Source: an uncultured delta proteobacterium
Lineage (GTDB): Bacteria; Desulfobacterota; Binatia; UBA9968
Assembly: GCA_963727625.1 (NCBI GenBank)
Contig: CAVSHR010000011.1
Coordinates: forward strand, 224,001-288,000
DNA length: 64,000 nt
Reading direction: 5' to 3'
The notes below the pieces were generated by a model, which was not told the origin of the DNA, did not search any database, and was given only the letters and a program-made list of their open reading frames with translations. The position numbers were made by a program, and so were the translations under genes. Below are positions 1-64,000 of the stretch, in pieces. Every line of letters begins with the position of its first letter. The stretch's first letter is position 1.

Positions 1-2
1 AC

Positions 3-653
3 AAGCCGTACGCGCATTATGAAATTCTTAATTTTGCCGTTCCGGGATACGATCCCTTGGACCAGGTCCTCGTCGTGAACAAAGCGCTTGAATTTAAGCC
101 AAATGCGTTCTTCTATGTGGCCACGGGACGGGAGGCCTCTCGTGCCGCCATACAGTTGGCGACGGCTGCCAGCCGGAAAACCCCAATGCCCTTCGACTAC
201 CTGAAAGATTTGTTGCAGCGAGCGAGCGTGTCACTGGGTATTCCTGAGGTAGTCGCGATCCGTCGCCTCATGCCTTTTCGGAACCAGCTTCTCACCTGGA
301 CTTACCAGACTATTGTGAATCAATCGCGGCAACATAATATGGTGCCGGTGCTGATATTTCTGCCCCAGGTCACCGACGGCGTTTGGAGGGAAGAAACACC
401 CGAGATTCTACGGATTGCGAGAGAAGCGGGGTTTCAAGTACTGGATTTGAGCGACGTCTATTCTAAATACGACGCTAGTGCTGTTCGCGTGGCCGAATGG
501 GATGATCACCCCAATCAGAAGGGGCACAAGATCGTGGCCGCACGTCTCTACGAGCTTTTGAACGAAGACTGGAGCAAAATCTTCGTACCAAAAGTGCCGC
601 TAAGAGACGGTAAGCCAACGACAATTTCTGAAAACTCTCCGCCTCTGCGGTGA
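3..653 (+). CDS. SGNH/GDSL-hydrolase-like protein, C-terminal part (5' truncated by the window edge)
   Basis: The frame is open from base 3: KPYAHYEILNFAVPGYDPLDQV. NFAVPGY resembles SGNH block II and WDDHPNQKGHKIVA resembles block V (D-x-H-P-N-x-x-G-H). Confidence 0.75.
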   Translation, partial: KPYAHYEILNFAVPGYDPLDQVLVVNKALEFKPNAFFYVATGREASRAAIQLATAASRKTPMPFDYLKDLLQRASVSLGIPEVVAIRRLMPFRNQLLTWTYQTIVNQSRQHNMVPVLIFLPQVTDGVWREETPEILRIAREAGFQVLDLSDVYSKYDASAVRVAEWDDHPNQKGHKIVAARLYELLNEDWSKIFVPKVPLRDGKPTTISENSPPLR

Positions 654-733
654 GTCTGGTTTTTTCCCCTTTGGTTGCGACCTCGCAAATCGCTCGCGCG
701 CCGTAACTCAGTGTGCCTGAAAGGAGTCAACAG

Positions 734-991
734 GTGGAAACCGTCGAACAGATGACCACAGCAGTTAAAAGCTACATCCTCAAGGAATTCCTTCCCGGCG
801 AGAACCCGGACGAGCTTACGGATGTGACGCCGCTCATTACAGGGGGAATTCTCGATTCGTTGGCAACGTTAAAATTGGTTGCGTTCATCGAAGAGCGCTA
901 TTGCATCCAGCTCGAGGCGTACGAAGTCGATGTCGAGCATCTCGGTAAGATCGTCGACATTGTGGCGCTGATTCAGTCCAAGTCGAAATAG
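734..991 (+). CDS. Stand-alone acyl/peptidyl carrier protein (PltL/RedO/AnaD-like)
   Basis: GILDSL phosphopantetheine motif in a small acidic protein. RBS AAGGAG at 721-726 precedes GTG at 734. Confidence 0.9.
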   Translation: METVEQMTTAVKSYILKEFLPGENPDELTDVTPLITGGILDSLATLKLVAFIEERYCIQLEAYEVDVEHLGKIVDIVALIQSKSK

Positions 992-1000
992 AGAAAATCT

Positions 1001-2563
1001 ATGATGCCGCAAGCTTTGCATCAATACCTACAATCTAGTGTTCGTCTCTTCCCCGATCACCCTGCGATTGAGGAACCGGCAAAAGGCGTCGTCACTTATC
1101 GCGAGCTGGACGTGTTGTCCAACCGGCTGCGCGATCGCCTTCGTTCGATGGGAGTAGGGCGAGGCGATCGAGTCGGCATTTATTTACACAAGTCAATCGA
1201 TGCGATCGTGGCGATTGTTGGTATTCTTAAAGCCGGAGCGACGTATGTGCCGGTGGACCCTATGGCGCCTGCAAGTCGTAACGCCTACATCCTGAGCGAC
1301 TGTGGCGTCAGAGTTGTCATCATCGAAAGTGCTTTCGCTTCCGCGCTCGTTAAGGAGATCGAAACTACAGGATCGGTGCCGCAAATGATCAGGTTGGAAG
1401 GGGTTGGTGGAGGGGTGGGAGTAACATCCGCGCTGTACAATGCGCCGGGTGGGAAAGCCGTATCATTTGAGGAGGATGAGACCGTTAGCTCAAACGATCT
1501 TGCTTACATCCTCTATACCTCAGGTTCGACCGGAAAACCCAAAGGTGTCATGCTCTCGCACCTCAATGCCACAAGCTTCGTAGATTGGTGCATTGAGACA
1601 TTTGAGCCCCGGCATGGGGATCGATTCTCCTCCCACGCTCCACTTCATTTCGACCTGTCGATATTCGATCTGTATGTCACATTTGGCAGCGGTGGGACGT
1701 TGGTGTTAGTTCCTGAAGATATCGGTAAGGAGCCTGTCAAGCTGGCTAGCTTGATCGCCGAGGCGCGAATTTCGATATGGTATTCCGCGCCATCGATCCT
1801 GAGTTTGCTGGTGCAATACGGTAACCTGGAAAGACACGATTACAGCGCCCTGCGCGTGATACTTTTTGCCGGCGAAGTATTTCCGGTCAAGCATTTGAGA
1901 ACGTTGACAGAACGGTTACCCAACCGGAGATATTTTAATCTCTACGGCCCAACCGAAACGAACGTGTGTACGTTCTATGAGGTGCCTTCGGTAATTCCTG
2001 ACGATCGCACCGAGCCATTTCCGATCGGCAAGGCCTGCAAGCATTTGCAAGCCAGGGTTTTGGACGAAGAGGGCCACGAGATCAAGCTAGGCGAAAGAGG
2101 TGAGCTTTGCATTGCCGGCCCCGCGGTTATGCACGGTTACTGGAACCTACCGGAACAAAGCACGCAGGCCTTTTGGGAGGCGGAGGGCGCTCGTTGGTAC
2201 CGGACCGGCGACATCGTCATTGAGCCGCCCGATGGAAATTATGTCTACGTCGGCCGGCGCGATCGGATGGTGAAACGACGTGGCTACCGGGTGGAGCTTG
2301 GAGAAATCGAGGCAGGACTTTACCGTCATCCGATAATCAAGGAAGCCGCTGTCGTCGCGCTGCCCGACCAGGAAGCGGGTGTGCGCATTCGCGCGTTTCT
2401 AAGCTGCCAGGAAGGCAAGCGTCCCTCAATTATCGAATTGAAGCGCTTTTGCATGGAGGTTTTGCCGCCCTACATGATTCCCGATGTGTTTTCATTTCAA
2501 GACGCACTGCCCAAAACCTCGACTGACAAGATCGATTATCAGCGGCTCAAGGAAATGAAGTGA
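1001..2563 (+). CDS. Stand-alone amino acid adenylation enzyme, predicted L-proline--[carrier protein] ligase (PltF/RedM/AnaC-like)
   Basis: A3 YILYTSGSTGKPKG, A4 FDLSIFD, A5 NLYGPTETNVC, A7 YRTGD, A10 PKTSTDKID. Manually extracted specificity code DLFYLALVCK. Confidence 0.85.
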   Translation: MMPQALHQYLQSSVRLFPDHPAIEEPAKGVVTYRELDVLSNRLRDRLRSMGVGRGDRVGIYLHKSIDAIVAIVGILKAGATYVPVDPMAPASRNAYILSDCGVRVVIIESAFASALVKEIETTGSVPQMIRLEGVGGGVGVTSALYNAPGGKAVSFEEDETVSSNDLAYILYTSGSTGKPKGVMLSHLNATSFVDWCIETFEPRHGDRFSSHAPLHFDLSIFDLYVTFGSGGTLVLVPEDIGKEPVKLASLIAEARISIWYSAPSILSLLVQYGNLERHDYSALRVILFAGEVFPVKHLRTLTERLPNRRYFNLYGPTETNVCTFYEVPSVIPDDRTEPFPIGKACKHLQARVLDEEGHEIKLGERGELCIAGPAVMHGYWNLPEQSTQAFWEAEGARWYRTGDIVIEPPDGNYVYVGRRDRMVKRRGYRVELGEIEAGLYRHPIIKEAAVVALPDQEAGVRIRAFLSCQEGKRPSIIELKRFCMEVLPPYMIPDVFSFQDALPKTSTDKIDYQRLKEMK

Positions 2564-3711
2564 TGGATTTTTCGTATAGCGAAGAGCAGCAACTCCTGCG
2601 CGACACCATTGGCCGCTTTGCCGCCAAAGAGTTGAACGACACTGTCATCGAGCGTGACCGGGAGCACCAGTTCCCGCATCAGTTATGGTTGAAAGCCGGC
2701 GAAATGCGGTTGCAAGGTTTACCCGTCTCCGAGGATTACGGCGGTAGTGGATTGGATCCGTTAACCTCCGCGATCGCCTTGGAAGCCCTAGGCTATGGCT
2801 GTGAAGACAGCGGGCTGGTCTTCTCTATCTGCGCGCATCTTCTGTCTTGCGTCATACCGATCTGGAAATTCGGCAATGAGGAGCAAAAACAGCGCTACCT
2901 GCCGAAGCTGTGCAACGGTTCCCTAATTGGTGTTCATGCCATGACCGAGCCGGGTGCCGGTTCCGATGCTTTTGCCATGACGACCAAAGCTGTGCCATGC
3001 GACGGCGGTTACGTTATCAACGGTAATAAGACTTTCATCTCCAACGCGCCGGTTGCCGATGTAGTCATAGTCTTCGCCGTTACGAACGCAACCAAGGGCT
3101 ACTATGGCGGCATCTCAGCCTTTATCGTCGAAAAAGGCACGCCCGGATTCAAACATGGTCAAACCTTCGAAAAAATGGGTTTGCGCACGGCGCCGCTTGG
3201 CGAGCTGGTGTTCGACAATGTTATTGTTCCCGAAAATGCGATTCTGGGGGGCGTTGGCGCCGGATCATCGATGTTCACTCATGCGATGGACTGGGAGCGG
3301 GTCTGTCTGTTCGCATCACACGTCGGCACCATGGAACGTTTGATGGGCAAAGCGATCGCCTTTGCCAACACGCGCAAACAGTTCAACCAATCCATCGGCA
3401 AGTACCAAGCCGTCTCCCATCGCATCGCCGACATGAAAGTGCGCCTCGAAGCGGCGCGGTTGCTGATTTACAAAGCCGCGTCACTGCTCGACAAGACGAA
3501 AACCGTATCGTTGGATGCCGCTGTGGCAAAGCTGTTCGCCAGCGAGTCCCTGGTGAAAACTGCCATGGAAGTGGTGCAAATCCACGGTGGCAATGGTTAC
3601 ATGGTCGAATATGAAATGGAACGCGCTCTGCGCGATGCCATCGGCAGCACAATCTATTCCGGCACTTCAGAAATGCAGCGCAACATTATCTCCCGCTGGC
3701 TCGGTCTATAA
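2560..3711 (+). CDS. Acyl-CoA dehydrogenase family protein, predicted L-prolyl-[PCP] dehydrogenase (PltE/RedW/AnaB-like)
   Basis: HAMTEPGAGSD, NGNKTFISNAP, MDWERVCLFASHVGTMER, RKQF, GSTIYSGTSEMQRNII. Overlaps the stop of the adenylation gene. Confidence 0.85.
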   Translation: MMDFSYSEEQQLLRDTIGRFAAKELNDTVIERDREHQFPHQLWLKAGEMRLQGLPVSEDYGGSGLDPLTSAIALEALGYGCEDSGLVFSICAHLLSCVIPIWKFGNEEQKQRYLPKLCNGSLIGVHAMTEPGAGSDAFAMTTKAVPCDGGYVINGNKTFISNAPVADVVIVFAVTNATKGYYGGISAFIVEKGTPGFKHGQTFEKMGLRTAPLGELVFDNVIVPENAILGGVGAGSSMFTHAMDWERVCLFASHVGTMERLMGKAIAFANTRKQFNQSIGKYQAVSHRIADMKVRLEAARLLIYKAASLLDKTKTVSLDAAVAKLFASESLVKTAMEVVQIHGGNGYMVEYEMERALRDAIGSTIYSGTSEMQRNIISRWLGL

Positions 3712-3855
3712 CAGCTAAGAGTGGACGCAAAGAGCACCTAGGTAATGTGTGAAGCGCTTTCCTGGTATCTGCAATTAACCCCTACGGGCTGGCCCGAAGC
3801 TCCTTGCAACCTGTAGTCGGTGGTCGATTAGCTGTAGTCCTTCATCGAGTCGATA

Positions 3856-5049
3856 ATGAACGAGCCTCCTTTAATCGCCCACGTGATTCAACGCCTCGCA
3901 GTGGGCGGATTGGAAAACGGCGTGGTCAATTTGATCAACCATATGCCGGAAGATCGATATCGTCATGCCGTGATCTGCCTCGCCGACGCGACCGATTTTT
4001 CACTGCGGATCAAAAACAAAGGCGTCGCCGTATTAGCCCTAGGCCAACGACGTGGCCATGACTTCGGCGTTCACCGGCGCTTGCTGAAGCTCCTGCGGCG
4101 GCTGCGCCCGGCGATTGTTCACACGCGAAATTTGACGGCATTGGAATTCCAAGCGGTCGCGGCGCTGGCCGGAGTGCCCGGTCGGGTTCATGGGGAGCAC
4201 GGTCGGGATATGTACGATTTGGACGGCGCGAATACGAAATATAATCTCTTCAGAAAGACGCTTCGGCCTTTCGTGCAACATTATACCGCTGTGAGTGTCG
4301 ATCTGGCACAGTGGCTGGTAGATACGATCGGCGTAAGGCCCGAACGGGTGACCCAGATTTACAACGGTGTGGACGCCGATAGATTTCGCCCGCGCCGAGG
4401 ACCCCGCGCCCAAGTCGGTCCCGAAGGATTTTTGAGCGCGGATTCGTATGTGGTCGGAACCGTCGGGCGCATGGAAGCGGTGAAAGATCAGCTCACCTTG
4501 GCGCGTGCGTTCGTCCACCTGGTGCAGACGCGCGAAGAAGCTCGTAAACGATTGCGTTTGATCGTGATAGGCGAGGGTTCGCAGCGAACGTCGGCCATCG
4601 CACTGCTGCGCAATGCTCGAATGGAAGATCTCGCGTGGTTTCCCGGCGAAAGCGATGAAGTTTCGGAACTCATGAGAGCACTCGACTTATTTGTCCTGCC
4701 GTCTCTCAGAGAGGGCATTTCCAATACGATCTTGGAGGCCATGGCGACTGGGCTTCCTGTGATTGCAACCCGAGTAGGCGGTAATCCGGAGTTAGTAGAG
4801 GACGGGAAAACCGGTGCGTTAGTACCCCATTCAGATGCGCTATCGATGGCGGTAGCAATAGGTTCATACTTGGACAATGCTGATAAAACCACGGCTCACG
4901 GCGAAGCAGGTCGTAGAAGAGTTGAATCCAAGTTCACAATGAATAGCATGGTCGCAGGTTATCTAGCTGTTTATGATTCGTTGCTTCGTCGAAACTGCCT
5001 TCGCAGTAGTGCTTCTCGTTCGTTATCTCAGGCTTACCCTCACTTCTGA
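3856..5049 (+). CDS. GT4 glycosyltransferase, PEP-CTERM/exosortase A-associated (TIGR03088-like)
   Basis: PPLIAHVI..L..GGLENGVVNLIN..P..RYRHAVICL, HGEHGRD, EGISNTILEAMATGLPV. Confidence 0.9.
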   Translation: MNEPPLIAHVIQRLAVGGLENGVVNLINHMPEDRYRHAVICLADATDFSLRIKNKGVAVLALGQRRGHDFGVHRRLLKLLRRLRPAIVHTRNLTALEFQAVAALAGVPGRVHGEHGRDMYDLDGANTKYNLFRKTLRPFVQHYTAVSVDLAQWLVDTIGVRPERVTQIYNGVDADRFRPRRGPRAQVGPEGFLSADSYVVGTVGRMEAVKDQLTLARAFVHLVQTREEARKRLRLIVIGEGSQRTSAIALLRNARMEDLAWFPGESDEVSELMRALDLFVLPSLREGISNTILEAMATGLPVIATRVGGNPELVEDGKTGALVPHSDALSMAVAIGSYLDNADKTTAHGEAGRRRVESKFTMNSMVAGYLAVYDSLLRRNCLRSSASRSLSQAYPHF

Positions 5050-5058
5050 AATTATACG

Positions 5059-6138
5059 ATGCGACGGATTCTTAGCCAATCGAGACCTTTGATTCGCTCA
5101 TCTGCGGCGCGCGCGTTGTTTTCCTTCGGTGCTGTAAAATTACTGACAAAAGGAGCAAGCGCGTATGGGCTTCACCGAAAGGAGCGCAACGGCCGTGTGA
5201 CTTTTCCGTTTATCAAGAAAAGGTCGTCCCAAGTGATTCAGATATTGCTGTACCATAGAGTTAATGACGATAACGATCCATTTTTCCCGGGTGTACTCAT
5301 TGCTGATTTCCGGCGCCAGATGGAGTATATCGCTGAAAATTATTACGTCTGCGGCCTGGAAGAAGCGATCGACCGGATGGCAACTAATGACGTTCACGAC
5401 CGTATGATCGTGATCACCTTCGATGATGGTTACCGAGATAACTTTACGAACGCCTTCCCAATTTTGCGGCAATTGGGCATCCCGGCAACGATATTTTTGG
5501 CGACTGGCGCCCTGGACTCCGAGAAGCTCCTTTGGCACGACCTTGTCTTTTCCGCGTTTAGAACGACCCAGCTTCGCTTTCTCAAGGACTTTCCCGATGT
5601 GGGTTCTGTTTACTCGATTCAAAATATACGGGAGAAATTGTCGGCTCAGCAGCACATACTAGAACACTTGTGGTCTCTCCCGGACGATGATCGCGCGCTC
5701 GCGATGGATCGACTCACGCAGTGCTTGGGGGTTTGCAGCGATCCTGTAAAAGATCTCATGTTGTCGTGGGATGAAGTCAGAATAATGTATCAGAATGGCA
5801 TTTCATTCGGTTCACACACCTGCACGCACCCAATATTGTCAAAAGTGTCTGCCGATAGGGTGAGGCGGGAAATTGTCGATTCTAAGCGCGCTATTGAAGC
5901 CAACCTACGATGCAACGTTCAGTCTTTCGCATTTCCGGTCGGTCGGTCCCAGGATTTCGATGATCGGACGAAGTCCTTATTGAAAGATAACGGTTACCGC
6001 TGCGCTGTTACTACGCGATTCGGTGTCAATCTTCCAAACCAGGACCTGTTTGAGTTAAGGCGGGCAACGCCATGGGAAAGAGATCTCCCATCTTTTGCAC
6101 TGAAGCTTGCCTGGTATCGGTTTGCTTGCCGGACATAG
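5059..6138 (+). CDS. Polysaccharide deacetylase (NodB/CE4)
   Basis: LLYHRV, ITFDDGY, GSHTCTHPIL, FAFPVG. Confidence 0.9.
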   Translation: MRRILSQSRPLIRSSAARALFSFGAVKLLTKGASAYGLHRKERNGRVTFPFIKKRSSQVIQILLYHRVNDDNDPFFPGVLIADFRRQMEYIAENYYVCGLEEAIDRMATNDVHDRMIVITFDDGYRDNFTNAFPILRQLGIPATIFLATGALDSEKLLWHDLVFSAFRTTQLRFLKDFPDVGSVYSIQNIREKLSAQQHILEHLWSLPDDDRALAMDRLTQCLGVCSDPVKDLMLSWDEVRIMYQNGISFGSHTCTHPILSKVSADRVRREIVDSKRAIEANLRCNVQSFAFPVGRSQDFDDRTKSLLKDNGYRCAVTTRFGVNLPNQDLFELRRATPWERDLPSFALKLAWYRFACRT

Positions 6139-6157
6139 CGGTGGTTTCCGGATCACA

Positions 6158-7207
6158 TTGAATATACAAATTCGCGAGGCCGATCTTAACCGGGAGGGAG
6201 CACAGATAGCGGATGCGCTGTCGATGTATTTAAACCCACTTGCGGACGCTCCTCGATTTGAGTGGCTCTATAAACGAAACCCGAACGGGAAAGTGAGAGC
6301 ATGGTTGGCGTTAGATAATGACGACATTATTGCAACAGCCGCGGTTTTTCCGCGGCGTGCATACTTTAATAAAATCGAAAGTCTTGCGTGGGTTCTAGGT
6401 GATTTCTGTGTTAGTGATCGGCATCGCAGCTTAGGACCTGCGGTCGCCCTACAACGCGCATTGTTACAAGCGGCCGATTCTAGCGGCGTGCCTATTTCTT
6501 ATGATTTTCCCAGTGCGGCGATGGCTGCGGTCTACAAACGCCTGAAGATCGAGCCATTCGGTCAAATGGTAAGGATGGCGAAAGTGTTGCGCGTGGACAA
6601 GAAATTGCGCGACCGCATTGGATATGAACGGCTGGCAAAAACGGTAGTGCCAGTTGGCAATGCGATTCTCGAAGCAACAGCAGCAGTTTTTCAACCCAGC
6701 GTCGATAAGACTCTTAAGACCTCTTTGCAAAGGAGTAAATGCGGAAGTGAGTTTGATGCATTGGCCGAGCGTGTAGGATTGGGTTTTGATTTTTGCGTGA
6801 GACGGTCGGCGGAATATCTTAATTGGCGGTATTTGGAGAATCCTTACAAAAAGCATGAACTCATCACAGTTGGACGAAATGGATCCTTGCTTGGCTTTCT
6901 CGTATTTTCGCAGACTGGCCCGGATACTGAGATCGTTGATGTTTTCGGAGAAGACAATGTCTCCGTTATCGGTAGGTTGATCAGTGAAGTTGTCGAACTA
7001 TTACGCCGCCGCGGCGCTATGACCATCAGCGCTGAGCTGATCGCGTCACACCCGTGGATCGGGTTATTTAAGAAATTCGGTTTTTATTCCAGAGAGACTA
7101 AACCGTTAATGGTTTATGCATCCGATCAGGCTCGTCCTCTAGGTATAAATAATGTGGAATCTAGCCACTCAGCCTGGTTCATCACGGGCGGGGATCGGGA
7201 CTCTTGA
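6158..7207 (+). CDS. GNAT-fold acyltransferase (tandem GNAT, glycan-locus type)
   Basis: FEWLY..NP.G, GDFCVSDRHRSLG, RRSAEYLNWRY.ENP, C-terminal GGDRD. Start uncertain (TTG 6158 chosen; the ORF track starts at 6107). Confidence 0.7.
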   Translation: MNIQIREADLNREGAQIADALSMYLNPLADAPRFEWLYKRNPNGKVRAWLALDNDDIIATAAVFPRRAYFNKIESLAWVLGDFCVSDRHRSLGPAVALQRALLQAADSSGVPISYDFPSAAMAAVYKRLKIEPFGQMVRMAKVLRVDKKLRDRIGYERLAKTVVPVGNAILEATAAVFQPSVDKTLKTSLQRSKCGSEFDALAERVGLGFDFCVRRSAEYLNWRYLENPYKKHELITVGRNGSLLGFLVFSQTGPDTEIVDVFGEDNVSVIGRLISEVVELLRRRGAMTISAELIASHPWIGLFKKFGFYSRETKPLMVYASDQARPLGINNVESSHSAWFITGGDRDS

Positions 7208-7440
7208 GACGGCAAAGTGGAGCTAGGGTGCAGCGGCGAGTGGCGGGTTGCAAAGAGCCTGGGCGTAGAACTAAGGGTAGCGAGCGAAGGTCGGTCGTTG
7301 ACGACTATCTTCAATGTTATTGAGTTCTCGATGCCCGTCGCTCAGTCCTAAGTAACATTCATTGTCGGTGCTCCGGAAAACTAGTTGTCAGTAGTCCGTA
7401 GCTAGCGGTCTGTAATCGCTAATCATTCATAGGAGATATA

Positions 7441-7704
7441 ATGGACGTAGGAATCATCGCTGAGCGCATTCAGAAATTTCTTGTACATCAGTTTCCGGCA
7501 ACGAAAAACGTCGGCCGTGAAGAGCCGCTGTTGAAGAACGGACTCATTGATTCGCTTGGAGTTCTTGAAGTCGTGACGTTTATCGAAAAAGAATTCGGCA
7601 TTACGTTAACGGACGAGGAGCTTCTACCAGAAAATTTCGAATCGATCGGCAGTATTTCCAACTTTGTCCGGCATAAAATGAACGGAAGTGGAACCCGAGA
7701 TTAA
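7441..7704 (+). CDS. Acyl carrier protein (second type, exosortase-A-locus ACP)
   Basis: GLIDSLGVLEVV..IEKEFGI..TDEELLPENFESI. RBS AGGAG upstream. Confidence 0.92.
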   Translation: MDVGIIAERIQKFLVHQFPATKNVGREEPLLKNGLIDSLGVLEVVTFIEKEFGITLTDEELLPENFESIGSISNFVRHKMNGSGTRD

Positions 7705-7969
7705 TCACCACGGAGATCCCAGCGTGACAGAGCCACACCCAAAAAGTCGGCGAATTCACCGCAGAGACGCCGAGGACACAGAGTTTGGATAAGAAAATTG
7801 TTCAAAAAATGAAATCAACTCCGATCTCTGTGCTCTCCGCGCCTCTGCGGTGCTTTTTTTCTCGAATTTGCGCGCCCCGCGCAAATATCGAAGCATAGTA
7901 GTACAGAACTCACAGAGATCGTGCTCTTATCGAAAGACTTGTCTCGGTGGTCTCTGGGTCCTCTGTGGT
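7705..7969. repeat. Nested palindromic REP/MITE-like repeats (CACCRCRGAG...CTCYGYGGT family)
   Basis: Arm CACCGCAGAGACGCCGAGGACACAGAG (7757-7783) pairs with CTCTGTGCTCTCCGCGCCTCTGCGGTG (7826-7852). Outer arms at about 7705-7720 and 7943-7969. Confidence 0.8.
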
Positions 7970-8093
7970 AAGAAGTTCGAAAGAATTCGATTCGACTGCT
8001 CGCCCTGATGGACAGGGATGCGCGGGCGGGTACCAGGCGGTTAGGGCGATATCGAGTTTTCACCGGCTAGCCTATCAAGGAGATTCTTATCAC

Positions 8094-8750
8094 ATGAAGA
8101 CGCTTAGATTGGTCCGAAGCACTGTCCGTGCGCTTTTAGCGTTTGGCGTGATAATGGCGGCGGCCGTCCCCATCTACGCCCAAAATATACCCGGATACCC
8201 CCCCAGCGTAACTGCATATGACCCCCGAGAGGTCGCGCTGCTGCCGCGCTATTGTCCATACACTCAGTTGTTCCGCGATCATGTGCCTGGAGCCAATAAT
8301 CCGGCTGAAATCCAACGGTGGTCTTCGGTATTGGGCCAAATGTATATTCACATGCACCATTACTGCTGGGGACTGATGAAAACCTATCGTGGACTCATTC
8401 TGGCGCGCGACGAGCAGTCGCGCCGGTTTTACCTGAATGACGCGATCAACGAGTTCGACTATGTAATAAAGCGCGCGCCGCCAGATTATGTACTACTGCC
8501 GGAGATTCTGATGAAGAAGGGGGAGAATCTCATTCGCCTGAGTAAGGGGGGAGATGGAATTCTGCAACTCCTCCGCGCGACTGAATTAAAACCCGACTAC
8601 TGGCCTCCCTATGCCATCATGAGCGACTACTACAAAGACCACGGAAACCTGAAAGACGCCCGCGAGGCACTGGAAAAGGGCCTGTCGGCATCCCCTGACG
8701 CAAAGGCGTTGAAAAAACGATTGGCCAATCTTGATAAAGCCAAAAAGTAA
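8094..8750 (+). CDS. Exported TPR-containing protein with LPxYC and HHYCWG motifs
   Basis: RBS AAGGAG at 8077-8082 and ATG at 8094, followed by a signal peptide. C-terminal TPR helices (ATELKPDYWPPY, AREALEKGLSASP). Confidence 0.75.
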   Translation: MKTLRLVRSTVRALLAFGVIMAAAVPIYAQNIPGYPPSVTAYDPREVALLPRYCPYTQLFRDHVPGANNPAEIQRWSSVLGQMYIHMHHYCWGLMKTYRGLILARDEQSRRFYLNDAINEFDYVIKRAPPDYVLLPEILMKKGENLIRLSKGGDGILQLLRATELKPDYWPPYAIMSDYYKDHGNLKDAREALEKGLSASPDAKALKKRLANLDKAKK

Positions 8751-8760
8751 GCAAAACTGC

Positions 8761-8913
8761 TCGCCTGGCATTCTCGATGTTCTCACGTTCCTAGATAAGG
8801 AATTTGCGTTGACCGTAACTGACGAGGAGGTTTTACCGGAGAATTTCGAGTCGATTCACAGCCTGTCAAACTTTATCTAGCACAAAAAGAACGCAAGCGA
8901 AGCCGGAAATTAA
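8761..8913 (+). pseudogene. Degenerate duplicate of the 3' part of the ACP gene at 7552-7704
   Basis: Translates SPGILDVLTFLDKEFALTVTDEEVLPENFESIHSLSNFI*HKKNASEAGN*, colinear (153 nt) with SLGVLEVVTFIEKEFGITLTDEELLPENFESIGSISNFVRHKMNGSGTRD*. Internal TAG at 8878-8880. Confidence 0.9.
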
Positions 8914-8915
8914 TC

Positions 8916-8991
8916 ACCACGGAGATCACAGAGTGCACAGAGGCGGATATGATATGAGATTGTTCTCCGTGGACTCAGTGTGCTCTGTGGT
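8916..8991. repeat. Palindromic repeat upstream of the GxxExxY gene
   Basis: ACCACGGAGATCACAGAGTGCACAGAG ... CTCCGTGGACTCAGTGTGCTCTGTGGT. Confidence 0.85.
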
Positions 8992-9017
8992 AAAAAATTC
9001 GAAAGAATTCGATCCGA

Positions 9018-9401
9018 ATGCCAGCTGTGATAGACACGGATGCGCTGACTGAAAAAATCATCGGGTGTGCGATTGAAGTACATCGCGCCTTTGGCCCAGG
9101 CCTGTTGGAGTCTGCCTATGAGCACTGTCTGGCCCGGGAGCTGTCGTTGAACGATATTCCATTTTGTTTACAAGCGCCGGTCCCGGTTGAGTACAAAGGA
9201 GTCAATCTTGAGTGCGGGTATCGCATCGACATTCTCGTCGATGAACGAGTGATCCTTGAACTGAAATGCGTGGAGAAGATTCTGCCTATACATGAAGCTC
9301 AGCTGCTCACTTACATGAAATTGGCAAACATTAGTATTGGCTTGTTGATTAATTTCAATGTCAGGCGGGTTGTGGATGGTATCAGACGGTTTCGTCTTTA
9401 A
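9018..9401 (+). CDS. GxxExxY protein (PD-(D/E)XK nuclease-like)
   Basis: [49 protein letters not shown]. Confidence 0.95.
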
Positions 9402-9417
9402 AAGGGTTGACAATCTT

Positions 9418-9496
9418 CACGATGGAAATCACGGAGTGCACAGAGTTTGTGGTCCCATAAACCAATCATCTCGGTGATCTCTGTGTGCTCAGTGGT
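9418..9496. repeat. Palindromic repeat downstream of the GxxExxY gene
   Basis: ATCACGGAGTGCACAGAG ... CTCGGTGATCTCTGTGTGCTCAGTGGT, the same family as 8916-8991. Confidence 0.8.
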
Positions 9497-9499
9497 AAA

Positions 9500-11089
9500 A
9501 TGAACCGAACTATGGACTTTCTTATTCACCACATGTTGTTAGCGAGCGCGGAACGCTATCCCGACAAGGAAGCACTGGTCGATGCGACCCAGCGGTTGAC
9601 TTACACCGAAGCGGCGAAGCGATGCACTGCGCTTGCTTCAGGGTTGCAACAGCTCGGCGTCAAACGCGGCGATCGGGTGGGCATATGGCTCGAGACATCG
9701 GTGCTCCAGGCGGTTTCCATTTTTGGCGCCTCCCAATCAGGCGGGGTGTTCGTGCCGATCAACACTCTGCTCTTTCCCGATCAGGCCGCGCACATTATGC
9801 GAGACTGCGGCACGGTAGGTCTGATCGCAACCAAAGATAAGATCTCGGCAGCGGTTGAAGTTTTTCAATCTCTACCAGCGCTTCAGTTTCTAGTTTCAGT
9901 GGATGGAAAGCCCGATTGCGACCTTAATCTCCCGGTCTATTCTTTGGCGGAATTTTCCGCTGCTGATGATCGATGTGGGGCGCGAGACCTGCGCACTGAA
10001 AAAGATTTGGCGGCGATCCTTTACACCTCCGGCTCGACCGGCAAGCCCAAGGGCGTAATGCTAAGCCATTCGCAAGTCATGGCCGGCAGTTCCATCGTAT
10101 CCGACTATTTGAATATCACTTCGAAAGATCGCATCGTCGGCGTGTTGCCGTTGAGCTTCGATGCCGGCCTTAACCAGCTGATGACGGTGATACAGCAAGG
10201 CGCAACCTACGCTCCGATGACGTTCACCTTTGCCCGCGAAATCGTGAAGACGCTCGAACGGGAACGGATCACCGGAATGGCCGGCGTCCCGACGCTCTGG
10301 AGTCTCATGGCGCAGCCGAGCTCGACTCTGGAGAAATCAACTCTTCCGCATTTGCGATACATTACCAACACCGGTGGACGCATGCCCCAAACCGTATTGA
10401 GCGCTTTGCGCCAGGCTCTTAGCGCAACACGTATTTTCCTTATGTACGGATTGACCGAAGCTTTTCGTTCGACCTATCTGCCGCCCGAAGAGCTCGACCG
10501 GCGCCCGGACTCCATGGGAAAAGCGATTCCCAATACGGAAATTCTCGTCGTCAACGAAAAAGGCGAGCGCTGCGCGCCGGGAGAAGTCGGGGAGCTGGTT
10601 CACCGCGGCCCGACGGTGTCGATGGGCTATTGGGGCCAGCCGGAGATCACGGCGAAGGTTCTCCGGCCGCATCCGTTCAATCCTCCTGAGTTAGGGGACA
10701 GTGAAAAAGCTTGCTACTCGGGTGATCTGGTCAAGATGGACGAGGAAGGATTTCTCTATTTCATAGGCAGGCGCGATAACATGATCAAGTGCTCCGGGTA
10801 TCGCGTGAGTCCAACCGAAGTCGAAGAGGTGCTTTTTCAAAGCGGCAAGGTGCGTGAGGTCGGCGTGATCGGTATCCCGGATCCTGTGTTAGGGCAAGCG
10901 ATTAAAGCCTACGTCGTCCCACGTGACGGCGAAGCCATCCACTCGGAAGCGCTGCAGGCTTTTTGTGGTGAACGTATGCCACGGTACATGGTACCGAAAC
11001 TTGTGGAAATAATGGTTTCATTGCCGAAGACAGCGAGCGGCAAAGTTGATTATCCGGCGCTACGAAGAAAAGACCAAGCTTTACCTTAA
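9500..11089 (+). CDS. AMP-forming acyl/aminoacyl ligase, exosortase A system-associated (TIGR03098-like)
   Basis: AILYTSGSTGKPKGV, LPLSFDAGLNQL, ITNTGG, MYGLTEAFRSTYLPP, GELVHRGP.V..GYW, GYRVSPTEVEE. Start at 9500 or 9512. Confidence 0.88.
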   Translation: MNRTMDFLIHHMLLASAERYPDKEALVDATQRLTYTEAAKRCTALASGLQQLGVKRGDRVGIWLETSVLQAVSIFGASQSGGVFVPINTLLFPDQAAHIMRDCGTVGLIATKDKISAAVEVFQSLPALQFLVSVDGKPDCDLNLPVYSLAEFSAADDRCGARDLRTEKDLAAILYTSGSTGKPKGVMLSHSQVMAGSSIVSDYLNITSKDRIVGVLPLSFDAGLNQLMTVIQQGATYAPMTFTFAREIVKTLERERITGMAGVPTLWSLMAQPSSTLEKSTLPHLRYITNTGGRMPQTVLSALRQALSATRIFLMYGLTEAFRSTYLPPEELDRRPDSMGKAIPNTEILVVNEKGERCAPGEVGELVHRGPTVSMGYWGQPEITAKVLRPHPFNPPELGDSEKACYSGDLVKMDEEGFLYFIGRRDNMIKCSGYRVSPTEVEEVLFQSGKVREVGVIGIPDPVLGQAIKAYVVPRDGEAIHSEALQAFCGERMPRYMVPKLVEIMVSLPKTASGKVDYPALRRKDQALP

Positions 11090-11625
11090 CGTTGCATAAA
11101 TTTCGGGTTTTGACAGTTCAAGCTGCGTAACCCAGAGCGCCGAGATAATGCAACAACGTGGCTCTGACGGTATCATTGAGACCGAGGGTTAAAGTAAGTC
11201 GACCTTGAGGCCAGCTGAATCTTCCCGCTCTCTGAATGAAGTGACGACGCAAAGTATTGAGTTCTTGGAAGACCCAAAGAGGGACGCGCGTTTCGGTGGT
11301 ATGACGCTGGGGTGGATCGGCCACCATCTGAAGCTCACGGGCCAGATTATGGGCCAGAATGGCGCAGAGGAGGTAAGTCTGATTGCCAGCCAGGGGGGGT
11401 GCGCACGGGGATGTAATCCATCTGGCACTGGCTCTTGAGCTCGCCGAAGAGGTTCTCCTGAGCGCCGCGACCGTGGTGAAAGGCCACGACTTTGTTCATC
11501 CGAATGTGTTTGTTAGTCAGGACCACCCTGAAGTCGTAGCCCCACTGATGAGGGATAAACAGATCGCGCTGTATAGGTTGCTTTTGCTGTTGTTGGACCT
11601 TCTGGCGCAGGAAAATAAAGCGCTT
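11084..11625 (-). mobile_element. IS1380-family transposase 3' remnant with its probable right terminal repeat
   Basis: On the - strand: ...VVLTNK..FHHGRGAQENLFGELK..., a frameshift in the G7 run at 11393-11399, then NQTYLLCAILAHNL..LRRHFIQRAGR..PQGRLTLTL..GYAA* (stop at 11118). End-like sequence CCTTAACGTTGCATAAA at 11084-11100. The 5' part is missing. Confidence 0.8.
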
Positions 11626-11632
11626 AAGGGAC

Positions 11633-12439
11633 GTGACGGTGAATAGACTCGCCAAAGTAATCCTGCACCCGTCCGAGTTACCTGCGAGCATCAGATGGCG
11701 CACTGCAACCGTGTGCGACTCCGTTGAGAAAAAGTATCAGCGGCTCTGGCGAAAAATCTATCGTGTTTCGCACAGACTCCCCTCAGTCGAGTTGGACGAA
11801 CTTGCGCAACCTCTAAACGAACCTCTCAATGTGATTTTAGACCACGCCTGCATGCCGCCCTATGACGGGCCTAAGACTCATGACGATATGACAGCCATGA
11901 TGCGGCTGATAAAACGTAACAATCCGAAAATCGTATTAGAGCTAGGAACGGCATACGGCAACACCGTGGCGAACGTCTGCCAAAATTCAAATGCCGCGGT
12001 CATTACAATGAACGCGTTGCCGGAGCAGATTACTGGCCGAGCGATAACCTACGCATTAAACAAGGACGAGATCGGCCGCGTCTATCGAAAGTATGGCTTT
12101 CAGGATCGAGTGACCCAGATATATGAGAATACATTGAATTTTGACCATAAACGGTACTTTAAGACGCCGTGTGTTGACTTCGCCATTATTGATGCCTGTC
12201 ACGATAGAGCGTTTGTGATAATGGATTTTAAGAAAATAATTCCGATGTTAAATGAAACGGCGACAGTCCTGTTTCATGATACGCATCCGAGCATGGAAAA
12301 ACACCTGGCAGGCAGCTATATGGCCTGCATTAAACTAAGACGAGAAGGATTCGATATTAAGCATATCAAAAATACTTGGTGGGCAATATGGCAGAAACCA
12401 GCTAATGCGTCATCGCGTGTAAATGTGTATGTCGGTTGA
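11633..12439 (+). CDS. Class I SAM-dependent methyltransferase (Methyltransf_24-like, probable sugar O-methyltransferase)
   Basis: VLELGTAYG, DFAIIDACHD, VLFHDT. Confidence 0.8.
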   Translation: MTVNRLAKVILHPSELPASIRWRTATVCDSVEKKYQRLWRKIYRVSHRLPSVELDELAQPLNEPLNVILDHACMPPYDGPKTHDDMTAMMRLIKRNNPKIVLELGTAYGNTVANVCQNSNAAVITMNALPEQITGRAITYALNKDEIGRVYRKYGFQDRVTQIYENTLNFDHKRYFKTPCVDFAIIDACHDRAFVIMDFKKIIPMLNETATVLFHDTHPSMEKHLAGSYMACIKLRREGFDIKHIKNTWWAIWQKPANASSRVNVYVG

Positions 12440-12658
12440 GCGGGTCAGGGCGGCCTTTGTCTAGGGGATCTACTGCTTTTAGGATAGCATCACGCACAGA
12501 GCCATTATGACGTCGATCAGGCTCACAGAAATTAGAGTTTTGTCGGGCGCTGTGGGTTCGAATCAGTTGATAGATTAGAGCCGCAAGCACTCCTCTCGTT
12601 GGTTGCTTATGATCTTTCTCAATGCGATTACAGTGTTTTCTGCGGAAGGAACACATTT

Positions 12659-13621
12659 ATGAAAAGAATTCTTGTAACAGGGGCTGGAGGATTTATCGGG
12701 CGCCATCTCATATCATTTCTTAAACGTTATGGCTATTGGATCCGAGGTGTGGATATTAAGGAACCTGAATATGGGGATACTGAAGCCGACGAGTTTCTGA
12801 AACTTGACCTTCGGCGTTGGGAGAATTGCCTACAAGCGACCCATGGTGTGGAGGCAGTCTACGCACTTGCTGCAGATATGGGGGGGATGGGCTTTATATC
12901 GTCTCATCACGCGCAGATACTGCACAATAATTCTTTAATCAACATTCATACGCTAGACGCGGCGCGCACAAACGGAGTCAAGAGGTATCTGTATACTTCG
13001 TCGGCTTGTATTTATCCGGAATCCAAACAGATGAATGCTAACGTAACTCCATTGAAAGAAGAGGATGCGTATCCGGCGGAACCCCAGGACGCGTATGGGT
13101 GGGAAAAGCTGATTACCGAGAGACTTTGTACACATTATCGTGAAGATTACGGTATCGAGACTCGCATTGTTAGGTTCCATAATATCTTCGGGCCGCTAGG
13201 CACGTGGGATGGCGGACGAGAAAAGGCTCCTGCTGCTATGTGTCGTAAAGTGGCTCTCGCAAAGATAACTGGCAACCCTGAAATAGAGATATGGGGCGAC
13301 GGGGAGCAGACGCGCTCTTTTTGCTACATCGATGATTGCGTGAAAGGCATCCACAAGCTCATGAAGTCCGATTATCCGCAGCCGCTTAATTTAGGGCAGG
13401 ATCGATTGATTTCAATCAATGAACTCGCCGATATGATTGCTGATACCGTTGGGGTTCGTATTGTTAAGAAACACGTGCCCGGCCCCCAAGGGGTTCGCGG
13501 CCGTAATTCTGATAACACTCGTTTGAGAGAAGTGCTCGCATGGCAACCGGAAATTTCTCTTGAGGAAGGATTGTCCCGTACCTATGCTTGGATTGAAGAA
13601 CAAGTGCGCAACAAATTGTAG
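12659..13621 (+). CDS. NAD-dependent epimerase, GDP-mannose 3,5-epimerase (GME)-like
   Basis: GAGGFIG, AADMGGMGFI, SSACIYP, PQDAYGWEK, GGREKAPAAMCRK, GPQGVRGRNSDN. Confidence 0.85.
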   Translation: MKRILVTGAGGFIGRHLISFLKRYGYWIRGVDIKEPEYGDTEADEFLKLDLRRWENCLQATHGVEAVYALAADMGGMGFISSHHAQILHNNSLINIHTLDAARTNGVKRYLYTSSACIYPESKQMNANVTPLKEEDAYPAEPQDAYGWEKLITERLCTHYREDYGIETRIVRFHNIFGPLGTWDGGREKAPAAMCRKVALAKITGNPEIEIWGDGEQTRSFCYIDDCVKGIHKLMKSDYPQPLNLGQDRLISINELADMIADTVGVRIVKKHVPGPQGVRGRNSDNTRLREVLAWQPEISLEEGLSRTYAWIEEQVRNKL

Positions 13622-13680
13622 CATGACGGGTTGTCTCGACGGTTTGGAACTATAAAGGTAAAAGGAGAGGCCGTTCTCTC

Positions 13681-14631
13681 ATGTTGACCCTCTTTTCGAT
13701 GCCCAAGCCCTTCAGAGGACACATTGGCGTCATCCAGCGAAATGCGGTTGCTAGTTGGGTTAAGCTAGGACCTACCTGCGAGGTCATTCTGTTTGGCGAC
13801 GAGCAAGGAACGGCGGAGACGGCGACGGAGTTTGGTGTCCGCTATATTCCCGAAGTGCTCCGGAACGAGCACGGGACACCGTTGTTAAACGACGTGTTTG
13901 ACAAGGCCGAACAACGTGGAACGTATGATCTTCTCTGTTACGTTAACGGGGATATCATTCTCGGAGCTGATTTTATCCGGGCCGTAGAAGACGCGCGTGC
14001 TTGGAGTGATAGATTTCTAATGGTTGGGGAGTGTTGGGATGTGAGAATCGACGACAGTCTTCCTCTTGCGACCGAGGTTTGGGAAAACAGATTAGCAAAA
14101 ATAACAGACCAGACCGGCAGATCTCGTGGGCCCTGGTATATCGACTATTTTGTGTTTACCCGTGGGCTTTACAAAGCAATTCCGACTTTTGCCGTTGGGC
14201 GTGCTGGATTCGATAATTGGCTGGTCTGGAAAGCGAGATCCGCAGGGGCCGCCGTGATAGATGCCACGCGAGTCGTCAAAGCTGTCCATCAAAATCACGA
14301 TTATTCTCATGTCCCCGGCGGAAGAGATTGGTCCTATTTGGGACCAGAAGCAAAAACGAATAAAGAGCTTGCCGGAGGACGTCGACATCTTTACATGATC
14401 CTCGATGCGAGCCATTGCCTGGGAAACAACGGAATCAGATGTAACCTTGGCAGCTTGTTTCGCATTAAGTCCAGGTGGCAAATCGGCAAAGCGTGGTTTG
14501 TCACGATCGCGAGACGTGTGGGCTGGCGGATTGTCGAGTGGACGCGTCCGGTTAGGCATTCATTAGGCCTACGAAAGACGACGTTAAGCCATTTGAAGGT
14601 ATTATGGAGTTCAAGGAAAAGCGGCCGCTAA
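13681..14631 (+). CDS. Putative GT-A-fold glycosyltransferase (conserved hypothetical)
   Basis: PKPF.GHI..IQRNA..SW, YVNGDIIL, IDYFVF, GRAGFDNW, HQNHDYSH. Confidence 0.65.
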   Translation: MLTLFSMPKPFRGHIGVIQRNAVASWVKLGPTCEVILFGDEQGTAETATEFGVRYIPEVLRNEHGTPLLNDVFDKAEQRGTYDLLCYVNGDIILGADFIRAVEDARAWSDRFLMVGECWDVRIDDSLPLATEVWENRLAKITDQTGRSRGPWYIDYFVFTRGLYKAIPTFAVGRAGFDNWLVWKARSAGAAVIDATRVVKAVHQNHDYSHVPGGRDWSYLGPEAKTNKELAGGRRHLYMILDASHCLGNNGIRCNLGSLFRIKSRWQIGKAWFVTIARRVGWRIVEWTRPVRHSLGLRKTTLSHLKVLWSSRKSGR

Positions 14632-14742
14632 TTATGCTAGGTTTGCTTTTGTCGTCCAGGCTGTCCAGAGAATCTCCATCGAGTCCGCATTGATTAAGTG
14701 GTCAGTATTCTTCACGAAATCGCGCTGACATAAATCTATCGT

Positions 14743-16311
14743 ATGAGAGACCGAAAGCTCATAATTCTTGCTTTTGATGGCGCCGATAGCGGCTTAGCTC
14801 AAAAATGGAGCGGAGAGGGTCAACTGCCGGTTTTGGCCAAGCTTTTTAAGACCGGAGTTGTCGCGCCCATCGCCACGCCGCCGGCGGTTTTGGAAGGTGC
14901 AGTATGGCCGACTTTTTACTCCGGAGCGACCGCTGCCACTCACGGAATGTATGCCTATCTGCAGATCGCTCCGGGCACGTACGATACTCAACTTGGGCTG
15001 CGCGCCGATCGGTTGCGGGTTCCACCCTTTTGGGAACATCTAAGTCGGGCAGGCAAGAGGGTCGCGGTCGTTGATGCGCCTCTCACGAAGCCGTCTAGGC
15101 GCTTGAACGGGATTCAAATAGTTAATTGGGGAGCTCATGATGCCGAGTGGTCGTGGAAACAGTCTTCCTGGCCTAGCCGATTGATGGGAGATGTTTTAGA
15201 GCGGTTCGGGCAACATCCGGCTCCGAAAAGTTGTAACACGACATATCCAAATCGAAGCCTTGAAGATTTCGAAGACCTGAGACGACGATTAATCGATGGC
15301 GTCAAAGCGAAAGCGCGCCTTCTGAAATACTGCCTGGAGTTAGAAAATTGGGATTTCTTTTTTGGTGTGTTCTCTGAGTCTCACTGCATGGGGCATCAGT
15401 TCTGGCATTTCATGGATCCCAACCATCCGCGCCATGATCCCGAGGCGCCTTTACTGCTGCGCTCGGCCATACGCGATGTGTACGCCGCAATCGATAGCGA
15501 GATTGGAGCCATCTTGGAGAGAGTGGCCTCGGAGACCGATGTGCTGATTCTATTGAGTCATGGCATGGGGCCCTACTATCATGGGTCGCATCTGTTGGAG
15601 GAGATCCTCGAGCGTCTGGGTGTCAATAGTGCGAAGGGCAGCGTCCCATTTACAGCAAACAAGTCGGTTGATAACGGTGCAAGTGAGGAATGGATTTGGC
15701 GCGCGCGGCATTTGCTGCCGGACAAATTGCGCCAAAGGGTCAAAACACGCGTGCCGAGAAACCTTATGGACTCCCTCTGGGCCTGGTCTCATCCGGAGCC
15801 CAACCCCTGGCCGCGAATGCGGGCTTTCGTTGTTCCGGCCAGCAACATGAGCGGAGCGATTCGCATCAACCTCAAAGGCCGGGAGCCGAACGGACTCGTT
15901 GAACCAGGAAGCGAGTATCAAAACCTGTGCGCGGAGCTAAAACAAGCCCTTACGGATTTAAAGAACCCTGACACCGGCAAAACCGCTGTCCAGTGGGTTG
16001 CGCGGTCGGACGAGTTTTTTTCAGGCCCGCGTTTGAGCGAGTTGCCGGATCTGTTCGTCGAATGGGATCACAGCGCTCCGATTACCACGCTAACATCTCC
16101 CAAGGTTGGGATTGTGCATGAGGTTTCCAAAGGACAGCGTTCCGGAAGCCATTGGCCCGGCGGGTTATTAATTGGTTGCGGTCCGGGATTTGTCTCGGGA
16201 CTCATCGCTGAAAGATGTCAAACATCAGATATCGCTCCGACGATACTTGATTACTTTGGCGTGCCGCCTCCACAATCATATGAGGGGCGCTCGTTGCTTC
16301 CGTTTCTGTGA
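14743..16311 (+). CDS. Alkaline phosphatase superfamily / type I phosphodiesterase-like protein (COG3379-like)
   Basis: LAFDGAD, WPTFYSG..HG, SHCMGHQFWH, LSHGMG, RINLKGREPNG, SGSH, DIAPTIL. Confidence 0.85.
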   Translation: MRDRKLIILAFDGADSGLAQKWSGEGQLPVLAKLFKTGVVAPIATPPAVLEGAVWPTFYSGATAATHGMYAYLQIAPGTYDTQLGLRADRLRVPPFWEHLSRAGKRVAVVDAPLTKPSRRLNGIQIVNWGAHDAEWSWKQSSWPSRLMGDVLERFGQHPAPKSCNTTYPNRSLEDFEDLRRRLIDGVKAKARLLKYCLELENWDFFFGVFSESHCMGHQFWHFMDPNHPRHDPEAPLLLRSAIRDVYAAIDSEIGAILERVASETDVLILLSHGMGPYYHGSHLLEEILERLGVNSAKGSVPFTANKSVDNGASEEWIWRARHLLPDKLRQRVKTRVPRNLMDSLWAWSHPEPNPWPRMRAFVVPASNMSGAIRINLKGREPNGLVEPGSEYQNLCAELKQALTDLKNPDTGKTAVQWVARSDEFFSGPRLSELPDLFVEWDHSAPITTLTSPKVGIVHEVSKGQRSGSHWPGGLLIGCGPGFVSGLIAERCQTSDIAPTILDYFGVPPPQSYEGRSLLPFL

Positions 16312-16549
16312 CAAGAGGGGTAGCTTGAAGAAATAGAAAAGTTTTGCTCGAGCGCCAGAAAATTGCGTTTAACCCCTTGCAACGGTCCTAACCCTTCCGC
16401 GCCAGATCGGTGTTTATCACGTCGTGGAACAATTTTCGCGAGGGGACGAAGTTGGGGCATTGACATCCTTGACGATCTACCGGCTATGCTGAGGCCCTGG
16501 ACACGTTCCCAAACTTGTCCAGCAACCTACTGGAATTTTCTCATCCCGT

Positions 16550-17509
16550 ATGTCTACGTTAATCAGCGTCGTCATTTGCACCTACAATCGGGCCGAAATA
16601 TTGAGAAGATGTTTAGCTGTGCTTGAAACGCTGGAAGTTCCGCCCAGTCTAGATTGGGAGTTGCTCGTCATTGATAACAACTCGACTGATCACACTAGCG
16701 AAGTCGTTGCTGAATACATCGAAAAGAAAAGTCTTCCAATACGATGCTTCTTCGAAGGACGCCAGGGAAAGGCCTTTGCGCTGAATACTGGAATCGACAA
16801 TTCAACAGGAGAAATCCTCGCTTTTGTGGATGACGACTGTCTCGTGGATAAGCACTGGCTGACGTGCGTCGTCACGGGTTTCGAATCCAATCCCGAAGCG
16901 ATCGGATTAGGCGGTAAGGTCGTCGCTCTGTGGGATTCGGAACAACCCCGATGGCTGAACATAGAAGCAATGCCGGGGCCTATTGTTAGATTTGATCCCG
17001 GCGACAAATTTCCGGCCGATGGTACTATTCCAATCGGCGCCAATATGGCGTTTCGAAAAAGAGCCTTTGAGAAGTACGGCAATTTTCGTACCGAAATGGG
17101 ACCGGCGGGCGACGCCCCTGGGGGAGCGGAAGACACCGAGTATGGGCGAAGGCTTTTACTAAGGGGGGAAAAATTGCGGTATGCGCCCGACGCCATAGTA
17201 TTCCACCCGGTCGATCCGATAAGGCTTACAAAGAAATATTTTCAACGTTGGTACTTTTATTACGGGAAAGCCCTTATGAAAGAGCATGGCTACCCTGTAA
17301 ACGCGGTCACGTATTGGGGCATTCCACGTTATCTCTTTCGCGGCCTTGCGGTTAATTTCTTAAAGTGGCTGTGTGCTGCCAATCCCGACAAACGATTTTC
17401 TCGCAAATTAGAATTATTTCTAATCGCCGGTGCATTTGCCGCTTGTTTAGGTGGCCACCCCAAACCATCTGACTCTATTGAAGCATCGCCGAAAAAAGTA
17501 CGCAGATGA
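16550..17509 (+). CDS. GT2 glycosyltransferase
   Basis: SVVICTYNR, VIDNNSTD, FVDDD, GANMAFR, EDTE. Confidence 0.92.
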   Translation: MSTLISVVICTYNRAEILRRCLAVLETLEVPPSLDWELLVIDNNSTDHTSEVVAEYIEKKSLPIRCFFEGRQGKAFALNTGIDNSTGEILAFVDDDCLVDKHWLTCVVTGFESNPEAIGLGGKVVALWDSEQPRWLNIEAMPGPIVRFDPGDKFPADGTIPIGANMAFRKRAFEKYGNFRTEMGPAGDAPGGAEDTEYGRRLLLRGEKLRYAPDAIVFHPVDPIRLTKKYFQRWYFYYGKALMKEHGYPVNAVTYWGIPRYLFRGLAVNFLKWLCAANPDKRFSRKLELFLIAGAFAACLGGHPKPSDSIEASPKKVRR

Positions 17510-17521
17510 TTAGCTCCCCGG

Positions 17522-18085
17522 CTGAGGACCCCGGGCGCAAGCCCGGGGGTGAAAGCCTCAGAAAGGTATGGTGTTTTTAGCGCGGAGTGTCGTTAAGATG
17601 AAGGGATGAAGATCCGATTTAGTGCCCACGGTGCATATCATCACCAATATCACATTGTATGGATTCCGAAGTATCGGAAGAGAGTTTTGAAGGGAGAATT
17701 ACAGTCGTTTTTGGAGAAACGGCTGTTCGAGGTTCAAGGATATCACCCCGAGATCGAATCGAGCAGTTCGATATTCAAGTAGACCATGTGCATCTGGTGA
17801 GCGTAATACCGCCGAAATATTCGGTATCGTCAGTAGTCGGTAAGGATGAAGGCAAACACAAGTCGTCGAATCCGAATCAAGTTTCCGTGGATCAAGAAAG
17901 TGTATTGGGATAATGAATTTTGGTCACCGGGTTTTTTCTCATCGACAGTGCGGATCGACGAAGAGATCGTCAAGAGGTACGTCGAATTTCAGGAGAAAAT
18001 AGATACTGGTAAGATGCAGTTGGATTTCGGGTTTTGATCCGAATGTATTTCAAGTGCCACTGGCGTAAGCCCGTGGGTATCTATT
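17522..18085 (+). mobile_element. IS200/IS605-family element (tnpA only) with subterminal hairpins
   Basis: Left hairpin ACCCCGGGC-GCAA-GCCCGGGGGT (17528-17550) and right hairpin GCCACTGGC-GTAA-GCCCGTGG (about 18056-18076) flank a Y1 transposase. Confidence 0.85.
17606..18037 (+). pseudogene. tnpA: IS200 Y1 HUH transposase with two frameshifts (about 17758 and 17845)
   Basis: YHIVWIPKYRK, DHVHL (HUH), PPKYSVS..VG, FWSPGFFSSTV, catalytic Tyr in KRYVEFQ. Confidence 0.88.
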
Positions 18086-18117
18086 AAAACATTTGTTTTC
18101 ATCTGCTGGAATTTCAC

Positions 18118-19260
18118 ATGAATATTTTGTTCGTTGTGCCCTGGGACCAGGATACGGGAGGAGTCGCTTCTGTCGTCGGTAACCTAGGAAGATATTTGCA
18201 AGGCCGGCGGCATAGAATTGTCTATTTATTTCCCACCCAGTCCCGTTTTGTTCATTACAAGAAATCAAAATGGGGCTTTGATGGCGTCTATATGAAGTTG
18301 AGAGTGCCTTTTGTCGAAGGCAAGCCGATACAAAGTCTGTTGGGCTTTCTGTTGTTTTTACCCCTCACAATCTTCCGTCTTACCCGTTTAATCCAAAGAT
18401 TGAAGATCAATGTAGTAAACATCCATTATCCCGGGGATGCTTTTCTATATTTCGTGTTGTTTCGCTACCTTTGCCGAGTCAAGATTATTGTGTCGGTTCA
18501 TGGCGCGGATCTATTTCCAGGTGGGAAGCCTCGGCCAAGATATTCATGGGCACTGCGGGTGCTATTGCATACGTCTAATGCGGTAATTGCGCCGTCTCAG
18601 GCTTTTCTGCGCGATGTCGTTGCAATATTGCCAGGACTTGGCGGAAAAGCTCGGTACATTTATAACGGAATTAGTCTAGCGGAATTCAGTAAGTATCAGG
18701 AGTGCGGCCGTGATGGATTAAGACAAAAATATATCCTATGTATCGCGGCGCACAACGAAAAGAAAGGAGTGGATGTTCTTATTAGAGCATTTGCGCTCCT
18801 AAGAAATGAGGGTGCTGCCTTGGCGCTCAAACTGGTTGGTGATGGGGAGTTGACCGGGGAATTACAGGCTCTCGCGGGATGTTTGCAGATCGGTGATCAG
18901 GTTGAGTTCTTGGGCGAAAGGAATCGATCCGATGTGATCAAACTTCTCAAGGACTGTGAAGTGTTTGTTTTGCCCTCTCGATCGGAGCCCTTCGGTATCG
19001 TTGTAGTTGAAGCGATGGCTTGCAAGAAGCCGGTCGTCGCCTCTGCGGTCGGCGGTATTCCGGAGATTATCCGCGACGGCATTGATGGGCTTTTAGTTGA
19101 GCCGGACAATCCAACGGGTCTTGCCCAGGCTTTGACGAGTCTACTTGAAAACAGTGAATTTCGTCAGGTCATAGCGGAAAGCGGCTACAACACCGCGCGA
19201 AACCGCTTTAGCTCTGAGATGATGGGGTCAGCATATGAGCAAATGGTTGCCAGTCTCTAG
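18118..19260 (+). CDS. GT4 glycosyltransferase
   Basis: GGVASVV, SVHGAD, KKGVD, EPFGIVVVEAMACKKPVV. Confidence 0.92.
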   Translation: MNILFVVPWDQDTGGVASVVGNLGRYLQGRRHRIVYLFPTQSRFVHYKKSKWGFDGVYMKLRVPFVEGKPIQSLLGFLLFLPLTIFRLTRLIQRLKINVVNIHYPGDAFLYFVLFRYLCRVKIIVSVHGADLFPGGKPRPRYSWALRVLLHTSNAVIAPSQAFLRDVVAILPGLGGKARYIYNGISLAEFSKYQECGRDGLRQKYILCIAAHNEKKGVDVLIRAFALLRNEGAALALKLVGDGELTGELQALAGCLQIGDQVEFLGERNRSDVIKLLKDCEVFVLPSRSEPFGIVVVEAMACKKPVVASAVGGIPEIIRDGIDGLLVEPDNPTGLAQALTSLLENSEFRQVIAESGYNTARNRFSSEMMGSAYEQMVASL

Positions 19261-19470
19261 TGTGGGATTTGTAGCGGGACAGTAAGTTATTGGTAAATGT
19301 TTTGAGATTTTAAAGATGAATTTCAGGATTCGAGCAACACGATTAGTCCAACAAACCAAGTGGCGATAAATTTAGACCATAAATCACCGCCAGGCGAGTC
19401 CGGATTCTAGTTGCCTTTGCTTTGTTAAGCAAAATCGCTCGATGTGAAGTTCTAGGCGGTTTGCATTTGA

Positions 19471-20760
19471 ATGAGTTCTCCCTGTCAGTTGAGAAGCGAA
19501 CCAATTGTAGGAAAGCTTCCGATGATCAAAATCGTCGAGCGCTTCGGCACACCGCTTTTTGTATATGATAGTGCAATCCTCGAGCTGAAGTGGAACCTGT
19601 TACGCAAAACATATCCATCTGAATTCGCCATTAGTTATTCTGTTAAGGCCAATCCAAATCCCGCCATCATTCGCTTTTTCCTTTCGCTGGGCTGCGGCGT
19701 TGAGATTGCCTCAGGGGGAGAATTTTTCTTGGCTCTGAAGGCGGATTGTCCAGCTCAAAATATCCTATTCGCCGGGCCGGGAAAAACTGAAGAGGAGCTC
19801 GAGTACGTTCTCGCCAATGACATTGGCGAGATCCATTCAGAATCGTTGCTAGAAGTTGAACGAATCAGCGCCATCAGCCGGAAGTTGGGTCTGCGTGCAC
19901 GAGTTGCTCTTCGTATCAACCCAAGTGAAGAAGTTCAGGGTGGAGCAATGCGCATGGGCGGAAAGCCGGTGCAGTTCGGTATTGACGAGGAAATTGTGGA
20001 AGCTGCGATCGACCGAGTGACCAGCGATTCGGCCTTCGAATTCCGGGGATTGCACCTGTTTTCCGGCACGCAAATTTTGGATCATGCGGTTTTGATCCGA
20101 CAGTATCGCAAAGGGATAGAGCTTGGGCTGAAGACAGCGAAAAAAATCGGTCGACCGATTCATACTTTAGATTTTGGCGGTGGTCTCGGCATCCCGTATT
20201 TTCCGAACGAAACACCGCTGGACATGGATGCCTTGCGCGATGGACTTTCCGAATTGATGACGGAGGTCAGGCGAGAGCCGCTATTCTCGGGGACGAGGTT
20301 CATGCTGGAGCCGGGCCGGTATCTGGTCGGTGAAGCGGGGATCTATGTCACACGTGTCATCGATAAAAAGGTATCCCGGGGTAAAACTTATCTGATTGTC
20401 GACGGTGGCATGAACCATCATCTGGCGGCGTCCGGCAATCTCGGACAGGTGATCAAACGGAATTTTCCCGTCGCCATCATTGATAAGCCAACCGGAGGCT
20501 GCACGGAAAAAGTCGATGTTGTCGGGCCTCTCTGTACCCCGCTTGATGTTCTCGCGAGAGATGTGGATCTGCCTAAAGCGGAGGTCGGCGATCTGGTCGC
20601 CGTGTTGCAATCCGGAGCGTACGCGCGCACGGCAAGTCCTCTGGATTTCTTGAGTCATCCGCACCCGGCGGAGGTTTTGGTTTTCAACGGCCAAGTGGAA
20701 CTGATACGGCGCCGGGGCACTTACGAAGACTTGCTCCGGGATATCCCGCAGAATTTCTAG
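19471..20760 (+). CDS. Group IV PLP-dependent decarboxylase, exosortase A system-associated (TIGR03099/BtrK-like)
   Basis: YSVKANP (PLP Lys), GPGKT, MRMGGKPVQFGIDEE, DFGGGLGIPYF, EPGRYLVGEAG, DGGMNHHLAASGNLGQVIKRNFP, GPLCTPLD. Confidence 0.9.
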   Translation: MSSPCQLRSEPIVGKLPMIKIVERFGTPLFVYDSAILELKWNLLRKTYPSEFAISYSVKANPNPAIIRFFLSLGCGVEIASGGEFFLALKADCPAQNILFAGPGKTEEELEYVLANDIGEIHSESLLEVERISAISRKLGLRARVALRINPSEEVQGGAMRMGGKPVQFGIDEEIVEAAIDRVTSDSAFEFRGLHLFSGTQILDHAVLIRQYRKGIELGLKTAKKIGRPIHTLDFGGGLGIPYFPNETPLDMDALRDGLSELMTEVRREPLFSGTRFMLEPGRYLVGEAGIYVTRVIDKKVSRGKTYLIVDGGMNHHLAASGNLGQVIKRNFPVAIIDKPTGGCTEKVDVVGPLCTPLDVLARDVDLPKAEVGDLVAVLQSGAYARTASPLDFLSHPHPAEVLVFNGQVELIRRRGTYEDLLRDIPQNF

Positions 20761-20859
20761 AAATCGATGGGCGAACAATTCTTACTGCCGAAGGACCCGC
20801 TGCTTTCCTTCGGCATGCTCTTGCCTTCTTCCAGACGCCGGGAGAAGCCGTTATAACCG

Positions 20860-22107
20860 ATGCCGAAAATTTTGATGGTAGCCTTCCATTACCCGCCGTT
20901 TCGGGGTGGTAGTGGGGTTCATCGCACTCTGAAGTTTTCCCATTATCTGCCCCAGTACGGTTGGTTGCCGATGGTTCTTAGCGCGCATCCGCGCGCTTAT
21001 CCGCAAGTGGGAGAGGAGCAAATCCAACAAATACCGAGCGACGTAGTGGTGGAGAGGGCGTTTGCTTTGGACGCGTCCAGGCATCTTGCGATCGGCGGTC
21101 GCTATACGAGATTGACAGCGTTGCCAGACCCTTGGAGCAGCTGGTGGTTGGGGGCTGTGTGGGCGGGTTTGAAGTTGATCCATCGCCATCGGCCGGCCGT
21201 CCTTTGGTCGACTTACCCCATTGCCACTGCGCATCTGATCGGGCTCACGCTGCATCGATTGAGCGGTATTCCGTGGGTGGCCGATTTTCGAGACTCCATG
21301 ACCGAAGCAAATTATCCCCGAGACTACTGGTCGCGCCGAAGTTATCTTTGGATTGAAAAACAAGCGGTTCGATACGCATCCCGTCTGATTTTCACAGCGC
21401 CGTCGACGCTGGAAATGTATCTTCAACGGTATCCCGCGCTGACGGCTGACCGCTGTCTCCTGATACCCAACGGTTACGACGAAGAAGATTTTACGGATAT
21501 TGAAGCTGGAAGGACCGGGGCGACGACAAAGGATCGGCCGATCCGACTGCTGCACGCCGGTCTGATCTATACCGATGATCGGGATCCGCGGGCATTTTTT
21601 CGCGCCCTTTCCCGGTTGAAAAAAAACGGTGCGATCGATAGCCGTGTGCTGACTATCGATCTGCGAGCGAGCGGCTCCGAGGCCTATTACACCGATCTGC
21701 TGAGGCAACTGGGTATCTGCGATTTGGTTCGGCTCTTGCCTGCACTATCCCATCGACAGGCTTTGCAGGATTGCGCGGATGCAGACGGTTTTTTGTTGTT
21801 TCAAGCGGCTTCCTGCAATCACCAGATCCCTGCGAAGGTTTATGAATATTTGTATCTGGGCAAGCCGATCCTCGCCTTAACCCCGCCGGAAGGGGATACC
21901 GGTCGCGTCCTCGGGGAGGTCGGCGGTGCGACCATCGTCGACCTGGCGGATGAAGAAGGAATCTATCGGGTCCTGGGGAGCTTTGTCGAAGCTTTGCGCG
22001 CGGGCCGCCACGCGCTGCCCGACGCCGAGCAAGTAATGCGATTCTCGCGAAAATATTACGCCAAGCAGCTCGCGGAATGTTTGTCGGAACTGGCCAAAGC
22101 TCATTAG
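20860..22107 (+). CDS. GT4-like glycosyltransferase
   Basis: MVAFHYPP..GSGVHR, LWSTYPIATAH, WVADFRD, IPNGYDEEDF, QIPAKVYEY. Confidence 0.88.
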   Translation: MPKILMVAFHYPPFRGGSGVHRTLKFSHYLPQYGWLPMVLSAHPRAYPQVGEEQIQQIPSDVVVERAFALDASRHLAIGGRYTRLTALPDPWSSWWLGAVWAGLKLIHRHRPAVLWSTYPIATAHLIGLTLHRLSGIPWVADFRDSMTEANYPRDYWSRRSYLWIEKQAVRYASRLIFTAPSTLEMYLQRYPALTADRCLLIPNGYDEEDFTDIEAGRTGATTKDRPIRLLHAGLIYTDDRDPRAFFRALSRLKKNGAIDSRVLTIDLRASGSEAYYTDLLRQLGICDLVRLLPALSHRQALQDCADADGFLLFQAASCNHQIPAKVYEYLYLGKPILALTPPEGDTGRVLGEVGGATIVDLADEEGIYRVLGSFVEALRAGRHALPDAEQVMRFSRKYYAKQLAECLSELAKAH

Positions 22108-22119
22108 GGTGACCATTCC

Positions 22120-23469
22120 ATGAGAGATATTGTTGTCGTCGCGGCTGTGCTGATCGCGTCGATCATCGGCCTGGTTCGTCCCGTGGTCGGCTTCTATACC
22201 TTCGCCTTTTTGGGGTTTTTTAGCCCGCAAAGTTATACCTGGTCATTTGGGCAAACCGTGCCGCTGTCACAAATTGCCGCGATCGCCACGATCATCGGCA
22301 TGATTGTATCGCCCGAGCGCCGGTGGCTGTCGATCCAGCGGGAGACCCTCATTATCGTGGCGCTATGGGTGATGTTTGTCGTTTCATCCATGCTCGCCCT
22401 TTATCCGGATCTCGCGTTCGAACAGCTCATTTACGTCTCGAAAGTATTTTTGATGATCGTGGTCGGGACCATTCTGGTAAACAGCCAGGAGCGCCTCAAC
22501 ACACTGATCCGGATCATCGCCTATTCCATCGGGTTTTACGCATTAAAAGGGGGAATATCGGCGGTCGTCGGCGGCGGGAATTTTCTAGTCTATGGTCCGG
22601 AATTGAGTTTTCTATACGCAAACAATTCCATCGGCTTGGCCATGGCGATCAATCTCCCGCTGCTCCACTATCTGTACCAAATAGAGAAAAAAGCGCTTGT
22701 GCGAAAGCTCCTCGCCGCGATTATGTTGTTTTCGATCCCGGCAATCATCTTTACCTACTCCCGAGGAGCCTGGCTCGGCATGGTGGCGGCGCTTGCCTTG
22801 ATGTTTCTAAAGATGAAACAAAAGGCGTTGATCGTGAGTTTTGTCGGTTTGGTCGGAGTGATCGTCGCGGGCCTGTTCCCGCACATCGCGCCGGAGCGCC
22901 TGGTCACGCGCTACGATACTCTGGTGAACTATGAACAAGATGCATCGGCTGAGAGCCGTTTTTGGAACTGGGAGTTTTGCCGGCGCGTCGGCATGGGACG
23001 TCCGACCGGGGGCGGTTTTATGTTTGAATCCAACGCTACCTATCAAACTTACTATCCTGAGTTCTTAGAGCGCTGGCCTGGCAAGAATTGGACCTGTCAT
23101 AGCGTCTGGTTCTCCATGTTGGGGGACCACGGCGTGGGCGGTTTCTTGTTATGGATTCTGTTGATTTTGTCCTCTGTTAAGAGCCTGCGGCAACTGCGCA
23201 TCGAAGGACAAAAGCATCCCGAACTTTCATGGCTCAAACCCTTGGCGGAATCGATTAAAGCCGCGATGGTGGTCTATCTGATCGTTGGAACCTTCCTCGA
23301 TGCGGCTTATTTTGACCTGTTTTACTATTTGGTGGCGATCATCGTAATTGCCAAGGCAATCGTTCAATCCAGCCCGGTGCCGGAGATCGTTACCTCCACT
23401 ATGAATGCCGGTAGGAGTCGGGTTCGCGGCGAACCGGGACTCATTGCAGACCCATCGAGGCACGTTTAG
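22120..23469 (+). CDS. Putative O-glycosylation ligase/polymerase, exosortase A-associated (TIGR03097-like, Wzy_C)
   Basis: MRD start, about 12 TM segments, KGG, NNSIGLA, TYSRGA, DASAESR..W, HSVWF..LGDHG. Confidence 0.85.
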   Translation: MRDIVVVAAVLIASIIGLVRPVVGFYTFAFLGFFSPQSYTWSFGQTVPLSQIAAIATIIGMIVSPERRWLSIQRETLIIVALWVMFVVSSMLALYPDLAFEQLIYVSKVFLMIVVGTILVNSQERLNTLIRIIAYSIGFYALKGGISAVVGGGNFLVYGPELSFLYANNSIGLAMAINLPLLHYLYQIEKKALVRKLLAAIMLFSIPAIIFTYSRGAWLGMVAALALMFLKMKQKALIVSFVGLVGVIVAGLFPHIAPERLVTRYDTLVNYEQDASAESRFWNWEFCRRVGMGRPTGGGFMFESNATYQTYYPEFLERWPGKNWTCHSVWFSMLGDHGVGGFLLWILLILSSVKSLRQLRIEGQKHPELSWLKPLAESIKAAMVVYLIVGTFLDAAYFDLFYYLVAIIVIAKAIVQSSPVPEIVTSTMNAGRSRVRGEPGLIADPSRHV

Positions 23470-23471
23470 CG

Positions 23472-25418
23472 ATGTGCGGTATTTACGGCATCTATGGCTC
23501 CGTGTCCGACCATGGTTGCGCTAAAACCCAGTTGGCCAAGATGGCCGGCGTAATGCGCCACCGCGGACCGGACGATCACGGTGAGTATATCAACCATCGG
23601 GTCATGCTCGGCATGCGCCGGCTCAGCATTATCGACCTCGAAGGCGGGCACCAGCCGATTGCCAACGAGGATGACTCCGTGCAGGTCGTGTGCAACGGCG
23701 AGATCTATAATTTCCGCGAGCTGCGCGCCGAGCTGGAGGCGAAAGGACATGTCTTTCGCACGAACTCCGACACGGAGGTCGTGGTTCACTTGTACGAGGA
23801 GGAGGGACTCGGGTTGTTCTTGCGGTTGCGCGGCATGTTTGCCATCGCCCTTTGGGACGAAACCCGATCGCGGCTGGTGCTGGGGCGCGACCGGCTGGGC
23901 AAAAAGCCGCTTTACATGGCCCGGGAGGCGGATCGAGTCCTATTCGCATCGGAGATTAAATCCATCCTTGAGGTCAGGCAGGCGGCGCGTCGGATCAATC
24001 CGCAGGCACTGCGCGAATACCTCGCGCTGGGTTACGTGCCGGCGCCGCTGACTTTGCTGGACGGAATTGAAAAACTCTTGCCGGGTTTTTATGCGGTGAT
24101 CGACGACGGCGGGGTTCGATGCGAGCAGTACTGGGAGGTTCCATTAGAAACCGAGGAGGCGGTTTCGGAGTCCGAATGGATCGAGCGAGTTCGGGAAAAA
24201 TTTCTTGAATCGGTGCGCATCCGTCTGATCAGCGACGTTCCGTTGGGCGCGTTTCTCAGCGGCGGTATCGACTCGAGCGCGATCGTCGCGGCCATGGCCC
24301 GTCTGACCGACCAGCCGGTTAAAACTTACTCCATCGGGTTTGAAGGCGCGGACAGTTTTTACAATGAACTGCCCTATGCGCGGATCGTCGCAAACGCCTT
24401 CAAGACAGATCATCATGAGATCATCGTCCGCCCGGAAATCGCCAACTTGCTGCCGTCCTTGATCTGGTATCTCGATGAGCCGATTGCCGATTCCGCATTT
24501 GTGACAACATACTTGGTTGCGCGACTGGCGAGCCGGAGCGTCAAGGTTATACTCTCTGGGGTTGGCGGCGACGAGCTGTTCGGCGGTTATAGGCGCTACC
24601 TGGGCGATTCGATCGCCGGTTACTACCGCATGCTGCCTGAGGCTTTGCGCAAGAAATGGCTGCCCGGGTTAGTTGCCGCGTTGCCCCAGGACCGCCACTC
24701 GAACATAAAAAACTATCTCCGATATGCCGACGCTTTTCTAAAGACCGCCGAAGGCGACTCGTCATCGCGGTATATGAGTTACGTGACGCTTTTCTCAGCC
24801 GACTTACAGAGCCATCTGCTGGACCGCGGCGTGAATGGAAATGGGGCGACGCACGTGGATGGCCTAGCCTCGGAGATCATGGGCCAATATTTCGACGACG
24901 GAAAGGCCTGCACGGGTTTAAATCGTTTAATCTATGTCGACTTGAAAACATCTCTGGCGGACGATCTGCTGGCCTTGACCGATAAGATGACCATGGCCGC
25001 ATCGATCGAGTGCCGCGCGCCGTTCATGGATCAGGAGTTGGTGGAGCTCGCGTCGGCCATGCCGGCCTCTTTCAAAGTGCATGGGCTAACCATGAAGTAC
25101 CTGCTTAAAAAGGCCGTCAGGCCGTGGTTGCCCAAGGAAATCATCAACCGGAAAAAAAGAGGCTTTGGCGCGCCGATGGGAGCGTGGTTTCGAAACGATC
25201 TCGGGCCACTTGTGAAAAGTCTTCTGTCTGAGGGTCAGGTCAAAAGGCGCGGGCTTTTTAACTGGAGCGCGGTCGAGGAGATCATTGGCCGGCATATGGC
25301 GCAGAAGAACGATTACACCGACCAGCTGCTGGCATTGGTGAATTTGGAACTCTGGTGCCGGATCTTTTTGGATGGCGCCGATCACCGCGACGTGGCCGCG
25401 GTCATGGGCAATCGATGA
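23472..25418 (+). CDS. asnB: Asparagine synthase (glutamine-hydrolyzing)-type amidotransferase, probably amidating a glycan
   Basis: MCGI, HRGPDD, RRLSIIDL, NGEIYNF, LSGGIDSS, SGVGGDELFGGY, RKKRGF. Confidence 0.9.
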   Translation: MCGIYGIYGSVSDHGCAKTQLAKMAGVMRHRGPDDHGEYINHRVMLGMRRLSIIDLEGGHQPIANEDDSVQVVCNGEIYNFRELRAELEAKGHVFRTNSDTEVVVHLYEEEGLGLFLRLRGMFAIALWDETRSRLVLGRDRLGKKPLYMAREADRVLFASEIKSILEVRQAARRINPQALREYLALGYVPAPLTLLDGIEKLLPGFYAVIDDGGVRCEQYWEVPLETEEAVSESEWIERVREKFLESVRIRLISDVPLGAFLSGGIDSSAIVAAMARLTDQPVKTYSIGFEGADSFYNELPYARIVANAFKTDHHEIIVRPEIANLLPSLIWYLDEPIADSAFVTTYLVARLASRSVKVILSGVGGDELFGGYRRYLGDSIAGYYRMLPEALRKKWLPGLVAALPQDRHSNIKNYLRYADAFLKTAEGDSSSRYMSYVTLFSADLQSHLLDRGVNGNGATHVDGLASEIMGQYFDDGKACTGLNRLIYVDLKTSLADDLLALTDKMTMAASIECRAPFMDQELVELASAMPASFKVHGLTMKYLLKKAVRPWLPKEIINRKKRGFGAPMGAWFRNDLGPLVKSLLSEGQVKRRGLFNWSAVEEIIGRHMAQKNDYTDQLLALVNLELWCRIFLDGADHRDVAAVMGNR

Positions 25419-25425
25419 GCAGGGG

Positions 25426-26619
25426 ATGAAAATCCTGTTTGTCTGCCATCGGCTGCCCTATCCGCCCAACCGAGGCGGTAAGATTCGCCCTTTCAACATG
25501 ATTCGCCACTTGAGCCGGCGGCATTCGGTGACGGTGGCGAGCCTGGCGCATACCGAGGAAGAGCTCACGCAGGGCGCTGGGCTCAGAGAATATTGTGCCG
25601 AGGTCATGGCGGAGATCCTTCCGGATCGCACGCGTTGGTGGCAGGCGGTTAAGGCGCTACCCACGTCGATGCCGTCCTCCGTTGCTTACTTTTTTTCCGA
25701 TCGCTTGAATCAGCGGATCAAGGCGAAACTTGCAAGCGAAAACTTTGATTTGATTTTCGTTCACTGCGCCTTCGTCGCGCAATATGTTCTCGATTGGGAC
25801 AGCACCCGTCGCATCATCGATTTCGGCGACCTCGACTCGGGGAAGTGGGCGGAGTATTCGCGCACGAGAGCTTTTCCGCTGTCCCTCGGCTATGCCATAG
25901 AAGCGCGCAAGCTGCGTCGGTACGAGGCCGCAGTGGCTCGCGCGTTTAGTGCCTGCTCGGTCACGACTCGCGGTGAAATGGACGAGTTCCATACGCTTGA
26001 TGCCGGCGTGCCCTGCACTCTCATCCCTAACGGCGTGGACACGAACTATTTCTCGTTGAACGGTGCGCGCAAAGAGGAAGGCCCGGTAATCGCCTTCCTT
26101 GGCCGAATGGATTATTTCCCCAATATCGATGGCGTCAGCTATTTCGTCGAGCAAATCTGGCCGATCATTCAGCGGAAAAGGCCGGACGCTCGCTTTCGCA
26201 TCATCGGCTCGAATCCCGCCAGTAAAGTTCGCGGCCTCGCCGAAATCCATGGTATCTCGGTCACAGGCTATGTGGCGGATGTCAGGCCCCATCTTGCAGG
26301 CGTGATGATGTCCGTGGCGCCGTTGAGAATTGCGCGCGGAACGCAAAATAAGGTGTTGGAATCGATGGCGATGGGCGTCCCGGTTGTTACCACGTCCCAG
26401 GCGGCAAAGGGGATAGAAGCGATTACCGGAAAACACCTGCTGGTCGCGGACGACCCGGAAGGGTTTGCCGCGCAAGTCGTCGCGCTTATGGACAATCCAC
26501 GATGGCGGCACGAATTGTCGGAAGCCGGGCGCCGCCAAGTGGAAGCGGCCCACGTGTGGTCAGCGTCTATGAAGATTCTAGACGGTCTTGTGACAGACAG
26601 CAGCATTCGGCGCGGCTGA
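25426..26619 (+). CDS. GT4 glycosyltransferase, PEP-CTERM/exosortase A-associated (TIGR03087-like)
   Basis: HRLPYPPNRGGKIR, DFGDLDSGKW..Y, GRMDYFPN, APLRIARGTQNKVLE. Confidence 0.92.
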   Translation: MKILFVCHRLPYPPNRGGKIRPFNMIRHLSRRHSVTVASLAHTEEELTQGAGLREYCAEVMAEILPDRTRWWQAVKALPTSMPSSVAYFFSDRLNQRIKAKLASENFDLIFVHCAFVAQYVLDWDSTRRIIDFGDLDSGKWAEYSRTRAFPLSLGYAIEARKLRRYEAAVARAFSACSVTTRGEMDEFHTLDAGVPCTLIPNGVDTNYFSLNGARKEEGPVIAFLGRMDYFPNIDGVSYFVEQIWPIIQRKRPDARFRIIGSNPASKVRGLAEIHGISVTGYVADVRPHLAGVMMSVAPLRIARGTQNKVLESMAMGVPVVTTSQAAKGIEAITGKHLLVADDPEGFAAQVVALMDNPRWRHELSEAGRRQVEAAHVWSASMKILDGLVTDSSIRRG

Positions 26620-26677
26620 TAACAGTTAAAGGTTAGAGGCGACGTATCTTTCTAGAATAATATCGAGACGGAATTTT

Positions 26678-29209
26678 TTACTGAATACTTAAACTACTCG
26701 GCGCCGTAGGAGGTTGTGTCTTGACGGTGCCGCCACCGCCGCTTGCGCCAGGATCGCCCGGGTCCTGTGTGGCGATAATCAGCTCGTCGTACCAAGTATA
26801 AGCAGTTGGATGCGCAACGCTGCCATTAGCGCCCGTGCTATACGGCGTCAGCCATATTTTCCCGTATCTACACGGATCGGAGGCAACGCAGTCGGTGCCG
26901 CCGGGTGCCCGTATGGGTTGGGACCAATCATGCGCAAGCTGTCGCGCCTGTCCGTCTCGGGCAATCCAGACTTTGATGTTTTGCTGGTTGCCTGCCCATA
27001 CCGGGATGCCATTTATTGTGGTTCGATCACCTAGAGTTACTTTGACCGTGTAAGTCACCCATTCATCGGGAACAAACGCGATGCAGTTTCCGGCGGGAGG
27101 GAAAAAGGTCTTAGGATCTGTTTTGCCTTGCGAATACAAACAGTAAGGGCTTGGGCGGCCATTTTGCAGCTTGAAATCAGTTGGCGGGACGTACTCCTCG
27201 AATCCCGCGTAGACGCCGCAGGCATTATACATCTGCAGGAAGCCGCGATAGCCGCCGTTGTTGGTTACCAGCTCGATAGCGCTGCACGAGGTTGCGCAAT
27301 TCCCTGCTGATGTTGACGGGGTGCAGGCCGGTTTGTCACCGTCCCCGACCATTGATATTTTCCAACCGCCGCCGGAATTAAGGTTAATAAAGCCACTCGT
27401 CATTCGTTGGCGCCACTGATACCAAAACTCGCTGTTAGCTCCGAACGTGACCGAAAGATCATCGGTAAAGTTGGCAAACCACTGGCCCGCCGATCCAGCA
27501 CTATCGTTAGTCGGCACGGTAAATCTCATTGATCCCGCGCCGCCGGCTTTGACGGTCGTATCGATTTCCGGGCAATAGTTTGGCGGCGTACAGTTTCCCG
27601 CGTTATTAAACCTGCCCACGCGATTCCCATAGTTGCCACCCAAGTCTGCCGTAGTGTCGAAACTGAAGCATCGTACTACGCCCGGCTGTGCGCACCGTGT
27701 CGCAAAATCTGTACTTCCGCTGGGCGGAGGCGTTGTAACAGCTATTTGCGTGGTTGTGGTGGATGGGGCCGATTGTCCGGAAGTGTTGCCGGCGGCGTCA
27801 TAAGCCGCGACTGTATAGGTATAGCTCGTGGAAGAAGAAAGATTTGAGTCTGAGTATGCACTTGTCGTGGCAACGCCAACTTGGGCGCCGCCGCGATAAA
27901 TCTTGTATCCTTGGACACCGACGTTGTCGGTCGAAGCCGCCCAGGAAATGTTGATCTGAGTGGCAGACACGGCGACGGAAGAAACACCGCTGGGAATCGA
28001 AGGTGCGACCGTATCGGACGGTGGTGAAGGCGATTTGGTTCCAGGGCTATGCCTGTAAAGATAAATTTTCCCGCCCGACGAACTACCTGACGACGCGAAC
28101 ATAATCACGCCGTAATTGGGAATCGGGATAGCGACGGTTTCGCTTACGCCGCCTTCTGGACCTGGAAACATCGGGCTCGTGCGGGCAATCGTGTTCCAAG
28201 TATCGGTTGACGGATTGTATTCGTACATCGTCGTCGTCGCGTCCGAATAGCCCCAAAACAGCAAGAGCCCGGTTACAGGGTCAACGGTGAAGATCGTGCC
28301 CGTTGGCGGCACTGCAATCACTGTCAGCCCTGCCGGTGGACTTGCCGCCGTCGTCCATGTGCCGTCAGCATGATAAAGATACAGATTTGTGCTGCCGTTG
28401 CCGCCGCCCAACACAACACACTGACAAAGCCAACTGTATCGAGATTGGTTGTGATAACTGCCAACCGACAATTGCGGCGTTGGACCGCCAACACCGGCTA
28501 TCCCGGCAATTTCCGTCCAGGTTCCGAGACAGTTTCCCGAAGCGAGGGATAATTCCCACACGCCCCAGTTACCGTCAAGGAATATGAGACTGTTACGGTC
28601 GGGAAAGTATTCCAATGATCCGGCGACTTGATAATTACCTGTTCCCCAAACCGAACACTGCGACCAGGTTTGCGCGGCATGAGAGTATTTCATCACCTTG
28701 CCTGTATAATACTGGCGATGGTAAATGTCGCCGGTGTTGGGATCTATTGTCGCATGACGGTAAACGTGGTTAGGGTCAGAGTTAGAGGTATCCACACCCG
28801 CTGCTGTTGGCGTGGTTAAAAGAGTCCATGCGTTAGTCGATTCCGTATATTTTGCGAAAACAAATCTGTCTCCAGTAAACGGGCCGCTGGGATGAGAAGC
28901 GCCAAGGAACATCACCGTATTATTCAAGGGGTTCCAGTGGGCCTCGTCCATATACTCCGCCGCGCTCCCGCCTGCCGGTGCCCTTAAAATATCCCCGCTG
29001 GCAAAGTTGGTTGTTGTAAGCACGGCCCACGTCCCAGGCTGCATGGAGGCTGCCAGATCGGATAGGGCAGAGCCGTACGCGAGCTGCGACGAACAGAACG
29101 GCGTCAAAAGTGTCAGAGCAAGCCAAAGTAGCGCGCGCGCTGCGCCGACGGACGTCGACTTTTTAGTCAAGGGCGCGTTGAGAAACAGGGTAGTCTTCCC
29201 GAAGTTCAT
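26678..29209 (-). CDS. Secreted multidomain protein: Kelch-like beta-propeller, FN3, and a Cys-rich lyase/lectin-like beta-sandwich
   Basis: Signal peptide; propeller blades (YTESTNAW, YNPSTDTW); FN3 DTVAPSIPSGV..ISWAASTDNVGV.GYKIYR..YTVAAYDAAGN.S; C-terminal domain with FWYQWRQR, GGWK, TWYDELII; ends PPTAPSSLSIQ. Confidence 0.8.
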   Translation of the reverse strand: MNFGKTTLFLNAPLTKKSTSVGAARALLWLALTLLTPFCSSQLAYGSALSDLAASMQPGTWAVLTTTNFASGDILRAPAGGSAAEYMDEAHWNPLNNTVMFLGASHPSGPFTGDRFVFAKYTESTNAWTLLTTPTAAGVDTSNSDPNHVYRHATIDPNTGDIYHRQYYTGKVMKYSHAAQTWSQCSVWGTGNYQVAGSLEYFPDRNSLIFLDGNWGVWELSLASGNCLGTWTEIAGIAGVGGPTPQLSVGSYHNQSRYSWLCQCVVLGGGNGSTNLYLYHADGTWTTAASPPAGLTVIAVPPTGTIFTVDPVTGLLLFWGYSDATTTMYEYNPSTDTWNTIARTSPMFPGPEGGVSETVAIPIPNYGVIMFASSGSSSGGKIYLYRHSPGTKSPSPPSDTVAPSIPSGVSSVAVSATQINISWAASTDNVGVQGYKIYRGGAQVGVATTSAYSDSNLSSSTSYTYTVAAYDAAGNTSGQSAPSTTTTQIAVTTPPPSGSTDFATRCAQPGVVRCFSFDTTADLGGNYGNRVGRFNNAGNCTPPNYCPEIDTTVKAGGAGSMRFTVPTNDSAGSAGQWFANFTDDLSVTFGANSEFWYQWRQRMTSGFINLNSGGGWKISMVGDGDKPACTPSTSAGNCATSCSAIELVTNNGGYRGFLQMYNACGVYAGFEEYVPPTDFKLQNGRPSPYCLYSQGKTDPKTFFPPAGNCIAFVPDEWVTYTVKVTLGDRTTINGIPVWAGNQQNIKVWIARDGQARQLAHDWSQPIRAPGGTDCVASDPCRYGKIWLTPYSTGANGSVAHPTAYTWYDELIIATQDPGDPGASGGGGTVKTQPPTAPSSLSIQ

Positions 29210-29266
29210 AGTCTTATTTAGTCTTTCTCTTATGAAAGTTTATATTACCGCTTTCGGTCGAAGGGT

Positions 29267-31145
29267 CTACCATTTCCCTACCACCGGTAGATCACCGGCT
29301 TGACCGAAACCGCTGATGTACTTGTCGACGTTGGTTCCATCCCATTGGCCGTTGCCGTTCATGTCCAGAAACCATTCGCCGGTCGCCGGTCTGAACAAGC
29401 CGATCTTGCTGATTCCGCTCGCATCCCAGTCACCGGCCACAGGGAGATCGCCTGCTCTGTCCGAAGCCCGCGATGTACTGATCGCCGTTGGTTCCATCCC
29501 ATTGGCCGTTGCCGTTGACATCGAGAAACCACTCGCCCGTGCTCGGCCTGAATAGGCCGATCTTGCTGGTTCCGCTCGCATCCCAGTCGCCGGCCACCGG
29601 CAGATCGCCGCTCTGGCCAAAGGGCGGGATGCAGCGGTCGACACCGCAACCGTCGAACCTTCCGTTGTCGTCGAGATCAAGAAACCACTCGCCCGTGCTT
29701 GGGCGAAACACTCCGACCATGGCTCCGCCGGTTCCATTCCAGTCGCCGACAACGGGGAGGTCTGCCTGTTCTCCAAACGATCGGACGCATTGATCCCGTT
29801 TGCACCCGTTCCATTTCTCATTGCCGTTGCGGTCCAGGTACCATTGGCTTCCGGCATTACTGTCGTCCGAAGGTAAATAGATTCCAAAATCATCCGCGCC
29901 CGAGCCGTTCCAGTCTCCCACGACCGGGATCCATTGCGAGCCCGGCGCGAAATTCCTTTTCTTCTGCCATGGGTTAAAACAGGGGTCGACGTCGCAGCCA
30001 TTATTGGCGCCGGCAAGACTGCTCTTCAGGTGCCACTCGTGAGTCGCGCTGTTGAATAGGCCGATACTGGCGGGTCGCTGCTCGAAGCTGGCGATACAGG
30101 ACGTGCTGGATTTGAGTTTGACGACGCCGTTTCGGCAGGCACGATCGCCGCTCCAGCCGGTGAATGCCGAACCCGGAGCGGCGGCCGCCCGTAAAACCAC
30201 CCGAGTCCGCTTGCTAAACACTGCCGAACAATCGGTGACACAATCGATGGCTCCAGGGCTGCCGGTGACGCGCCCTCTGCCCCTGATGGCAATATTCAGC
30301 CTGTTGCCATTGACCGTAAACATGGCGGCGCAAGATTTGCTCGCGGTCATGGAGACCACGCCGTCCGAACAGTCGGCAGCGCCGCTCCAGCCGGAAAAGG
30401 CCGAGCCCGAAGCAGCAGTCGCTGTCAGTTTTACGCTGGTTCCGTTGGTAAAATCCGCCGAGCAAGTATTGCCGCAATTAATTCCCGCGGGGTTGCTGGT
30501 GACGCTGCCTTTGCCGGTGCCCACCGTGGTCACCTCGCCGACGACGTTGACGGTCAAGGTCGCCGTCGGGGCGGTAACGGTGTTGGCGGCAAAAGTCGCG
30601 GTGCAAGTTTTATTCGCGTTTATGGTCACCGAACCGTCCAGGCAATCGGCATCGCCGCTCCAGCCCGAGAAGCTATAACCGCTGGCGGGGGCGGCGGATA
30701 ACACGACGGTGGTGCCGCTATTGAATGGGGCGCTGCACGTCGCGCCGCAGTTAATTCCCGCCGGGCTGCTGGTGACCGCGCCGCCGGCTTGAGAAGACAC
30801 CGTGAGCGTATAGGCCGCAATCGGCGCCGCCTGGGTCGTGGCGCAGGTTTCAGGCGAGTAGGGTGAATTACCGGCGCCGTTAAAGGCATTGACGCGATAA
30901 CAGTATGAGGTGTTATCCGCCATTCCGGAGTCACTATACGAAGTAACGTTGGCACCGGTGGTTGCGATAACACTGAAAGTGCCGGCGCTGCCCGTTTTTC
31001 TTTCGATTTGAAAACCGTCTTCATCGGACGAATTATCGACCCACGTCAATTGCAAGCTTGCCGCCAGCGCGCGACCGTGGAACAAGAAAGTTAAGCCTGC
31101 AATCGAGACAACGAGAAACAATCCGTAAAATAAGCGGTGACGCAC
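29267..31145 (-). CDS. Secreted protein: FN3, three InlB-B-repeat-like Ig domains, and FG-GAP-like GDW repeats; one frameshift near 29455
   Basis: Joining ORFs 29430..31145 and 29267..30016 gives a continuous repeat series GDLPVxGDWxxxGxxxIGxFRPxTGEWFLDxxGNGxWDG ending in PVVGKW*. Three units resemble TLTV..G.G.VTS.PAGINCG..CS..F..GT.V.L.A....GS.FSGWSG..DC. Confidence 0.85.
29270..29770 (-). repeat. Intragenic tandem repeats of about 140 nt (FG-GAP-like units)
   Basis: Recurrent TTGGTTCCATCCCATTGGCCGTTGCCGTT and CCGATCTTGCTG.TTCCGCTCGCATCCCAGTC at about 140-nt spacing. Confidence 0.85.
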
Positions 31146-31354
31146 AGGACCCCCCTCCGGAGCAATCCGAGCCGAAGCTGCACAAGCTCAGAGGGCACTG
31201 TGCGTCTTTTCGGCGGCTCTGCTGCCTTGTCCCGTAGTCCGTGGTCGGTAGGTCCACGTGATCAGGAGTTAGGCCAGAAGCTTTGCGTCCCAACCTTTCG
31301 GTTGGTTTGCCTTTTCGTAGACTTATTGTTTTAAATTCTGTCAGTTGAGATCAA

Positions 31355-31370
31355 TGCAACGCTGATGCCA
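31355..31370 (-). promoter_or_regulatory. Sigma-54 (-24/-12) promoter for the - strand secreted-protein operon
   Basis: The reverse complement reads TGGCATCAGCGTTGCA (GG-N10-GC), about 210 nt upstream of the start at 31145. Confidence 0.75.
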
Positions 31371-31598
31371 TTGTGTGTTTTAAATATCCTTAATGAAATC
31401 AGCGTATTATAAATGCTATTGGGCAAAAACATTCGGTTGGGCGTACAATTCTGTCGAGGCGCCCGGACAAGGATTGTCGGGTTTTGGCTGCGCCTGACCA
31501 TCCCGCATGGAACAATTGTTGGGTAAAAATGGGTCTAGTGTCTTTCTCCTCCATCCCGTCATACCGGCGAACCCGGTATCCGATCTACTCCACGAAGG

Positions 31599-31716
31599 AC
31601 ACAGCGCGGCGGAGCCGCAACCAAAGAAGAAAGCCTTATTTAGCCACTGAGGCGCAGAGGCCGCAGTAATTCTCGATAAAAAACTCTTTCCTCGGCGTAC
31701 TCCGCGCCTCTGCGGT
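31599..31716. repeat. Dispersed REP/MITE-like element
   Basis: CACAGCGCGGCGGAGCCGCAACCAAAG followed by the palindrome CCACTGAGGCGCAGAG...CTCCGCGCCTCTGCGG. Related copies at about 635-700 (inverted), 7719-7885 and 41540-41600. Confidence 0.7.
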
Positions 31717-31803
31717 AAGTTCTCTGCTGGACCGATTCAATCGGGCTAGTCAACGGTTAATTTGCGTGAGCGGCGAGAACTTTCAATGATAGCAATACGA
31801 ATG

Positions 31804-31916
31804 ACGGTTTTGCCGATTCGACTCTCCGTTCTTTACCCCTATCGTTGAAAGTTTCGGCGGCCCGGGCAGATCCTCTGAACCCCCGCCACTTCGCTGCGCT
31901 CCATCCGGGACACTGA
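31804..31916 (-). repeat. About 112-bp repeat, inverted copy of 41636-41748
   Basis: GGTTTTGCCGATTCGACTCTCCGTTCTTTACC...CGCTGCGCTCCATCCGGGACACTGA matches the reverse complement of 41636-41748 at roughly 85% by eye. Confidence 0.85.
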
Positions 31917-31971
31917 TGATGTTTCCACGCGCTCTCGTTGAGTATTAGATTTGCCAAGTCGGAATCTTGCC

Positions 31972-32961
31972 ATGTCTGATCACAAGCTTTGTGTCTCGGT
32001 CATCGTGCCGGTTTACAACGATGCAGCCGGCTTGTTTGAGTGCTTGAACTCTCTTAAAGCTCAAGCCCATACGGAAACCGAAATCGTCGTGGTCAACGAC
32101 GCGTCAACCGATGAATCGGCCGCCGTCGCCGATTCGGCGGGGGTCAAACTCTTCAGCCTGTTGAAGAACTCCGGACCGGCTGCGGCGCGCAACTACGGGG
32201 CCGCGCGGGCCTGCGGCGACATCCTTTTTTTCGTCGACGCCGATGTGGTGCTGGCGCCGGGCGGCATCGAGCGAGTGAGGCGGACATTTGACGAACGGCG
32301 CGATCTGGCGGCGCTCTTCGGTTCATACGATGCTTCTCCCCGAGCGTCCGGTGTGATCTCGCAGTATCGGAATCTGCTGCACCATTTCGTGCACCAGAAT
32401 GGGCAATCGGAGGCGTCGACGTTCTGGGCCGGTTGCGGGGCAATCCGACGAGAGGTATTTGCAGAGATCGGCGGCTTCGATGAAGCGCGTTATCGCCGTC
32501 CGTCGATTGAGGATATCGAGCTGGGCTACCGTTTGCGCCGCAGAGGGTACCGAATATTTCTCGATAAATCCCTTCAGGGAAAACATTTGAAGCATTGGAC
32601 ATTGTTTTCGTTCATTCACACCGATATTTTCGGCCGGGCGATTCCATGGTCGCGTCTCATTCTCGAGACTAAAATGCTGCCCAACGATTTGAATCTGAAA
32701 TGGGATCAGCGGGCCAGTTTTGTATTGGTGTGCCTCGCCTGTCTCTCGCTGGTGCTGGGTTTTTTTTGGTTTCAAAGCTTCGCCCTTGCCGTGGTCGCGA
32801 TTCTAGTCCTGATCGGGCTCAATCGGCGCATTTATCTATTTTTCGCCCGGCAGCGGGGTTGGGCTTTCGCCCTCGCCTGTGTCCCGCTCCATTTTGCCTA
32901 TTATTTGTATAGCGGTTTCAGTTACATTTACGTGCGCGCGTTAAACCTTTTGGGTCTCTGA
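31972..32961 (+). CDS. GT2 glycosyltransferase with C-terminal TM segments
   Basis: SVIVPVYN, VVNDASTD, GPAAARN, FFVDAD, IEDIELGYRL. Confidence 0.92.
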   Translation: MSDHKLCVSVIVPVYNDAAGLFECLNSLKAQAHTETEIVVVNDASTDESAAVADSAGVKLFSLLKNSGPAAARNYGAARACGDILFFVDADVVLAPGGIERVRRTFDERRDLAALFGSYDASPRASGVISQYRNLLHHFVHQNGQSEASTFWAGCGAIRREVFAEIGGFDEARYRRPSIEDIELGYRLRRRGYRIFLDKSLQGKHLKHWTLFSFIHTDIFGRAIPWSRLILETKMLPNDLNLKWDQRASFVLVCLACLSLVLGFFWFQSFALAVVAILVLIGLNRRIYLFFARQRGWAFALACVPLHFAYYLYSGFSYIYVRALNLLGL

Positions 32962-33034
32962 GGTGAGATCCGCAACAGGTTGTCAAAGCGACCCATGCGG
33001 CCGATGATGGCGTGCGTCGCGGAGAACATCAACA

Positions 33035-34840
33035 GTGAGCGAAAATAGCCTCAAGGAGATTAACGATATTATCGTTATCGGCGCTGGTCCGGCAGGGCTG
33101 ACAGCCGCCTACGAGCTGGTGAAACATCATCAGCGACCGGTTGTCGTCGAAAAAAACTGCCGGGTCGGCGGTCTGGCCCGGACGGAAAGCTACAACGGCT
33201 ATCACTTCGATATGGGGGGGCACCGATTTTTCACCAAAGCGCCGGCGGTCACCAAGATGTGGCGCGAGGTGCTGGGAAAAGATTTTATTCGGCGCCCGCG
33301 GCTTTCGAGAATTTACTACAAAAACAAATTTTTCTCTTATCCGCTCGAGCCGTTTAACGCGCTCGCCGGGCTGGGCGTTATCGAAAGTCTCTTGATCGGC
33401 TTGAGCTATCTTCGCTGGCAGATCTTTCCCTATCGTCAGGAGGAAACTTTTGAGCAATGGGTCACGAATCGTTTCGGGAAAAGGCTCTTTTTGACGTTTT
33501 TTAAAGCCTACACGGAGAAGGTTTGGGGAATTTCCTGCTCCGAGCTGAAAGCGGAGTGGGCGGCGCAACGCATCAAGGACCTCTCGCTGAAAACGGCTCT
33601 GCTGGCGATGTTTTTTAAGCCGAGAAAGACCATCAAGACATTGATCGAGGAATTTGAATACCCTCGCTTGGGTCCCGGCATGATGTGGAACGCGGTTAAG
33701 CAACAGATCGAAGAACGCGGCGCGGCCGTGCATATGGAGATGGACGTGACATCCATCGCGCGCAACGGGGCTTCGATCAAAAGTGTCACGATGTCCCAAA
33801 ACGGCCGCAGCGCGACCCTCGAGGGGAGCCATTTTATTTCGAGTATGCCGCTCAGTGAATTTATCAAGAAACTCGAACCTCCCCCGCCGGAGGCGGTGCT
33901 GCAAGCCGCCGATAAGATTCACTATCGCGATTTCTTGACGGTTTGTCTGATCGTGAACAAAGGCGAATTGTTCCCCGACAATTGGATCTACGTTCATGAT
34001 CCCGGCGTTAAGGTTGGGCGCATCCAGAATTTCAAGAACTGGAGCGCTGACATGGTGCCCGACGCCGCCACGACCAGCCTCGGTCTGGAATATTTTTGCA
34101 CGGAAGGAGACAGATTGTGGAACATGGCCGACGCCGATCTGATCGAGCTCGGCAAAAGAGAAGTGGAAAGCATTGGTCTCGCTTGCTACGGGGATATTGG
34201 CGATGGCTGCGTGCGCCGGGTGCCGAAGGCCTATCCGATCTACGATTCCGATTACGCTGCCTATCTAGCGACCGTGCGGAAGTTCGTTGACGGATTTGTC
34301 AACTTCCAAACGATCGGCCGCAACGGTTTGCACCGGTATAACAATCAGGATCATTCGATGCTGACCGGAATGTTGGCTGTGCGCAATATCGTGTTCGATG
34401 AAAAGCACGACTTATGGAGTGTGAACACAGACCGGGAATATCATGAAGAGGTTGCCGAGGAGACCGGGCTGGAAGGTCTCGATGTGACCGAGGTGCTTCG
34501 GGACGCGGTCGCGCGAGCGTTCCCGCGATTGGATCGAACCGCTTTCGGAGTAGCGCTGGGCACCCTGTCCGGGGCGATCATTTTTCTCGCCACGCTGATG
34601 CTGGTCGTTAAAGGCGGCGATGTGGTCGGCCCCAACCTCGCGCTGCTGAACCAGTTTTTCCCGGGGTACAGGGTGAGTCTTTCGGGCAGCATCTTGGGGC
34701 TGGTCTACGGATTTGCGTCCGGTTTCGGGGCTGGTTGGGGATTTGCTTTTCTCCGAAACGTTACCATGTTTGCCTATATGGCGTTCCAGCGCCGCAGCGC
34801 AGAACGCCAATTGATGCGTAATCTTCTCGAATACTTTTGA
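33035..34840 (+). CDS. FAD-dependent oxidoreductase (PRK07208/UGM-related family) with a fused C-terminal membrane domain
   Basis: IGAGPAGL, DMGGHRFF, YP.LGPGMMW, FPDNWIYVH, GLEYFC, GRNGLHRYNNQDHSMLTG; hydrophobic C-terminal region of about 100 aa. Confidence 0.88.
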   Translation: MSENSLKEINDIIVIGAGPAGLTAAYELVKHHQRPVVVEKNCRVGGLARTESYNGYHFDMGGHRFFTKAPAVTKMWREVLGKDFIRRPRLSRIYYKNKFFSYPLEPFNALAGLGVIESLLIGLSYLRWQIFPYRQEETFEQWVTNRFGKRLFLTFFKAYTEKVWGISCSELKAEWAAQRIKDLSLKTALLAMFFKPRKTIKTLIEEFEYPRLGPGMMWNAVKQQIEERGAAVHMEMDVTSIARNGASIKSVTMSQNGRSATLEGSHFISSMPLSEFIKKLEPPPPEAVLQAADKIHYRDFLTVCLIVNKGELFPDNWIYVHDPGVKVGRIQNFKNWSADMVPDAATTSLGLEYFCTEGDRLWNMADADLIELGKREVESIGLACYGDIGDGCVRRVPKAYPIYDSDYAAYLATVRKFVDGFVNFQTIGRNGLHRYNNQDHSMLTGMLAVRNIVFDEKHDLWSVNTDREYHEEVAEETGLEGLDVTEVLRDAVARAFPRLDRTAFGVALGTLSGAIIFLATLMLVVKGGDVVGPNLALLNQFFPGYRVSLSGSILGLVYGFASGFGAGWGFAFLRNVTMFAYMAFQRRSAERQLMRNLLEYF

Positions 34841-34859
34841 TTGGTGAGAAGCGGGCGAG

Positions 34860-35558
34860 ATGTACTGGCGGCGCAGACTTCAGCGGCATCTGTGGTTAGC
34901 ATTTTTAAGCATTGGACTTTCCGTGATCGTTTACTCGCTCCAGCGGTCCGATGACAACCTATTCAAGTTGAGCATGGCCTCGGCCTATTCCAGTCTCATT
35001 TTACTCTGTGGCACGCTGGTGCTCGGACCCTGGACCCTGCTCAAAAACCGACCGTATCCGGTCAGTACTGATTTACGCCGCGACATCGGGATCTGGGCCG
35101 GGATGCTCGGTTTGTTTCATACCGCTGTCGGACTGCAAGTGCACATGAAAGGAAATTTTTGGCTCTATTTTGTTTTCCCGGCAAATCAAGGGCGGGCAAT
35201 GCCGATCCGTTATGATCTTTTCGGTTTGACCAACTACGCCGGTCTGGCGGCGACGATATTGCTGTTGACGCTCCTGGCGCTGTCCAACGATTTTTCACTT
35301 CGCCAGCTCGGCGCTCGCCGCTGGAAGGGGATCCAGCGCTGGAATTACCTGCTGTTTTTCCTGGTTGCGGCTCACGGCGCCGCTTACCAGTTGATCGAGA
35401 AACGGAAGCCATTCTTCGTGGTTATCTTTATTTTTCTTCTGTTCGCGGCCGCGGCGTTTCAGTTCTCCGGCTATCGAAAAAAGAAAACCGTGGAATTCGC
35501 CAAGTTGAAGTCACAGGGCGAAGTTCCATTGGATCCGACGGGCAAACGAGCTACGTAA
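34860..35558 (+). CDS. Ferric reductase-like transmembrane (MsrQ/YedZ-like heme b) protein
   Basis: About 6 TM segments; LRRDIGI....LGLFH, LLALSN..S.R.LGARRWK.IQRWNY.......AH. Confidence 0.8.
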   Translation: MYWRRRLQRHLWLAFLSIGLSVIVYSLQRSDDNLFKLSMASAYSSLILLCGTLVLGPWTLLKNRPYPVSTDLRRDIGIWAGMLGLFHTAVGLQVHMKGNFWLYFVFPANQGRAMPIRYDLFGLTNYAGLAATILLLTLLALSNDFSLRQLGARRWKGIQRWNYLLFFLVAAHGAAYQLIEKRKPFFVVIFIFLLFAAAAFQFSGYRKKKTVEFAKLKSQGEVPLDPTGKRAT

Positions 35559-35563
35559 AAATC

Positions 35564-36505
35564 GTGGCGGAAAACTTCAAGAATGCCGACGCGTCCAGTT
35601 ACGACGCAGTCGCGGCGGAATTTGACCGTTTCAGCGAAATAGTTTCCACGGAATTCGCCGAAAAATTGCTGGAGCTTGCCGATCTGGGAAGTGCGGATCG
35701 GGTGCTGGACATCGGAACCGGCAGCGGCGTGGTCGCGCTGAAGGCGGCGGGGAAAGTCGGTTCGAAAGGAAAAGTGGTCGGCATCGATTTGTCTGAGGCG
35801 ATGCTGCAAACCGCCCGGGCAAAGGCCTTGAAGTGTAAACTCGATGCAACCCTGGAGTTTTGCAAAATGGATGCCGAGGTCTTGGAGTTTGCCGACGGTT
35901 CATTCGATGCCGCGGTGTCGCTTTTTGCGCTGTTGCACTTTCCGGATCCGGCCAGGGCTCTCGCTGAGGTATTCCGCGTGCTTCGACCGGGCGGCAAATT
36001 CGTCGTCGGCGTCGGCAGCGGTCCCCGATGGCTCACACCTCAGGGATTAGCTCATGGGGCAAAGCGCGTGTCCGATCTCGTGCTCGCGTACCGGGGAAAA
36101 AGGCTGGTCGCACCGGGTTTTCTCAACAAGTTGGTTATGAAATACCTGCCGGCGGATGGTGCCGCCGAACAGACGGCCCTGGCCACAGATCGCCATAAAC
36201 CCCGCAGTATTGCTTTGCTGGCGCGTCAGGCGGGCTTTATCGAGATCGGTTCGAATTGGCGAAGCCATGAAGCGATGGTTGCAACGGCTGAGGACTTCTG
36301 GGATCTGCAGCGGACGTTTTCCAGTCTGGCCCGCAAGCGGCTGTCTAAGGCGGAACCCGAGAAGCTCGATCGGTTAAAAAAAGAGTTTTTCACAACCTGT
36401 GATTTGGTACAATCATGCGGTGGCAAGCTGGTTTATCCTTCGGCGGTGTTTTACCTCCAGGCGCGCCGGCCGTTGGATCGATCGATTGACCTAAAGGAGA
36501 GGTAA
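35564..36505 (+). CDS. Class I SAM-dependent methyltransferase (UbiE-like)
   Basis: VLDIGTGSG, GIDLSEAML, MDAE.L.F.D.SFD, RVLRPGG. Confidence 0.9.
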   Translation: MAENFKNADASSYDAVAAEFDRFSEIVSTEFAEKLLELADLGSADRVLDIGTGSGVVALKAAGKVGSKGKVVGIDLSEAMLQTARAKALKCKLDATLEFCKMDAEVLEFADGSFDAAVSLFALLHFPDPARALAEVFRVLRPGGKFVVGVGSGPRWLTPQGLAHGAKRVSDLVLAYRGKRLVAPGFLNKLVMKYLPADGAAEQTALATDRHKPRSIALLARQAGFIEIGSNWRSHEAMVATAEDFWDLQRTFSSLARKRLSKAEPEKLDRLKKEFFTTCDLVQSCGGKLVYPSAVFYLQARRPLDRSIDLKER

Positions 36506-36864
36506 TGATGGCTGCCAATACCGACCTTTCGGCGGAAAAAAAGCCGGCTGTTGAAGACTTGGTTCTCACCCGGGTTCTGTACTTGAACGCAGTGATCCAC
36601 GGTCTGGTTGTCGGTCTCTTATTGGGAATGGGGATCTTTGTCGCGACAAACTGGCTGATCTTGAAGGGCGGCGAGGATGTCGGACCGCACCTTTCATTAT
36701 TGGGTCAGTTTTTTATCGGATACGAGGTCACCTTTGTCGGGAGTTTGATTGGGTTTGCTTACGGAGCGGTGGTCGGGTTTTGCGGCGGCTATCTGATCGC
36801 AAGAATTTATAATTGGGTTGCGAGCCGCAGGGACAAGCCTCGCCTGCGGGGTTTACTTTCTTGA
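36505..36864 (+). CDS. Small membrane protein homologous to the C-terminal domain of the FAD oxidoreductase at 33035
   Basis: KGGEDVGPHLSLLGQFFIGYEVTFVGSLIG aligns with KGGDVVGPNLALLNQFFPGYRVSLSGSILG. Confidence 0.85.
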   Translation: MMAANTDLSAEKKPAVEDLVLTRVLYLNAVIHGLVVGLLLGMGIFVATNWLILKGGEDVGPHLSLLGQFFIGYEVTFVGSLIGFAYGAVVGFCGGYLIARIYNWVASRRDKPRLRGLLS

Positions 36865-37060
36865 TCTTTCTTTATTTTCCTGCGCAACGGATCCGACCCC
36901 AACGCGATGCGCCATGCGTTTCCGGGGTGCGGTGATATCGGCACCCTCCGCGCTGAGCCAATTTGCCGTTTGATCCGGTCCGGACTTGTGGCCGATGCCG
37001 AGGCGACCCTTAGGGCATCATGACTATGGTGCGGGGTCAATGGACGCCGCGGGTTAGGAT

Positions 37061-37984
37061 ATGGCGGAGCAAGCACAACAGTTATCCGTTGTCATAGCGG
37101 CGCACAACGGACGGGCGGAGGTGGAAAATTGCCTGGCAAGCTTACAGACGCAAGAGCTGCCTGCGAGTTCGCCCGTGGCGGTCGAGATCATCGTCGCGGG
37201 CAACTTTTGCAATGAAACAGCAGCGCAGCTCAAGCAATCCTATCCGGATGTTCGGTTGTTGCGAGCGGACCAAGCAGTTTCGGTGCCGGAGCTTAGATCG
37301 TGGGGAGCGAGAGAGGCCAAGGGTGATATTGTCGCGCTTTTGGAAGACCACTGTGCGCCGGCACCCGGCTGGTATCGCGCCATTCTTTCAGGCCATGCTC
37401 TGAACCGGCAAGTTGTCGGCGGAGCGATAGAAAACGCCAGCACCCGCCGTTTTGTGGATTGGGCAGTCTATCTGTTCGAATATAGCGCCTATATGAACCC
37501 CGTGCCGCGAGGCGCCGTGCAACAGCTTCCCGGCAACAACGTATGCTATAGTCGCAGCGCGCTGCAACTTTTAGAGAGCCTCTTGAAGCAGAACGTCTGG
37601 GAAACAATGTGGCACCGCCAACTCTCGACGTCAAAGATCGAATTGGTTTCAAGTCCGGACATGGTCGTGTTTCACCGCAAGTCTTTTTCGGTTAAACAAT
37701 TCTGGCATCTGGCTCGTCTGCAGGGCCACAATTACGCTGCCGCACGCACCTTCGAATCAGCCGGTGAGAAATGGTTGTGGACGATCGGAGTGGTCGGCTT
37801 GCCTGGGCTTATGCTTTTACGCATCGGCCGGCGCGTGTTTCACAAGGGTAGACACCTGAAAGAATACCTTTTGGTGATGCCCCTGCTATTTTGGTTCAGC
37901 CTGGCATGGGCTTTAGGGGAAATCACCGGCACGGTTACAAGGCGTCCGGTTGCCGAGAAGGGATGGGGGAACGGCCAGTTGTAA
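37061..37984 (+). CDS. GT2-like glycosyltransferase, paralog A (EDH type)
   Basis: LSVVIA, ALLEDHC, VGGAIEN..VDWAVYLFEY, LPGNN, WALGE. Confidence 0.85.
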   Translation: MAEQAQQLSVVIAAHNGRAEVENCLASLQTQELPASSPVAVEIIVAGNFCNETAAQLKQSYPDVRLLRADQAVSVPELRSWGAREAKGDIVALLEDHCAPAPGWYRAILSGHALNRQVVGGAIENASTRRFVDWAVYLFEYSAYMNPVPRGAVQQLPGNNVCYSRSALQLLESLLKQNVWETMWHRQLSTSKIELVSSPDMVVFHRKSFSVKQFWHLARLQGHNYAAARTFESAGEKWLWTIGVVGLPGLMLLRIGRRVFHKGRHLKEYLLVMPLLFWFSLAWALGEITGTVTRRPVAEKGWGNGQL

Positions 37985-38055
37985 TGCCGGCTCCGTCCAT
38001 GATCGTGCGGCGCAAAAAGGCTGAATGGTTCGGCTATCCACAGGGCGCGAGTAAA

Positions 38056-38958
38056 ATGAACGCTGCGGCCCCTGCGCTCTCGGTGATCGTCGCCTCCCCT
38101 GGCCCGTTGCGCGATATCCCTGAAAGTGTCCATACCCTGCTGGAATCCCGCGGCTCCCGGGAGGTCGAGATCATTTTAGCCTATGCGGCGGACCGCGAGC
38201 TTCCCTTCGTAACGCCCGCGCTTGGCTCGGGCGTAAGCTTGATCCGCCTTCCCGAGGGAACCGCGCTGCCACAGCTGCTGGGCGCGGCAATCGCCCGCGC
38301 TCAGGGAGAAATTTTGGCCATCAGCGACGCCCACTGCGCCGTTGATCGAAATTGGATCTCCGCGACGCTCGCGGCTCACGCCGCGCCGCACCCGGTGATC
38401 GGTGGCGCAGTCGAACCGGATGGTCTTGGCACCCTGGTGGATTGGGCGGGCTACTTTTGCGATTATGGAGCATTCATGTCCCCTCTTGCTCCGGGAGTCG
38501 TTCGGCATGTTCCCGGCATTAACCTATCGATGAAACGATGGGCCCTGGGGATGGGGCGAGAATTCGTCGAGGGTGAGTTTTGGAAGGCCTTCTGGTGTCA
38601 GCAGCTAAAAACCAAAGGCTATGACCTCCATATCGAGCCCTCCATGTTGGTCTTCTACCGGCGCAGCTTTAGCTTCCGGCCTTTTCTGCGGTTGCGTTTT
38701 GATCATGGCCGTTGCTTTGCCGGGATGCGCGCGCGCCGGTTTAATCTGTGGCAGCGCCTCTTGTACCTGCTGGGCTCGCCATTGCTGCCCCTCGTTTTTG
38801 CCGTTAGGTTTTTTCAGGCGCTGGTTCCAAAGCGCCGTCACGTGCGCTATCTTATCGTCTCGTTTCCGATCGTTATGCTGGCCATGATCTCTTGGGGACT
38901 GGGCGAGTTCTGCGGTTATCTTTTAGGGGAGGGAACCAGTTGCAGTCGGGTTCGATGA
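38056..38958 (+). CDS. GT2-like glycosyltransferase, paralog B (degenerate DAH type)
   Basis: LSVIVAS, AISDAHC, IGGAVE..VDWAGYFCDY, SWGLGEFCGY. Alternative coupled start at 37984 (TAATG). Confidence 0.8.
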   Translation: MNAAAPALSVIVASPGPLRDIPESVHTLLESRGSREVEIILAYAADRELPFVTPALGSGVSLIRLPEGTALPQLLGAAIARAQGEILAISDAHCAVDRNWISATLAAHAAPHPVIGGAVEPDGLGTLVDWAGYFCDYGAFMSPLAPGVVRHVPGINLSMKRWALGMGREFVEGEFWKAFWCQQLKTKGYDLHIEPSMLVFYRRSFSFRPFLRLRFDHGRCFAGMRARRFNLWQRLLYLLGSPLLPLVFAVRFFQALVPKRRHVRYLIVSFPIVMLAMISWGLGEFCGYLLGEGTSCSRVR

Positions 38959-39015
38959 CACGCCGGCCTGGAGCGAGCATTTTATTGCAGCGTAACTCGA
39001 TTCGTAGATCATGAC

Positions 39016-40060
39016 GTGCTTCCCCATCTAGTTCTCATTACAGGGGGCGCCGGCTTTCTCGGCTCCCATCTGGTCGAGCAATTTTGCCGCCACGGTGCTC
39101 GCGTTCGTCTGTTCGATGTTGCCGCCCGCCCCGATTGGGCGCAGGGTCCGGCGATCGAATACCTGCGCGGTGATGTGCGGGATGAGAGGTTGACGCAGGA
39201 CGCCCTGGACGGAGTCGATACGGTCATTCACGCGGCTTTTGCGTCGCCGCGACAGAACCGCGAGCTCATCCGGAGCGTGAACAGGGAAGGAACCCGCATT
39301 CTATGCGGACAGGCCGCCGCCCGAAGGGTTGGAAGGTTCATCTTGATCTCGTCCACGATCGTTATGCGATCGCCCAAGGTCCATCCGTTCTTGCCGAATT
39401 CCCCGCTCACCCGGCTGGATGCCTATCGCTCAGCGCGCGCCGAAGCCGAGAAGATCGCATCGGACTGCGGCAGGAGCGCCATGCCGGTCGCGATTGTCCG
39501 GCCCAAGACATTTATCGGTCCCGGGTGCTTGAGCGCCTTTGCCATCCTTTTTGAATGGGTGCGGCTCGGCAAACCCGTGCCAATTTTAGGCGACGGTGAA
39601 ATCCGCTACCAGTTAGTCGACGTGAGGGACATGGCCGAAGGTATTCGTTTGCTTGGCTCCTGCGGCGCGGCGGGGATATTCTATTTCGGCGGGCGAAGAC
39701 TTCCGTTCCGTACGCCGGGATCTCCAGGCGCTCATCGATCATGCGCGGACAGGCTCTCGATTGTACACGGTGTCAAAAAAGCTCGCGCGGGCGGCGCTGC
39801 GCGGCATCGAGTTGGCAAACATGATTCCGTTGTCCGAATGGCACTACAGGAATGCGTACGGCGAGGATTCCGTCGTCGATATTTCCCGGGCCACGCAAGA
39901 ATTGGGCTGGCAGCCCAAGTTTAGCAACGCGGCATCGCTCTGTGAAGCGTATGATTGGTACGTCGGCAGCATGGGCGCGACCGGAACGGCACGGAGCCGA
40001 TTCCCGGTTCCGATAACCCACCAGGCGCTGAAATACTTGAGCCGGTTCCTGCCTCATTAG
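39016..40060 (+). CDS. NAD-dependent epimerase/3-beta-HSD-like SDR; frameshift near 39690
   Basis: ITGGAGFLG, VRPKTFIGPG, YQLVDVRD. Continues in ORF 39653..40060 (VDISRATQELGWQPKFSN). The catalytic YxxxK reads YRSAR. Confidence 0.8.
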
Positions 40061-40223
40061 GGCTGGCCAAATTGGGGTGGCCTCGTATGCAGATGGGAGG
40101 AGAGGCTTGCGCCGGGCATTTTCCTGGCGCAAGCTGGCCATGGGTTGACGCTCTAGCGGTGCGCCGCGCAGCCTCGGCCGCAGCGCCGCCGACGAACATA
40201 ACCGCGATCTAAGGACAAGCCGA

Positions 40224-41354
40224 ATGAAAACTTTGGACCGCATCGTGCGCCATCTGCGCATCACGTGGAAGAATTACCGAAATCTCCCGAGTCCGCCGTT
40301 CCTGATTTTATTCATCAACTCGATCTGCAACATGAAATGCGACCATTGCTTTTACTGGAGCAAATTAAACCGGCGCGACGATCTCACCAAGGACGAGATC
40401 GTCGGGCTGTCTCGTTCCCTCGGCCGCATTGAAAATCTGAACCTCTCCGGCGGGGAGCCCTTCTTGCGGAAGGACTTTGCCGAGATATGCCGCCAATTTA
40501 TCGAGCAAAACAAAGTGCGCCAAATCTACGTGCCCACGAACGGCTGGTACACGGAAAAGACCGTCGAGCAAATCAGTTCGATTCTCGACCGCGATGATCT
40601 GAACCTGTTCGTCGTCGAGTTGTCCTTGGACGGCATGCCAGAGTTCCACGACAAGTTCCGCGTCGCGCCCGGCTCTTTTCAGCGGAGCATGCAGACTTAT
40701 GACGCCCTCGCCAAGCTGCAGGAACGGGATCAGCGCTTGCGCATCCACAGCATTTCGACGGCCACCGAGCTTAACCTGGACGAAATCAAGCGACTGACCG
40801 GCTATCTCTACGAGCGCTGCCCCCGAATGGATCACCACAATCTGGCGATCATCCGCGGCGACCGTAAGAACCCGTCATTGCAAGGACCCAGCCTGCAACA
40901 ATACCAAGATTTGTATCAATACATTCGTCAACTCTGGTCACCGCGCGAAACGGGCCGCTACGGTTCCGTCGTTGAGCCCATGCTGCAATGGGCGAAACTG
41001 CGGACCCTGACCGAACAGACGCAAGTCATCCCGTGCCGTGCGGGCAGGCTGAGCGCGGTGGTTTATGCCAACGGCGATGTCAGCGTTTGCGAGGCGCACC
41101 GGCCGTTGGGGAATTTACGGCAGAACTCTTTTTGGCAGATTTGGAATTCACAGGACGCCTGCGCGTTGCGCGACTCTATTGCCAGAAAGGATTGCTACTG
41201 CACGACCGAGGTGTTTATGTGGCCGAGCATCGTCTATCAGCCGGCGCGACTACTGCAGGCGATGGTAAGCGCGAAGGCATGGCGGACCCCGAAGCCCTTG
41301 GGCGCAAATAGCACGGTCAAAACCCCGGAACTGAAGCAGGCCTCAAAGCAATAG
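40224..41354 (+). CDS. Radical SAM protein with SPASM/twitch domain
   Basis: [42 protein letters not shown]. Confidence 0.92.
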
Positions 41355-41635
41355 GCAGGGAAAACCCTCGATCCGGTGGGCATTCCCGGGCCTTCAATCC
41401 CCTCGAGCCATGCCGCAGAGAAGCTTCGCTGACGAACCGGGGATGATTGACCCTAGATCCGACTATTTTCTAGTAGTTGCGTGGCGCGACTCACCGAAGC
41501 CGACGAACTTTCTTGCTCGACCGAAGTTTTTCGCTTTGCCACAGCGCGGCAGAGCGGCAAGCAAAGACGGAATAGAAATTTCACCACGAAGGACGCGAAG
41601 ATTTTTTAAAAGGGTGCGCGATGCGCACCAAGCAG

Positions 41636-41748
41636 TCAGTGGCCCGGATGCAGCGCAGCGAGATCGCGGGGTTCGGAGAATTTGCCCGGGCTGCCCAAAC
41701 TTTCAACGGTCGTGGTAAAGAACGGAGAGTCAAATTGGCAAAACCATT
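41636..41748 (+). repeat. About 112-bp repeat containing the REP-like GCCCGGATGCAGCGCAGCG; inverted partner of 31804-31916
   Basis: Direct sequence comparison with 31804-31916. Confidence 0.85.
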
Positions 41749-41965
41749 GAATTTTAGAATGATATTTTTTCCTTCTTGCTCTTCGTGTCCGTCGTGGCGG
41801 TCTATCCTGCTGGGGAAAGTTTCACTGACTTCGATCCTTCGCTTAGACACCGCAACCGGCGTTTTTAGGTTGATATGACTTTTTACCTCGGTGTCCCGGG
41901 TTAGATCCTTTCACGACATCTTACGGATGCCCAATCAGGATTGAAAATGAAGCAGGAGGCGGCCG

Positions 41966-43205
41966 GTGCGCGTCAAGCGCGCACACATGAAAAACATGTC
42001 CACTGACGGTTCTCGAAGGGAGCAAATCGGAGTCGGCGGTTGTCGCATTACACCGCGAGCTAAAGAACTGGTCATGGCGGTTCTGGATAGCAATCGATTG
42101 ACCGCAGGTCCCATGATGGCGAAGTTTGAAAACGAAATGGCGGCAATTCACGGATGTCGCTTCGCCTGATGTCCAACAGCGGGACGAGCGCATTGCAGAT
42201 CGCGTTGGCGGCATTGAAAGAGGTGTACTGCTGGCAAGACGGCGATGAAGTCATCGTTCCGGCGCTGACCTTTGTCGCGACCTCCAACGTGGTGATGTAC
42301 AACGGCCTCAAACCCGTGTTCGTCGATATCGAGCCGCAATATTACACTCTCGATCCGGCCAAGATCGAGGCGAGAATTACCGCTCGGACTCGCGCGATCA
42401 TACCGGTCCACATTGCCGGCCTACCCTGTGATATGGATCCGATCGGTGCGATCGCCCGCAAGCACGACCTCAAAATCATCGAGGATTCTTGTGAGACGAT
42501 GTTTGCCCGCTACAAAAAACGACCGGTTGGATCGTTCGGCGAGATCGGATGCTTCTCGACTTATGCCGCTCATGTGATCGCTACGGGCGTCGGCGGCGTC
42601 TGTACGACTAATGACGCCGAATTGATGGTCATCCTGAAGAGCTTGATGAATCACGGCAGGGACTCCATCTACATTCGAATGGATGACGACGCGGCGCGCA
42701 AGGCGATGATCTGTTTCAGATCGCCAACGCGCGCTTCTCGTTTACCCGGCTCGGCCACAGTTTCCGCTGCACCGAAATGGAGGCAGCGCTGGGAATCGCG
42801 CAACTCGAGGAACGCGAGGAACTGTGCCGCCGTCGGCAGGAAATTGCTGCGTGCTTCAACGACCGCCTGGCCGAGTTCGAGGACGAATTGCAATTGCCCA
42901 GGGCCCGTCCGGAATCGGAGCATGACTATATGTTCTACCCGCTGGTGTTGCGAAGTTCGCGGGTGCGAAGAAGGGACTTGATCCTTTACCTCGAAGAAAA
43001 CAGGATCGAAACTCGTTATCTACTTCCGCTGATCAACCAACCGATTTATCAAAAACTATTCGGCGTGCTGGATCAAAACTATCCCGTGGCGGCGCGACTC
43101 AATGAGAACGCATTCTATATCGGCTGCCATCCGGAGATGACGGACGATGACGTGGATTATGTTGTGGACCGGTTTGGCGAGTTTTTTAGAGGCGCGCGAT
43201 CGTGA
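41966..43205 (+). CDS. DegT/DnrJ-family PLP enzyme of ColD-like type (His in place of the catalytic Lys); two frameshifts (about 42168 and 42690)
   Basis: Joined from ORFs 41966, 42154 and 42777: NSGTSAL, PALTFVAT, IEDSCE, FSTYAAHVIATGVGG, GHSFRCTEMEAALG, IETR, YIGCH. RBS AGGAGG before GTG at 41966. Confidence 0.82.
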
Positions 43206-43341
43206 ACCTTGGAAGCCGCGAGCCGAACGCGTTCGATGACCATCGGATGCCATTGATGCGGGTAAGGAAACAGTTAAAAAAATATCCGATCAAGAAGTTC
43301 ATTTGGGGATCGATGAACGCCCGGAAAGATGCGGGGTGGAA

Positions 43342-44502
43342 ATGAGGTTGGGAATCAACGGCTGGCGCATTCACGGCCAGCGAACCGGTGTGTTCCGTTA
43401 TCTTTTGAATGTAGTGAAGCATTGGACACCCGACATCACCGCGGGAAGTTTCGAAGATATCATCTTCTATGCTCCGGCGCCGATCGACAGAGATGAAATT
43501 GCCCTGCCGAAGAATATCAATGAACATGTTCTCCGCTCAGATTGGCCCATGCTCGTTTGGGAGAATCTTCGACTGGCCCCGGTGGCGAGTGACGATGTGT
43601 TGTTCTGCCCCTCTTATTCCCGCCCGCTGGCGACACGTGGAAAGACGGTCGTGACTACGCACGACGCGATTTCACAACTTTATCCTTGGCTTTTTCCCTT
43701 GTCCGTCCGGCTTTTTTATAACCAGCTCTATGGCTGGAGCGCTCGCCACGCGACCCTTGTCATTACCGACTCGGAAGCCGGGCGCCGGGATATTAACGGC
43801 TGTTGGGGAGTGCCCCTCGAGCGAATTCGTGTCGTCTATCTTGCGCCGGACGAGAGATTCAAGCCGCTGCTGGACGATCCACAGCGGAACCGGGTCCGGA
43901 GCCGGTATGTCGAGTCTGGCGCGCCGTTTTTTCTGTTCGTCGGAAAATTGTCCGGTCGCCGGAATATTCCGCTTCTTCTGGAGGCGTTCGGCGAATTTAA
44001 GCGCCGGACGTCGTTTCCGCATCAGTTGGTGATGATTGGCCTGAATATCCACGACATGAAGCTGGCGCCGTTGATCGAGCGACTGGGTCTCTCGAACGAT
44101 CTAAAGCATTGGCCCTATGTTTCTGATGACGACCTGAACTCGCTGTATAACGCTGCGGATATTTTTATCTCTCCGTCCGAGTACGAGACTGTTTCCTTGC
44201 CCGTTCTTGAAGCGCAAGCCACGGGGACGGCCGTGATCTGCATCGACACCGAGGGAATGCGGGAGATCACCGGTGCGGCGGCCCTGCTGATACCAAAGCT
44301 TAATGTCCGTGAGCTGGCCGAAGCGATGTCACGGCTGGCCGGGGACGCTGCTTTGCGCCGGCAATTGGCCGCGGACGGAATTATCAATGCTCGCCGGTTT
44401 TCCTGGCAGCGCTGTTCGGCTGAGACCCTGGCTGTGCTAAAAGAGGCCGCCACGCTCTCTTCTCCCCCTGCCCGGTCAACGGCTATAAAGGAACTACCAT
44501 GA
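43342..44502 (+). CDS. GT4 glycosyltransferase (MtfB/WbaZ-like)
   Basis: RTGVFRY, TTHDAI, VITDSE, YETVSLPVLEAQATG, FSW. Confidence 0.9.
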   Translation: MRLGINGWRIHGQRTGVFRYLLNVVKHWTPDITAGSFEDIIFYAPAPIDRDEIALPKNINEHVLRSDWPMLVWENLRLAPVASDDVLFCPSYSRPLATRGKTVVTTHDAISQLYPWLFPLSVRLFYNQLYGWSARHATLVITDSEAGRRDINGCWGVPLERIRVVYLAPDERFKPLLDDPQRNRVRSRYVESGAPFFLFVGKLSGRRNIPLLLEAFGEFKRRTSFPHQLVMIGLNIHDMKLAPLIERLGLSNDLKHWPYVSDDDLNSLYNAADIFISPSEYETVSLPVLEAQATGTAVICIDTEGMREITGAAALLIPKLNVRELAEAMSRLAGDAALRRQLAADGIINARRFSWQRCSAETLAVLKEAATLSSPPARSTAIKELP

Positions 44503-45455
44503 CGCTTGCGGACAATCCCCAGCGGGTGCTCGTCACTGGGGGCGCGGGGTTTATTGGGTCGCACCTGGTCGAGGAATTCATTCGCCGGGGTGCTCAAGTC
44601 ACGGTCGTGGATAATCTCTCGGCCGGGCGACCGAGCAATCTCTGCGACGTTCAACATCGTATCGATTTGCGCCGTGCCGATATCGTGCGCGATGACCTCC
44701 GACCGCTACTTAAGGAGGGTGATTTTACCCTAATCTGTCACGCGGCTGCCAATGCCAGCGTGCCCGACTCGGTAGAAAAGCCGAGAAGGGATTTTGAGAA
44801 AAACGCGGTCGCGACCATAAACCTGCTCGAAGCCGCGCGAGAAACACTGCCTGACGCCAGGGTCATTCATACTTCGTCCGCATTGGTCTACGGCAATGCG
44901 CGCGCCATCGCCCTTAAGGAAGAAGATCCAACGGTTCCGTTATCGCCTTACGCCGTCAGCAAACTCGCTTCGGAGCACTACATGACCGTTTATGCGCGGT
45001 TGTACGGCCTCCGCACCGCAATACTGAGACTCTTTCCCGTGTACGGTCCGCGGCAGCGCAGACAGGTGGTCTATGATCTCATGTGCAAGCTCGCGCACAA
45101 CCCCGACGAGTTGCAGATCGAGGGCGATGGCACTCAGGAACGCGATTTCAATCATGTTGCAAACGTCGTCGATGCTTACATAACCGTCGCCAAGGGGGCC
45201 AAATTTGACGGCGAAGTTTACAACGTCGCAGCGGAAGAGACGATTACCATTGGCGCGCTTGCCCGGATGATCTGCCGGGAAATGGGTGTGACTCCGCGTT
45301 TTGAATTCGGCGAGGCTCGGGCCGGTGACACGGCGCGGCTGATCGCTGACACGAGCCGCTTGAAAAAACTTGGATTTGAATCCCGTTTAGGGTTTGCCGC
45401 AGGATTGACAGACACAGTCAACTGGTTTCGCCGGGAGATGACGGTTGCCAAGTAG
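44499..45455 (+). CDS. NAD-dependent epimerase/dehydratase (extended SDR)
   Basis: [34 protein letters not shown]. Confidence 0.92.
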
Positions 45456-45568
45456 CAGCAATCAACGGCCTGCCGACCAACGCGACAGGGCATGGGGAGG
45501 TCATTCAATCGCTGTCCATGCTGCCATCACAACGCGACGCGTCGGCTGGGAAGGAAGGCGATAGGGAC

Positions 45569-46591
45569 ATGCCAAAGCGTGCGCTCATTACAGGGATCAC
45601 CGGGCAGGACGGCTCTTATTTGGCTGAATTGCTGCTCGGAAAAGGCTATGAAATTTATGGTTTGAGACGCCGGTCGAGTAGTTTCAATACCGAGAGGATC
45701 GACCATCTTATAATGGATTTCCGGCACGACCGCGATGCGCGCTTGTTCCTGGAGTATGCCGACCTGGCTGATTCTACGAGCCTGGTAAAGCTCCTTTATC
45801 GTTTGCAGCCCGACGAAATATACAATCTAGGCGCTCAGAGCCATGTCCATGTCAGCTTCGAAGTGCCTGAGTACACATGCGACATCACCGGACTAGGGGC
45901 GGTTCGGATCGCCGAAGCCGTGCGGGAAACGGGGATCAAAACGCGAGTCTATCAGGCTTCGAGCAGCGAAATGTTCGGCATTACCCCGTCTCCACAAAAT
46001 GAAAGCTCCCCCTTTCACCCGCGCAGTCCGTACGCCTGTGCCAAGGCTTTCGCACATCATATCATGGTGAACTATCGCGAGAGCTATGGAATGTTTGTTT
46101 GCAACGGCATTCTCTACAATCATGAATCTCCCCGGCGCGGAGAGAATTTTGTAACCCGTAAAATTACTCGAGCCGTCGCCAGGATCAAGCGGGGAATGCA
46201 AGAGAAGCTTTATTTGGGAAATTTGGAAGCTCGCCGGGATTGGGGCTATGCTCCCGAATATGTCGAAGCGATGTGGCGAATGCTCCAACAAGACGAACCG
46301 GGAGACTACGTGATCGCAACCGGCCAATCGCACAGCGTGCGGGAATTTGTCAGTACAGCCTTTGAATATGTCGGTCTCGACTGGAGAGAGCATGTTGAAA
46401 TTGATCCTTGTTATTACCGGCCGGCGGAGGTCGATAACTTGATGGGCGATTCCTCGAAGGCGAGTGTGATGCTGGGATGGAAGCCGGCTACGTCTTTCGA
46501 GGAATTAGTCCGTATCATGGTGGACGCCGACATGCGACTCCTCGCCGGTCAGCTGGCTCGTGGTGACTTGTACTCGAAGCCTGACAAATGA
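45569..46591 (+). CDS. gmd: GDP-mannose 4,6-dehydratase
   Basis: [56 protein letters not shown]. Confidence 0.97.
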
Positions 46592-46621
46592 GTTGCGGGG
46601 GAAGGGTCAGTGATTCGTTAA

Positions 46622-48100
46622 ATGGCCGCATCGGCAGGCGATCGAAACTCCCGCCATTTACGCGGTTTCGCGATGCTGGCAGGCGGGCAAGCCTTGGCAC
46701 GGGGCATGACTTTCCTCGGAGTGAGCTATCTGACGCGAGCTTTAGGCATCGAGATGTTCGGTGTGATCGGGCTCGCCACCGCGGTCGTGGCCTGTTTCTT
46801 GTTGGTGGTCGATGCCGGGTTGGACCTGATCGCCATGCGGGTCGTGTCCCGGCGAGAAGATTCGGTCGATAGCGTCGCCTCTCGCGTTATTCTATCGCGC
46901 TTAGGTCTCGCCGCAGTCGCCGCGGGGCTTCTCGGGCTCGCCGCACCGTGGATCGCTTCGTCATCGATCGGGCTGGCGGTTATGTTGGCCTACAGCCTGA
47001 CGTTCCTCTCTTTCGCGGCGAATTTGAAGTGGAGCTTCCAGGCACTCGAGCAAAATGGCTTGGTGGCGATCGCGCTGGTTCTCTCCCAAGCCGTCTACCT
47101 TTGCGGGATCTTAATCTCCGTTCACGGGCCCGACGACGTGATTAAGGTTCCCCTGGTCATTTTTGGCTCGGAGCTGACGGGCGCGGCGTTTATATTCGTC
47201 CAATTCCGCAGACAAGGCTTTCGGATCCGGCTGCCGCGCTCTTACCGCCTTTCTTGGGCTATGCTCAGAGATGCGTTTCCTCTGGCAGGGACGCTAGCGG
47301 TGAGGACGATTGGGATCAACTTCGATCTGCTCTTATTGGGTCTGGTCGATACCCCCTTGGCGGTGGGCCTCTACAGCGCGGTTTCCCGGATAATTTTTCT
47401 CATAAGAGAATTTGGCGCGCTCTACTATATACCCCTATTCCCTCAGCTTAGTTTGGCGGCGAAGGAAGCAACCGAGCGCTTTGTAACCTTGGGCCAGGCC
47501 GGAATTCGACATGCCGCCGTGATTATCTTTCCCGTTGTCATCGGGGTCTTCCTGACCGGAGCCGAACTGCTTGCCTTCGTGTTCAGCCCCGAGTATGCGT
47601 CGGCCGCGAATGTTTTATTTCTGCTCCTTGTTGCCGTAGCCTTCACCATGTTGACGGGGGTGTACCGGTATGGCCTGATTGCCTATAATCGGCAGACCAC
47701 CCTTTTCCAAATCATTACGGCCGGGGCGGCTTTTAACATCGCAATGAATCTTCTCTTGGTGCCTCGTTACTCGCTGATCGGCGCAGCCTGGAGTGCCGTG
47801 GCTTCCGAAGCCCTCATTTTTGTTCTCAGCTGGCTGGCCGTTACACGGTCAGTCCGACTATCCCCATGGCGACCGATTTGCCGGCCCGCGCTTGCAGCCG
47901 CCGGCATGGCCATCATTCTTTGGCTGATACCAACTTGGCCATTCCTGTTGAGGGTCGCCGTCGCGGTCGTAAGCTACAGCACGCTTGTCCTGTTTTCCGG
48001 CGCTGTACGTACGGGCGAACTCAGCGGATTGTGGCAGCGGGAGTCCCCTCTGGTCATTGACAACGCGGGTGATGTCAACTCAAAAGAAGGATTCCACTGA
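46622..48100 (+). CDS. Wzx-type polysaccharide flippase
   Basis: About 14 TM segments; YLTRALG..FG, DAGL, NFD.LLLG..VGLYSA, N..LVP.Y..IGAA. Confidence 0.88.
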   Translation: MAASAGDRNSRHLRGFAMLAGGQALARGMTFLGVSYLTRALGIEMFGVIGLATAVVACFLLVVDAGLDLIAMRVVSRREDSVDSVASRVILSRLGLAAVAAGLLGLAAPWIASSSIGLAVMLAYSLTFLSFAANLKWSFQALEQNGLVAIALVLSQAVYLCGILISVHGPDDVIKVPLVIFGSELTGAAFIFVQFRRQGFRIRLPRSYRLSWAMLRDAFPLAGTLAVRTIGINFDLLLLGLVDTPLAVGLYSAVSRIIFLIREFGALYYIPLFPQLSLAAKEATERFVTLGQAGIRHAAVIIFPVVIGVFLTGAELLAFVFSPEYASAANVLFLLLVAVAFTMLTGVYRYGLIAYNRQTTLFQIITAGAAFNIAMNLLLVPRYSLIGAAWSAVASEALIFVLSWLAVTRSVRLSPWRPICRPALAAAGMAIILWLIPTWPFLLRVAVAVVSYSTLVLFSGAVRTGELSGLWQRESPLVIDNAGDVNSKEGFH

Positions 48101-48121
48101 GGCGGAGCAGCTCGGAATGCC

Positions 48122-49192
48122 ATGATTAGAGTCGCTCTATTAGGCTTAGGGGGAGTCGCCCAGCAAATTCATTTGCCGGCATGCGGTTTTTTGTCCGATG
48201 CCAGACTCGTAGCCGGCGCCGATCCTGACAGCGAAAAGCGAGCAAGGATTGGCCGGCGGTTTGGAATTCCCGCGCTTTACTCCGAGGCTGAAATCCTCCT
48301 TGAACGAGAGAAACCGGATGTTGTGATCGTCGCTACGCCTCCAGAGTCGCACCGCGACTTATGTTTGCTCGCGCTGCGGCATGGCGCGCACGTGTTCTGC
48401 GAGAAACCGTTCGTTGCCAGCGTCACCGAAGCGGACGAGGTCATCCAGGCCGCTGAATGCCGGCAGCGGTCGGTTGTCGTGAACAATCAGTACCGATTCA
48501 TGCCGATCTACCGCGTCACTCAGGAGCGACTCGCGAGCGGCGAGTTTGGCCGGCCCTTCCTCATCCAGTGCTGGCAGCAGATGTTTCATCGCCCGTCCAC
48601 CGAGCCGAATTGGCGGGCCGACCTGGCCCACTATACGCTATACGAATTCGGGACCCATCCACTCGATCTCATTTGCTTCTTTTTCGGGGCGCTTCCGCTC
48701 TCGATCGCCGCGCACACTCCCCGTGTCTGTGCAGATCGACAGACCGACCTCATCGTTCAAGCAACTCTGCGATTCCCGGGCGAGCGATTGGCAACCCTGC
48801 TGTTTAACCGAGTCAGCCATGCCCTTCAACGATACCTCGAGATGCGGGTGGATTGTGAGAAGGCTTCGCTTCGAGTTTCATTCGGCGGCGTAGCCCGTGC
48901 CACCGTAGAGTGGTCTGGTGTCCTCGGCCGTCCGATCACCCGGGTGAGTCTGGTAAGGGGAGGTGAAGCTCGAATCGAGGCCGCCGGGCGCTCGCGGACT
49001 ATCGCTAGAGAGCGACAAGAAGGCCGCGCCAGAGCGACAGCCATGAACCTTCAGGGGCTGGTCGATTCTATTAAAAATGGCAGCTTTTCGAACAGCCAAG
49101 CCCGCCACGCCCGTGAATTGATTCGGATTGTCTGTGCCGGATATCAGTCCGCCCAAAGCGGCCAAACGGTATGGTTTGAAGATCGTTTATGA
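48122..49192 (+). CDS. Gfo/Idh/MocA oxidoreductase (probable nucleotide-sugar dehydrogenase)
   Basis: GLGGVA, ATPP..H, HVFCEKP, EFGTHPLD. Confidence 0.9.
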   Translation: MIRVALLGLGGVAQQIHLPACGFLSDARLVAGADPDSEKRARIGRRFGIPALYSEAEILLEREKPDVVIVATPPESHRDLCLLALRHGAHVFCEKPFVASVTEADEVIQAAECRQRSVVVNNQYRFMPIYRVTQERLASGEFGRPFLIQCWQQMFHRPSTEPNWRADLAHYTLYEFGTHPLDLICFFFGALPLSIAAHTPRVCADRQTDLIVQATLRFPGERLATLLFNRVSHALQRYLEMRVDCEKASLRVSFGGVARATVEWSGVLGRPITRVSLVRGGEARIEAAGRSRTIARERQEGRARATAMNLQGLVDSIKNGSFSNSQARHARELIRIVCAGYQSAQSGQTVWFEDRL

Positions 49193-50139
49193 ACGGAAAT
49201 CCGCAGATTTCCGTCGTCGTAGCGTCGCAGAATGCGCAGACCACCGTCGAACGATGTCTGGCTGCGCTGACAGCTCAGTCAGAAGGGGACAACGTGGAAA
49301 TCGTGGTTGTCGATAACTCGACCGACGGCACGACTGAAATTATTCGGACGCGATTCCCCCGCGTGAAACTTTTGCTCCAGCTGCCCGCCGCGCTCATTCC
49401 CGAACTCTGGGGAGTTGGCATTCGGCAAAGCGTTGGGGCAATCGTCGCGATCACGACGGCCCATTTCATTCCCGACAAAGATTGGCTCTCGCAGATTCGC
49501 AAAGCTCATGAAGCGCCGGTGCCCGCGATTGGTGGCGCCATTGAGAATGACAACCAAGCGGGGATCGTCGACTGGGCCGTCTATTTCTGTCGCTATGCTC
49601 CCTACATGCTGCCCTTCCCGCAAGGTTTTGCTTCGGAAATCGCCGGCGATAACGCTTCTTACAAGCGCGAATATCTTGATCGATGCCAGCCCGCGTGGCA
49701 GGACGGTTTTTGGGAGCCGACCGTACATGCGGAGCTCAAGAAGGCGGGGGGCCGGCTCCTTTTGGCGCCGTCCATCATCATACGCCACAAGCGATCTTTC
49801 GGTGTTTTGGCTTTCATAAAGCAGCGGTTCCAGCACGGTCTGAAATTTGGCGCGGATCGCGCCTCGCGGTTTTCACTACCGAAGAGGATCGTTTATCTGG
49901 CCCTTTCTCCCGCCATACCGCTGATTTATTTAGCTCGCATAAGCCGACAAGTCGTGCGCAAGCGGCGCCGCCTAGGCAAACTCTTGATCGCCTCCCCTTT
50001 AATGGTGTTGTTTCTTTTGTCCTGGAGCTTCGGCGAGCTGCTTGGTTATCTGCGCCCGCGTCGAGTGCGCCTGCGATCTTTGGGTACTCTGGAATCCGAA
50101 GAGCGCAGCCGTCATTTTTACAAGCCTCCCGGGAGCTGA
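49189..50139 (+). CDS. GT2-like glycosyltransferase, paralog C (degenerate TAH type)
   Basis: ISVVVAS, VVDNSTD, AITTAHF, IGGAIEN..VDWAVYFCRY, FWE, SWSFGELLGY. Confidence 0.85.
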   Translation: MNGNPQISVVVASQNAQTTVERCLAALTAQSEGDNVEIVVVDNSTDGTTEIIRTRFPRVKLLLQLPAALIPELWGVGIRQSVGAIVAITTAHFIPDKDWLSQIRKAHEAPVPAIGGAIENDNQAGIVDWAVYFCRYAPYMLPFPQGFASEIAGDNASYKREYLDRCQPAWQDGFWEPTVHAELKKAGGRLLLAPSIIIRHKRSFGVLAFIKQRFQHGLKFGADRASRFSLPKRIVYLALSPAIPLIYLARISRQVVRKRRRLGKLLIASPLMVLFLLSWSFGELLGYLRPRRVRLRSLGTLESEERSRHFYKPPGS

Positions 50140-50914
50140 TGCGCTCTTCGAGGGAGAGGAGACAGCGATCGGTACTCTGGCAATCCTGACCTACCATTCC
50201 TTGGACGACAGCGGTTCGGTTCTATCGACTCCACCGCGCGTTTTTGTCGAGCAAATGCGCATCTTGTCCGAGTCGCCTGTAAGAGTGATTCCGCTTCGCC
50301 AGGTCCCTGCGACTCTGCAGGGTGCAGGGACCGAGCAAGGGGTCGCGATTACCTTCGACGATGGTTTCCAGAATCTGTATCGAAACGCGCTTCCGGTCCT
50401 TGGCCGTTATAGTTTTCCGGCAACGGTTTTTTTAGTGAGCGATTTTTGTGGAAGAGATAGCGGTTGGCCCAGCCAACCGGCTGACATCGAGCGGCGCCCG
50501 CTGCTCCACTGGTCCGAAATCAAGGCGATGAGCGCCGCCGGAATCGCCTTCGGAAGCCACACGCGCACCCACGCCGACTTGACGACCGTTCCGGACGACG
50601 TTGCAGAGGAGGAGATAGCTACGTCAAAAAAAGCCATTGAGGACACGACCGGCCAGGCGGTGGACATGTTCGCGTACCCCTACGGGGCGTATAATGAAAA
50701 AGTTCGCCGGATGGCACAGAGGCATTTCGCCCTGGCATGCTCGACGAAACTCGGTTTCGCGGTGCCGGGAGACGATTGCTTCTCGCTTGAACGGATTGAA
50801 ATGTATTATCTCCGCCGCGTGAATCTATTCCGCCGGCTTTTCTCGCCGCAAACCAGAAGCTATATCGGTCTTCGCAGGGTAATCCGAGATTTCCGCAGTT
50901 GGATTTCCAGGTGA
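50139..50914 (+). CDS. Polysaccharide deacetylase (CE4); start uncertain
   Basis: ILTYHS, ITFDDGF, GSHTRTH, FAYPYG. The ORF track starts at 50042. A TGATG-coupled start at 50139 would require an indel near 50175. Confidence 0.85.
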
Positions 50915-51005
50915 CCGAACCGTCTTTGCGGTGCACCAGAACAAAAACGACTGCATTTGCGATTTTCGCCGCAGGGTCGGTGGGTGAAAGCTGTCGGATA
51001 TTGGC

Positions 51006-51935
51006 ATGGCCTTGAATGACGCGGTGCAGACCAAACCTGGGTTGCCGCGGCCGGATCTATCGGTCGTCATTCCCTCGGTGAACGGCTGGAGCGATCTTGA
51101 GGGATGCTTGCAGGCTTTGGCCTGCCAATCGGGAGCGATCGCCATCGAAGTGCTTGTGGCCGACCGGGTAGGGGAGTCGGTGCGTGGGCCTCTCCGCGAA
51201 AAGTATGCCGATGCGCGCATACTCGAGACCGTCCCGGAAATGAGCATCCCGGCGCTCCGAGCTCTGGCCTTCACCGAAGCGCGGGCGGAAATCGTCGGCG
51301 TCATTGAAGACCACGTTATCGTGGCGCCTGATTGGGCCGAGCGCATGCTTGCCGCGCATCGCGAAGGAGCTCAGGTGGTGGGAGGATCGGTTGACAATGC
51401 AGCGCGGGAGCGGCTCGTCGACTGGGCGGCATTTCTCTGCGAATACAGCCACTGCTTGGCGCCGCCGGTCGGTTCCGCGGAGTGGCTCACCGGCAATAAC
51501 GTAACCTACCGCCGGAGTTTACTTGAGCAGTTCAAAGACGTTGTTAGCCAGGAGCACTGGGAAGACCGGCTTCACGATGCCATTCGTCGCACGGGCGTTG
51601 TTCTCGAGAGCCGGCCCGACATACGGGTGGGGCACAAAAAGCACTACAAGGCTGGCGAATACCTGCACCAGCGTTATCTCTATGCTCGCTCGCACGCCGG
51701 AATGAAGGGCGCGCGCGCCGGTCAAATCCAAAGTTTGGCGTGCGGATTCGCCGCGTTGGCGCTGCCACCGCTTCTCTTATTTCGCACCGTGGCTCGGGTG
51801 TTGAGGGCCCGCCGTTACCGCACTGAGCTTATCAGAACCTTTCCGTTGTTGGCCCTGTTCGTGGTGTCGTGGGCCTTTGGTGAAGCGGTGGGATATTGGC
51901 GCGGGCCCGGCGACGCCTTGAGAAAGGTTCGTTAA
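51006..51935 (+). CDS. GT2-like glycosyltransferase, paralog D (EDH type)
   Basis: LSVVIPS, GVIEDHV, VGGSVDN..VDWAAFLCEY, LTGNN, SWAFGEAVGY. Confidence 0.85.
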   Translation: MALNDAVQTKPGLPRPDLSVVIPSVNGWSDLEGCLQALACQSGAIAIEVLVADRVGESVRGPLREKYADARILETVPEMSIPALRALAFTEARAEIVGVIEDHVIVAPDWAERMLAAHREGAQVVGGSVDNAARERLVDWAAFLCEYSHCLAPPVGSAEWLTGNNVTYRRSLLEQFKDVVSQEHWEDRLHDAIRRTGVVLESRPDIRVGHKKHYKAGEYLHQRYLYARSHAGMKGARAGQIQSLACGFAALALPPLLLFRTVARVLRARRYRTELIRTFPLLALFVVSWAFGEAVGYWRGPGDALRKVR

Positions 51936-52009
51936 GGCGGCGGAGCCTCCAACTCTTTTATTTTACGGCTTGTGGCGCCATACCTGCAGGTGACGGGTGG
52001 AAATTAAAT

Positions 52010-53182
52010 ATGCACATCGGCATTGATGCCACCTGTTGGAGCAACGGGCGCGGTTACGGCCGCCATGCCCGTGCGTTGCTGAGCTCGCTGGTCCACCTTG
52101 ACCGCTACAATCAATACACCCTCGTACTCGACTCGCAGGAGAAAGTCGAAGATCTTCCTCGCAATGCCGAGGTGCGTTTCGTGCCGGCTTCGGTGCCGAC
52201 GGTGCTGGCCGCCTCTGCCGAGGGACGCCGGTCGTTGGGCGACATGTGGGCAATGAGCCGGGCCTTGTCCGATCGCAAATTCGACGCGCTGTTGTTTCCC
52301 ACGGCCTACAGCTTTGTTCCCGTCCTCAGCCGGGCTAAGAAAATTGTCATGATCCATGATGTGATCGCCGAAAAGTTTCCCGCCCTCACGGTCCCGCGTG
52401 CGCGCGCGCGATTGTTTTGGAAAATCAAGATGGCGCTGGCCCGGTGGCAGGCTCACGCGATTGTCACCGTTTCGGATTATTCCCGCACGGCTATTTTACA
52501 ACATTTCGGTTTGGCGCCGGAGCGTGTTTTCATAGTCGGCGAGGCCAGTGATCCGGTGTTTCGTGTGAGCGACAAGCCGGAACCGACATCGCATCTCCAG
52601 TCCCTCGGCATTGCCAATTCCCGCCGCTCGATTGTATATGTCGGCGGTTTTAGCCCGCATAAGAATTTGCAGGCGTTGGTGAACGCATTCGCATCGCTGG
52701 CCGCTCTCAGCGAGTTTGCCGATGTTCGCCTGGTTTTGGTCGGGGAATATCGCAAGGAGGTGTTTCACAGCTACTTTGATTCGGTGCGAGAGCGAATCGA
52801 TCGACTGGGCATCGCCGATCGAGTCGTGCTTACAGGTTTTCTGGAGGATCCCGACCTGGTCGTTCTGCTAAACCTGGCAACCGTCCTGGTGCTGCCGTCA
52901 TTTATGGAGGGTTTCGGGCTGCCGGCGATCGAAGCGGCAGCGTGCGGCTGTCCGGTCATCGCGACCAGGGAAAGTCCGCTGCCCGAGCTGTTGGGCGATG
53001 GGGCCCTCTACGTTGATCCCGCCAATCCGGACGAATTACGCCTGGCTCTCGCACGCGTGCTGGAGTCGAGTGAATTGCGCGCGCGCATGCGTATCGCCGG
53101 GATCGCGGCGGCGCGGCGGCTTACCTGGGAAATGGCGGCAAACCAGATGATCGCGGTAATACGAACAGCGGCGGGGCAATGA
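52010..53182 (+). CDS. GT4 glycosyltransferase
   Basis: IGIDA, RGYGRH, MIHDVI, HKN, EGFGLPAIEAAACGCPV. Confidence 0.92.
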   Translation: MHIGIDATCWSNGRGYGRHARALLSSLVHLDRYNQYTLVLDSQEKVEDLPRNAEVRFVPASVPTVLAASAEGRRSLGDMWAMSRALSDRKFDALLFPTAYSFVPVLSRAKKIVMIHDVIAEKFPALTVPRARARLFWKIKMALARWQAHAIVTVSDYSRTAILQHFGLAPERVFIVGEASDPVFRVSDKPEPTSHLQSLGIANSRRSIVYVGGFSPHKNLQALVNAFASLAALSEFADVRLVLVGEYRKEVFHSYFDSVRERIDRLGIADRVVLTGFLEDPDLVVLLNLATVLVLPSFMEGFGLPAIEAAACGCPVIATRESPLPELLGDGALYVDPANPDELRLALARVLESSELRARMRIAGIAAARRLTWEMAANQMIAVIRTAAGQ

Positions 53183-54492
53183 GCCGTCCTCTAAAATTCC
53201 TGCATCTGACAACCTTCTACCCGCCTTACAGCTTCGGCGGTGATGGCATGTATATTTACCGCCTGGCCCATGCACTGGGCGATGATGGCCACGATGTCGA
53301 TGTCGTCCATTGTCGGGACGCGTATCATTTGTTGCATCCGCGAGAGCCGGAAATTGACTTCGCCGAGCATCCCAAGGTGACTGTTCATGGTCTGAGCAGC
53401 GGTTACAAACAGCTTTCGCCGTTGGTGACTCACCAAAGCGGGCGGCTGGGTCTCAAACGGCATCGGATCCGTGAAATCCTCAGCAGTAAAAATTACGACG
53501 TCATTCAATTCCACAATATTTCCCTGATTGGCCCGGAGGCTTTAACTCTCGCGTCCCGGCAAGAACAGGCCATTAGCTTGTACATGACTCACGAGCATTG
53601 GCTGATCTGTCCGACCCATGTCTTGTGGAAGTTTAATAATCGTCCGTGCGAAAGGCCGCAATGCTTTCGGTGTACTTTGTCTTATAAGAGGCCGCCGCAG
53701 CTCTGGCGCTACTCGGGTCTGCTCAAAAGAGCCAGCGCTCATGTCGACCAATTCATCGCTCCGAGCCGCTTTACTGCAAACATCCATGCGGAGCGGGGAT
53801 TTAACCGGCCGTTTACGCGACTGCCGCAGTTCGTCGAGCAGGCGGATCACGACTGGATGCACCCGGCTCCAGCTCCGCAACGCAGGCCGTATTTTCTATT
53901 CGTCGGACGTTTGGAAATCATCAAAGGGCTCCAAACGGTGATTAAACTATGGACCGAGGCGCCTACCCGCATGCCTGATGTTGATCTTTTGATTGCCGGT
54001 AACGGCAGTTACGAGGCCGAGTTGCGCGCGATGGCAGGAGCGAAAGCAAACATCAGATTTCTCGGCGCTCTGGCGCAGAAAGAGCTGGGAAATTTCTACC
54101 ACCATGCGTTGGCCTGTATCGTGCCGTCAATTACTTATGAAACGTTCGGGCTGGTCATCATCGAGGCGTTCGCGCGTAAAACCCCGGTCATCGTGCGCAA
54201 GCTAGGCGCGCTGCCGGAACTCGTGGAAGATAGCGGTGGGGGAATCGTTTACCGGAGCGAGGAAGAACTGATCTCGGCTTTGAACCGTATGGCTGCTTCA
54301 CCAGAACTCCGAGCCGATTTGGCTGAGAATGGCTATCGCGCCTTCGTGCAGAAATGGTCAAAATCCGCTCATCTGAAACGCTACTTTGGACTTTTACGAC
54401 AGGTCGCCGCTCGGAAGTTCGGATATGTTCCATGGGAAAACGAATCCCCTGATAGATCCCCGATTTCCAAAAATCCTTCGGCATGCCCATAG
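53179..54492 (+). CDS. GT4 glycosyltransferase with a Cys-containing insert
   Basis: TFYPPYSFGGDG, THEHWLICP..C...CFRC, GRL..KG, ETFGLVIIEAFA. Confidence 0.9.
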   Translation: MSRPLKFLHLTTFYPPYSFGGDGMYIYRLAHALGDDGHDVDVVHCRDAYHLLHPREPEIDFAEHPKVTVHGLSSGYKQLSPLVTHQSGRLGLKRHRIREILSSKNYDVIQFHNISLIGPEALTLASRQEQAISLYMTHEHWLICPTHVLWKFNNRPCERPQCFRCTLSYKRPPQLWRYSGLLKRASAHVDQFIAPSRFTANIHAERGFNRPFTRLPQFVEQADHDWMHPAPAPQRRPYFLFVGRLEIIKGLQTVIKLWTEAPTRMPDVDLLIAGNGSYEAELRAMAGAKANIRFLGALAQKELGNFYHHALACIVPSITYETFGLVIIEAFARKTPVIVRKLGALPELVEDSGGGIVYRSEEELISALNRMAASPELRADLAENGYRAFVQKWSKSAHLKRYFGLLRQVAARKFGYVPWENESPDRSPISKNPSACP

Positions 54493-54945
54493 ATTGACAG
54501 CGCGCTCGATTTCCACCGATCAATATAGTGTATCCCTCGCGAGCCTGGAGCGGGCCTTGCCAATGGAACGCCTCAACCCGTCGATAGACACACACCGTGG
54601 CGGTAAAAGAAAGTGCTCATGGTGGTGTTTCACGCGATTCTCCTCATCTGGATCTGGCGGCGGGTGATCGAGGTCGATTGCAACTTCTCGGTCTTGCGCG
54701 CTGGGGGCGGAGAGCTCTGGGTCTTCACAGTTATTTGAATGTCGATATCGAGCCGCTCGATGGCGTCAGTGGCACCACCATCGGAGCCTCAAGCAAGCCC
54801 GACGCGATTGAGCCGCGGAATGAATCAGTAAGAATATCAGCCTATTATAAATGTTCACCGGCAAGAACGGTGGGTCGAGCGGGCAATTTTGTGGGGCAGC
54901 CTGAACCAAAATTGTCGGGTTTTCGGTTCGCTTGAGAGCGTCCCG

Positions 54946-54961
54946 TGGCACAACGGTTGCG
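54946..54961 (+). promoter_or_regulatory. Sigma-54 promoter upstream of the exosortase operon
   Basis: TGGCACAACGGTTGCG is a perfect TGGCAC-N5-TTGC match. Confidence 0.8.
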
Positions 54962-55226
54962 TAAGACAGATGCCAGCGATTTAAAGCGCCGTAACCCTTG
55001 CCTTTTCGGTCACTCAAACAGGGAATTGTTGCGATGAGGCTTGACGCGGGAGATGGAGTGGCACCAAAGCCTGATTCCACGTATATCGTCCCGCGAACCC
55101 GAAATCGGCAGTTTGAAGAAAATATGAACGGCAACATGCGCATATTGGATCTGGCACGCTTTTTCGAACCTGGAAAAACTCCTCCGGTGTACCGCGGCAT
55201 TTGCTGGTAAACTCTTTCTCTCAACC

Positions 55227-56811
55227 ATGACTGTTAACGCGATCAATTCTCGCTGGATCGGTTGGCGATTTCGCCAGCTGTTTAATCTCCGAGCGGCCCA
55301 GTGGTTCGGGGTGGCGTTGCTGTTTGGGTTGTTTTACGGGCGCCTTGTTCCAGGGTTGGTCCTGGATTGGTACGAGCACGAGACTTTCTCGTACGGATTT
55401 CTGGTTCCGTTTATCGCCGGCTATTTGATCTGGCAGAGCCGGGATCGACTCAAATCAATTTCCGTGACCCCGTCTCTCTGGGCCGCTGTCCCTTTGCTGA
55501 TCGCAGTTGTTTGGGTCTTATCGGGCAGACCATCGGCGAGCTGTTTTCCATGCGCCTGTCAATGATTTTGGCGCTGGCGAGTACGGTCTATTTGCTGCTG
55601 GGTACAGAATATTTCAAAGTTCTCTGGTTCCCGCTTTTTTATTTGCTGTTGATGATCCCGGCTCCCTACACCGTCCTGATCAAGGACCTGACGGGCGGTC
55701 ATCTGCGCTATATGAATGATTCCAAGCATGCGGCAACTATTCTCCAGCTGCTCGGTGTCCCGGTATTAGTAGAGGCTTATTTCATTCACATTCCCAACAT
55801 GACCCTGGAGGTTGCCGACGTTTGCAGCGGCGTATCTTCGGTGTTCGCATTATTTGCGTTGGGCACGGTCAACGCCTATTTCCTGCCAACAAGGAATAGT
55901 ACTCAAGGTCTTGCTGGTGGCGTGCACTTTCCCTTTTGCCATGATCGCCAATTTGATTCGCATCGTCGTGATCGCGGTGCTGGCTTATAACCTTGGCGCG
56001 ATTGTTTTTCAGTCGACTTTCCACTGGCTCACCGGTACGACTATTTTTACGTTGGCATTGATCATGCTTATTTCATCCGGCGAGTTTCTTCGGCGAAATT
56101 TTCCTGTGACCTCTGCGCGGAGCTCAGGTTCAACGGAGAGCCCCGGGGATGTGGTCACCAATGAGGGTGAGAGTTCCCTAGCCATATGGATGTCTGGTTC
56201 TGTCTGTCTAATCATTTTTGCCGCCGGACTATTTTTCGCAGAATTCCATCGGCAATGTTCGACGGATAAATCTTGCCGGTCAACTGGGGGCGCTCGCGAA
56301 CCTCGGGGGCTACACGGTCAGTGAAACGCGCTCCCCGGACACTTATCGAGACCCGGCTGCCGATGCGAAACTATCGGTCGTTGTTACGGATCGCGATAAC
56401 AATACTTCGGAAGTGTTTGTCGGATATGCGCGGAGCAAACCGCCGCTGTGCGGTTACAATCGCCGCAACTTGTTTTTCCGGAAAATTGGAATTGAGTATG
56501 GTTCAAGCCCGCGGACATCGAGGTCACCGGTAACGGCGCAATCCGCGGCAACTGGAGTCTTGACTCGCAAGGGCGATTCCATGCGGCTGGTTTTATATTG
56601 GTATCAAATTAACAAGAGCGCCTTCGCAGGAGAGTTTGAATACCGACTACGCCAGTTGAAAAGAGCGCTGCTCGAGCGCCGCAGCGACGGCGCTGTTGTC
56701 CGGCTCGCGACACCGGTCAAGGCTGGAGAACCCATTGAGACTGCACAAGCACGTCTCCGCGCGCTCGGCGGCGCTTTGTATCCAAAGCTGGTGAAGGTGT
56801 TACCGAAATGA
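55227..56811 (+). CDS. Exosortase (EpsH) fused to an EpsI domain, split by several frameshifts
   Basis: Pieces: W..FSYGFLVP...YLIW (55227 frame), FPL.YLLLMIP..LEVADVCSG (55301 frame), ANLIRI and FHWLTG (55812 frame), and EpsI VFVGY..VLYWYQ..RSDGAVVRL (56218 frame). The Cys/Arg/His triad is present. Shifts near 55510, 55900 and 56236, and probably a compensating pair within 56445-56565. Confidence 0.85.
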
Positions 56812-56821
56812 AGATAGAAGT

Positions 56822-56919
56822 GCGATCAGCGATCAGCCGTCAGCTTTCAGCCCCAATTGTTTTAAGGCTGACTGCTGACCGCTGAGCTGCTGACTGCGCT
56901 AAAAGATGCTGACCGCTGA
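56822..56919. repeat. Inverted heptamer arrays (NNTCAGC x4 and GCTGACN x4-6)
   Basis: GATCAGC GATCAGC CGTCAGC TTTCAGC ... GCTGACT GCTGACC GCTGAGCT GCTGACT. Confidence 0.8.
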
Positions 56920-57866
56920 TGGCTACCCACTACCTCATTACCGGCGGAGCCGGCTTTATCGGTTCTCACATCGTCAGACGCTTGGTCGCCGATGGAGAGC
57001 AGGTCCGTGTGGTGGATAACCTCTCAACCGGCGACATCAAACGGCTGGACGGCGTGCTTTCGTCGATTGAATTCATCGACGGCGACTTGGCCGATGAGAC
57101 GATCGCTCGGCAGGCGGTGGACGGCGTCGATCATGTGCTTCATCAGGCGGCTATGCCGTCCGTGCAGCGCTCGGTGGTCGATCCGGTCGGGACAAATAGG
57201 GCCAATGTCACGGCAACCGTCAATCTTCTCGAAGCCTGCCGCAAGGCCCAAGTGCAAAGGTTCGTTTACGCCGCGTCCTCGTCTGCTTACGGCGATACCG
57301 AGGTTCTTCCCAAACACGAGGATATGGTGCCGAATCCACTCTCGCCCTACGCATTGCAAAAATTCGTCGGCGAGCGCTACTGCAAGCTCTACCACGACCT
57401 GTACGGCTTGGAGACCGTCAGCCTGCGCTATTTCAATGTCTTCGGCCCGGGCCAGGACCCTCATTCCGAGTATTCCGCGGTCATACCGAAATTCATTACC
57501 AAGTTGCTCGCAAACCAGCCGGTCACCATCCACGGTGACGGCGAGCAGTCGCGCGACTTCACGTTTATCGACAATGTCGTCGAGGCCAATCTGCTAGCCG
57601 TCAAGGCGCCCGGCGCGGCTGGCAAAACGTGCAATATCGGCTGCGGCGAGCGCATCACGCTCAATCGTTTAGTTGCGCTCCTGGAAAAACAACTCGGCGT
57701 CAAAGCGCAGGTGAGCCATGGGCCGCCCAAGGCCGGCGACGTGCGCCACTCCTTGGCCGATATCGGCCGGGCAAAAACGATCCTGCGCTACCAGCCCAAG
57801 ATCGGGGTTGAAGAAGGGCTGCGCAGAACGATCGAGGCGATGAAAAAGAATAGGACTGAGCGATGA
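56919..57866 (+). CDS. SDR nucleotide-sugar 4-epimerase (WbpP/TviC-like)
   Basis: [59 protein letters not shown]. Confidence 0.92.
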   Translation: MATHYLITGGAGFIGSHIVRRLVADGEQVRVVDNLSTGDIKRLDGVLSSIEFIDGDLADETIARQAVDGVDHVLHQAAMPSVQRSVVDPVGTNRANVTATVNLLEACRKAQVQRFVYAASSSAYGDTEVLPKHEDMVPNPLSPYALQKFVGERYCKLYHDLYGLETVSLRYFNVFGPGQDPHSEYSAVIPKFITKLLANQPVTIHGDGEQSRDFTFIDNVVEANLLAVKAPGAAGKTCNIGCGERITLNRLVALLEKQLGVKAQVSHGPPKAGDVRHSLADIGRAKTILRYQPKIGVEEGLRRTIEAMKKNRTER

Positions 57867-58417
57867 GTAAAATTGATCGATTTGGGGAGCTAATTGCGTG
57901 GCAAAAAGCGCGACATCTTGCAAAGGCGGTTTATACCAGTACACGCCGTGATGGGTTTAGTCGAGACTTGGGCCTATCAAACCAAATTCAACGCGCAGCC
58001 GTTTCCATCATGGCCAATATTGCGGAGGGATTTGAGCGGGGTAGGAGAGCAGAATTTCACCAGTTTCTTTCGACGGCGAAAGCTTCGTGCGCAGAAACAG
58101 GTTCTCATCTATATGTCGCCTTAGATATTGGCTATTTGAAACAGGAAGAGTTCGAACGGCTTTTGCGTCAGGCTGAAGAGGTCGGGAGGGTAGTCGGGGG
58201 ACTGCGTTCGGCCGTTCAAAAACAGAAGGACATCCAATTGAATAAATCGAAACGTCTAGGCGAGGTTAGCCTCGTGATTACCCAGTTCTCAGCGCCCATT
58301 CCTGATCACCGGTTTGGCTCAGCCCTCAGTACTCAGCTCTCAGCCCTCAGTCCTCAGTACGCAGCACGCAGTCCTCGGCACTCAGTCCTCAGTCCTTTGA
58401 AAGTGGAGGCTCAATGA
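57863..58417 (+). CDS. Four-helix-bundle protein (23S rRNA IVP/TIGR02436 family), C-terminus extended through a heptamer array
   Basis: [34 protein letters not shown]. Confidence 0.9.
   Translation: MSKIDRFGELIAWQKARHLAKAVYTSTRRDGFSRDLGLSNQIQRAAVSIMANIAEGFERGRRAEFHQFLSTAKASCAETGSHLYVALDIGYLKQEEFERLLRQAEEVGRVVGGLRSAVQKQKDIQLNKSKRLGEVSLVITQFSAPIPDHRFGSALSTQLSALSPQYAARSPRHSVLSPLKVEAQ
58318..58394 (+). repeat. Tandem heptamer array, 11 x CTCAGNN
   Basis: CTCAGCC CTCAGTA CTCAGCT CTCAGCC CTCAGTC CTCAGTA CGCAGCA CGCAGTC CTCGGCA CTCAGTC CTCAGTC. Confidence 0.92.
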
Positions 58418-60606
58418 AACGAATAGTTCTTAGCGTAGGTTTAATCGCCATCCTAGGCGGCGGTGGTTTATACGCCTACAGCAAACTTGGCGGCTCGCCA
58501 GAGGCCAAGCGCGATCGGGCGCTTAAGAAGGCTCAGGAGTACCTGGCGCAAGCCAAAGTCAACGAAGCGGTCATCGAATATAAGAACGCGTTGAGCGCCG
58601 ACCCGCGCTCGGCGGAAGCCCATTATGAATTCGGCATGGCATTGCTCAAGCAGGGCGATGGCCGGGCGGGCTATCGGGAATTGGTTCGAGCGACCGACCT
58701 GAAGCCCGACTTTATCAAGGCGCGCTACCAGGTGGCATTGATCCATGCGGTCAATAAGGACATAAAACGCGCCAACGAAGAGCTGGAAAAAATCCGTCAA
58801 CAAGACAAAGACGCCAAGGAGGCCCATTACCTGGCGGCGCAGATCGCCATGGCGGAAAAGCAGCCGGACAGCGCGTTGAAAGAGCTCGAAGCGGCGCTCA
58901 ACAAAGATCCGAATCAGGCGGCGATTTACCTCGATATCGGCCAGGTGCACGCGGCCAAAAAAGATTTCTCTGCCGCCGAAGCCGCGTTTCGCAAGGCGTT
59001 GGAGATCGACCCCAAGTTTTACCGCGCGCGAATAGCGCTCGCGCAACTTTACGCCGCCACCGGAAAGCAGGATCAAGCCGAGCAAGAATTATTGCTCGCG
59101 ACCAAGGCCGATCCGGAGAACGAAGCGCTGCTTCACGTTTTGGGCAGCTTTTACGCGCGCACACGGCGCTTCGATGAGGTCGAAAAACTCTACCAGAATT
59201 TGCTTAAGAAAAAGCCGGATTCTCTCATCGCCAAGAAGCGCCTGGTGGAGATTTATTTCGTCAAGAACGACCGCAAGCAGGCGCAACAACTTATCGACGA
59301 AATTCTCAAGGCAAAGCCCAATGACAACGATGGCCTGTTTTTTCGCGGCCGGCTCAGGTTAGCGGAGAACGATGCGAAGAAGGCTGCCGAAGATCTGTCC
59401 AAAGTTACCAGCAATGCGCCCAAGTTCGCGCCGGGTTTCTATTTTCTTGGTCAGGCGCAACTTCGGCAAAACGACGTCGTTAATGCAAAGAAGGCGATCG
59501 TCAAAGCCACCGAATTGGCGCCGAACTGGATCGAGCCCAAGGTCACCCTGGCGCAACTCCATCTGGCTTCGGGGGACAGTGATCTGGCCGCCGACGAGGT
59601 TGAAAAGGTCTTGAAGGCGCAGCCCAATAATGAAACTGCGCTGTTGATCAAGGGCGCGGTCGCCCTGAAGAAAAGAGAAAACGATCAGGCGTTAGCCGCC
59701 TTTCAGCAGGCGCAGAAAGTCAATCCAAAAAATCCCGCGGCGCATATCAATATAGCAGCGGTGTACGTCGTAAAGAAGAAATTGCCCGAGGCGCTAAAGG
59801 AATACGAGCAGGCGTTGGCGCTCAATCCCGACCGCGTCGACGCGCTCACTTCCATGGCTCAGGTTTATCTCCTGCAGGGCAATCCCAAGGGGGCCGTTCA
59901 ACGTATCGAACAGCAGCTCGGCAAGACTAAAAAACAACCGGAGGTATATCAGCTGCTTGGCCAGCTGAGCATCCGCACGAAGGAGTACGCCAAGGGCGTT
60001 GAGTATCTGGAGAAAGCGATCAACCTGAAGCCCGAGCTTACCTCGGCGTATTTCTTAATCGGCAACGCCTACGCCGCCCAGAAAAAATTCGACAGCGCCA
60101 TCGAGCAGTACGAAAAAGTCAGCAAGAAAAATCCCAAAGCGATCCAGCCGCTGATGATGGTCGGGATCCTCTACGACATGCAAAAGCAGCCGCAGAAAGC
60201 CAACGGCTATTATCAAAAAGTGCTGGATCTTAGGAGTAACTTCGCGCCCGCGGCCAACAACCTCGCCTATAATTACGCCCAGCACGGCGGTAACCTCGAC
60301 GTTGCTCTCGGGCTGGCGCAGAAAGCCCGCGAGGCAAATCCTAATGACGCCGGCATCGCCGACACTCTGGGTTGGATTCTTTATAAGAAGGGCACCTACG
60401 CGACCGCGGTTGCCTTGTTGAAAGAAAGCAACGAAAAATTCAAAGGCCAGAACCCGACGGTGCTCTATCACCTGGGCTTAGCCTACGACAAAAGTGGGGA
60501 AGAAAAACTCGCCAAAGAAGCGCTGCAAAAGGCTCTTGCTCTGGGCCGGGCCTTCACGGAAGCAGCCGAGGCGAAAAAGCTGCTCGAGGCGATGGGGGGA
60601 AAGTAG
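58414..60606 (+). CDS. prsT: Long TPR protein, PEP-CTERM system PrsT-like
   Basis: N-terminal anchor, many TPRs (AVIEYKNAL..DP, ANNLAY, IADTLGWILYKKG, YHLG.A), and the PEP-CTERM context. Confidence 0.75.
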   Translation: MKRIVLSVGLIAILGGGGLYAYSKLGGSPEAKRDRALKKAQEYLAQAKVNEAVIEYKNALSADPRSAEAHYEFGMALLKQGDGRAGYRELVRATDLKPDFIKARYQVALIHAVNKDIKRANEELEKIRQQDKDAKEAHYLAAQIAMAEKQPDSALKELEAALNKDPNQAAIYLDIGQVHAAKKDFSAAEAAFRKALEIDPKFYRARIALAQLYAATGKQDQAEQELLLATKADPENEALLHVLGSFYARTRRFDEVEKLYQNLLKKKPDSLIAKKRLVEIYFVKNDRKQAQQLIDEILKAKPNDNDGLFFRGRLRLAENDAKKAAEDLSKVTSNAPKFAPGFYFLGQAQLRQNDVVNAKKAIVKATELAPNWIEPKVTLAQLHLASGDSDLAADEVEKVLKAQPNNETALLIKGAVALKKRENDQALAAFQQAQKVNPKNPAAHINIAAVYVVKKKLPEALKEYEQALALNPDRVDALTSMAQVYLLQGNPKGAVQRIEQQLGKTKKQPEVYQLLGQLSIRTKEYAKGVEYLEKAINLKPELTSAYFLIGNAYAAQKKFDSAIEQYEKVSKKNPKAIQPLMMVGILYDMQKQPQKANGYYQKVLDLRSNFAPAANNLAYNYAQHGGNLDVALGLAQKAREANPNDAGIADTLGWILYKKGTYATAVALLKESNEKFKGQNPTVLYHLGLAYDKSGEEKLAKEALQKALALGRAFTEAAEAKKLLEAMGGK

Positions 60607-60610
60607 GGGG

Positions 60611-60676
60611 ATGCAGCGGTCAGCAGTCAGCGATCAGCGCCAAAATGCCCCAGGACTGAGTCATGAGGACTGAGGG
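60611..60676 (+). repeat. Heptamer units upstream of the second four-helix-bundle gene
   Basis: GCAGC GGTCAGC AGTCAGC GATCAGC ... AGGACTGAG..TGAGGACTGAG. Confidence 0.7.
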
Positions 60677-61096
60677 ATGAGCAAAATCGCTCGGTTTGAG
60701 GATTTGGTCGCTTGGCAGAAGGCGAGGAGTTTAACCGCCGCGGTTTATAGGGCCACACGAAAGGGTGCGTTCAAAGGAGATTTTGGATTAGCCAACCAGA
60801 TACAGCGCGCATCTGTCATGTCGAATATCGCCGAAGGATTTGAGCGAGGCAGGCGAGCAGAGTTTCATCAGTTTCTCTCGACTGCCAAAGCCTCGTGTGC
60901 GGAAACACGCTCTCATCTGTATGTTGCCTTGGACGTCGGTTACTTGGAACAAACAGAGTTCGACCGCTTATTGCAGCAAGCCGAAGAGGTGGGGAGGGTG
61001 GTTGGCGGCCTGCGCGCGGCAGTTCAACGGCAGAGATATAACGACAAACAGAAATCCTCAGCGAATGAACGAGAGCAAGTGAAGAAATCGGTTTGA
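60677..61096 (+). CDS. Four-helix-bundle protein, close paralog of 57863
   Basis: [44 protein letters not shown], roughly three-quarters identical to the first copy by eye. Confidence 0.92.
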
Positions 61097-61395
61097 CGAA
61101 ATTCTTAATTCTAAGTGCCACAACTAAATCTGACAGTCATGATAAAGTCCTCGTGGTCCAAGAAGCAGCGCAGAGCTGAAGAAAGGAAGCGAGGCGAGAA
61201 GACAACGGCCCAATCTGCGGGGCTTTGAGCTCTGTCTGGCGCCGTTAAAGTCTTGGAATATACGTTCATAAGGACAGGGATCTACAATGAAAAATCAATC
61301 ACTGTCTCAGTGCTTTGTCCCAGCGAGCAGCCCAAGACTAATTGTATTTTGTCTACGCGGAACTGACATCTGCAAATATGTATTCTTCCCGCTGG

Positions 61396-61412
61396 TGTAA
61401 AATTTCATTACA
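61396..61412. promoter_or_regulatory. Candidate enhancer-binding-protein (PrsR-type) site
   Basis: Palindrome TGTAAAATTTCATTACA (TGT-N11-ACA) about 140 nt upstream of a sigma-54 promoter. A near-match TGTAAAGAGAATTAACG lies at 61480-61496. Confidence 0.6.
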
Positions 61413-61548
61413 ATCGCAGCCGCAAATTATCTATTAATATTCAACTATATGAGTTGCCCTCAACGACGGGCGTGGAAGTTGTAAAGAGAATTAACGGAAT
61501 TCCTAATGGTCATTTTATAATTGCCTTAAAAATCGACTACTTAAATCC

Positions 61549-61564
61549 TGGCATCTTAATTGCT
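61549..61564 (+). promoter_or_regulatory. Sigma-54 promoter of the PEP-CTERM gene
   Basis: TGGCATCTTAATTGCT (GG-N10-GC), followed by RBS GAGAGGAG and ATG at 61603. Confidence 0.85.
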
Positions 61565-61602
61565 CTCTCTTTGGGAGAAATATTAATAACCGGAGAGGAG
61601 AA

Positions 61603-62280
61603 ATGATGAAAAGTTTAACAAGAGGTTTGTTGGTTTTGGTAGCTGTTTTGGCTCTGAATGTCAGTCCGGCTTTGGCCGTCCTGCAGATCCAATTTTCGGG
61701 CATGGACTGGGCCTACGACGGCACCAATCTGTGTGATGCGACGACATGTACTGGTAGTAACGGAACCCGCGCAGAATCGGATCCGTTGCTTACCATGAGT
61801 TTTATCGTTGATGGCAATCCCGTCGGGACGCTAGTTTCGAACATTTGGTTTGACTCGTCTATAGTTGTGGGTGCGTTGCCCATTTCCGGATCGACCACCG
61901 GTTCGGGTGGATTTTTTGACATACTCACACAGAACGCAGATCCTGGCTGGGGGCTGGCGCTAGACATCGGAGATTGGGAAGTCGTGACAGCAGATAATGG
62001 CACAGTGACCATTAGCGTGAATGGTACTTTGAGTGATAATGGCATTTTTTCCCAGGATTTGCCCTTTGGGCTCGTCATCGGGGTGCCAGTGATCGTGTCG
62101 TTTTCCTCGAACACCCTGACTGGCATCACTTCGAGTGACGGCTTCCTGACAGGATTTGGTGCTTCGGGAACGGGTGAAATTACTGGTCAGAACGTTGTAC
62201 CCGAGCCGACTTCAATGCTCCTCCTCGGCATGGGTTTAATTGGACTAGGCGCTTGGGGAAGAAAGCGGATCAAGAAGTAA
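61603..62280 (+). CDS. PEP-CTERM sorting-domain protein
   Basis: Signal peptide (PALA), acidic Gly/Thr/Ser-rich body, C-terminus VPEPTSMLLLGMGLIGLGAWGRKRIKK. Confidence 0.96.
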   Translation: MMKSLTRGLLVLVAVLALNVSPALAVLQIQFSGMDWAYDGTNLCDATTCTGSNGTRAESDPLLTMSFIVDGNPVGTLVSNIWFDSSIVVGALPISGSTTGSGGFFDILTQNADPGWGLALDIGDWEVVTADNGTVTISVNGTLSDNGIFSQDLPFGLVIGVPVIVSFSSNTLTGITSSDGFLTGFGASGTGEITGQNVVPEPTSMLLLGMGLIGLGAWGRKRIKK

Positions 62281-62336
62281 CCTGAGTATCCATCCAACGG
62301 GAGGGGCGAAAGAGCCCTAATCCTATGAATCGCAAG

Positions 62337-62381
62337 AGCTCGAACGCCTATCTAGAACACTCTGGATGGGCGTTCGAGTTT
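62337..62381 (+). terminator. Long hairpin after the PEP-CTERM gene (terminator-like or RNA-stabilising)
   Basis: AGCTCGAACGCCTATCTAGA-ACAC-TCTGGATGGGCGTTCGAGTT, a 20-bp stem with G-U pairs and only a short T tail. Confidence 0.55.
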
Positions 62382-62457
62382 GAAGCGGGCTTGATGGTTG
62401 AACGGTTCCCGAGCAGTCTTGAACAAAACAGCGAGTTAAATTAGACTAGGACGCGTG

Positions 62458-62767
62458 ATGGATTTAAAAGAGCAAAAACCTGGACTTGGGAATCCGCAAG
62501 CTGACCCAGATGTCGAAGGCAAGCTGAGCGGCAACAATCAAGATGCTCGGTTGTCCCGTCGGCGGGCTCTGTTAACTGGCTTGGCAGCTAGCGCCGGCAG
62601 TGCTGACGCTAATCAGACGTCCTGTTTGGGCTTCGGACACCATCGCTTCCGCCGGAATTTGCGCTTCTCTGGCCGCGGCCAGCAGTCTCCATGCGGCAGA
62701 TCAGCAGTTGGCCACTGATTGTGAAAATTTGAATGCTGAATCGGTGGTCGACACAAATAACCCTTGA
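62458..62767 (+). CDS. Candidate RiPP precursor-like peptide (102 aa after removing one base at 62590)
   Basis: Reconstructed: MDLKEQKPGLGNPQADPDVEGKLSGNNQDARLSRRRALLTGLAA-APAVLTLIRRPVWASDTIASAGICASLAAASSLHAADQQLATDCENLNAESVVDTNNP*. Confidence 0.65.
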
Positions 62768-62818
62768 GCATTTCGGAGTCGCCCAGGACGTAGCGGGAAA
62801 AGCCCACAAGGTTTAGTC

Positions 62819-63103
62819 ATGAAGGAAGCTGATGGGTTATTGTGGCAGTCCACAAAACTCATCTGGAAATCTTGGGGCGACGAAGTCTTGGTTTTCAACG
62901 TTGCCTCGGGAAATACCCATCTCTTAAGTCCGATGGCGGCCCAAGTCCTCAAATCCCTTGAAAAGCTGCCTCTTACGACCTCCCAAGTCGCACAAAAGTT
63001 AGCGCTTTCCGCGAACTTGAGTGTCGACGAAGAAATCTCTCAGCAAGTTGAAAATCTTATCTTAAACCTGGATGAATTGGGTCTCGTTGAATCCGCCGCT
63101 TAG
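62819..63103 (+). CDS. PqqD-family peptide chaperone/RRE, HPr-rel-A system type (TIGR04353-like)
   Basis: WKSWGDEVLVFNVASGNTHLLSPMAAQVL...LDELGLVE. Confidence 0.88.
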   Translation: MKEADGLLWQSTKLIWKSWGDEVLVFNVASGNTHLLSPMAAQVLKSLEKLPLTTSQVAQKLALSANLSVDEEISQQVENLILNLDELGLVESAA

Positions 63104-63999
63104 TGCAGGTTTTCCATCTATCGCCGGCTGATTTGTCAGCTCGACTCAGAGGCCAGGGCTTTTTCCTGCGCACCGGGCCGTTTGTCGTCCAGGTGCGCAC
63201 GGATGTGGGTCGAGTCGTGCAGGGGGTTCGAACGCTCTACGCCGATTTCCCTCTCGCCGAAAGCGCCGACTTTGCCGATTTTCATATGAGTTTTGTCGCG
63301 CCGCGCAGTTTGCGTTGCTGGTTTTACCCGCAGGTCTGTTTTCTCTTCGACGGCGAAAGCCCGTTTAAGCCTTTACCGTCGGATCAGGCGATGGCGATGT
63401 TCGAATGGTGTTTTAACTGGTGCATTTCCAGCTGCGGCAATCAATATTTGATATTTCATGCTGCGGCCGTTGAGCGCGGCGGATGCGCCGTGATCCTCCC
63501 CGGGCCGCCCGGTTCCGGGAAGAGCACGCTTTGCGCCGCCTTGGTAAATCGCGGCTGGCGGCTGTTGACCGACGAACTCACCTTGGTTTCACTTGAAACC
63601 AATTGCATCATCGCCTTGGCCAGACCCATCGGCTTGAAAAACGACTCTATAGAAGTGATTCGAAAGCTGGTCCCGGACGCGGTTTTTGGCCCGGAATGCC
63701 GGGACACGCTCAAGGGCAGGGTGGCGCACCTCCGTCCCCCGACTGAAAGTGTCTTACGCGTGGATCAACCGGCAAAACCCGCATGGGTGGTCTTTCCAAA
63801 ATATTCCGCCGATCAAGCAACCGTGGCGCGTCCGGTATCGAAAGCGCAGGCGCTTTTGCGCTGCGCGGCGAGCGCTTTCAATTACACGACACTTGGAGCA
63901 AAAGGGTTCGAAGTTCTGTCACCGATGATCGACGACGCGGACTGCTACGATTTCGAATATGGCGCGTTGGAGGAGGCGATCGATTGGTTTAACAGCCTC
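63103..63999 (+). CDS. HprK-related kinase A (TIGR04352-like), 3' truncated by the window edge; absent from the ORF track
   Basis: GTG at 63103 overlaps the PqqD stop (TAGTG). LRTGPF, LYADFP..FADFH, PFKPLP..QA.AMFEW..NWCI, HAAAVE, Walker A GPPGSGKST, WRLLTDE. The frame is open to the end. Confidence 0.9.
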   Translation, partial: MQVFHLSPADLSARLRGQGFFLRTGPFVVQVRTDVGRVVQGVRTLYADFPLAESADFADFHMSFVAPRSLRCWFYPQVCFLFDGESPFKPLPSDQAMAMFEWCFNWCISSCGNQYLIFHAAAVERGGCAVILPGPPGSGKSTLCAALVNRGWRLLTDELTLVSLETNCIIALARPIGLKNDSIEVIRKLVPDAVFGPECRDTLKGRVAHLRPPTESVLRVDQPAKPAWVVFPKYSADQATVARPVSKAQALLRCAASAFNYTTLGAKGFEVLSPMIDDADCYDFEYGALEEAIDWFNSL

Positions 64000-64000
64000 A

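Follow-up and report, generated by a model that had tools for sequence, protein, structure and literature searches.

A fused MBOAT-like/SGNH protein encoded with a carrier protein, a PltF-like ligase and a flavin dehydrogenase, a candidate Dlt-like acyl relay

In the Dlt system of Gram-positive bacteria, composed of DltA, DltC, DltB, DltX and DltD, a free-standing ligase uses ATP to charge a small carrier protein, the acyl group passes from this carrier to an MBOAT-fold membrane protein, and an outer SGNH serine enzyme completes the transfer. In the excerpts of PMC12148441 used here, Dlt is the only pathway described with a carrier protein, and transmembrane polymer acylation is described as performed either by an MBOAT together with a separate SGNH protein or by a fused AT3–SGNH protein, the sole fused type named in them. 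PatA/PatB, AlgI/AlgJ/AlgX and the WssH-type systems use acetyl-CoA as donor, have no carrier and keep the MBOAT and SGNH proteins separate. In the same excerpts, an MBOAT core, two extra transmembrane (TM) helices and an outer tyrosine motif precede the SGNH step of these systems; the C-terminal FxYxxF of the PatA/AlgI-type MBOATs is regarded as an “acyl shuttle” motif (PMC12148441). Moreover, OatA-type AT3–SGNH proteins combine transmembrane acyl transfer and an extracytoplasmic SGNH domain in one chain and use a tyrosine intermediate (PMC12148441, as excerpted).

The cassette described here shares with Dlt the ligase-loaded carrier, the MBOAT fold and the SGNH enzyme. However, it differs from Dlt in joining MBOAT and SGNH in one polypeptide, in having a PltF-like ligase and an added flavin dehydrogenase, with the DltA and DltC equivalog cut-offs unreached, and in its hosts, which are mostly Gram-negative-type bacteria according to the organism names in the records. 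The order of elements in its fusion protein is that of the PatA, AlgI and WssH-type systems, but their separate proteins and acetyl-CoA are replaced by a single chain and a carrier. In contrast to OatA-type proteins, the membrane domain of the fusion has the MBOAT rather than the AT3 fold, and the donor is probably a carrier thioester instead of acetyl-CoA. The prolyl-to-pyrrolyl trios (PltF/PltL/PltE, PigI/PigG/PigA, RedM/RedO/RedW and AnaC/AnaD/AnaB) include the best solved matches of its ligase, carrier and dehydrogenase, whereas the partner of these proteins in the cassette is a membrane MBOAT–SGNH protein and not an assembly line, and the equivalog cut-offs are again unreached. The cassette would thus unite an MBOAT–SGNH fusion, a carrier-protein donor and donor chemistry from pyrrole natural-product pathways. 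Literature searches found nothing joining an exosortase with an MBOAT, nor an MBOAT with prolyl, pyrrole and carrier protein, and the papers retrieved with “pyrrole-2-carboxyl” and “exopolysaccharide” seem unrelated from their titles and abstract openings.

The window (the whole stretch of 64,000 nucleotides that was analysed) begins inside an open frame of 216 aa, read in the original prediction as the C-terminal part of an SGNH-like domain continuing beyond the left edge. This reading holds: NFAVPGY occupies residues 10–16 and WDDHPNQKGH residues 166–175 of the fragment, and in the upstream DNA the frame forms part of one 849-aa ORF (L003:16104-18653). The start of this ORF lies 1,897 bases to the left of the window edge, and therefore the window carries only residues 634–849 (Table 1). 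The fragment alone gives a weak Pfam match to Lipase_GDSL_2 (E 2e-4, 22.3 bits, cut-off 32.9). Among 8,000 scored database proteins, 2,447 match at E ≤ 1e-3, and the best 120 of them are 745–890 aa long with 54–78% identity, confirming that the frame is a real fusion ORF and not a chance one. From sequence and modelling (mean pLDDT of the full-length model, 72.6), the frame at the window edge is predicted to be the tail of a membrane enzyme made up of an MBOAT-type channel fused to an SGNH domain in the periplasm.

Table 1. Coordinates of the cassette; positions refer to the window unless stated otherwise.
Feature	Position	Strand	Content or basis
C-terminal 216 residues (634–849) of the 849-aa MBOAT-like/SGNH fusion	3..653	+	ORF and translation, folds, conservation
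Fusion residues 1–633, outside the window	contig positions 222104-224002		MBOAT domain, two more TM helices, GYYENL 518–523, nucleophile S606
SGNH block II, N643	30-32		
SGNH block II, G648	45-47		
D800-x-H802 motif	501-509		
Carrier protein, 92 aa, phosphopantetheine site S49 in GILDSLA	713..991	+	profile, orthologue alignment
Stand-alone amino-acid adenylating ligase, 520 aa, PltF-like (candidate L-proline--[carrier protein] ligase)	1001..2563	+	TIGR01733, PDB, pocket
Acyl-CoA-dehydrogenase-family flavoenzyme, 383 aa, nearest to prolyl-carrier-protein dehydrogenases	2560..3711	+	NCBIfam, PDB

An MBOAT gene or domain, or a fused multi-TM N-terminus, had been predicted just upstream. It is present as a domain fused in the same chain, while the alternative of a separate MBOAT gene did not hold. 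In the structure model, residues ~35–421 (about 30–425 across matches) adopt the MBOAT fold, and the best VIA-align match of this N-terminal domain is DltB (8jem_A, Z 19.6, rmsd 5.1, 365 residues over 35–421), followed by other MBOATs such as PORCN (Z 17.5–17.7), MBOAT7 (17.0), LPCAT3 (16.0–16.9) and HHAT (16.5–16.7). Foldseek also returned MBOAT proteins (E 4e-5 to 3e-4), including HHAT (E 4.4e-5) and DltB (E ~1e-4), with target TM-scores of 0.61–0.65. In addition, the family profile can be aligned over its full length with 13 canonical Pfam-positive MBOATs from the same phylum, both locally (hhalign probability 97.0%, E 1.2e-10, 419 columns) and globally (98.5%, E 1.6e-14, 441 columns). In these alignments H333 falls on the WHG histidine of the canonical proteins and is kept in all of 250 relatives, as are N290, Y519, S606 and H802, with Y520 and H256 retained in 249 each. 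Unlike the PatA/AlgI-type MBOATs, the fusion has W286-R-R-I-N290, with the invariant N290 in place of the histidine of WRRWH, which is exact in 11 of the 13 canonical proteins. Eukaryotic MBOATs have Asn or Asp at their second conserved site, so N290 may be a tolerated variant.

Despite this fold, the domain is too divergent for PF03062, which gave no match in the fusion at E ≤ 1 and none genome-wide at E ≤ 10, with control genomes matched. Against Pfam and NCBIfam, the full fusion gave weak GDSL matches alone and no MBOAT, and PDB sequences searched with either the single sequence or the profile yielded neither an MBOAT nor a significant SGNH match; fold comparison and profile–profile methods were thus needed to recognize the domain. 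The N-terminal profile has 812 matches at E ≤ 1e-30 in a representative protein library, of which the best 150 all belong to the ~850-aa family, with no sequence bridge to canonical MBOATs. The nearest named clusters of the ESM Atlas carry PF03062, at 0.87–0.88, a lead only. A large MBOAT branch escapes current family libraries.

After the MBOAT core, the fusion model contains two extra TM helices, at ~433–450 and ~469–490. All 13 canonical MBOATs terminate in F.Y..F, whereas a literal terminal FxYxxF is absent from the fusion, which has instead an internal motif, G518-Y519-Y520-E521-x-L523, whose positions are kept in 239–250 of 250 relatives and which is modelled at pLDDT < 50. By analogy, GYYExL is proposed as the functional equivalent of the FxYxxF shuttle, and it may also replace DltX. 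The tyrosine Y488 was considered as the shuttle residue, as hhalign places it on the canonical tyrosine, yet it is kept in just 105 of 250 relatives and was rejected.

Residues ~560–830 show an SGNH fold in two structure models (Z 14–20.6), and the separate model of this domain has a pLDDT of 82.7. The nucleophile, located 28 residues before the window edge, lies in G604-P-S606; block I was therefore found upstream of the window, where a GDS motif had been expected, but as GxS. The glycine and serine of block I and H802 of block V are each invariant in the 250 relatives, and D800 is kept in 243. The spacing of block V is atypical, with the aspartate two residues ahead of H802 (D-x-H) rather than three (DxxH), and a canonical block III GxND is absent at residues 673–677. 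PF13472 scores 24.0 bits on the full fusion, under its cut-off of 32.9. As for the proposed comparison with AlgX and DltD, the 50 entries that each VIA-align run listed include neither these two nor AlgJ, which is no evidence that their folds differ.

The closest solved structures of the SGNH part are hydrolases, namely CgnD (Z 19.6–20.6, with 246 aligned residues at Z 20.6), described as a slow peptidase in the excerpt of PMC10070186 used here, and esterases and acetylxylan esterases (Z 14–16; EstA 15.8, acetylxylan esterase 15.6). SGNH transferases and hydrolases cannot be told apart by sequence, and the domain might act as a hydrolase, so that the fusion would export the acyl group to the periplasm as pyrrole-2-carboxylate or pyrroline carboxylate, a free acid, and the cassette would be a small-molecule secretion route. 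However, two transferases are matched too, PatB at Z 13.4 and SsfX3 at Z 13.1, the release of a free acid would not call for a relay through the membrane and a conserved tyrosine motif, and the frequent location of the cassette in polysaccharide loci fits a polymer acceptor, which makes this secretion route improbable.

Directly downstream of the fusion gene lie the carrier, the stand-alone ligase and a dehydrogenase nearest to prolyl-carrier dehydrogenases, in agreement with the proposed Dlt-like system supplemented by a dehydrogenase. The four genes are separated by gaps of 59 and 9 bases and then by a 4-base overlap between the ligase stop and the dehydrogenase start. A promoter scan found no promoter-like sites in the intergenic gaps and terminator-like sites appeared inside genes only, and therefore the operon structure is read from the spacing. 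All 28 aligned orthologues of the carrier retain S49. Among solved structures, its profile best matches the peptidyl carrier protein 2my5 (62.1 bits), PltL (50.6) and PigG (40.9), with DltC lower (35.1). Its best NCBIfam model is ACP_for_OlsHI (112.8 bits, cut-off 130), and DltC NF003464 gives 19.9 bits (cut-off 68), both below their cut-offs. An identity as the ornithine-lipid carrier was rejected, as the two enzymes of the OlsHI pathway, one GH3-like and the other an alpha/beta hydrolase (PMC12493201), are absent here.

The expectation of a Dlt-type ligase and carrier was right as to the presence of both proteins but not as to the type of ligase, which is PltF-like rather than DltA-like and a candidate for activation of L-proline. 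This enzyme scores above the cut-off with TIGR01733 (387.6 bits) and below the cut-offs of the DltA models (314.8–320.2 bits; TIGR01734, 314.8 versus 559.85), its best single-stretch match in the PDB is PltF (6o6e, 371 bits, versus 251.8 for DltA), and its pocket segment gives 141.6 bits to PltF, 75.9 to the next match and 74 to DltA. The specificity positions, which we take to follow GrsA numbering, are those of PltF 6o6e except for one, with FDLSIF facing FDLSVL in the printed alignment and F in place of L as the single difference in the pocket. In NCBIfam, the dehydrogenase scores highest with PigA (455.6 bits, cut-off 500), followed by RedW (431.2, cut-off 650), in both cases below cut-off, and its top two PDB matches are the prolyl-ACP dehydrogenase 4irn (350.4 bits) and the L-prolyl-PCP dehydrogenase 5zw0 (330), with generic butyryl/isovaleryl-CoA dehydrogenases close behind (285–304 bits). 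Among such enzymes, AnaB stops at pyrroline, while PigA, RedW and PltE continue to pyrrole.

As judged from these similarities, the trio most closely resembles a proline-to-pyrrole set. The sub-cut-off scores of the dehydrogenase, the proximity of the generic acyl-CoA dehydrogenases, the one pocket position unlike PltF and the three loci in which the fusion gene is paired with a carrier without a PltF-like ligase nearby would also fit an acyl group not derived from proline, with the ligase loading a different amino acid or carboxylic acid, and that acyl-carrier being what the flavoenzyme desaturates. Nevertheless, ligase, carrier and dehydrogenase are all best matched by proline-to-pyrrole or prolyl-ACP enzymes, and the pocket segment favours PltF over DltA; a different acyl group is therefore considered improbable.

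A complex model of the MBOAT domain with the carrier reached a score of 0.74, the best of three controls being 0.00. Of 157 solved complexes, 116 attain this mark, as against 2 of 215 mismatched pairs, counts that hold only roughly here since the model was built on own alignments. Three runs share at least 95% of the contacts, with a partner pLDDT of at least 82, and place carrier S49 against residues 298 and 302 and D48 against 283 and 287, beside the WRRIN motif. The model thus supports docking of the phosphopantetheine serine of the carrier on the MBOAT domain, although the score may echo the solved DltB–DltC complex.

Taken together, the cassette is interpreted, with a probability of about 0.6, as a single-polypeptide, Dlt-like, carrier-fed transmembrane acyl relay with its SGNH end in the periplasm and with the exopolysaccharide of the XrtA/PEP-CTERM locus as the likeliest acceptor here. 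In this relay, the PltF-like ligase would activate L-proline and load the adjacent carrier, and the PigA/AnaB-like flavoenzyme could then oxidize the carrier-bound prolyl group, giving a pyrrole-2-carboxyl or pyrroline-carboxyl thioester. The loaded carrier would dock on the divergent MBOAT domain from the cytoplasmic side, where H333 might catalyze the through-membrane transfer to a tyrosine of GYYExL, which, placed after the two extra TM helices, would stand in for the C-terminal FxYxxF. Finally, S606, together with H802 and D800, would accept the acyl group and pass it to an extracytoplasmic acceptor. The tyrosine intermediate is putative, as are the acyl group and its acceptor; the group delivered is probably pyrrole-2-carboxyl or dehydroprolyl, and it would be transferred to an extracytoplasmic glycan.

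The linkage of these genes was followed in other genomes through tblastn matches with at least 40% identity and at least 50% coverage. Of the 71 loci that extend at least 400 nt downstream, 57 have the carrier gene immediately 3′ of the fusion gene. Of the 53 loci that extend at least 4 kb downstream, 33 carry carrier, ligase and dehydrogenase as an uninterrupted run on that side, and 41 contain all three within the locus. Where at least 4 kb are available on both sides (n = 44), all three partners are present in 36 loci, and five lack both ligase and dehydrogenase nearby. Neither an upstream region free of MBOAT or TM domains nor a cytoplasmic esterase unlinked elsewhere, the two outcomes that would have spoken against the original prediction, was found, and the linkage of the fusion to the trio holds in other genomes. 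The fragment read in isolation, with its sub-threshold Pfam GDSL matches, could pass for a cytoplasmic or stand-alone esterase unlinked to the trio, but it belongs to an 849-aa membrane fusion protein linked to carrier, ligase and dehydrogenase across many bacterial groups, which reduces the probability of such an esterase almost to nothing.

All-versus-all clustering of ORFs of at least 70 aa from 80 loci, a length limit that a DltX-like protein of ~50 aa would escape, showed that only the four cassette families are widespread (75, 66, 54 and 48 loci); a GT4 glycosyltransferase, in 10 of 80, is the most frequent independent family after them. Across 79 loci from many bacterial groups, no other genes than these four recur together. 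Ketosynthases, NRPSs and halogenases are not among the recurrent neighbours of the cassette in the 80 loci, and no glycosyltransferase or export gene co-occurs with it beyond those 10.

As for the acceptor in this genome, the exopolysaccharide of the surrounding XrtA/PEP-CTERM locus is the most likely candidate, as TIGR03108, TIGR04063, TIGR03088, TIGR03098, TIGR03097 and TIGR03087, models of this system, score above cut-off on both sides of the cassette. Five other loci also place the cassette inside polysaccharide or PEP-CTERM loci. The same relay could, however, serve another acceptor, such as LPS/lipid A, peptidoglycan, a membrane lipid or the glycan of a secreted or PEP-CTERM protein. At one locus the cassette lies amid acs, actP, glyA, nrdR and ribD and at another amid dapB, carAB and greA, all of them housekeeping genes; among five other cassette-bearing genomes, XrtA was above cut-off in two, one gave a weak exosortase match and two gave none, so that the co-occurrence of cassette and XrtA is not obligate; and the lack of a glycosyltransferase or export partner beyond 10 loci points in the same direction. 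The known MBOAT/SGNH pairs, moreover, target peptidoglycan, teichoic acids, alginate and cellulose in the excerpts of PMC12148441. Against this stand the polysaccharide and PEP-CTERM settings, and the data favour no specific alternative; a different acceptor is thus somewhat unlikely.

Regarding the exopolysaccharide or another envelope glycan as the acceptor more generally, the cassette could tentatively represent a widespread and as yet undescribed surface modification, in which a proline-derived heterocyclic acyl group made by natural-product-type enzymes on a carrier is esterified to the glycan through the MBOAT–SGNH relay with its internal Tyr-Tyr shuttle. If so, environmental and wastewater bacteria would possess a novel kind of glycan decoration, and the fusion would offer a natural single-chain test of the tyrosine-shuttle model.

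The cassette is accessory and not a lineage trait, self-contained and patchily distributed: species-representative genomes from many bacterial groups, including Accumulibacter, Aromatoleum, Thauera, Nitrosospira and Methylomonas, contain the cassette in at least 583 stretches, cultured carriers being Aromatoleum anaerobium LuFRes1, Methylomonas subterranea SURF-2 and Pseudothauera rhizosphaerae CC-YHH848, whereas a homologue was found in only one of 30 relatives searched (18 from the same genus and 12 from the same order).

The window opens on the end of a gene whose product, together with a carrier protein, an adenylating ligase and a flavin dehydrogenase, is proposed here, with a probability of roughly 0.6, to form a carrier-fed MBOAT–SGNH relay. 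The acyl group would pass from the ligase to the carrier, the MBOAT, a tyrosine and finally the SGNH domain, and a natural-product-type proline trio would feed the MBOAT–SGNH fusion. This architecture is considered highly probable, and the acyl group is probably derived from proline. The Dlt system has the same working order of ligase, carrier, MBOAT, tyrosine and SGNH protein, and OatA is fused likewise, but as an AT3–SGNH protein. The curated thresholds of every single named family are missed and, therefore, the cassette is a new variant rather than a member; a literature search for the system found no description.

Features of the cassette and of its surroundings (window positions unless marked L003, the DNA upstream of the window)
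Feature	Position	Strand	Remarks
Fusion gene, 3' part	3..653	+	frame open at left edge; 216 aa; contains NFAVPGY and WDDHPNQKGH
Full fusion gene (P0001)	L003:16104-18653		single ORF, 849 aa; from translation of 18 kb of upstream DNA
Carrier protein	713..991		GILDS serine S49 invariant in 28/28 orthologues
Amino-acid adenylation ligase	1001..2563		TIGR01733, 387.6 bits, above cut-off
Flavoenzyme (dehydrogenase)	2560..3711		start overlaps ligase stop by 4 bases
Second set, PP-binding carrier	7441-7704
Second set, TIGR03098 ligase	9485-11089
Second set, TIGR03099-like decarboxylase	19471-20760
Exosortase pieces	55227..55565, 55301..55990, 55812..56324		all below TIGR03109 cut-off; best 83 vs 208 bits

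The SGNH-like frame that the original prediction placed at the left edge is real, being the tail of an ORF of which the window carries residues 634–849. In the database, 2,447 proteins out of 8,000 scored are related to the full product at E ≤ 1e-3. Alone, the fragment gave a Pfam GDSL match of 22.3 bits (E 2e-4), short of the cut-off of 32.9. The 120 relatives listed for P0001 are 745–890 residues long and 54–78% identical to it, many bearing the JGI label 'DltB (MBOAT superfamily)', and the fusion gene is intact and of a length typical for the family. Directly past its stop codon, 60 bases (window 627–686) share 78% identity with G000:C5:1113734-1113793 in the same genome (E 3.8e-6), perhaps as copies of a short intergenic repeat.

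The N-terminal domain of P0001 is a divergent MBOAT, as judged from a structure model and profile–profile comparison. Pfam PF03062 matched neither P0001 at E ≤ 1 nor anything in the whole genome at E ≤ 10, while control genomes gave matches; the NCBIfam scan returned nothing for this domain, and PDB sequence and profile searches with P0001 found no MBOAT. The AlphaFold2 model (alignment of 26 relatives, pLDDT 72.6) matched HHAT, DltB, PORCN and LPCAT3 in Foldseek (E 4e-5 to 3e-3), and VIA-align superposed residues 35–421 on DltB with Z 19.6 (365 residues, rmsd 5.1), with PORCN at 17.5–17.7, MBOAT7 at 17.0, LPCAT3 at 16.0–16.9 and HHAT at 16.5–16.7, all exceeding the caution level of Z ~13 that helical bundles may reach. 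When the family profile was compared by hhalign with that of 13 canonical MBOATs, all Pfam-positive and encoded by genomes within the phylum, the probability was 97.0% locally (E 1.2e-10, 419 columns) and 98.5% globally (E 1.6e-14, 441 columns). This comparison aligned H333 on the canonical WHG histidine, and W286-R-R-I-N290 is the counterpart of WRRWH, exact in 11 of the 13. Among 250 relatives of 800–1000 residues, H333 and N290 are invariant and H256 is kept in 249.

PatA/AlgI-type MBOATs share the build of P0001 in having a tyrosine motif and two additional helices, and all 13 canonical proteins end in F.Y..F. PMC12148441 describes this as the 'acyl shuttle' motif, shows that an acetyl-tyrosine forms on it in PatA, and places the shuttle motif of the Dlt pathway on DltX. 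The P0001 model has two extra helices past the MBOAT core (~433–450 and ~469–490), and the chain continues beyond them. The hhalign partner of the canonical shuttle tyrosine, Y488, was rejected as the shuttle, being conserved in just 105 of the 250 relatives. Thirty residues farther on, conservation is high (G518 in 247, Y519 in 250, Y520 in 249, E521 in 244 and L523 in 239), and this internal GYYExL, modelled with pLDDT below 50, is proposed as the shuttle motif of P0001.

When aligned by profile to PatA/AlgI-type MBOATs, the chain matches them as far as their extracytoplasmic end, and its part past residue ~491 should therefore be periplasmic. Residues 495–849, modelled separately (pLDDT 82.7) and aligned to 48,161 representative chains, form what is by this model an SGNH domain, with CgnD as best match (Z 20.6, 246 residues), esterases and acetylxylan esterases at Z 14–16, PatB at 13.4, the salicylyl-acyltransferase SsfX3 at 13.1 and Ape1 at 11.7–13.1. 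CgnD is presented in PMC10070186 as an SGNH-type hydrolase that slowly removes a leader peptide and, thus, this match informs on fold, not function. G604-x-S606 and H802 occur in all 250 relatives, N643 in 248, D800 in 243 and G648 in 213. The aspartate–histidine spacing is two residues rather than three (D800, H802), and no GxND block is evident in the domain.

The carrier, ligase and flavoenzyme all resemble the proline-to-pyrrole trio in sequence, none of them being a certified equivalog. Against solved structures, the carrier profile scored 62.1 bits with peptidyl carrier proteins, 50.6 with PltL, 40.9 with PigG and 35.1 with DltC. The best single-stretch match of the ligase is PltF (371 bits; DltA 251.8), DltA models stay below their cut-offs, and its pocket segment scored 141.6 bits with PltF, 75.9 with the next match and 74 with DltA. 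At what are taken to be the specificity positions by GrsA numbering, the printed alignment differs from PltF once, with F for L. The flavoenzyme best matched prolyl-ACP dehydrogenase 4irn (350.4 bits) and L-prolyl-PCP dehydrogenase 5zw0 (330), and its best NCBIfam models, PigA (455.6, cut-off 500) and RedW (431.2, cut-off 650), both remained below cut-off. PigA, RedW and PltE yield pyrrole, and AnaB ends at pyrroline.

A complex model of the MBOAT domain (30-sequence alignment) with the carrier (28-sequence alignment) supports binding between the two: three runs scored 0.74, 0.73 and 0.74, the best of three controls 0.00, with at least 95% contact agreement and partner pLDDT of at least 82. 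Among 157 solved complexes, 116 reached this mark, as did 2 among 215 mismatched pairs; these counts hold only roughly here because own alignments were used, and the pass may also reflect likeness to the DltB–DltC complex, since that complex is solved. In the model, S49 of the carrier contacts residues 298 and 302, and D48 residues 283 and 287, on a helix beside the WRRIN motif.

When one genome of each species was scanned, 583 stretches proved to encode a relative, and 79 loci were kept, assigned by their record titles to Nitrosospira, Burkholderiales, Rhodocyclaceae, Aromatoleum, Thauera, Accumulibacter, Methylomonas, Mesorhizobium, Kiloniellales, Acidobacteriota, Gemmatimonadota, Anaerolineales, Planctomycetota, Verrucomicrobiia, Methylomirabilota, Binatia, KSB1, Calditrichaceae and Rhodothermales. 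By tblastn (identity ≥ 40%, coverage ≥ 50%), 57 of the 71 loci that extend far enough have a carrier in the same orientation starting within 400 nt downstream of the fusion gene; where at least 4 kb lies downstream, the trio is contiguous there in 33/53 loci and present anywhere in 41/53. Of the 44 loci flanked by 4 kb or more on each side, 36 hold the complete trio and five neither ligase nor dehydrogenase. Clustering of ORFs of at least 70 aa in 80 loci gave four widely recurring families, namely the fusion protein (75), carrier (66), dehydrogenase (54) and ligase (48). The remaining large clusters are other-frame overlaps of these genes, by coordinates of one example member each, and the next independent family, a GT4 glycosyltransferase, occurs in 10 loci; the cassette, therefore, comprises four genes and no more. 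Its distribution is patchy: a search of 30 relatives, 18 congeneric and 12 from the same order, gave a homologue in a single one (59% identity).

Three loci (L020, L069, L063) hold two fusion-gene copies, each followed by its own carrier gene in L069. In Methylomonas subterranea (L046:10790-12522, L046:4855-6078), a Rieske dioxygenase alpha/beta pair lies between carrier and ligase, and upstream are a flavin enzyme weakly like halogenase CmlS (125.6 bits, far under cut-off), a ketosynthase and FabG; a Rieske alpha subunit is also near the cassette in L071. Judging from these genes, the acyl group may be tailored further in both genomes.

The cassette sits within an XrtA/PEP-CTERM exopolysaccharide locus. 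Upstream lie an amidotransferase (TIGR03108, 849.6 bits), GT4 and TIGR04063 glycosyltransferases and a methyltransferase; downstream, a TIGR03088 glycosyltransferase, a polysaccharide deacetylase, a GNAT-like protein and a second carrier; and farther on, a TIGR03098 ligase (642.8 bits, above cut-off), TIGR03097, a second amidotransferase, TIGR03087 and a TIGR03099-like PLP decarboxylase (449.1 bits, cut-off 478.45). The second carrier, TIGR03098 ligase and decarboxylase imply two separate acyl-loading systems in the locus. Polysaccharide or PEP-CTERM genes also surround the cassette in L012, L040, L042, L078 and L080, housekeeping genes do so in L072 and L037, and XrtA is above cut-off in two of five other cassette-carrying genomes. 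Given these contexts, exopolysaccharide is tentatively the likeliest acceptor in this genome, and the cassette is independent of XrtA.

The sole exosortase (XrtA-like) match of the genome (window 55227–56811) is split over three overlapping frames and could be a frameshifted pseudogene or reflect assembly errors. The biosynthetic genes are interrupted by small inserted genes and repeats: an ORF of three near-identical ~32-aa repeats (L003:8095-8415), a small helical ORF (L003:9395-9814) and, within the polysaccharide locus, a GxxExxY protein gene (window 9018–9401; TIGR04256, 147.5 bits). In Aromatoleum anaerobium (L042:5290-7602), the cassette adjoins a bifunctional CysN/CysC gene (1065.5 bits), which hints at a sulfated polymer, and an XrtA-associated TIGR03098 ligase (792.9 bits).
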